Below are positions 1-20,592 of a DNA stretch of 20,592 nt, piece by piece. The notes under the pieces are model-generated. The model was not told where the DNA came from and made no database searches. It saw nothing but the letters and a program-made list of their open reading frames with translations. Numbering within the stretch: position 1 is the first letter of the stretch; each line of letters starts with the position of its first letter. Source of the DNA: Candidatus Hodarchaeota archaeon (lineage in GTDB: Archaea; Asgardarchaeota; Heimdallarchaeia; Hodarchaeales; Hodarchaeaceae); assembly GCA_029856365.1 (NCBI GenBank), contig JAHQWW010000068.1, positions 1 through 20,592 of the forward strand. Reading direction: 5' to 3'. A program made the position numbers and the translations under genes.

Positions 1-642
1 ACAAATATGATGCTCCATGCATGGGCTGAAGTTCTCATCCCCATCGTAGAGATAACTCCTGGAAATCCGCCTACAATAGATTCACGAGTAGAATGGGTCA
101 GCTTTGATCCTCTCCTCAAATTTATGTCAGATATACTTCCTATAGGTACTCCTATAGACGTACCTGTCTTATCAGCAGTAGCTAACACTCTCTTGATTGA
201 CTCGGATTGGGATCACCTAAATTATGGCCCATATAATTCTTTTCCTGCTTGGAATCATACTACCGTATTTGATGATAGCAATGACGATCAGCTACATGAT
301 GGTGATCAGATCTTAAACCTTCAACAAACCATAAATATTTCTGCCCGTCTTATGATGATCACATCGGTCACGGAGAATGAATGGATGACCTGGCAACCAA
401 GCTGTGATTATCTTGATACGAAGATGTCTTTCTATTTAGATACATCAAACCAACTAACTTCTGCAGCAGTTTTAATGGGAACATCATCCATTGATGGTTC
501 AGGTTTTGCTAGTGTCAGCTATGATTATGATGTTTTTGAGCACGGAGATACGGTTTGGTTCTTCGCAGTAGTGATTTTTGACGAAGGTACTGGTTTGGAA
601 ATAACAAGAACTGCTAGGTCAGATAGATATAGGATATATTAA
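1..642 (+). CDS. Hypothetical acidic protein, probably the C-terminal part of a larger (possibly extracellular) protein cut by the window edge
   Basis: Frame is open from base 1 (ACA AAT ATG ATG) to TAA at 640-642; D/T/S-rich with a beta-strand-like C-terminus; no family recognised. Confidence 0.6.
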   Translation, partial: TNMMLHAWAEVLIPIVEITPGNPPTIDSRVEWVSFDPLLKFMSDILPIGTPIDVPVLSAVANTLLIDSDWDHLNYGPYNSFPAWNHTTVFDDSNDDQLHDGDQILNLQQTINISARLMMITSVTENEWMTWQPSCDYLDTKMSFYLDTSNQLTSAAVLMGTSSIDGSGFASVSYDYDVFEHGDTVWFFAVVIFDEGTGLEITRTARSDRYRIY

Positions 643-966
643 AGCTAGTCCCAGTCTAAAGTGTCTTTTTCATTAATAAATCTATTTCTCTATGTAGAAA
701 ACACCTTCCTGAATTTTTTTTAGAGAGAGAAATTTATTTTTTAGTGAAGACTATGTTTTTTATTCTTAGAAACCCCCATTTTCCCAGTTTAGACTTCCAC
801 TTGGTTAAAGGAATTAATAGAAAACACTAATATATAATCAAAAGAAAAATAAATAGTTATAAAAACAAAGCCCATATGTCTTTTTCACTTGATAAACCTC
901 AATTCCTCACTGTACAAGTAGGAATGCGGTTAAAATAGAATAGTAATACTGGAGAATGAATGAATA

Positions 967-1287
967 ATGTCAAAAGACAAGATTTATGGATATGGGATCT
1001 GTATTCTAACAATTATCTTCCTAATTTTATACACATATTATGTACCGATCCAGGCATGGATCGGAGCAGATCATGATTTCATGTATAATCCTTTGAATTT
1101 GGCTGTTGAAGACCTAGTCATGGTACCTGTCTATTTAGCAACTTTGATGATCGGATTTATAATTGCCTGGATTGGCTTCACGATGGCCACCACACCTCCT
1201 CCAGAACCTATTGATCTCGATGATCTTAATCTTGACGAGGAGGAGTTTGAAGAAGAAGAGGAGGAAGAGGAAGAAGAAGAAGATTGA
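967..1287 (+). CDS. Small two-TM membrane protein with acidic tail, DPM2-like (dolichol-phosphate mannose synthase regulatory subunit-like)
   Basis: Two hydrophobic helices; pattern D..G.G...YT..V....I...H...L.....V..P resembles eukaryotic DPM2 as recalled from memory; WIGFTMATTPPP motif and poly-Glu tail; GGAG element about 10 nt upstream of ATG. Confidence 0.6.
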   Translation: MSKDKIYGYGICILTIIFLILYTYYVPIQAWIGADHDFMYNPLNLAVEDLVMVPVYLATLMIGFIIAWIGFTMATTPPPEPIDLDDLNLDEEEFEEEEEEEEEEED

Positions 1288-1452
1288 GAGTATAATTCTA
1301 AAATTAATCTTCTTTTTTCTTATCGTCTTTTCTCAACTGAAATGGGATTATTATACCAATTTCTTTTAAATACACATATTATTCAGATCAATACTGGTCT
1401 TTATCGAATCTTCTTTTTCTAATAGTAAATGTTGCCTGTTATTACTTTTTGA

Positions 1453-2505
1453 TTACCATTTTGGATCTGGAATTCCTAATACATTATCAAGAAAGTTAGG
1501 AAAATAGATTGCAATGAAAAAAAGAAGAATAATTATTACTCCTATTAACAAAAGCTGTTTATCTAAGAACAACCGTTCAGCTCTTCGACCAATAATACTA
1601 TTACTGGATACTAGGAATAGATATCGGAAAATTGCAAATGTAAACAAAGGAAGTGCGAGTACTATAAATACTGTTTCGTATGGATGACGTTCTACTAGAT
1701 AGATGAAAACAGCAAGGAGTTCAATTGCAGTAATAGTCGCTAAACTCTGATCTAAGAGCTCTGGGGTATACATATCAAAGACCTGTTTATGTAAACTCGC
1801 TTTATCTTTTAATACTGATATATCACCCTTTCGTTTGGCTAATGAAAGCATCATTGCTGTGATAAAACAAAGAATAATAAGCCAAGGAGAAACAGATACC
1901 GCAATAAGCACGGCACCTGCGATTGCTCGCCAGACATAGTTAACAGAAATCATGATTGTGTCCGCAAATACAATTCGTTTTAAAAAAAGAGAATAAACCT
2001 GGCTAGTGACAAAGAAACCTCCTAAAACTAAAATGAAAGCTGTTTTTGAGGGAATTGAAATGCTAGCATGCTCTATTTCACTTTCTTGACTTGCGAATAA
2101 TGAGATTTCTTTCAGATTAAATTGAACTATTGGTGATGGGGGAAGAATAATTAATACTATTATTATGAGGACAACTAAAAGAAATGTTATTAATAGACCT
2201 AAAAATGGAGAAACCTTCCCAGAAGGAAAAGGACGATTAGATTTTTCAGGATGATAGCGATCTCGTTCTCGGTCCCGAAAGTCATTTATTAGATAGTTTA
2301 AGGAGGAAGTAAGACAAAGTGCGGTGAAAGCCAGAAATATTGGTAACCAAAGATCAATTCGAAACAGATTCCTTGAAAAGAAAAGACCAAAGAAGACAAG
2401 AAAATTCTTATAATATTGATGTGGTCTGAGAAGAACGATTATCGCAAACAAACGGTCATTTAAAGTAATTTGAGATTGTTCTGGTGCTAAATGTTTAGGT
2501 AACAT
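1453..2505 (-). CDS. UbiA-family prenyltransferase, decaprenyl-phosphate phosphoribosyltransferase (DPPR synthase)-like
   Basis: RPHQYYKNFLVF, NYLINDFRDRERDRYHPEKSNRPFPSG, YSLFLK, RAIAGA, SPWL and KRKGD motifs; multiple TM helices. Confidence 0.88.
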   Translation of the reverse strand: MLPKHLAPEQSQITLNDRLFAIIVLLRPHQYYKNFLVFFGLFFSRNLFRIDLWLPIFLAFTALCLTSSLNYLINDFRDRERDRYHPEKSNRPFPSGKVSPFLGLLITFLLVVLIIIVLIILPPSPIVQFNLKEISLFASQESEIEHASISIPSKTAFILVLGGFFVTSQVYSLFLKRIVFADTIMISVNYVWRAIAGAVLIAVSVSPWLIILCFITAMMLSLAKRKGDISVLKDKASLHKQVFDMYTPELLDQSLATITAIELLAVFIYLVERHPYETVFIVLALPLFTFAIFRYLFLVSSNSIIGRRAERLFLDKQLLLIGVIIILLFFIAIYFPNFLDNVLGIPDPKW

Positions 2506-2561
2506 TGAACTATCAGCTCGTATTATCCCTGAACGAATATTTTACTAACTTGATTTTCATC

Positions 2562-2933
2562 TTACTTTTGGTGAAACTGCATGAGCTCAAAAAGAATTAT
2601 ACCAGGATCTAAATCATCTCCAATAGCTGCTAACACGTTGGTGGCATCCATTCGTAAAGCAACAAGATAACGATTAGCTCTTCCTTCTTTAGCCACGATA
2701 CCCCTATTGTTTCGCAAAATCATTTCATAGATCTCATTATTAGAAAGTCGAATTGGCATCGGAGGCATATCGGACTGAAGAACAACTAGGAGATTTGAGT
2801 TAGTAAGAGCTTCCCCAAAAGATTCATCACCTGTTCTCCCGATTACTCCCTCATTCATCTCGAAATGGATGAGTACTTTCAAGTGGAGCTCTTTTTGTAT
2901 ATGACGTAAAGGATATGATGACTTTTGTGGCAT
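2562..2933 (-). CDS. Hypothetical 123-aa protein, probable profilin-like fold
   Basis: Size and helix-strands-helix pattern; IRL...YEMI......IVAK and terminal DPGIILFELMQFHQK resemble the profilin core and C-terminal helix. Confidence 0.45.
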   Translation of the reverse strand: MPQKSSYPLRHIQKELHLKVLIHFEMNEGVIGRTGDESFGEALTNSNLLVVLQSDMPPMPIRLSNNEIYEMILRNNRGIVAKEGRANRYLVALRMDATNVLAAIGDDLDPGIILFELMQFHQK

Positions 2934-3062
2934 GTTAATCCTTTTTATAAAAGTTGAGAAGATTGTAAAAAATGTTTTATTACCTAAAGAAAATCATTTT
3001 ATGTTCGACTAAAGGCTTGATAAAAACTTGTTCTATGAAAAAAGAAATGAGGATCCGTTTTT

Positions 3063-3467
3063 TTGGTGACTTTAACATCGTATCAACGATTTGAGCTTGT
3101 TTTAATTCCAAGTTCTTTTTTGTTTAGCCTGATTTTAGTACTAATATTTGGATTAAACATCATTGGAAGTGAAACGTGGGTATTAATGGGGATTCCAGTA
3201 TTACTGGGGTTCGCAATCAGCATCTTTATTGGGTATTTTTTGAAAAAGAGAAACATGGTTCATGAAATAACGCAATTAGAGTCATTATTTCGATTACTGG
3301 TGTTAGCAGGAGGTGGAGTTTTAATTCCAGTATTAGTGGCTCAAGTTTTTGAACTTTTAACTTTTTCTTCCATCTTTTCGATTCTGTCTCTCATTTTTTC
3401 TGTGTTAGGTTGTACAATGACGATTTCATGCTTTCTTTTATTCTGGCACACACGAACTACTCATTAG
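3063..3467 (+). CDS. Hypothetical four-TM membrane protein
   Basis: Four hydrophobic segments; TTG/GTG start after GAGGA; 3' end overlaps the convergent ACD-beta gene by 11 bp. Confidence 0.65.
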   Translation: MVTLTSYQRFELVLIPSSFLFSLILVLIFGLNIIGSETWVLMGIPVLLGFAISIFIGYFLKKRNMVHEITQLESLFRLLVLAGGGVLIPVLVAQVFELLTFSSIFSILSLIFSVLGCTMTISCFLLFWHTRTTH

Positions 3468-4158
3468 CTTTCAGGATAATTCGGGCATCAACAACCGATA
3501 CTCCCTTTTCAGTAGCAAAAACTGGATTTAAATCTAGCTCTTCGATCTCAGCGTGGTGATTAATAAACTCAGATGTCTTCATCAGTAAATCAACTAAAGA
3601 TTTTTTGTTTACAGGAGGTTGTCCACGGATTCCATCCAGTATTTTTGCTGTTTTTATTTCAGAAAGCATTTCTGTTGCATCCTCGCGGTTAATGGGGATC
3701 AAGCGGAAAACAACATCCTTTAGAACCTCAACATAGATCCCACCCAAACCAAATGCCAAGATTGGTCCGAACATAGGATCAAGAGTCGAACCTACTAAGA
3801 GTTCTATTCCAGATTCCATCTTTTCTACAATATATCCTTCTATCTTTGCATTAGTAGCTTTTTGGGCGATTTTTTGTTGCATTATTTCATACTGCTCTTT
3901 AAGATCCCCATCATTTCTGATTCCAGTAATGACTCCTCCAATATCTGATTTATGAATAATATCTTGAGAACTAACTTTAAGTACAACAGGAAATCCAATC
4001 TTTTGGGCTTCAGCAAGAACCTCATCTAGGTTCGTTCCAAAACCTGTTGGATTTATAGGAAAACCTTCCTGTAATAATATTTTCTTGGATTCCTGAACGG
4101 TAAGAACTTTTCTCCCTTGTTGTATTGCTTTTTCTAGTAATTGTTGAACTTCAGACAA
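3457..4158 (-). CDS. acdB: Acetate/acyl-CoA ligase (ADP-forming) beta subunit, ATP-grasp
   Basis: GFPVVLKVSSQDIIHKSDIGGV, ELLVG..DPMFGP..FGLGGIYVEVLKDV, ELDLNPV and VVDARI motifs. Confidence 0.93.
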   Translation of the reverse strand: MSEVQQLLEKAIQQGRKVLTVQESKKILLQEGFPINPTGFGTNLDEVLAEAQKIGFPVVLKVSSQDIIHKSDIGGVITGIRNDGDLKEQYEIMQQKIAQKATNAKIEGYIVEKMESGIELLVGSTLDPMFGPILAFGLGGIYVEVLKDVVFRLIPINREDATEMLSEIKTAKILDGIRGQPPVNKKSLVDLLMKTSEFINHHAEIEELDLNPVFATEKGVSVVDARIILKANE

Positions 4159-4311
4159 CCTTTCTCCATCTCTTCATCATTATTTATTTCACAATAAGCC
4201 AAGGACATACTTCATTCTGGTAATAGACAGATATTTCATCAATATTTTGAAGTTTTTGATCTCTTTAAGGAAATAGACTTCTCACAAGCGTTGTCAAAAT
4301 TTATTTTAGTA

Positions 4312-5214
4312 TTAATCCAAAGGCATCATCTTACTCAAAACTTTTGTCACTTCGTTAATGTGTATCCCATCGTAACTTTCTCCTTGTAAAATTGTAGCAA
4401 ATTCAGTGTCTTCGCCCATTAAGTCACAGTAGTCAGAAATGACAGCATATATTGCTGCTTGGGTTCCTAAACTACGGACTCCCGCTAGAATGAGAACCCA
4501 ATAATTATGTGCTTCAGGATTCTTAAACAATGCAATTAATCCATGAGCAGGGTGAGAAAAATCTTTATTTCGGCTTATAATCCGATTTTCACTGAAATAA
4601 ATATCAAATTTGGACTTAAGAACATCATTATAATAAGCCGTCAAAGTATTGGTGATATGTCCTCCGATCAGTATTAAATTAGTCTTTTTATTGCCGTTAA
4701 CCTTATTATAGTTTAAGTCTGTACTTACATAATAAGGAACGAACCCTCTTTGCATTGTAATGTGATTTCCTAAATACCAACAGAGCTCCCCAGTAAGAAA
4801 ACCATCACGGGAAATCGCATCATACCGACCATGTGGTTCAGCACTACCGACCACAATTTTACCCATGAATTTACCGTTATTACAGAAATTTTTAGAAAAA
4901 ATCATATCAAATGTTGTTTTATTGTCATTTACGTCATGTTTCGTTAAAGATAACAGAAAGTTACTAGCTATGGGGGTAAAAAGTTTTGCTCGACCACGTT
5001 TTATTGGCCGAATTCCAACTGGTACAAGTAAACCTGCATCTCGCAATTGAGTCAAATGATAATGAACCTTTTGTTCCGATAACTCTAATATTTTGGCAAT
5101 ACTTTTCGCATAAAGTGTTTGGTCATTAGATAAAAGTTCCATTATCTGCCATCGGATATCGTGGGCTAAGATCTGTGCTTTTTTTGGCGAAATTTTGTAT
5201 AGATTCTGTATCAA
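4312..5214 (-). CDS. ArsR-like winged-HTH transcription regulator with C-terminal alpha/beta (S-layer C-terminal-like) domain
   Basis: N-terminal ILAHDIRWQIMELL...IAKILELSEQKVHYHLTQLRDAGLL; C-terminal IVVGSAEPHG, NLILIGGHITN and ILAGVRSLGTQAA. Confidence 0.8.
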   Translation of the reverse strand: MIQNLYKISPKKAQILAHDIRWQIMELLSNDQTLYAKSIAKILELSEQKVHYHLTQLRDAGLLVPVGIRPIKRGRAKLFTPIASNFLLSLTKHDVNDNKTTFDMIFSKNFCNNGKFMGKIVVGSAEPHGRYDAISRDGFLTGELCWYLGNHITMQRGFVPYYVSTDLNYNKVNGNKKTNLILIGGHITNTLTAYYNDVLKSKFDIYFSENRIISRNKDFSHPAHGLIALFKNPEAHNYWVLILAGVRSLGTQAAIYAVISDYCDLMGEDTEFATILQGESYDGIHINEVTKVLSKMMPLD

Positions 5215-5558
5215 TCAGATTGCATCCCCTTGAAAGAATATTGTAGGATTTTAAGGTAAGTTTGACTGTTAGAATTATTACTGATCCAAAATAAACTAGA
5301 TCAGTTAATAAAAAAGATTAGTTAGATTGCCTTTCTCTCAGATTAAAAATTGTTTTTATGAAAACAAATATGAAAAAACCCAATATTTTCTCTTTAAAAG
5401 TGTAGATTTCTCTTCTTGAAATGTCAATTATCTTTTCACTTCAAGAAAAACAAAAGTGAAGACATTTAAATCCTTTCATTAGGATATCAAATGCTTTTAC
5501 CTTTCTCTTAATTGCTATCCATTCTATTTAAATGAAAATCAGGGTTGAATCTTAGATA

Positions 5559-7388
5559 ATGTGCGGAATCATTGCAATTACAACGAGTTCAAAGGCCAAT
5601 GTATCCAAAATGATTACTACTAGTTTAAAAAAACTCGAATACCGTGGTTATGACAGTGTGGGAATTGCTACTATCAACAATGGGAAAGTTGAGATGTTAA
5701 AAGATGTTGGTACTATTGATAAAGTCAATAAGCGATTATCTCTAGAGAATCTCCAGGGAACAATTGGAATTGGTCATACTCGTTGGGCTACTCATGGCGC
5801 AATCAGTCGAGAGAATGCTCATCCGCACTCTGATTGCACAGGAAATATTATAGTTGTCCATAATGGGATTATTGAAAATTATCTCGAACTGAGGAACACC
5901 CTCCAAGAAAATGGCCATAATTTTTCATCAGAAACTGATTCCGAAGTTATCGCTCATCTTATGGAGGAAGAATTAAAACAATTTAATCAAAATTTATCAA
6001 TGATTAATGCCTTTAAGAGAGTTTTAACAAAAATAGAAGGAACATATGCGATCACCTTAATCCATTCCGGAGAACCTGATACAATCTTTTTAGCCCGAAA
6101 AGATAGTCCTTTAGTGATTGGTGTCCGAGAAGATACGAAATTCGCTGCAAGTGATATTCCAGCTTTTTTGGAATATACAAAAAAGGTAATCGTTCTAAAA
6201 AATGGTGAAATTGCCACTTTAACACCACAAGCCGTTTATATTGAAAAAAATGGCTTTAGAGTTCAGCCAAAACCTGTTATTATATCTTGGACTGCCGAGA
6301 GCGCACAAAAAAGTGGCTATCCCCACTTTATGTTGAAAGAAATCCATGAACAGCCAATTGCTCTCAAAAATACTTTGAATACTAATCCAGCAGAGATTAT
6401 GAAGGCCTCAAACAAAATATTAGAAGCAGAAAGGATTATTTTTTTAGCATGTGGAACAAGCTATCACGCAGGATTGACTGGTTACTACCAATTTCAACGA
6501 ATTCTTGGGAAAAAACCATTGTATAAAGTGATTGCTTCAGAATATGAAACCTACTCTCATCTGATTGATGAAGACACTTTAATCATAGCAATTAGCCAAT
6601 CTGGAGAAACTTTGGATGTAATGAAAGGATTAACACCTGCCCGTAAATTAGGTGCCTCAATTGTTTCAGTAGTAAATGTTATTGACTCTTCCATTCCACG
6701 TTATAGTCATATCTCTCTCTATACGAAAGCTGGACCAGAAATTGGTGTTGCTGCAACTAAGACTCATACTGCACAAGTAGCTCTTCTCGCGCGCTTAGCA
6801 CTTCAAGTAGAACATGATATTGGTCTTATGAGCGCAACTGAATTCACTCATATTATAGAGGATCTTAATACACTAACACCACAAATTACTCGATTAATCA
6901 TCAATCAAAATGAATTCAAAGCTAAGCAATTAGCATCGAAGATTACAAATCAAAATCATGCTTATTTTCTCGCAAGGGGTTATAACATGCCCATTGCCCT
7001 AGAGGGGGCATTAAAACTTAAGGAAATTTCGTATATCCACGCAGAAGCGTTTCCTGCGGGTGAAAGTAAGCACGGGCCTATCGCGATTGTTGAACCAGAT
7101 TTTCCCGTAATCATGATTGCTCCAAATGATTGGACTGCTCAAAAAATGTTAAGTAACACAGAAGAAATGCGTGCACGAGGCGCATACATTATTTCTGTAA
7201 CTGAACAGGATCACAGAATTATAAAACGATCTGATTATTCTTTTATCCTGCCTGAAGTAACTATACCTCTACTTAGACCCATTACACATATATTACCTCT
7301 GCAAATGCTTGCTTATTACACTGCTGTTCAACGTGGTTTTGACCCTGATAAGCCAAAGAATTTAGCCAAGACAGTGACTGTTGAATAG
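5559..7388 (+). CDS. glmS: Glutamine--fructose-6-phosphate aminotransferase (isomerizing)
   Basis: MCGI N-terminal nucleophile, LEYRGYDS, GHTRWATHG, HNGIIENY, SQSGET, EGALKLKEISYIHAE and KNLAKTVTVE. Confidence 0.98.
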   Translation: MCGIIAITTSSKANVSKMITTSLKKLEYRGYDSVGIATINNGKVEMLKDVGTIDKVNKRLSLENLQGTIGIGHTRWATHGAISRENAHPHSDCTGNIIVVHNGIIENYLELRNTLQENGHNFSSETDSEVIAHLMEEELKQFNQNLSMINAFKRVLTKIEGTYAITLIHSGEPDTIFLARKDSPLVIGVREDTKFAASDIPAFLEYTKKVIVLKNGEIATLTPQAVYIEKNGFRVQPKPVIISWTAESAQKSGYPHFMLKEIHEQPIALKNTLNTNPAEIMKASNKILEAERIIFLACGTSYHAGLTGYYQFQRILGKKPLYKVIASEYETYSHLIDEDTLIIAISQSGETLDVMKGLTPARKLGASIVSVVNVIDSSIPRYSHISLYTKAGPEIGVAATKTHTAQVALLARLALQVEHDIGLMSATEFTHIIEDLNTLTPQITRLIINQNEFKAKQLASKITNQNHAYFLARGYNMPIALEGALKLKEISYIHAEAFPAGESKHGPIAIVEPDFPVIMIAPNDWTAQKMLSNTEEMRARGAYIISVTEQDHRIIKRSDYSFILPEVTIPLLRPITHILPLQMLAYYTAVQRGFDPDKPKNLAKTVTVE

Positions 7389-7527
7389 AACATCTAATCA
7401 GGAATTTTATCATAATTCCTTTTCTTCAGGCCAAAGGTTGACTCTTTCACAAAACCAAATAACTAGATTTAGTTATTTCATTCAATAGACCACCCTACTC
7501 TCCCCATTAGACATTAATAACTTCTTC

Positions 7528-7863
7528 TTAAAGCAAATTTACTAATTTTTCTGAACGATCAAGTTTCTCATCCTCTTTTTTTTCCTCCTCTTCTACTGGA
7601 ATTCTGTAGAACTTATTTTCATTTCCTACCTGTACACAGATAGCTCCAGGGAGATGGTGCCTAGGATCCAATTTTTCGGAAAAATCATGAAAATGATGAA
7701 CAATTTCATCCCTAGTCTCTGAAACTGCAATTACTCGGCTACCATACAGCAACACCCATTTCCCCTTACATATTGCTTTTCTTAAAAGAGCCTGTATGCT
7801 CCAATAAGACTTTTCCTCTTGAAGGTAATGGTCTAGGAGTGTCAAATGATTTCTTCCACACAA
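7528..7863 (-). CDS. Hypothetical protein with DUF5678-like segment
   Basis: KGKWVLLYGSRVIAVSETRDEI matches the G.WV.....V.A.......V pattern of DUF5678-type small proteins; start codon uncertain. Confidence 0.5.
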   Translation of the reverse strand: MCGRNHLTLLDHYLQEEKSYWSIQALLRKAICKGKWVLLYGSRVIAVSETRDEIVHHFHDFSEKLDPRHHLPGAICVQVGNENKFYRIPVEEEEKKEDEKLDRSEKLVNLL

Positions 7864-8089
7864 TTGATTACAATTGCATTGAAAGGAAAAAAATCATGTG
7901 ACTTTATGATTAGCTATTAAAAAAGCTTATGGTTGGAAATTTTTTCCATCGGAATAAAAGCTTTTTCAGAAGCAGAAGTATGTGAGTAAATGCTATTGAA
8001 GGAGTATGGGGGCAAATTAGTATAATAAATTGATTTTTTTCTTGCATATTATCTCTCTGGGGCTTGGTTTCAAAGGATAAAATAAATAA

Positions 8090-8644
8090 TCAAATCGGTT
8101 CGAAAAGAATCCAAAAATGTAAAGCTAAACCTAAGAATATACTCATAATAACAATACGAATTGTTGAGCCAATTATTCGTTCACGAATTGTACGATCTTT
8201 ACTAGTTTCTACAAAGAAAACCAACCACAGGGTTGATAAAATACCTAGGATTGAGAAAATCAACGCAAGACCATAATACAGGTTAGTGTCAAACAGATAG
8301 ATGTCGGTTCCAAATACATTTATATGAGGATCCCAGGGAGGATAATCAATTGTGTCTGTTGTATTTGTCTCCTCGGTTGTTGTTGTTGTTGTTGTATTAG
8401 TCGCTATTGCTGTATCAGGAGGAGATGTGGTTGTATTTGTTGTATCATCTTGCAAAACAGCTCTTAGAATCTTAATTTCAACTAAGGAGATACCTGTTTT
8501 AGAACTGTCTTCATCTATATGAGATAGGAATTGATTATTCTCTGAACTTTGCAAAATAAAAATCATTGAGCTAGGGACGACATTGAGAAGGATAATCACT
8601 GAAATAATGCAAAATGGTAAGCATAGAGTGCGGTTTAGGGGCAT
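8090..8644 (-). CDS. Hypothetical membrane protein: N-terminal signal/TM, Thr-rich linker, two C-terminal TM helices
   Basis: Hydrophobic N-terminus, DTTNTTTSPP...TNTTTTTTTEETNTT linker with N-x-T sequons, two TM helices; GGAG upstream. Confidence 0.75.
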   Translation of the reverse strand: MPLNRTLCLPFCIISVIILLNVVPSSMIFILQSSENNQFLSHIDEDSSKTGISLVEIKILRAVLQDDTTNTTTSPPDTAIATNTTTTTTTEETNTTDTIDYPPWDPHINVFGTDIYLFDTNLYYGLALIFSILGILSTLWLVFFVETSKDRTIRERIIGSTIRIVIMSIFLGLALHFWILFEPI

Positions 8645-8716
8645 TATTTTTCCTTACTCCGAGGATTGGGCTCAGATTAGAGCCTCTTTCATCGAATTTT
8701 GCTTGAAAAAGGAACT

Positions 8717-8878
8717 TTAAAAAACGTTCCTTAAAAATGACTTTCTTCGTCTTTTTTGAAAGATTTTGTTCAGATTAATTTGAACTATCAAGAAGAATTT
8801 AGTTGGAGAAAGAAATGGTATTTGAACCTCTGAAGGAATTCTAGAAGAAAACTTATTCGTTAATAGATAAGGTGACAA
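8717..8878 (-). CDS. Possible 53-aa basic small protein (not in ORF track)
   Basis: GGAGGT (8887-8882) just before TTG at 8878; open to TAA at 8719-8717: MSPYLLTNKFSSRIPSEVQIPFLSPTKFFLIVQINLNKIFQKRRRKSFLRNVF. No family recognised. Confidence 0.25.
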   Translation of the reverse strand: MSPYLLTNKFSSRIPSEVQIPFLSPTKFFLIVQINLNKIFQKRRRKSFLRNVF

Positions 8879-9004
8879 TATACCTCCCTAAATAATTGAA
8901 AATCCTTAAGAATTACCATTAAACTATTCTAAATAGAAGGAAAAACAAATAAAACGCAATAAATTTCTTCTTAAAAATAAAAGGGAAATGTAACTTGACC
9001 CCTA

Positions 9005-9097
9005 GCGCTGATAGTCTAGTCTGGTTAGGACTCCAGCCTTCCATTCTCACTAAAGAGGAGATAGCTGGCTACCCGGGTTCAAATCCCGGTCGGCGCA
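9005..9097 (+). tRNA. tRNA-Gly(TCC) with 19-nt canonical 37/38 intron (9044-9062)
   Basis: Acceptor GCGCTGA/TCGGCGC-A, anticodon stem CCAGC/GCTGG, CT-TCC-A, T-arm CCGGG-TTCAAAT-CCCGG; BHB helix CTTC/GGAG with 3-nt bulges. Confidence 0.95.
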
Positions 9098-9117
9098 TCC
9101 AATTCTTGATGTTATTT

Positions 9118-10359
9118 TTATGAGGGTACATATCGTAAAATTGCACAAATTCCTCCGAAACTTTGAATCTGTCGTCCTTCTTCAGTTTGTGGATTGATTA
9201 TCTCGATGGTAGCACCTGTTTTCTCAGCTAAGTCTCCTAGTTCCATGATAAGATCTTTCTGAATAATTTCCCAATCATTAACCTTACACTGAGGACATTG
9301 TTGTTTTTGAAAAATGGATACATAATTCTCTACTTCTGTTGGTTTCAGTGTTTTTTCTTCCTTAAATCCACAGTTTTGACATTCACTTTTTATTCGAATT
9401 AAATCAATTCCCTTAGAAACTAATAGAACATCAACTGCTCCCATTAGAAGATTCTCACGAACCTCTTTCTCTCCATAATTAGCTTTTCCTTCCATTAAAG
9501 CATCTAAGAATTGATGAACCAATCGTTTTTCTTCTATAAGGATAACACCTTTTAAGATATCGTCGGATTCAGCCACAAGTTCGCTAATCCCACTTTTATC
9601 TCCTCCATATCCTAAATCTTTAATTCCCACTATTTTATCCTTCAATCTGATATCAAAATACTCAACAACTTGATCTTTTATTTGCCCTGGACCACCAATG
9701 ATCACCCCCTTTAATTCAAACTGAGCTTCCTCAATAAAAATCTGTTTCATATCGTCTGCGATCCGTTTTAGAAATCGTGCTACAGCTTCTTCACGTAATC
9801 TGGCAAAGCGGACGCTACTTTGACCTCCTTTGCGATGTTTTTTTGCAGCTCCACTTCGGGTACTCTTTACAATCTCAATTTGATCTCCTTTCAGAGTCGC
9901 TATTGTAGCTTTAGCACTATCGATAGCTAACAAAGCGTATGTATCTTTTTCAACTAAGCGGTCAATTAAATGGTCAACATGAAAGCGATTATCACATACG
10001 TATAACTTACGAGATATTGGATCTGGAGGCTCAAAAATATAAGATTCAATTTTATAGTCTTTATGACCAGAATCAGCAGTCGCTCCTGCAAAGATTGCTA
10101 TCCCTGATCCTGGTGATTTATGCCCATAGAGCTTGAGTTTTCCAATTACATTTCTTAACGCTGAAACGACATTCTTCTGGGTAAACTTACTACGAATATT
10201 AGTCGCGGTACCCACTTCATCTGTTAATTCTTGGACAAAATCAGCTATAGCTCTGTTTGGAGGCACATATAATGATATTAAACAAGTACTACCATCTGGA
10301 GATTCCTTTTTTTGCAAGTTAGTGAGCATTTTCTCAAATTTATACTGCTTATAGCTCAT
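9118..10359 (-). CDS. prf1: Peptide chain release factor aRF1 (eRF1 family)
   Basis: ISLYVPP, NIRS (NIKS variant), YVCDNRF, KHRKGGQSSVRFARLR, CxxC...CxxC minidomain and FGGICAILRY. Confidence 0.97.
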   Translation of the reverse strand: MSYKQYKFEKMLTNLQKKESPDGSTCLISLYVPPNRAIADFVQELTDEVGTATNIRSKFTQKNVVSALRNVIGKLKLYGHKSPGSGIAIFAGATADSGHKDYKIESYIFEPPDPISRKLYVCDNRFHVDHLIDRLVEKDTYALLAIDSAKATIATLKGDQIEIVKSTRSGAAKKHRKGGQSSVRFARLREEAVARFLKRIADDMKQIFIEEAQFELKGVIIGGPGQIKDQVVEYFDIRLKDKIVGIKDLGYGGDKSGISELVAESDDILKGVILIEEKRLVHQFLDALMEGKANYGEKEVRENLLMGAVDVLLVSKGIDLIRIKSECQNCGFKEEKTLKPTEVENYVSIFQKQQCPQCKVNDWEIIQKDLIMELGDLAEKTGATIEIINPQTEEGRQIQSFGGICAILRYVPS

Positions 10360-10434
10360 CCCACATCACGCGTATTGATCTTTAACAAATTCCTCCATAT
10401 TTCTTCTTTTAAATACTTAATAAAAAAACCCTAG

Positions 10435-11436
10435 TCAGACGATGATAGCTATATATTTGGGATAATTATTTATAAATTCCTTTATAGTCAGTTGTTGCCA
10501 ATCACAAACAGGTGAGTATTCTACAAAATCAATACTGAGAAGATGAGCAGAGCTTTTTCGGCATAATCGCACAATTTCTCTCAGAGTAGCAAAGATTTCC
10601 TCAGATTGCTTTTTTAAGCTGATTTTCTTGTTTTTTTCGAAAATTTCTATACTTGGGAAAAAATGCAAATATTTTCCTAACAAAAAAGGTGTGTTTGAAT
10701 GATGTTTCAAGTTTTGTTCTGTAAGCATTTGTTCTATATTCATCGAATGACCTATTATCTTGTTTCTATGCCAATAATTTGAATAACCTAAAAAAGTTGT
10801 TTGAGAAAGCTGAAAGTAATCCAAATCTAAACTAACATAAATCTTTTTACTTTTCAACCAGGAAAGAAATTCACGATTCGAGCTAATACCATTCATATCT
10901 GGCGCGAGATAAGCAAGAGAAGAATTAGCATCGACAAAATCGTAGCTTGTTTCAGCCCATCCTCCAATTACAGCAGTATTACTTGCTAATCTTTTATTAA
11001 TCCATGCTCCATCCATAAACTTAGAGTCGGATAAATCTAGGTGGGCATCGAGTGTAATAATACCGAATTCATCCTGGAACTTTTCTAAATAATCTAGTGC
11101 TATATAACGAGAAGGGGCATGAGAAGTAGCGATATTAATGATCTGGCGGTTATCCTCCCAATTCACCTCAGAAATATCCGTGAAACTCTTGGTACCTAAT
11201 ATTTTTTCATGAATAGAGCCCTTGATTAAATTATGGAATTTTTGAATGAAATATGGATCAATAAGACCAGTAAAATCAATGTATGGGTATTTCTTTTCTA
11301 ATTCTTGAATTCGAATAACAGTCCAATACTCTTCAGCCCAGAATAATGTTGTTCCATATGTCTGGGGTGGAATACAAAGAGGAAATCTGGTTGTAGTCTT
11401 TGAGTAACCATTAAAAAAGAGATTATTGATTATCAT
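10435..11436 (-). CDS. Divergent arginase/ureohydrolase-fold protein
   Basis: ITLDAHLD, IYVSLDLDYF and SIDFVEYSP motifs; canonical GGDH is absent. Confidence 0.7.
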   Translation of the reverse strand: MIINNLFFNGYSKTTTRFPLCIPPQTYGTTLFWAEEYWTVIRIQELEKKYPYIDFTGLIDPYFIQKFHNLIKGSIHEKILGTKSFTDISEVNWEDNRQIINIATSHAPSRYIALDYLEKFQDEFGIITLDAHLDLSDSKFMDGAWINKRLASNTAVIGGWAETSYDFVDANSSLAYLAPDMNGISSNREFLSWLKSKKIYVSLDLDYFQLSQTTFLGYSNYWHRNKIIGHSMNIEQMLTEQNLKHHSNTPFLLGKYLHFFPSIEIFEKNKKISLKKQSEEIFATLREIVRLCRKSSAHLLSIDFVEYSPVCDWQQLTIKEFINNYPKYIAIIV

Positions 11437-11443
11437 ATTCTTT

Positions 11444-12124
11444 TCATTGATTTTGAATTACTGTTCCAACAATTTTCCCATTGATTGCTTGCTTAATCTT
11501 ATCTACGTTTTTTTCTAACACAATAATTCGGATATTGGTACGTTCACATATTTTAGCAGCAATAAGAGTAAATGGAGCATTTGACCCTGCATTCAAAGAT
11601 AATGGGGATACAATTTCATAAAACTGATTATAAGTCAATTCACTATATTTTTTCGCATCAGAATATTGTTTTGGATCTTTATCATAAATTCCATCAACAT
11701 TCGTGACGTTTACAAGGATAGGAGAACCATATAAATCCGCTAGGATAGCTGCATCTTCATCTGTTTTAATAGCTGTTAAAAATCCACCAGATATACCAAT
11801 ATCATACGTCTGAAGATGTTCGGTTAATTTTTTCACAGTAGAAGGCAATACAGGTGAACAATGTCCTTTAAAATAGTAAGTTAGTAATTGGGCATTAAGC
11901 CAAGTTGCAGCAATACCCATATAATCCCGTTCACCTTCGGTCAGTCCATTAGGCAATCCCTTAATGTATTCTCGAGCAACCTTCCCACCACCACATACAA
12001 TCATAAATTTATATTTGTGAACCAGCTCTCTTATCGCGATGGAAAAATCTTCAAGGAACTTGCTATTAATATTACCAGGATTGATGACACTTCCTCCCAA
12101 AGACAGTGTAATTAGAGGTTTCAT
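11444..12124 (-). CDS. pyrH: Uridylate kinase
   Basis: SLGGSV, VCGGGKVAREY, DYMGIAATWLNA, TDEDAA and TNVDGIYDKDPK. Confidence 0.95.
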   Translation of the reverse strand: MKPLITLSLGGSVINPGNINSKFLEDFSIAIRELVHKYKFMIVCGGGKVAREYIKGLPNGLTEGERDYMGIAATWLNAQLLTYYFKGHCSPVLPSTVKKLTEHLQTYDIGISGGFLTAIKTDEDAAILADLYGSPILVNVTNVDGIYDKDPKQYSDAKKYSELTYNQFYEIVSPLSLNAGSNAPFTLIAAKICERTNIRIIVLEKNVDKIKQAINGKIVGTVIQNQ

Positions 12125-12295
12125 CTCTTAACTCTCCAGAATTTTAAATATGCTGTCCTTTTAATATTTTTATGTGATTACTTTCTTTTAAAAAAAGTAT
12201 CCCAACCACACTCCCTCAAGTATCTAGATTATTCTCTCGCTCCTCGTCGCGGGATGAGAAACCTAATGATTTTTTTCTATTAATGTATCAAAATA

Positions 12296-12454
12296 TGCCG
12301 AGGGTGCGATTTGAACGCACGACAACTGGATATCCATCACACAGGAGAATCTGGGACTTCAGTCCAGCGCTGACGGGAACCAATACCATCATAGGATGGC
12401 TATCCTCCCGGGTTTCTCATTTGCTCATGAGAGCAAACTCTAAGCTACCTCGGC
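12296..12454 (-). tRNA. tRNA-Phe(GAA) with three introns: 15/16 (12439-12413, 27 nt), 22/23 (12404-12372, 33 nt), 37/38 (12356-12332, 25 nt)
   Basis: Removing the three segments gives GCCGAGG TA GCTT AGCCCGGGA GAGC G CTGGA CT GAA GA TCCAG TTGTC GTGCG TTCAAAT CGCAC CCTCGGC A, a complete archaeal tRNA-Phe cloverleaf; each junction has a BHB-like helix. Confidence 0.88.
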
Positions 12455-12540
12455 AGGGGGAAATATGAAGTAATTTGATCTATACTGACAAGTGGTTAAA
12501 AATTTTTATATGTTTATTAAACGAGAAACTAAGATTGTAT

Positions 12541-12729
12541 CTAATCAATTCGACGACGCCGATTGAAATTTTTTTGTACCCAAGAATATCGTCTTAATTT
12601 TGGGTTTGGATATCCACAATAGGCACATTGATGTTTACGTTTATGGTAGGATCGATTTCCACATCTTCGGCATTGCATATGAGTTCGTTTAGCGGTGTGT
12701 TTTCCGCGTGCTGCTGTTCCTTTTGTCAT
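12541..12729 (-). CDS. rpl37e: 50S ribosomal protein L37e (eL37)
   Basis: MTKGT...THMQCRRCG..SYH....CAYCGYP..KLRRYSW zinc ribbon; directly downstream of Sm, a conserved archaeal gene pair. Confidence 0.97.
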   Translation of the reverse strand: MTKGTAARGKHTAKRTHMQCRRCGNRSYHKRKHQCAYCGYPNPKLRRYSWVQKNFNRRRRID

Positions 12730-12776
12730 TTTTCACAACTCGTTAATTAGTTGGTTCTAAAAAGAATTTACTATTT

Positions 12777-13016
12777 CTAGGGTGGAGAGATAAGGATCAC
12801 GTTGTCTCCTCGAAGGATGATATTTCCTAGTGTTTCAGTTACTACCTCTTGATCATTCTCTTCTTTTGGAGGGTAGATCATCTCTGCATCTTCTAGGTAT
12901 AAATTAAGATGTGGGTCGTAGCTGCGTAAGATCCCACGGATTTCACGACGCCCTCTAACTTTTAGGATTACTTTCTTGTTGAGAGCTGCTGTTAATACAT
13001 CTAAAGGTCTACTCAT
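12777..13016 (-). CDS. Sm-like archaeal protein (LSm/SmAP1)
   Basis: RPLDVL, Sm1 motif GILRSYDPHLNLYLEDAE and Sm2 motif LGNIILRGDNVILISP. Confidence 0.96.
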   Translation of the reverse strand: MSRPLDVLTAALNKKVILKVRGRREIRGILRSYDPHLNLYLEDAEMIYPPKEENDQEVVTETLGNIILRGDNVILISPP

Positions 13017-13060
13017 AATGAATCACTTTATTGTAAGGGAAGTATTATTATGAAAAGGAA

Positions 13061-13200
13061 TGCTCCGACCGGGATTTTCAGTTCACAAACATCCTGTTTG
13101 TCTCTTTTGAACCCGGGTCTTTCCGCTTGGGATCAACATCGAATTCAGCCAGATTCGGGGCGAAAGCCCGGAATGATGGGCCGAGCTACACTATCGGAGC
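13061..13200 (-). tRNA. tRNA-Glu(TTC) with two non-canonical introns: about 44/45 (13153-13120, 34 nt) and 59/60 (13105-13075, 31 nt)
   Basis: Acceptor GCTCCGA/TCGGAGC-A, D-arm GTGT..TCAT, CCGGG CT TTC GC CCCGA, variable AGAC, T-arm CCGGG TTCAAA|T CCCGG; T-loop intron has a perfect TTCA/TGAA helix. Register of the first intron is ambiguous by 1-2 nt within an A-run. Confidence 0.85.
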
Positions 13201-13410
13201 AAAACCTCACGAATTACCACGTTTATTGGCAATACAACCCCCCTTGCTTCAAATTAAAAAGCTTTGTTAATAGTATGGTAAATGGCGAAACAAGAGCTTT
13301 AAAAGTACCTTAGCAATTTTTATTTGGCTATTCAATAAATTAGAAATACTTAATTTTTTAGAAAAGCTTGTTTCGCTATTGCAGGGTCTGAAGATAAGGT
13401 GTTTAATAGT

Positions 13411-13773
13411 ATGGTTTCTCTACGTCATCGAAAAAAACAAAAAAGATCTTTAGAACGCCATGAAACCCAGTTATTAGCGCGAAACGCTGTAAAATTTCTA
13501 ATCGAAGAAAGCTTAAAATTCCGCTTAACAAACCCTCAAAGATCCCAAGAACTGTTTCATGCTGCCCAAAAAATCGGAAAAAGAGGACGATTTCATCTTC
13601 CACATAAATATCGCTTCTTATTTTGCTGGTATTGTCATTATCCATTAAGTATTGAAACAACAAAAATTCGTTTAAATAGCAAAAAGCATCAAATCCATTA
13701 TCTTTGTTTGAACTGTAAGAAGGAAAAACGATATGGTTATCTATATAGTAGAAAAAAAAAGATGGAGGAATAA
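13411..13773 (+). CDS. rnp4: Ribonuclease P protein component 4 (Rpp21/Rpr2 family)
   Basis: Helical N-terminus, KYRFLFCWYCHYPL and YLCLNCKKEKRYGY Zn ribbon; ATG 13411 preferred over GTG 13399. Confidence 0.88.
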   Translation: MVSLRHRKKQKRSLERHETQLLARNAVKFLIEESLKFRLTNPQRSQELFHAAQKIGKRGRFHLPHKYRFLFCWYCHYPLSIETTKIRLNSKKHQIHYLCLNCKKEKRYGYLYSRKKKMEE

Positions 13774-13775
13774 TT

Positions 13776-14102
13776 ATGTTTGTAGCGATTTATACGACTT
13801 TTGGCAGTCTAGATGAAGCAAAGGCCTTTGGACGTCTCTTGATTGAAAAAAAACTGGCAGCTTGTGTAAATTTAATTCATGACGTTCATTCAATCTATCG
13901 TTGGAAAGGGAAAATTGAAGAGACAACAGAAATAATTCTATGGGGCAAAACTCAAGATTTTTTGATTGAAAAGATCCAAGCTATGATCCAAGAGTCTCAT
14001 CCCTACGATTTACCAGCTTTAGTAGTTTATCCAATCCACTTTGGAAATGAGGCATATTTAAAATGGATATCTGAAGAGACCCAGGCTCTACACATCAACT
14101 GA
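13776..14102 (+). CDS. cutA: Divalent-cation tolerance protein CutA
   Basis: LIEKKLAACVN, SIYRWKGKIE, HPYDLP and YLKWI. Confidence 0.95.
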   Translation: MFVAIYTTFGSLDEAKAFGRLLIEKKLAACVNLIHDVHSIYRWKGKIEETTEIILWGKTQDFLIEKIQAMIQESHPYDLPALVVYPIHFGNEAYLKWISEETQALHIN

Positions 14103-15122
14103 AACCTTAAACCGATTATTAAGCTTTTCTGTGTGAATTTCAACTCCTAGTACTTCTTGAATCAACCTAATATTTGTTTTAGTATGATTAGACAAATAAG
14201 GCGTATAAAAAGTACTGGAATTGTGTGCTGTTGCCATGATCGGTAAAATTTGATCGGTTAAAAAAGGATCAACAGTACTTTGGCTGTTTAATGAAACGAT
14301 ATAGCGTTCGGAAGCTTTTTGACCGACTTTTTCAGCAGATAACTTAGGTTCGCCAACAAAATCCCCGCTTAATACACTATCTCCTATTCTTGAGAATATT
14401 AATACACCAGAACCTGGGTTATTAGCATTTACATATTCAATACTAATTTTTGATTCAATATCATTGTTTAATAAAGCTGTTGCGATTGTATCTGCTTGTC
14501 TTTCTGCGACCCGTGCTTTTTGAAGGTGTTTTGACGCAAATGATAGAATATAAACCAATTTTGGTTTTTGGAAAAATTCAAGATTCAATCCTTGTAAGAA
14601 CGAAGGCGAATGCATAACAGCTGACACGCTTGCTCCTCCCTTTGGATAAAAACCATGACGATGGATTTTTAGTGTAAGTCCAAAATTCATTTGACGAAAA
14701 ATCTCCCAAGTGACATGATTTACATAAGGAATACTGGGAGCCCATTTTCCAAATGTAGCTCCCCCCTGAAACTCTACTTTAAGGGTGTGATTCTTAACTC
14801 CAAGGACTGCCATCTGAAGAGACTGTAAAATCAGTCCTAAACTGCCCGCTGTGGAAACAGAAATCTGCAAATGTGATCTCCAGGAATTTGTAGGAATGAA
14901 AGAGATGGTTTCTGACCCGAGAAAATCTCCTTCTAATTCACCTCCACATAATTTAGCTAGTGACCGAACACCTACAAGATGTTGTGTTCGGAGTCCTGAT
15001 TTTGGTCTATTTTTTCGGATATTTACAATTTTAACAGGTTCTTGTGTTATGAGGGCAAGAGATGTCACTAATCGAAGAATAGATCCTCCTCCTTCTCCTA
15101 AACTTCCATCATAAACTTGCAA
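14088..15122 (-). CDS. rtcA: RNA 3'-terminal phosphate cyclase
   Basis: DGSLGEGGGSILR, NIRKNRPKSGLRTQHL, TAGSLGL, GFYPKGG, VAERQA, LTDQI and SNHTKTN (catalytic His present); TTG start. Confidence 0.95.
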   Translation of the reverse strand: MQVYDGSLGEGGGSILRLVTSLALITQEPVKIVNIRKNRPKSGLRTQHLVGVRSLAKLCGGELEGDFLGSETISFIPTNSWRSHLQISVSTAGSLGLILQSLQMAVLGVKNHTLKVEFQGGATFGKWAPSIPYVNHVTWEIFRQMNFGLTLKIHRHGFYPKGGASVSAVMHSPSFLQGLNLEFFQKPKLVYILSFASKHLQKARVAERQADTIATALLNNDIESKISIEYVNANNPGSGVLIFSRIGDSVLSGDFVGEPKLSAEKVGQKASERYIVSLNSQSTVDPFLTDQILPIMATAHNSSTFYTPYLSNHTKTNIRLIQEVLGVEIHTEKLNNRFKVSVDV

Positions 15123-15219
15123 ATTGAAACCTCAAATGAACTATATTAGTAGTCAATATGAGAACAAGAGAAGTGAAAAATAAATTATTATATAAGTTGC
15201 CTTTTTGCTAAAAAAAACG

Positions 15220-15381
15220 TTATCCTGCTCGTTCTTTTCGCTTAGGTCGTAGTCTCTTAGAGCGACATCGCCGACATTTTGTTGCACCTGGGGGATTTCG
15301 TGCATAGCATTTTCTACAAATCATCATATCAAGCAATACCTTACGAACAATGTCTCGTTTCTCAGGGTCAGTGATTGGCAT
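15220..15381 (-). CDS. rpl40e: 50S ribosomal protein L40e (eL40), 53 aa, not in the ORF track
   Basis: Manual translation: MPITDPEKRDIVRKVLLDMMICRKCYARNPPGATKCRRCRSKRLRPKRKERAG, the classic L40e Zn ribbon. Confidence 0.96.
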   Translation of the reverse strand: MPITDPEKRDIVRKVLLDMMICRKCYARNPPGATKCRRCRSKRLRPKRKERAG

Positions 15382-15547
15382 TGTATTGGCTTCCTTTTCT
15401 GTGATGAATTCTGTATTAAGATCTTTTTCTGTGTATCATCTATCACCAGATAATCAAAAAATAATTTCTGGAATTGGAGATGAAATGTGACTATTTCAAC
15501 GGAATTTACGTAAATTTAAATTCTTTCTTGTTAGTTAGAAGCCGAAT

Positions 15548-15890
15548 TTACAGGAGAAACATTAATATCAAAATTTTCTTTTGATCAATTTTCTAGATAA
15601 TTTAGAATAAACATAATTATATAGAAAACCAGTCACTGAAAATTTCAACGTATTAAAGGTCAGAATGATGATGACAAAACTATCTCATGGAAAAAAATAA
15701 TACATAGACTCACAATATTCAATTTTTTTTCTCCTACTAGTGGCACCAGCTTAATTTATTTGGAAAACACACCTCCATGTTTTTAATGTTATTGAGGTTT
15801 ATTATCCATGCTCTATCATTAATATAAGTATGTATATCTTTTAGCTAAGCTTTTTGGGAAGACCCCCCGCCCCCTCTATTTCGAATGCAG
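15548..15890. promoter_or_regulatory. Candidate replication origin: inverted ORB-like boxes flanking an AT-rich tract
   Basis: Minus strand 15890-15861 CTGCATTCGAAATAGAGGGGGCGGGGGGTC (ORB core plus G-string); plus strand 15548-15560 TTACAGGAGAAAC (mini-ORB-like). Confidence 0.4.
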
Positions 15891-16039
15891 AAAACGAGAA
15901 ATAACGACAAAAATGGTGAATAATTCTAAATCGCAACCTAATTTGTGATTAATTATCACTGTACTATTTCCAGAAAACATTAATAAGGGAGAAAAAACCA
16001 AAGAAAACGTGAAGTAAAAATTTCACATGGTGAAATCCA

Positions 16040-16327
16040 ATGCAATATTACATGAGTGTATCAGAGATCCAAAATCGTGTTAAAACTTTGATTAACCATT
16101 TCACTGGAAGTTACAATGTAAAATCACCTTTTTTTAATCCAAGGTTAGTAAAATCTCTCCAAAAGATGGTGGATCCTAATCTTTTAAACAATGAAAAGGT
16201 AGCGGACGAAATTATAAGCACTTTTTTGAACGCAATCATTTTAGCTGGACAATTGGGCATTGATATCGAAACAAAGGTGAATGAATACCTTATACAGCTT
16301 GAAAGAGAAGCTATCTTTGCTATGTAA
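16040..16327 (+). CDS. Small MazG-like (all-alpha NTP pyrophosphohydrolase fold) protein, apparently degenerate
   Basis: MSVSEIQNRV N-terminus and EKVADEIISTFLNAIILAGQLGIDIETKV resemble the MazG ELAD...LAN.LGIDLE helix; EExxE motif is missing. Start may be ATG 16052. Confidence 0.5.
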   Translation: MQYYMSVSEIQNRVKTLINHFTGSYNVKSPFFNPRLVKSLQKMVDPNLLNNEKVADEIISTFLNAIILAGQLGIDIETKVNEYLIQLEREAIFAM

Positions 16328-16388
16328 GTTTTACAGCTGATTTTTTGATTATTAAGTCATTTTGTTTTGTAAAAAAATCATTGAAATC

Positions 16389-17492
16389 TTAAGCAAAAAG
16401 GTTGACGATTGAATCCAATGTTGAGACACCTAAAAGCAAGCAGCTTAGAATGCCCAAAACTAGACACCCTAGTCCACCAAAAATCGGGAGGGGAAGACCA
16501 GGTAAAGCACGATCTTTTTTCAATAATCTAAAAGTATAATACGCACCTACAAAGAGTCCAATGAGTGATGTAATTAGGGGAATTGGAGTAGCCAATTTAA
16601 TTCCTATCACTACCGCAGCACTGATCAACATACTGAAAAAGGCAAAATCCCCAAGTCCTATGTTTATTAAAGGAGTAGAATAGACAGGAAGCGCAGGTAA
16701 CAAGGGTACTTTCTCATATTCCACTTCATTTTGAAAATCCATGCTTTCTTCGAATTGATTAGCAGTTTCACGGCCATGTTCAATAATTCCTTTTAGTGGA
16801 CCACGAAACACAGCATAAATGTCATACAATGATAAACCTACTAAGATAAAAAGAGTAGTAAGTAAACCAAGATGTATAGCCAACATCGAACCAATCATTG
16901 CGCCAAAAAATATCATCATCAGATTTCGGAGCCAAATCTTATCAAAACTCTGAATTCCAAATGAAAATATACCAAGTAAACCTAAGAGGATAGCAAAAAT
17001 GTACAACAGAATTTCAATCACGAAAATCTGTTGTGTCCCGATTGTTACACGCCACTCGAAAGAATGATTAATCCAATTCTGAATGAATAAAGGAAGAATA
17101 GTCCATGACAAGTTTAAAACTTCAATTAGAACAACAGCTCCATAGAATAAACCAAAAACAAACCAGCTAAATCCCATCATCGCTGCAAAGAAATAAACTA
17201 AAAGTTGCATGAATCCTTTCTTTATTATAACCAGAACTATCAATCCTCCAATAAATGCCAATGTAACATAAAAAAGCATATTTAGAGTTGCTCCCAAGGC
17301 GATTCCACCTGGATCCTCTGGATTTTCAGGAATTGGGGAAATATCTGGAATTTCTGTGTTTGCCAATGCATAATAATCAAGTGTGAATAAGGATAAAATA
17401 ATTGCAATCAGGAGTACAAAAACTATAGGCTGTATAAACGCCTGTAACTTTGCTTCGCGGGGTTCGTGTTTTTCAGTTAAACTTTCACTCAT
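16389..17492 (-). CDS. Presenilin-family GxGD intramembrane aspartyl protease
   Basis: LSLYDIYAVFRGPLK (YD), IGLGDFAFFSML (GxGD), ALPGLPLPI (PAL-like) and about nine TM helices. Confidence 0.93.
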   Translation of the reverse strand: MSESLTEKHEPREAKLQAFIQPIVFVLLIAIILSLFTLDYYALANTEIPDISPIPENPEDPGGIALGATLNMLFYVTLAFIGGLIVLVIIKKGFMQLLVYFFAAMMGFSWFVFGLFYGAVVLIEVLNLSWTILPLFIQNWINHSFEWRVTIGTQQIFVIEILLYIFAILLGLLGIFSFGIQSFDKIWLRNLMMIFFGAMIGSMLAIHLGLLTTLFILVGLSLYDIYAVFRGPLKGIIEHGRETANQFEESMDFQNEVEYEKVPLLPALPVYSTPLINIGLGDFAFFSMLISAAVVIGIKLATPIPLITSLIGLFVGAYYTFRLLKKDRALPGLPLPIFGGLGCLVLGILSCLLLGVSTLDSIVNLFA

Positions 17493-17559
17493 TTGCTTTC
17501 ACGAAAGACGCGAACATAAAGTGAAAATAAAAATACTGGAACGAGAACTATACAACCAA

Positions 17560-18561
17560 ATGAGATATCTCGAAAATCTAGGAGAATCTAATGTTATCAA
17601 TCTCCTACAAGTATATATTGACTCTTCTGACCTTCTTGGGACTAATGAAGACGCTTATCTTTATAACAATATCCTTCCTTATATTCTTGTTAATGTTGAC
17701 ACAATGTCTAGGGATTCTGATTTTCTACCACAGCAGACATGGAGACAACTTGGAGCAAAGTTAGTAACCATAACTTTTTCTGACCTAGTAGCAAAAGGGG
17801 CAACACCCGACTTATTCATATCCTCTTTGGTCTTAGAGAGTTTAATGAGAGAAGATGAACTCATAGAATTAGTCTCGGCAATCCAAAAAACAAGTCATGA
17901 ATATGGTGCAAGATACCTAGGAGGCGACTTAGGCACTTCGACCGAAACAGTTTTGACAGGAGTAGGACTGGGTTCCATCAAAAAAGGAACTATTTTAACT
18001 AGACGAAACGCGAAGAATGGAGATCTTGTCTGTGTTACGGGGTATTTTGGATTGACTTCTATAGGATTAGACTATCTATTATCTCCAATAAATAGAAAAT
18101 ATGATAAAATCCCAGATGAACTTCTTGAACTAAGCACAGCACTGCTTTATGAACCACGACTTAGACTTACGGAGGGTGTGTTACTGGGAAAACATAATTT
18201 AGCAACTTCCTCAATTGATAGTTCCGATGGATTAGCTATTTCATTGCACTGGCTATCACAAGCTTCAAATATTGGTATTGTCGTGTATAATCTCCCTATC
18301 CATCCAGAGTTGGAACCATTTCTAGAGTCATTTGATAAAATTCAGGAGATTACGATGTTTGGTGGTGAAGAATATGAGCTAATCTTTACTGTTGCCCCTT
18401 CTAAATTAGAGCAGTTAAAAAGCATTTTCAGGAAGAATGACAGCCAGTTCTTCGTTATTGGTGAATGTATCGATTCTAAAGGTGTTTTTATTTCTCAAAA
18501 AGAAGTGTTAATACCCGTACCTATGAGAGGATGGGATACTTTTCGAAAGAAAGTACATTGA
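17560..18561 (+). CDS. thiL: Thiamine-monophosphate kinase
   Basis: LGESNVI, SDLVAKGATP, GGDL, RRNAKNGDLVCVTG, IDSSDGL and GGEEYELIFTV; real start placed at ATG 17560 to avoid overlap with presenilin. Confidence 0.93.
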   Translation: MRYLENLGESNVINLLQVYIDSSDLLGTNEDAYLYNNILPYILVNVDTMSRDSDFLPQQTWRQLGAKLVTITFSDLVAKGATPDLFISSLVLESLMREDELIELVSAIQKTSHEYGARYLGGDLGTSTETVLTGVGLGSIKKGTILTRRNAKNGDLVCVTGYFGLTSIGLDYLLSPINRKYDKIPDELLELSTALLYEPRLRLTEGVLLGKHNLATSSIDSSDGLAISLHWLSQASNIGIVVYNLPIHPELEPFLESFDKIQEITMFGGEEYELIFTVAPSKLEQLKSIFRKNDSQFFVIGECIDSKGVFISQKEVLIPVPMRGWDTFRKKVH

Positions 18562-18615
18562 AAGGTTAATAATAAAATGACTTAAAAATTGATGAATTAA
18601 TTATGAAAGACGAAA

Positions 18616-18688
18616 TGCGCCGACCGGGATTTGAACCCAGGTCACCTGTGTGGCAGACAGGAGTCTTACCAGGCTGGACTATCGGCGC
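18616..18688 (-). tRNA. tRNA-Gly(GCC), intronless
   Basis: GCGCCGA TA GTCC AGCCTGGTA AGAC T CCTGT CT GCC AC ACAGG TGAC CTGGG TTCAAAT CCCGG TCGGCGC A. Confidence 0.96.
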
Positions 18689-18905
18689 TTGATATAATTT
18701 TCCCTTAAAACTGATTCATGTTGAAATATTCTTCGATAAAAGGCTCTATTAGGGAAGAAGTTGCACTTTAATACCGTTTTCCTTCTTTTCATTAATTTTT
18801 TCATTGATTACTTTAGTGAGAGGAAATTAATCTATTAAATAAATAATCATGTTTCTTGACTTAGATACTTTATAATCATGATTATGACATATTCCAAATT
18901 TAAAT

Positions 18906-19700
18906 TTAGTCACTTGGTTCCATTTTATTCTGAAGATTAAGATTGATCCATTTCAATACTCCCATCAGCGTAGTCAGCTCGCGTCCTGTAACATATCCTC
19001 GGGAGAGAATATTGGAAAACGCCTGTACAGCTATATGATATTTTTCAGGGTGGTATTTCGTGGTTTCTATTAATTGTTCAAAGTAATTCAATAATAATTG
19101 TCGTTCTTTGTAAGAAGCAACACGAAATTTTGGTTTAACTTTAGAATCAGGATGATTAATCTCTTGAAACTTTTGAGAAAGAAAGTAGAGTATAATCGCG
19201 ACTGCATGTGATATATTCATAACAGGATAGGACATGTGTGTTGGAATATTAACCAGTAGATCACACAATTCGATTTCCTCATTAGATAAGCCATATTGTT
19301 CTCTCCCAAAAACAATTGCTAGCTTACTGCAATCAAATTCTTCTCTCAATAGTTGCTCTGGAGGAATTGCAACTCTTTTTAGGTTGTAATCGCTTCCTAT
19401 TCGAGCCGTGGTACCAATCACAAACTTAAAATCTTCACGAATATCCTGAAGCTTCGAAATTAACAGCGCTTGATTAATTATAATTTCAGCACGACGAGCT
19501 ACAATCTTAATCTTTGGATCAGATAAATCAAGACGAGGATTAACAATGATAAGGTCTGAAAAACCGAAATTCATCATCGCACGAGCAATATTACCTAAGT
19601 TTTGAGGTTTACTTGGTTCCACCAAAATTACAGACAAAAAATCCTGGCTTTTCCTTTTCTTTGACTTAGTAGAGCTATAATTATTGTTCACTCCAATCAT
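18906..19700 (-). CDS. trmJ: SPOUT-class tRNA (C32/U32) 2'-O-methyltransferase, TrmJ family
   Basis: VILVEPSKPQNLGNIARAMMNFG, IGTTAR, VFGREQYGLSNEEIELCD and YPVMNISHAV. Confidence 0.93.
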   Translation of the reverse strand: MIGVNNNYSSTKSKKRKSQDFLSVILVEPSKPQNLGNIARAMMNFGFSDLIIVNPRLDLSDPKIKIVARRAEIIINQALLISKLQDIREDFKFVIGTTARIGSDYNLKRVAIPPEQLLREEFDCSKLAIVFGREQYGLSNEEIELCDLLVNIPTHMSYPVMNISHAVAIILYFLSQKFQEINHPDSKVKPKFRVASYKERQLLLNYFEQLIETTKYHPEKYHIAVQAFSNILSRGYVTGRELTTLMGVLKWINLNLQNKMEPSD

Positions 19701-19981
19701 CTCAATACTAAACCGACTCTTCAGTATCCAATTGTGAGTAGGATGAAGTCATACTCGCTATTTGAGGGGGATAACATGAATACAAGGGTTAATACTACTC
19801 CAAGAATTTGGGACAAGTAGATATGGCTCAAATATATAATATCAGCTCATTTCAAGGTAGTGCATTCTCTTTTAAAGAACTTAAAGCTTCAACTACTCAA
19901 AGTCACTCCTTAAAAAAGATAAAAATTGATAATCATAATGCTAATCTTGCCTCCTAGGCGGCATTACTACACCTCTAGAAT

Positions 19982-20140
19982 GCGGGGGTAGCCAAGCCAG
20001 GTCAAAGGCGGCATTTATTGGGCTAGATGATAGCTTAGCATATCATAATAGCGCCGTCCAAAGGCGCTGGACTTAAGATCGCTTTTCGATAAGCAATCCA
20101 GTCATATAGATGTACGTGGGTTCAAATCCCATCCCCCGCA
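19982..20140 (+). tRNA. tRNA-Leu(TAA) with two introns: 21/22 (20006-20061, 56 nt) and 37/38 (20078-20095, 18 nt)
   Basis: Spliced form GCGGGGG TA GCC AAGCCAGGTCAAA GGC G CTGGA CT TAA GA TCCAG TCATATAGATGTAC GTGGG TTCAAAT CCCAT CCCCCGC A; anticodon intron has a perfect BHB (CTTA/TAAG); D-loop intron helix GGTC/GTCC with AAA bulges. Confidence 0.92.
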
Positions 20141-20162
20141 TATTCCATCATGAAAAGAAATA

Positions 20163-20592
20163 CTACACACTTTTTTCTCTCTCTCCAATCAAATAAGTTG
20201 GACCAGCATCTGTTACGTGTATTTTCAAAACTTGACCTATTGAAAGCTTCTCACCCTCGATTAATACTGGTAAATATGATGTATTTCTACCAATAAATTG
20301 ATCGGTATATTTTCCATAATCATAAATTAAGATTATTCCCTCCCACCCAATCCATTTTCTCAGCTCTCTCCTAGCAATGTCGCGAGTGAGTTCAGTTAAT
20401 TCTCTACTTCGACTAGCTTTTATTTTTGTTGGAATCTTAGGAGAAAGTTGTGAGGCTAAAGTTCCAGGACGATCTGTGTATTTAGAAATATTTACAATAG
20501 TAGGACTTACTTCTCGCAGAAGTTGTTTTGTTGCTTCGTAATCTTTTTGAGATTCTCCAGGAAAACCAACCATTATATCAGTTGCTAATACT
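20163..20592 (-). CDS. MiaB-like radical-SAM tRNA methylthiotransferase (probably e-MtaB/CDKAL1 type), C-terminal part with TRAM domain; 5' end outside window
   Basis: LATDIMVGFPGES, VNISKYTDRPGT, KASRSREL and GRNTSYLPV; frame open to the window edge. Confidence 0.88.
   Translation of the reverse strand, partial: VLATDIMVGFPGESQKDYEATKQLLREVSPTIVNISKYTDRPGTLASQLSPKIPTKIKASRSRELTELTRDIARRELRKWIGWEGIILIYDYGKYTDQFIGRNTSYLPVLIEGEKLSIGQVLKIHVTDAGPTYLIGEREKSV

Follow-up and report, generated by a model that had tools for sequence, protein, structure and literature searches.

Eight introns interrupt four of the five tRNA genes encoded in a 20,592-nt stretch of Hodarchaeales DNA (the whole of which is referred to as the window), and five of them lie at non-canonical sites (Table 1). 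tRNA-Phe(GAA) carries three, tRNA-Glu(TTC) and tRNA-Leu(TAA) two each, tRNA-Gly(TCC) one, and tRNA-Gly(GCC) none. An earlier sequence-only reading had assigned eight introns to these positions in a probable Asgard genome; the five genes and their eight introns were all found there, and the genome belongs to the Hodarchaeales, as judged by protein names. As judged from comparison with relatives, the genes are very probably working single-copy Hodarchaeales tRNA genes whose precursors carry ordinary BHB introns. The core result is one of correct annotation, with three essential tRNAs being invisible or miscalled with standard tools.

Table 1. tRNA genes, introns and sequence elements of the window
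Feature	Position	Strand	Support
tRNA-Gly(TCC), one intron	9005-9097	+	Rfam (54 bits), profile scan, ARAGORN on spliced product
Gly-TCC 37/38 intron, 19 nt, full hBHBh′ motif	9044-9062	+	
tRNA-Phe(GAA), three introns, 8-nt micro-exon at 12405-12412	12296-12454	-	Profile scan, ARAGORN on spliced product
Phe 15/16 intron, 27 nt, 3/4 central pairs, 8-bp intron helix	12413-12439	-	
Phe 22/23 intron, 33 nt, 4/4 central pairs, flanking helices offset	12372-12404	-	
Phe 37/38 intron, 25 nt, weak 3/4 central helix	12332-12356	-	
tRNA-Glu(TTC), two non-canonical introns	13061-13200	-	Profile scan, ARAGORN on spliced product
Glu-TTC 44/45 intron, 34 nt, 3/4 central pairs	13120-13153	-	
Glu-TTC 59/60 intron, 31 nt, hBH motif	13075-13105	-	
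tRNA-Gly(GCC), intronless	18616-18688	-	Default ARAGORN and Rfam
tRNA-Leu(TAA), two insertions	19982-20140	+	Profile scan, ARAGORN on spliced product
Leu 21/22 intron, 56 nt, 3/4 central pairs, 4-bp intron helix	20006-20061	+	
Conserved motif GGGCTAGA within the Leu 21/22 intron	20020-20027	+	Kept among 20 alleles
Candidate nested inner intron in the Leu 21/22 intron, 31 nt (hypothesis)	20027-20057	+	Register test
Leu 37/38 intron, 18 nt, full hBHBh′ motif	20078-20095	+	

With the introns taken out, all four interrupted genes gave a full cloverleaf whose anticodon loop is normal, and ARAGORN typed the spliced products as Gly(tcc), Phe(gaa), Glu(ttc) and Leu(taa) (74, 74, 75 and 85 nt, respectively). 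At each intron, four or three exon bases pair with the intron's own 3′ end between two 3-nt bulges. This central helix is complete (4/4 pairs) in four introns and comprises 3/4 pairs in the remaining four, and just two introns display the full hBHBh′ motif, in line with the relaxed BHB motifs proposed from sequence. Profile-scan scores of the window genes ranged from 52 to 87 vs. a decoy maximum of 26.2 on the reversed genome, and dinucleotide-shuffled introns would match all eight central helices by chance with a probability of ~5e-10 (the product of per-intron probabilities of 0.005–0.20). The expectation that annotation pipelines miss such genes was borne out: default ARAGORN detected one of the five, ARAGORN with intron search three and Rfam two. 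The intron-aware search miscalled the Leu-TAA gene as tRNA-Pro, a call that we rejected, as we did a reading of the same gene as tRNA-Trp(CCA) via a hairpin at the intron 3′ end; the true anticodon arm is intact, and the loop of that hairpin lacks U33 in half of the alleles. Low-threshold ARAGORN calls proved to be noise.

Inspection of related genomes revealed five of the eight introns to be absent, to the base, from same-genus orthologues; for the other three, the intronless counterparts are sister-family or paralogous genes. The Phe 15/16 intron, whose central helix is complete (4/4) in 4 of 13 alleles, is missing at its exact site from genomes G001, G005, G010 and G016, and the Phe 37/38 intron from G005. 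The Glu 59/60 intron is missing from G002, G003, G013 and G018, and the Leu 37/38 intron (all four pairs in 17 of 18 alleles) from G004 and G032. The boundary of the Glu 44/45 intron, with the identical three pairs in 9/9 alleles, is fixed because the G005 allele is intronless, which excludes an alternative 37/38 placement of this first Glu-TTC intron. The Gly-TCC intron is retained at 7/7 related eRF1 loci, and the Phe 22/23 and Leu 21/22 introns are fixed throughout the genus, the former with 4/4 pairs in 18/18 alleles and an interior of 19 to 33 nt. Two 10-nt matches, one in the leader that repeats the start of the Leu intron and an antisense one in the Phe trailer, are not conserved even among the closest relatives and were treated as chance.

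These comparisons weigh heavily against the idea that the interrupted genes are pseudogenes or mobile-element scars, with the working tRNAs encoded elsewhere. The assembly is incomplete (83.6%) and three of the genes go uncalled by default tools, as such an idea would have it. However, the exons are nearly invariant, the loci keep the same neighbour genes across the genus, and the intron interiors drift while the central-helix bases that pair stay. Intronless copies of the same anticodons, named beforehand as part of what would speak against functional introns, were found neither in this assembly nor, for Phe and Leu-TAA, in three relatives that are 96–99% complete. The pseudogene reading is thus strongly disfavoured, to the point of appearing wildly improbable. 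A different proposal traces the non-canonical introns to the archaeal ancestor of eukaryotes, as ancient relics that eukaryotes later pruned to position 37/38. Hodarchaeales figure among the proposed sister groups of eukaryotes (PMC10307638) and the two genus-wide fixed introns, Phe 22/23 and Leu 21/22, would suit such relics, but that placement is itself disputed (PMC12222021). Moreover, the majority of sites differ in intron state between members of the genus, with one site holding unrelated sequences, the sister family has Phe genes without both D-arm introns and Glu-TTC genes without the 44/45 and 59/60 introns, and a recent preprint reports many recent, independent intron gains in Asgard archaea (bioRxiv 10.64898/2026.10.13.758758). 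We therefore consider relics very unlikely; the present pattern points instead to gains on terminal or genus-level branches. The suggested bearing on the origin of eukaryotic tRNA splicing is correspondingly weak: introns that are mostly gained and lost within one genus say little about it, and looped Asgard EndA had already been reported (PMC5829648).

As to the splicing machinery, the genome encodes two EndA paralogues, alpha and beta, located on contigs C38 and C152, and an intact RtcB. EndA alpha possesses an intact Tyr-His-Lys triad plus the lysine of the Crenarchaea-specific loop (CSL/L1 insert), aligns without gaps to the Aeropyrum subunit over the specificity loop, and has residues K39, Y121, H129 and K160 that are invariant in 49/49 close homologues; EndA beta, which lacks the His and Lys of the triad, is the structural subunit. 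The broad-specificity endonuclease that had been anticipated is thus matched by a predicted two-subunit EndA with a CSL loop lysine. From these features we infer that the eight introns are spliced. By analogy to known biochemistry, a two-plus-two EndA would cut strict and relaxed motifs alike, and RtcB would join the exons. Folding of the BHB motif in Phe and Glu would require that the D-arm or anticodon stem open or stay unformed, and introns would therefore be removed stepwise. Comparison among relatives further suggests that a permissive EndA may render introns nearly neutral, and hence free to be gained and lost within the genus. Since cultured Hodarchaeales strains exist (bioRxiv 10.1101/2025.02.26.640444), splicing is testable.

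The Glu-TTC 59/60 intron has a near-identical copy (two differences) in tRNA-Glu(CTC) on another contig (C24). TTC and CTC introns are 2.4 differences apart within a genome vs. 9.1 between orthologues, and the own-genome CTC copy is closer than the orthologues in 8 of 9 genomes. Within-genome TTC–CTC pairing gave the unique minimum of 5040 permutations, in a test that takes related genomes as independent. G005 has a different 29-nt intron in both Glu genes, one difference apart; no conversion was seen between the two genes in G010. In most genomes ~12 kb separates the two genes, as against 114 kb in G015. This pattern points to the two introns having been copied onto each other by gene conversion, and a copy at the same site of an isoacceptor gene fits homologous conversion rather than transposition. 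The 59/60 intron would have spread and been homogenised over the identical 3′ exons. No genuine copies of the other seven window introns were found elsewhere in the genome, nor did any of the eight have near-identical counterparts in other isotypes or positions. The Glu pair thus offers a measurable conversion route for intron spread or loss, which bears on how Asgard tRNA introns arrive, although it accounts for copying, not for birth.

The 56-nt Leu 21/22 intron harbors a conserved core that a single-intron model leaves unexplained: GGGCTAGA is exact in 19 of 20 alleles, and GGGCTA in all 20. The register of the intron is fixed because its terminal bases vary across the 20 alleles and the exon bases do not. 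An 8-nt direct repeat at its ends is exact in some alleles only and follows from the pairing constraints, and is therefore poor evidence of a target-site duplication. Under one interpretation, the insertion is one intron only, and its motifs pair in cis to the D-arm (8–12 or 14–17, and 23–27), giving an alternative fold that might time splicing or expose a base to a modifying enzyme. RNAalifold selects this fold for the 20 alleles, the Met intron likewise retains a complement of exon 23–28, and other long introns in the genome hold conserved functional modules, as with the box C/D guide of Trp and the K-loop of Tyr, which resembles a guide. Compensatory changes are absent, however, as the exon side does not vary, and a guide function finds little to match: none of the 20 alleles has a K-turn or conserved C, D or ACA boxes, Rfam returned no box C/D or H/ACA match, and a search of the genome, whose assembly lacks the 16S rRNA gene, for trans targets of the motif or for box C/D guides against the motif or the Leu/Met anticodon loops returned nothing convincing. 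The cis fold is a serious yet tentative candidate, somewhat short of even.

Alternatively, the insertion could be two introns, an inner one of 31 nt being cut first and thereby creating the junction of a 25-nt outer one. This register covers every invariant GGGCTAG base and is the sole one to pass the test in 20/20 alleles; in G008 it alone passes, the single-intron helix there having 2/4 pairs, and the one variant motif base (G031) preserves the predicted nested pair. Inner-intron lengths of 28–35 nt are also a common intron size in this genome. Yet chance yields 1–16 passing nested registers per allele, the single-intron helix is complete in 10 of 20 alleles and has 66 Watson–Crick pairs vs. 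56 and 38 for the nested arrangement, and no allele without the inner part was found among 399 Asgard genomes or in JGI metagenomes. Leu-TAG furthermore has a similarly built 50–52-nt intron without the motif, and the comparable motif pair of the Met intron is spaced too closely for an intron. We thus regard nesting as doubtful; if true, it would bring the window to nine introns and imply a genus-wide fixed intron within an intron that requires ordered splicing.

Genome-wide, we counted ~42 introns in 41 tRNA genes (~1.0 per gene), so that the window, at 1.6 per gene, exceeds the average. Elsewhere in the genome, the tRNA-Trp intron carries a box C/D guide, and the tRNA-Tyr intron looks like a self-guide for pseudouridine 35 with a guide-like K-loop; for the phylum-wide Tyr pattern, only rows with the full architecture were counted, the loose version being mostly noise. 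The overall load is ordinary for Asgard archaea, in which 92–95% of tRNA genes have been reported to contain introns (PMC11291895), and a census of 90 Asgard genomes found averages of 2.2 introns per gene in its focal families and 0.91 in the others (bioRxiv 10.64898/2026.10.13.758758). Multi-intron tRNA genes are hence a trait previously described for Asgard archaea: the density highlighted by the sequence-only reading is real, but its novelty was overstated. The present data extend the documented cases to Hodarchaeales. Should nesting hold, it would, together with isoacceptor conversion, provide two concrete routes of intron gain untouched by the current census.

The introns described here share with those of the preprint the presence of several introns in a gene, sites in the D-arm and T-loop, relaxed motifs, neglect by annotators, two EndA paralogues and recent gains, and splicing inside a cell has yet to be demonstrated for any of the newly discovered Asgard introns (bioRxiv 10.64898/2026.10.13.758758). 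Unlike its focal families, our genome has a lower load that matches the non-focal ones; the text of the preprint never names Hodarchaeales, scores intron sharing across isotypes only, and mentions neither gene conversion nor nesting. The predicted endonuclease resembles the (alpha-beta)2 EndA with L1/CSL loop (PMC5829648; PDB 3AJV, 3P1Z) in loop length and catalytic triad, with K39 of the Hodarchaeales alpha subunit corresponding to K44 of Aeropyrum; a looped EndA in Asgard archaea was reported by Kaneta 2018 (PMC5829648). The multi-intron tRNAs of Thermoproteales, with their intron transposition, are alike in non-canonical sites, up to three introns and a CSL-bearing (alpha-beta)2 EndA, but share introns among many isotypes (Sugahara 2008 and Fujishima 2010, cited in PMC4090602), whereas only one of our eight has a copy, which occupies the same site in an isoacceptor gene. 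Gene conversion among yeast tRNA isodecoders (PMC4090602) similarly homogenises within-genome copies, introns included; the Hodarchaeales case differs in involving two single-copy archaeal genes with different anticodons.

Default ARAGORN recovered one and Rfam two of the five tRNA genes in the window, in line with the sequence-only reading, which had suggested that standard pipelines may overlook them. A profile scan tolerating several long insertions recovered all five (scores of 52–87 vs. a decoy maximum of 26.2), and junction analysis placed eight introns, five of them at non-canonical sites, in agreement with that reading. Splicing in silico yields normal tRNAs. Two of the eight junctions form a full bulge-helix-bulge (hBHBh′) motif, another two combine 4/4 central pairs with flanking helices that are offset, and the remaining four show 3/4 pairs, bearing out the relaxed motifs that had been claimed. 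Shuffling gives each motif a chance of 0.005–0.20, which is weak evidence singly, but ~5e-10 jointly. Mature tRNA-Glu(TTC) has a C27–A43 mismatch in the anticodon stem, as does the intronless allele of relative G005. The stretch from 12544 to 20592 is an RNA-processing neighbourhood.

Features of the window and tRNA genes elsewhere in the source genome (contig named)
Feature	Position	Strand	Introns or remarks
tRNA-Gly(TCC)	9005–9097	+	37/38
tRNA-Phe(GAA)	12296–12454	−	15/16, 22/23, 37/38
Sm protein and eL37	12544–13016		
tRNA-Glu(TTC)	13061–13200	−	44/45, 59/60
RNase P subunit Rpp21	13399–13773		
RNA cyclase RtcA	14088–15122		
Stand-alone eL40	15220–15381		
Presenilin-family gene	16389–17492		weak Pfam match
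tRNA-Gly(GCC)	18616–18688	−	
TrmJ-family methylase	18906–19700		
10-nt copy of Leu intron start	19956–19965		in leader
tRNA-Leu(TAA)	19982–20140	+	21/22 (56 nt, 20006–20061), 37/38
Radical-SAM/TRAM gene			cut by window end (20592)
tRNA-Trp(CCA), L136	C65:18792–18990		18/19, 37/38 (63 nt), 45/46
tRNA-Ser(TGA), L135	C65:22224–22436		four apparent; gene truncated by contig end
tRNA-Tyr(GTA), L133	C96:58292–58426		37/38 (60 nt)

Among orthologues drawn from about 20 congeneric genomes, exons are almost invariant, and introns drift yet retain their central-helix bases. For five window introns, some relatives have a base-exact intronless site: Phe 15/16 in G001, G005, G010 and G016, Phe 37/38 and Glu 44/45 in G005, Glu-TTC 59/60 in G002, G003, G013 and G018, and Leu 37/38 in G004 and G032. 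Relatives also carry introns without counterpart in the source genome, e.g. at 59/60 in Phe and Leu. Intronless copies of the same anticodons, named by the sequence-only reading as evidence against it, were found neither for the four intron-bearing genes in the source assembly (83.6% complete) nor for Phe or Leu-TAA in three genomes of 96–99% completeness, and the reading therefore withstood this test on the DNA side. The window introns are real, and from this comparison we strongly infer that the genes are functional. Relatives retain neither the copied Leu intron start in the leader nor a 10-nt stretch antisense to Phe intron 1 that lies in the trailer, downstream of 12296. G012 has two Phe-like loci (L019, L039) and G007 a pair of tRNA-Tyr-like loci separated by 2.5 kb (L144, L157), possibly integrated elements or split assemblies.

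The presumed Asgard origin is upheld by protein homologues. The window's eRF1 shares 85–93% identity with proteins from genomes labelled Heimdallarchaeota bin6, bin76 and others (one conflicting label, Hermodarchaeota), and the nearest order-named homologues of the catalytic splicing endonuclease (EndA) subunit are from ‘Candidatus Hodarchaeales archaeon’ (79–82%) and ‘Ca. Hodarchaeum mangrovi’ (77%). On such homology we place the source genome (4.24 Mb, 35% G+C), whose contig C79 is the window, in Hodarchaeales; its genus name we infer. Of its two EndA paralogues, the 183-residue subunit aligns with the Aeropyrum catalytic subunit (E 4e-41) gap-free across the Crenarchaea-specific loop, and its K39 (Aeropyrum K44) and triad Y121, H129 and K160 are invariant among 49 close homologues; the 210-residue subunit lacks the triad His and Lys. 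The gene for the exon-joining enzyme RtcB is intact. Looped (alpha-beta)2 EndA, a type present in Asgard archaea, cleaves relaxed motifs (PMC5829648).

Scanning with hand curation, which accepted three low-scoring genes on their stems, gave about 41 tRNA genes, 28 intron-bearing, and about 42 introns, about half non-canonical. The load of ~1.0 intron per gene is near the 0.91 of non-focal Asgard families in a recent census and well below the 2.2 of its focal families (bioRxiv 10.64898/2026.10.13.758758). His, Asn, Leu-GAG and Ser-CGA genes were not found by the scan in the 83.6% complete assembly; Asp, Lys-TTT and elongator Met genes lie, in relatives, just past where contig C24 ends. Four tRNA-Gln genes (2 CTG, 2 TTG; contigs C142, C32, C81) with differing bodies reflect either real duplication or contamination (4.2%).

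Introns interrupt 92–95% of tRNA genes, many non-canonically, in three Asgard genomes (PMC11291895). The census preprint, covering 90 Asgard genomes, reports 30% of insertions in focal families as overlooked by annotators, many recent gains, widespread two-subunit EndA and no general path by which introns arrive, and states that splicing of the newly found insertions is not yet demonstrated. Given these reports, the window's trait is of a described kind, ordinary in Asgard archaea; the introns stand, but their bearing on the origin of eukaryotic tRNA splicing is weak, since introns turn over within a genus. Beyond the known trait, interest lies in a conversion signal between glutamate tRNA genes and an unexplained motif in the long Leu intron.

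Elsewhere in the genome there is a single copy of the Glu-TTC 59/60 intron; it occupies the corresponding position in Glu-CTC, with 2 differences over 31 nt. In eight of nine genomes having both, the TTC intron is closer to its own CTC partner (1–4 differences) than to any orthologue (5–17). Among seven genomes with the 31-nt family, the mean distance is 2.4 within genomes against 9.1 between orthologues, and of 5040 permutations none but the true pairing reaches the lowest value, giving a P value that is optimistic because the related genomes (n = 7) are not independent. In G005 both genes hold a 29-nt intron that is unrelated, with 1 difference between the two copies; the 59/60 intron is confined to TTC in G001, G004, G009 and G012, and to CTC in G002, G003 and G013. 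This likeness is a putative signal of gene conversion, which in yeasts is known for tRNA genes together with their introns (PMC4090602); the preprint, which makes no mention of conversion, scored intron families only if they covered two isotypes. Assembly collapse of repeats is an unlikely source, because the copies differ and the pattern recurs in independently assembled genomes. The G001 Glu genes (L093, L030) have the anticodon stem and the 44/45-region intron's flanks in common, which suggests that conversion covered a longer tract in this lineage. The tRNA-Asp 59/60 intron of G002 and G013 (L085, L088) resembles the 31-nt Glu family of other genomes, possibly as a cross-isotype copy or a shared stereotype.

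Twice as long as usual, the Leu-TAA 21/22 intron contains GGGCTAGA in a region that stays unpaired in the single-intron fold; 19 of 20 alleles carry this motif. A 31-nt intron nested within a 25-nt one would account for every invariant base of the motif, and this model passed its test in 20/20 alleles; we nevertheless consider it unlikely, as a search of 399 Asgard genomes and JGI metagenomes for an outer-only allele found none, the single-intron helix is at least equally good, and similar motifs occur in a Met intron, where they cannot be an intron. Tentatively, the conserved part may instead have a cis-pairing role. The Met(CAT) gene, absent from the source assembly, where it would sit beyond the end of C24, has up to four introns in relatives (L074, L075, L081 and other loci), and its 37/38 intron (50–63 nt) retains ATCTGAGA, AGGGC and the complement of exon 23–28 in 16 alleles. 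A limited literature search found no relevant report of nested archaeal tRNA introns. A second candidate for nesting is the 48-nt tRNA-Ser(TGA) intron near 8/9, which contains a perfect 19-nt hBHBh′ motif.

Two further long introns carry a guide or a guide-like element. That at 37/38 of tRNA-Trp holds a box C/D guide, almost invariant among eight alleles, whose antisense stretches match positions 34 and 39, as known from Haloferax. In tRNA-Tyr, the 37/38 intron (53–60 nt) carries a K-loop hairpin; one part of its flanks pairs with 30–34 of the same tRNA and another with G37 and the start of the intron, so that U35 and A36 stay free. Hodarchaeales and two other Asgard families share this build, and compensatory changes accompany it. 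Cbf5 and TruD/Pus7 genes are both present. The Tyr intron resembles an intrinsic guide for pseudouridine 35; in PMC2651775 the guides described for this site are separate RNAs only.

Follow-up and report, generated by a model that had tools for sequence, protein, structure and literature searches.

The window analyzed here, a stretch of 20,592 nt of one contig of a Candidatus Hodarchaeota archaeon, carries a tRNA-Phe(GAA) gene of 159 nt with three introns and no encoded CCA (12296..12454, minus strand), which was delimited by joining the exons and by spliced alignment. All four exons lie on the minus strand and read from 12454 to 12296, a point left unstated by the first-pass annotation. Exon 1 (12440..12454, 15 nt) supplies tRNA positions 1–15, exon 2 (12405..12412) is an 8-nt micro-exon of positions 16–22 including G18-G19, exon 3 (12357..12371, 15 nt) supplies positions 23–37 with the GAA anticodon at 12360-12358, and exon 4 (12296..12331, 36 nt) supplies positions 38–73. 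They are interrupted by intron 1 at site 15/16 (12413..12439, 27 nt), intron 2 at site 22/23 (12372..12404, 33 nt) and intron 3 at the canonical site 37/38 (12332..12356, 25 nt). In the motif of intron 1, G10-U13 of exon 1 form the central helix and A14-G15 its 5' bulge; the GAGA strand of the intron (12418-12415) pairs at three of four positions with GCUU, the inner hairpin consists of 8 bp (12438-12431 with 12426-12419; 7 Watson-Crick pairs and one G-U), and the exonic outer helix is absent (HBh' type). The central helix of intron 2 is built on the micro-exon itself, where CGGG (12410-12407) pairs at all four positions with CCCG (12377-12374), with a one-pair flank on each side and an irregular inner stem. 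Intron 3 has a relaxed motif with a 3/4 central helix CTGA/ATGG (C-G, U-G, G-U and A.A), whose outer helix is the full anticodon stem. These structures, namely the 8-bp hairpin with the 3/4 GCTT/GAGA helix, the CGGG/CCCG helix on the micro-exon and the relaxed third motif, had all been described in the first-pass annotation and were all recovered.

The joined 74-mer was recognized by ARAGORN as tRNA-Phe(GAA) with complete acceptor (7/7), D (4/4, one G-U), anticodon (5/5) and T (5/5) stems; the unspliced gene was missed by both ARAGORN and Rfam. A motif-free spliced alignment, for which the profile was trained without the tRNA-Phe gene under study, returned three inserts of identical lengths at 87 bits versus a maximum of 4.3 in 60 shuffles, so that the proposed three-intron tRNA-Phe(GAA) with exons of 15, 8, 15 and 36 nt was upheld. 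This alignment placed the second insert one base later, at 23/24, by a small margin, and at 22/23 when a motif bonus was given. Registers 23/24 for intron 2 and 38/39 for intron 3 were ruled out by the motif geometry and the relatives. When the introns were shuffled, 3/4 helices arose with P of about 0.17–0.23 and the 4/4 helix with P = 0.047; the 3/4 helices taken singly are weak evidence, and the proof of the introns is comparative. Several other architectures were rejected: a split or permuted tRNA gene, since 159 nt hold all four exons in colinear order, each in a single copy; group I or group II self-splicing introns, whose ribozyme core takes hundreds of nucleotides, since the introns are 25–33 nt and Rfam had no match at the locus; and skipping of the micro-exon via a composite intron, since the helices required, GCUU/CCCG (0/4) or CGGG/AUGG (2/4), form no motif on inspection. 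Each exon motif is single-copy in the 4.24-Mb assembly, and a whole-genome spliced tRNA census found no other Phe tRNA gene in this assembly, which is 83.6% complete, as the first-pass annotation had expected of a sole Phe-GAA gene; at about 84% completeness a further Phe gene is still conceivable. No clear TATA box was seen upstream on inspection by eye.

The neighbouring genes are in conserved synteny. Upstream lie a zinc-finger ORF of 62 aa, judged by inspection to encode ribosomal protein L37e (12541..12729, minus strand), and an Lsm/Sm protein gene (12777..13016, minus strand), and downstream lies an amino-acid-kinase-family ORF, a putative UMP kinase (11444..12124, minus strand). Genes for an RNase P subunit Rpp21-like protein, CutA and RNA 3'-phosphate cyclase (window 13399-15122) adjoin the tRNA-Lsm cluster, a neighbourhood common to the relative G012. 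Directly upstream of Lsm and co-oriented with tRNA-Phe is a tRNA-Glu(TTC) (window 13061-13200, minus strand) with two non-canonical introns at approximately 43/44 (34 nt) and 59/60 (31 nt), which went undetected by ARAGORN and Rfam. Elsewhere in the window are a tRNA-Leu(TAA) (19982-20140, plus strand) interrupted in the D-loop by an intron of about 55 nt and at 37/38 by one of 18 nt, mis-called as tRNA-Pro by ARAGORN, a tRNA-Gly(TCC) (9005-9097, plus strand) with a 19-nt canonical intron, and a tRNA-Gly(GCC) (18616-18688, minus strand) with no intron. A 10-nt segment about 32 nt downstream of the tRNA-Phe gene (12254-12263) complements the 3' junction of intron 1 (shuffling P of about 0.009); as a regulatory trailer it was rejected and ascribed to chance, since no orthologue has it, not even the 98%-identical G006, and its predicted pairing is below 1e-4.

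Of 21 genus relatives, 20 gave a DNA match to the gene; counting the gene studied here, 19 full genes could be parsed, all at the Lsm-L37e-tRNA-kinase locus. The three-intron layout (15/16, 22/23, 37/38) is exact in 11 genus members, and six others add a fourth intron at 59/60 in the T-loop (five complete, the sixth, G012, pieced from two contig ends). Three members are without the 15/16 intron: G010 (22/23, 37/38, 59/60), G016 (22/23, 37/38) and G005 (22/23, 59/60), which brings the carriers of the 59/60 intron to the six four-intron relatives and two others. A sister-family genome has the 22/23 intron alone, and in another family of the class 16 genes have zero, one or two introns, with the D-arm free of introns. 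Clean junctions are present as contiguous DNA for 15/16 in G005, G010 and G016, for 22/23 in G028 and its family (f3), and for 37/38 in G005 and G022; comparison of orthologous loci, as suggested by the first-pass annotation, thus yielded every predicted junction as plain DNA in some relative and bore out the three intron sites. An exact compact version of positions 1–37 had no match in the metagenome collection. In G012 (L053 5188-7263 with L028) a single locus contains two versions of tRNA-Phe. The one behind L37e ends after approximately position 44 and is followed by a 293-aa methyltransferase-like ORF and a duplicated L37e 3' piece, and an inverted four-intron copy has intron sequences that differ from those of the copy behind L37e. 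Either an integrated or inverted segment has replaced the gene, or the bin is chimeric.

Among the intron-1 carriers (three- and four-intron orthologues), exon identity is 95–100%, and intron identity is 64–100% for intron 1, 55–94% for intron 2 and 35–96% for intron 3. The micro-exon is invariant in 15 of 15 aligned intron-1 carriers, and the intron bases that pair with the exons stand exactly 2 nt before the 3' junction throughout, GAG in 16/16 for intron 1 and CCCG in 19/19 for intron 2. The structure of intron 1 covaries, with 93% of cells paired and three pairs showing two-sided changes (35–51% in slid controls); among shuffles, 0/500 scored as high on most measures, and 8/500 and 31/500 on two. 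Because relatedness inflates these covariation tests, the presence-absence evidence carries more weight. G10, which forms an imperfect G10.A pair here, faces C or U in 7 of the 15 relatives aligned, so that their helix is complete, and the central helix of intron 3 is 4/4 in six relatives; the motifs of the genome studied are therefore best regarded as decayed canonical versions.

Two EndA paralogues are encoded in the genome, on contigs C38 and C152 of G000. The 183-aa protein (alpha) is closest to the catalytic subunits of Aeropyrum and Sulfolobus, with a triad Y121/H129/K160 aligned to Aeropyrum Y125/H133/K164 and a loop residue K39 aligned to K44; it is this insertion loop that enables the Aeropyrum enzyme to cleave D-loop and relaxed motifs (PMC3241643). 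The 210-aa paralogue is without the catalytic His, as expected for a structural subunit. This pair fits a two-subunit, crenarchaeal-type (alpha-beta)2 EndA, for which broad specificity is predicted, in keeping with several introns per gene and introns in the D-arm. RtcB (contig C46) and ArcTGT are also encoded; regarding archaeosine modification of G15 depending on an adjacent intron, we found no passage in a review searched. By an approximate count with our own script, the genome has about 42 tRNA loci, 13 of them intron-less and about 10 with at least two introns, so that about 70% of its tRNA genes are interrupted. tRNA-Asn(GTT) is a second triple-intron gene (G000 contig C41 25475-25640, minus strand; 17/17a, 37/38 and 59/60, all with 4/4 helices), and an adjoining CAT-anticodon tRNA also has an intron at 17/17a. 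tRNA-Gln(TTG) (G000 contig C142 30330-30436, minus strand) has a 34-nt D-loop intron with a 3/4 helix, best placed at 15/16, so that the genome may use this site twice. tRNA-Trp (G000 contig C65 18792-18990, plus strand) is interrupted in the D-loop and, by a 93-nt intron with box C/D-like words, in the anticodon loop; archaeal tRNA-Trp guide introns with box C/D words are known.

With a cloverleaf from the joined exons, motifs at the boundaries, junctions as plain DNA in relatives and a host that encodes EndA and a ligase, the locus can be assigned, as far as sequence can tell, to the multi-intron archaeal tRNA genes of BHB/EndA type, and we consider it almost certainly a functional single-copy tRNA-Phe(GAA) with three non-nested introns. 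The incompleteness of the assembly (83.6%) and the imperfect (3/4) pairing of two of the three central helices could instead point to a decayed pseudogene or chance tRNA-like fragments, with the working tRNA-Phe in the unassembled 16%. This is hardly credible in view of the joined exons, which are identical across nine genomes despite intron divergence of up to 48%, the acceptor-stem changes in other orthologues, which are compensatory, the covarying intron hairpin, and the DNA search in four genus genomes of 94–99% completeness (G007, G009, G011 and G014), each of which yielded one match, the interrupted form. It is also very unlikely that one or both D-arm inserts are retained, giving a mature tRNA with an enlarged D-arm, or that a different splice register is used. 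The published Asgard census does caution that a canonical motif is missing from some D-arm inserts, which might be something other than introns (10.64898/2026.10.13.758758), and the small margin for 23/24 in the motif-free alignment leans the same way; but the fixed 2-nt spacing of the invariant GAG and CCCG can be explained by EndA cutting alone, relatives with a varying first intron base (G/T/A) fix the register at 22/23, and an insert left in place would break up the D-stem and shift G18-G19 out of position. For a functional gene spliced at all three sites, we propose that the 159-nt precursor, once transcribed, would fold with its acceptor and T arms intact and present three separate bulge-helix motifs, each of which would be cut by (alpha-beta)2 EndA and ligated by RtcB, with CCA added later. 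In this scheme no intron would require the prior removal of another. Introns 1 and 2 would probably go through separate rounds of cutting and ligation, one after the other, since with both cut the 8-mer would be paired to nothing but the excised intron 2.

The first-pass annotation had gone further and deduced ordered splicing from a D-arm that cannot form before two introns are removed. This deduction did not hold: the local BHB is what archaeal EndA recognizes, rather than the mature fold or the D-arm (PMC4090602), and because recognition is local, an unformed D-arm implies no order. Obligatory order arises from nesting, in which one motif forms only once another intron is gone (PMC3728597). 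Nesting is absent here, each of the three motifs drawing on bases of its own, and an obligatory order via nesting was ruled out by constrained folding of 16 orthologues (nearest-neighbour estimates, with protein and tertiary structure outside the model). In the full precursor, the helix of intron 1 forms with P = 0.53 and that of intron 2 with P = 0.60, and the joint value of 0.31 equals their product; with the bulges enforced, the joint cost of introns 1 and 2 equals the sum of their separate costs in this gene (coupling 0.0 kcal/mol), and in 14 of 16 orthologues the two differ by no more than 0.1. A subtler dependence, in which the D-arm introns are linked through the 8-nt micro-exon and one cut requires the other intron to be gone, has some observations in its favour. 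A single base (C17) separates the 3' bulge of intron 1 from the central helix of intron 2, so that on geometric grounds two EndA tetramers could hardly bind together; in five four-intron orthologues, having intron 2 out first makes the other motifs about 1–3 kcal/mol costlier; in G020 and G003, with central helices alone, removal of intron 2 first lowers P of intron 1 from 0.4–0.55 to about 0.02; and some other multi-intron tRNAs are known to be processed in order (PMC3728597). On the other hand, steric exclusion means one at a time and implies no fixed order, intron 2 becomes no easier after removal of intron 1 (4.2 vs 4.1; median 2.9 vs 4.1), intron 1 is barely altered by intron 2 (median 0.8 vs 0.9), and relatives have intron 2 with or without intron 1, the CCCG helix being unchanged. 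An obligatory order of this kind thus appears unlikely, and it is similarly doubtful that the micro-exon, held by the four-pair helix of intron 2 alone and a single base from where intron 1 is cut, forces strict cut-ligation coupling or a fixed order. If such coupling were true, the Hodarchaeales series of otherwise near-identical tRNA-Phe genes with two, three and four introns would lend itself to testing how a BHB-reading EndA and RtcB keep exons from being lost, in an intron-rich lineage that is unnamed in the published census and belongs to the Asgard group closest to eukaryotes.

For the three independently presented motifs, what can be expected is at most a preferred order. Forming the motif costs 0.8 kcal/mol for intron 1, 4.2 for intron 2 and 5.5 for intron 3, the last being thermodynamically weak (P of about 4e-4), and in the genome studied constrained folding made no motif easier after removal of another intron. 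Ease of motif formation would predict removal of intron 1, then intron 2, then intron 3, with 37/38 last, and this is plausible because the non-nested introns of Cyanidioschyzon leave by motif stability with 37/38 last. When intron 2 is removed first in the model, the joined exon junction mispairs with intron 3, whose cost rises to 10–11 kcal/mol; this misfold, which is specific to the genome studied and is not shown by the 98%-identical G006, would argue against '37/38 last' in this genome.

Regarding the history of the introns, the 22/23 intron, which is found in all recovered genus members and in the sister family, is probably the oldest of the three in the lineage. Three long-branch members and all outgroups lack the 15/16 intron, for which a single gain inside the genus is the simplest account; introns at 37/38 and 59/60 have a patchy distribution. 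Since the tree was built from three neighbouring proteins and its deep branches are poorly resolved, the direction of gain versus loss is tentative. No Phe intron was similar to other introns in the genome (best match at most 0.47 score per base), which agrees with the absence of copying between genes reported for Asgard tRNA introns (10.64898/2026.10.13.758758).

The rarity claimed in the first-pass annotation, namely that three-intron tRNAs are best known from Thermoproteales and that 15/16 is an uncommon site, has to be withdrawn, as such genes are common in Asgard archaea. In three complete Asgard genomes, 92–95% of tRNA genes have introns and over half of them have several (Valentin-Alvarado et al. 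2024, PMC11291895), and by our own count of Supplementary Data 4 of that paper (Atabeyarchaeia/Freyarchaeia) 36 of 121 genes have three or four introns and seven introns start after gene base 15. Both Atabeyarchaeia genomes have a three-intron tRNA-Phe(GAA), one with an 8-nt internal exon (PMC11291895), which in Atabeyarchaeia-2 lies at 379764-379771 when the columns are read as begins then ends. These organisms are likewise Asgard archaea with three or four short introns per gene, but the first exon of the Atabeyarchaeia tRNA-Phe is 23 nt versus 15 nt here, where two introns lie in the D-arm, the class differs (Heimdallarchaeia, Hodarchaeales here), and the intron load is about 70% here versus 92–95%. 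An Asgard census reports up to five introns per gene with repeated recent gains, and D-arm introns that are systematically missed by standard annotators (Goswami et al. 2026, bioRxiv 10.64898/2026.10.13.758758); it uses a tRNA-Phe(GAA) with three inserts as its example and, as here, finds an EndA of two paralogues. In its main text Hodarchaeales are unnamed and several Heimdallarchaeia lineages have fewer than one insert per gene, whereas the genus studied here reaches three or four introns in tRNA-Phe. The phenomenon, the three-intron tRNA-Phe, 8-nt exons and the 15/16 site are thus known already from published Asgard tables, and no new mechanism is involved; tRNA introns of Hodarchaeales were unaddressed in the titles and abstracts from a literature search on Hodarchaeales, tRNA and intron.

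Two more distant systems are also comparable. Thermoproteales have, as here, three BHB-type introns at non-canonical sites including 22/23, relaxed HBh' motifs and an (alpha-beta)2 EndA with a specificity loop, for instance in tRNA-Pro(UGG) of Pyrobaculum islandicum (25/26, 37/38, 56/57; PMC4090602), but they belong to a different phylum. Intron copying between tRNA genes left no trace in the genome studied here. In Cyanidioschyzon merolae, tRNA-Phe(GAA) has D-stem and 37/38 introns with independent BHB motifs, and the measured order follows motif stability with 37/38 last, the order predicted here (Soma et al. 2013, PMC3728597); the forced-order archaeal cases described in the same paper are nested, unlike the introns here. 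The Cyanidioschyzon genes and enzyme are eukaryotic and nuclear, order was measured there and computed here, and the cases compared have no D-arm micro-exon.

As ARAGORN and Rfam both miss this essential gene, genomes of this kind appear to lack tRNA-Phe. In eukaryotes, tRNA introns are mostly confined to 37/38. The multi-intron, D-arm-intron habit is here extended to Hodarchaeales, which have been proposed as the closest archaeal relatives of eukaryotes (10.1101/2024.07.04.601786), and the genus, with two to four introns between near-identical exons, offers a tidy series for tests of splicing order.

Follow-up and report, generated by a model that had tools for sequence, protein, structure and literature searches.

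A locus that standard tRNA finders pass over raises two questions: whether the 140 nt at positions 13061..13200 of the minus strand encode a working tRNA and, if they do, where the inserts that interrupt it are cut out. The locus lies in a window, the whole stretch of DNA analysed (20,592 nt), that makes up contig C79 of assembly G000 (4.24 Mb, 35% G+C, 83.6% complete). An initial annotation had read it as a tRNA-Glu gene with introns at non-canonical places only, in the variable loop and the T loop. Sequence comparison with related genomes confirmed it as a genuine tRNA-Glu(UUC) gene of a Hodarchaeales-type Asgard archaeon, made up of three exons and two introns. We consider it highly probable that the reading holds as a whole, namely that the gene is functional and probably the sole copy, and that it carries two protein-spliced introns, at positions 44/45 and 59/60.

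Gene anatomy and detection

The gene spans 140 nt, including the discriminator A73, and does not encode CCA. We number it by index, with index 1 at window position 13200 on the minus strand, on which all of its parts lie. Exon 1 (47 nt, 13154..13200, tRNA positions 1-44) holds the 5' strand of the acceptor stem (GCTCCGA, indices 1-7), the D arm, the complete anticodon arm (CCGGG-CTTTCGC-CCCGA, indices 30-46), A43, and A44. It is followed by intron 1 in the variable loop (34 nt, 13120..13153, indices 48-81, position 44/45). Exon 2 (14 nt, 13106..13119, indices 82-95) consists of G45 A46 C48, the T-stem 5' strand CCGGG, and T-loop positions 54-59 (TTCAAA), and is invariant in nine orthologues. 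Intron 2 interrupts the T loop (31 nt, 13075..13105, indices 96-126, position 59/60), and exon 3 (14 nt, 13061..13074, indices 127-140) supplies U60, the T-stem 3' strand CCCGG, the acceptor 3' strand TCGGAGC, and A73.

With the inserts removed, the joined exons gave a canonical 75-nt cloverleaf, as expected of BHB-type tRNA introns, and ARAGORN called it tRNA-Glu(ttc), in agreement with the isotype first proposed. This product has a 7-bp acceptor stem, a 5-bp T stem, the T loop TTCAAAT, and a predicted 4-nt variable loop, AGAC. The assignment to a tRNA-Glu isoacceptor is consistent with both the anticodon, TTC (UUC in the RNA) in a 7-nt loop, and the body of the molecule, since, anticodon arm aside, the exons match exactly those of the genome's CUC tRNA-Glu gene on contig C24. 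By sequence reading there is no insert after position 37, and the anticodon loop, CTTTCGC, runs uninterrupted; the claim that the gene lacks a 37/38 intron and is interrupted only at non-canonical sites was therefore upheld. In the predicted mature tRNA, the uppermost position of the anticodon stem holds a C27.A43 mismatch (window positions 13171 and 13155). It is invariant in nine close orthologues and recurs in genomes G004, G005, and G019, while G021, G010, and G002 have U27-A43.

The unspliced locus received no call from ARAGORN, with or without its intron search, and no Rfam match, RF00005 included, at the gathering score or at E <= 10. The absence of a match to RF00005 at its gathering threshold is as expected, because 65 nt of inserts lie in two arms. 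Across the whole assembly, neither ARAGORN nor Rfam detected any tRNA-Glu. Standard tools leave much of this genome's tRNA set unannotated: ARAGORN with intron search returned only 31 tRNA genes, 18 of them intron-bearing, with zero calls for Glu, Phe, Trp, Asp, His, Cys, and Tyr. One of its calls, a 'tRNA-Pyl(cta)' with a 35-nt intron on contig C32, is probably a mis-parse.

Splice motifs and intron register

Splice sites were placed by a single rule for the BHB motif, under which each cut lies two bases past its strand of a four-pair helix. The rule reproduced the canonical 37/38 intron of the CUC paralogue, where the central helix CUCU (32-35)/GGAG is followed by the bulges C36 A37 | A and UU|C38. 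Applied to intron 2, it predicts a complete, textbook hBHBh' motif that is perfectly compatible with the cloverleaf. In the central helix, TTCA (positions 54-57, 13108..13111, minus strand, indices 90-93), with the bulge A58 A59 | A after it, pairs with TGAA (13077..13080, minus strand, indices 121-124), after which comes the bulge A A | U60. All four pairs are Watson-Crick in this genome, and the other eight orthologues have GGAA on the second strand, with A.G at one end. Each predicted junction falls two bases into a 3-nt bulge (AA|A and AA|T). Helices would flank the motif on both sides, with the 5-bp T stem, on which the TTCA strand stacks, serving as helix h, and helix h' closed by the pair G97.C120. 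This closing pair covaries, being GC in five sequences and AU in three, and the adjoining pair 98.119 switches between AU and UA, while the inner CAAAC/GUUUG stem is retained. An unconstrained fold at 60 C includes the central helix. The first reading had described an intron that splits TTCAAA|T within a clear BHB, and we located both its TTCA/TGAA helix and its inner ACAAAC/GTTTGT hairpin (indices 100-105 and 111-116). A 58/59 register for this intron was rejected, as its central helix would set GUUC against CUGA with zero Watson-Crick pairs. A K-turn-like tandem G.A in intron 2 was also set aside, having been found in this genome alone.

Intron 1 has a relaxed motif of the HBh' type. Its predicted central helix sets CCCG (positions 39-42, the 3' strand of the anticodon stem; 13156..13159, minus strand), followed by the bulge A43 A44 | U, against CGGA at the 3' end of the intron (13122..13125, minus strand), followed by the bulge A A | G45. 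The four-pair helix and the bulges AA|T and AA|G thus appear in relaxed form, with three Watson-Crick pairs, CCG (indices 43-45) with CGG (indices 76-78), plus C.A. No outer helix h is present, and the one flanking helix, h', is weak and short, with 2+2 bp around an intervening bulge (C49.G75 and U50.A74, plus two pairs). Since the anticodon stem contributes its 3' strand to this central helix, it cannot be closed while the intron is cut, which agrees with the earlier proposal that the CCG/CGG helix requires the anticodon stem to unpair. For junctions set by the cloverleaf, the chance of finding such a helix with a random 4-mer of the window is ~1% for the variable loop and ~0.8% for the T loop.

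Comparison across the genus bears on where intron 1 ends. Its central helix is invariant among the nine close orthologues, and the covariation comes from five more distant genes whose junctions were placed by hand using the same cut rule. The variants found genus-wide are CCCG/CGGA, CCCG/CGGG, CCTG/CAGA, CCTG/TGGA, CCTG/CGGT, and CTCG/CGAG. Two of these form a perfect 4-bp helix, CCCG/CGGG in G021 and CTCG/CGAG in G002. The three CCTG variants (with CAGA, TGGA, and CGGT) accompany an in-step change of the anticodon-stem 5' strand, so that three strands covary. The positional orthologue in G005 does not have the variable-loop intron and reads CCCGAAGAC, which is exactly the mature junction predicted here, C27.A43 included.

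The initial annotation had placed this intron at the boundary of the anticodon stem and the variable loop and had left its register between 43/44 and 44/45. The location was correct, and cut geometry, alignment column 81, the G021 and G002 helices, and the G005 allele together give 44/45, with a 34-nt intron and the variable loop AGAC. The other register then considered corresponds to an intron of 33 nt (indices 48-80), which would leave CCCGAAAGAC in the mature tRNA with a 5-nt variable loop. It has some appeal, as the 3-bp CCG/CGG helix is flanked by AAU and AAA and can be read as having two neat 3-nt bulges, and the 76-nt product, too, is called tRNA-Glu by ARAGORN. However, three pairs do not place the cuts symmetrically, as a dimeric enzyme needs, and shifting either cut to regain a four-pair helix breaks the tRNA; the 34-nt register is the only one with both symmetric cuts and a tRNA product. 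The shorter intron would also make column 81, the last base of the 34-nt intron, exonic, yet this column varies between A and G in the nine orthologues, whereas the 75 other exon columns are all invariant. Moreover, the intron-less orthologue has 9 bases at this point rather than 10, CUC isoacceptors likewise have 4-nt variable loops, and the helices of G021 and G002 are perfect over 4 bp in the 34-nt register alone. We therefore regard the 33-nt intron as very unlikely and retain the 34-nt one. A junction that would restore a C27-G43 pair (CCCGG + AAAGAC) was rejected as well, since it needs a 6-nt variable loop and leaves no complementary 4-mer for the central helix.

Thermodynamic folding did not recover the variable-loop motif. 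It was absent from the unconstrained minimum free energy fold (-50.5 kcal/mol, versus -40.0 for the best fold containing both BHBs) and from the RNAalifold consensus, which paired CCCG with the T-stem strand CGGG, not in BHB geometry. The fold containing both motifs was slightly more stable than the cloverleaf plus the T-loop motif (-40.0 versus -37.7), owing to a 7-bp alternative helix between the D loop (indices 14-20) and the freed anticodon-stem 5' strand (indices 30-36). We regard this 7-bp helix as fortuitous: all the bases in it are unchanged among the close orthologues, and by our reading the anticodon-stem strand CCAGG of G004 and G019 would break one pair. Also rejected was a box C/D guide within intron 1, where CUGA is present but there is no C box, the sequence is unconserved, and 34 nt is too short.

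Conservation and the status of the gene

BLAST against 40 relatives found eight full-length orthologues with 85-93% identity, along with the paralogue that this genome carries and more divergent versions elsewhere in the genus. We aligned this gene with the eight, and the nine sequences required zero gaps. Exons had 0 variable columns out of 75, compared with 37 out of 65 in introns (Fisher p = 2e-16), divided between intron 1 (18/34) and intron 2 (19/31); every variable column thus fell within indices 48-81 or 96-126. The adjacent Rpr2 protein has diverged to 61-80% identity across these same orthologues, and the invariance of the exons therefore reflects selection and not recent divergence.

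The order LSm, tRNA, Rpr2, CutA was conserved in 17/17 genus genomes checked. As all 17 genes lie between LSm and the Rpr2-CutA pair, they are positional orthologues. In this window, LSm lies at 12777-13016 (minus strand), the RNase P subunit Rpr2/Rpp21 at 13399-13773 (plus strand; a weak match, with 26.8 bits against a Pfam cut-off of 29.3 bits), and CutA at 13776-14102. The RNA 3'-phosphate cyclase RtcA follows at 14088-15122 (minus strand), ~900 bp from the tRNA gene, which is thus surrounded by RNA-processing genes (12777-15122); aRF1 lies at 9118-10359.

Candidate transcription signals flank the gene. An A/T-rich box, AATAAA, at 13222..13227 (minus strand) lies at -27..-22 from the mature 5' end and may be an archaeal TATA box. 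It is largely kept in the nine orthologues (AATAAA in 6/9), and neighbouring bases are variable. Immediately 3' of A73, the T-rich trailer TTCCTTTTC (13052..13060, minus strand) is a putative terminator and is present as TTCCTTTT in 8/9 orthologues. A second conserved A/T-rich element, CTTTTTAATTT, lies at 13251-13261, 51-61 nt upstream of the tRNA gene. This element falls in the 198 bp that separate the tRNA gene from Rpr2, which is transcribed divergently, and it may be the promoter of either gene.

Searches for further copies pointed to this locus as the probable sole tRNA-Glu(UUC) gene. No other Glu gene of the UUC type was found in the assembly, and Glu-type 5' halves, 3' ends, and UUC anticodon arms led only to this gene and to the CUC gene on C24. 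Three Rfam tRNA hits that ARAGORN did not name were also examined, and none was Glu. A second copy may nevertheless exist in this genome, given an assembly completeness of 84%. In the relative G009, whose 4.9-Mb chromosome is closed, BLAST found only a two-intron UUC orthologue and one CUC gene.

Two other accounts of the locus deserve consideration. The gene could be a decaying or silent pseudogene, with the working tRNA-Glu(UUC) in the unassembled 16% of the genome, a view to which the silence of the standard finders, the incomplete assembly (83.6%), and the weakness of one splice motif lend some colour. It is difficult to reconcile with exons that show no difference among nine species despite divergence of the introns, the flanks, and the proteins encoded alongside, or with splice-motif helices kept by compensatory change, and BLAST of the congener's closed chromosome found the orthologue of this gene alone. 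We consider it most improbable that the gene is a pseudogene. Still less credible, to the point that we give it almost no weight, is the idea that the inserts are not endonuclease-spliced introns at all and represent either a chance look-alike or coding sequence. An 87-aa open reading frame at 13050-13313 on the plus strand does overlap the tRNA gene in this genome, but this antisense frame is interrupted by stop codons in 7/9 orthologues, and we rejected it as a gene. Nor can the cloverleaf, the synteny, and the substitution pattern be products of chance. A functional gene with two spliced introns remains our preferred reading.

Splicing, intron turnover and known systems

The genome encodes the proteins that would be expected to process such a precursor. 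A crenarchaeal-type EndA alpha protein of 183 aa on contig C38 has both Pfam domains, and its best solved relatives are 3P1Z_B (the closest), 3AJV_B, and 2CV8_A, the first two of which we take to be the catalytic subunit of Aeropyrum pernix EndA. It aligns without gaps through the specificity-loop region, with K39 opposite A. pernix Lys44, and keeps the motif His (Ala in 3AJV) and the nearby Tyr and Lys, presumably the catalytic triad. A second, divergent EndA-fold protein (210 aa, contig C152) has 27% identity to EndA alpha. Its matches are to structural-subunit chains: NEQ261, the 4FZ2 chain over its N-terminal part, and the fused 5X89 chain over the first unit. As a structural beta subunit would be expected to show such a profile, we refer to the protein as beta-like. 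RtcB is present on contig C46. By homology, then, the host would possess an alpha and a beta-like EndA subunit with a specificity-loop lysine, together with RtcB. In the crenarchaea-specific EndA loop, Lys44 confers a broad substrate range (PMC3241643), and Asgard archaea have been described as having an (alpha-beta)2 EndA with the L1 (crenarchaeal-type) loop (PMC5829648).

We propose a maturation path in which transcription, the cleavage sites, and the order of splicing are all predicted from sequence. A precursor of ~140 nt, bearing two protein-spliced introns of 34 and 31 nt, would be transcribed, and the splicing endonuclease would cut two bases into each 3-nt bulge. At the T loop, the T stem would act as the outer helix and UUCA/UGAA as the 4-bp central helix, with bulges AAA and AAU. 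At the variable loop, CCCG (39-42) of the anticodon stem would pair with CGGA of the intron 3' end, so the anticodon stem would be open while intron 1 is cut and would form only afterwards. The endonuclease would be the predicted EndA of this genome, of (alpha-beta)2 type, and RtcB would join the exons. The product would be a 75-nt tRNA with variable loop AGAC, the C27.A43 mismatch, and the mature junctions ...CCCGAA|GACCCGGGUUCAAA|UCCCGG...

Intron sequences at this locus suggest exchange between tRNA genes. Within this genome, intron 1 is unique, and intron 2 recurs only in the CUC paralogue, being 94% identical to its T-loop intron (contig C24 28726-28756, locus L021). The UUC and CUC T-loop introns are 87-97% identical within each of seven genomes (L002-L009 versus L022-L027), whereas orthologous UUC T-loop introns have a mean identity of 71% between genomes. 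Such within-genome likeness is suggestive of concerted evolution, with gene conversion acting across the identical 3' exons. In other classes, a 2026 Asgard census saw next to nothing of this copying route (10.64898/2026.10.13.758758). The CUC gene of G009 and G012 has no T-loop intron. We also observed that the tRNA-Asp(GUC) gene beside Glu(CUC) in G002 and G013 (L017 and L020) has a T-loop intron with a GTACAAAC...GTTT hairpin, the same as that of the Glu T-loop intron of other species, which may represent sharing across isotypes.

Across the genus, the syntenic tRNA-Glu(UUC) locus holds between two and four introns, in six or more configurations, and D-loop introns are present in some species and absent from others. 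The G019 orthologue (L028, contig C23 11500-11695) is 195 nt long and apparently has four introns, two in the D loop and one each at 44/45 and 59/60. Three introns are present in the orthologues of G021, G004, and G010, while that of G002 is without the T-loop intron and that of G005 without the variable-loop intron. G016 (L011) and G001 (L012/L032) carry, at the same locus, an unrelated 35-nt intron at 45/46, with the central helix CCUA/GAGG, a 9-bp h', and the same mature loop, AGAC. The 44/45 and 45/46 introns could be either two independent, adjacent insertions or the result of one intron being replaced by another. We tentatively suggest that the locus is one of live intron turnover, with gene conversion between tRNA genes and at least six configurations, although we hold this at slightly less than even confidence.

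Genes of this kind have already been published from Thermoproteales and from Asgard archaea, and the present one is a further well-documented example. Crenarchaeota have introns at 45/46, 59/60, and other non-canonical sites, several per gene and with relaxed hBH/HBh' motifs (PMC4090602, PMC3241643). The introns described here resemble those of Crenarchaeota, especially Thermoproteales, in being short and protein-spliced, in lying outside 37/38, in their strict or relaxed BHB, and in often occurring several to a gene (PMC4090602, PMC3241643). The crenarchaeal introns occur in lineages with an (alpha-beta)2 EndA carrying the specificity loop; site 59/60 is listed there, while 45/46 is one base off site 44/45 here, and the host in our case is a Hodarchaeales-type Asgard archaeon rather than a member of TACK. 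The pre-tRNA-Glu(UUC) of Methanopyrus kandleri offers another parallel, with the same isoacceptor, a non-canonical HBh' intron, and an (alpha-beta)2 EndA (PMC5829648), but its intron is in the D arm and its EndA is loop-less, whereas the alpha subunit here has the loop lysine. Asgard genomes were described in 2024 in which inserts, frequently several to a gene and at non-canonical positions, break up over 90% of the tRNA genes (PMC11291895). A 2026 preprint on 90 Asgard genomes found that many inserts are missed by software and that T-arm inserts usually have a strong BHB and variable-region inserts a weaker one (10.64898/2026.10.13.758758). Our locus follows this pattern, with a strong T-loop motif and a relaxed variable-loop motif. 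Both surveys, however, centre on other classes (PMC11291895, 10.64898/2026.10.13.758758), and the preprint has several Heimdallarchaeia lineages at less than one insert per gene, whereas the tRNA-Glu(UUC) locus of this genus carries two to four.

Alone, the gene is of little import; it restores a missing essential tRNA to the genome's annotation, and its splice register was fixed by comparative evidence alone. The Asgard lineage to which the genus belongs is the one placed closest to eukaryotes. The three-way covariation of the anticodon-stem 5' strand, its 3' strand, and the intron 3' end indicates that the variable-loop BHB competes with the anticodon stem, which would therefore require a folding step before the tRNA takes its final shape. 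Across the genus, the series of intron states at one syntenic locus is good material for the study of tRNA intron gain and loss in Asgard archaea.
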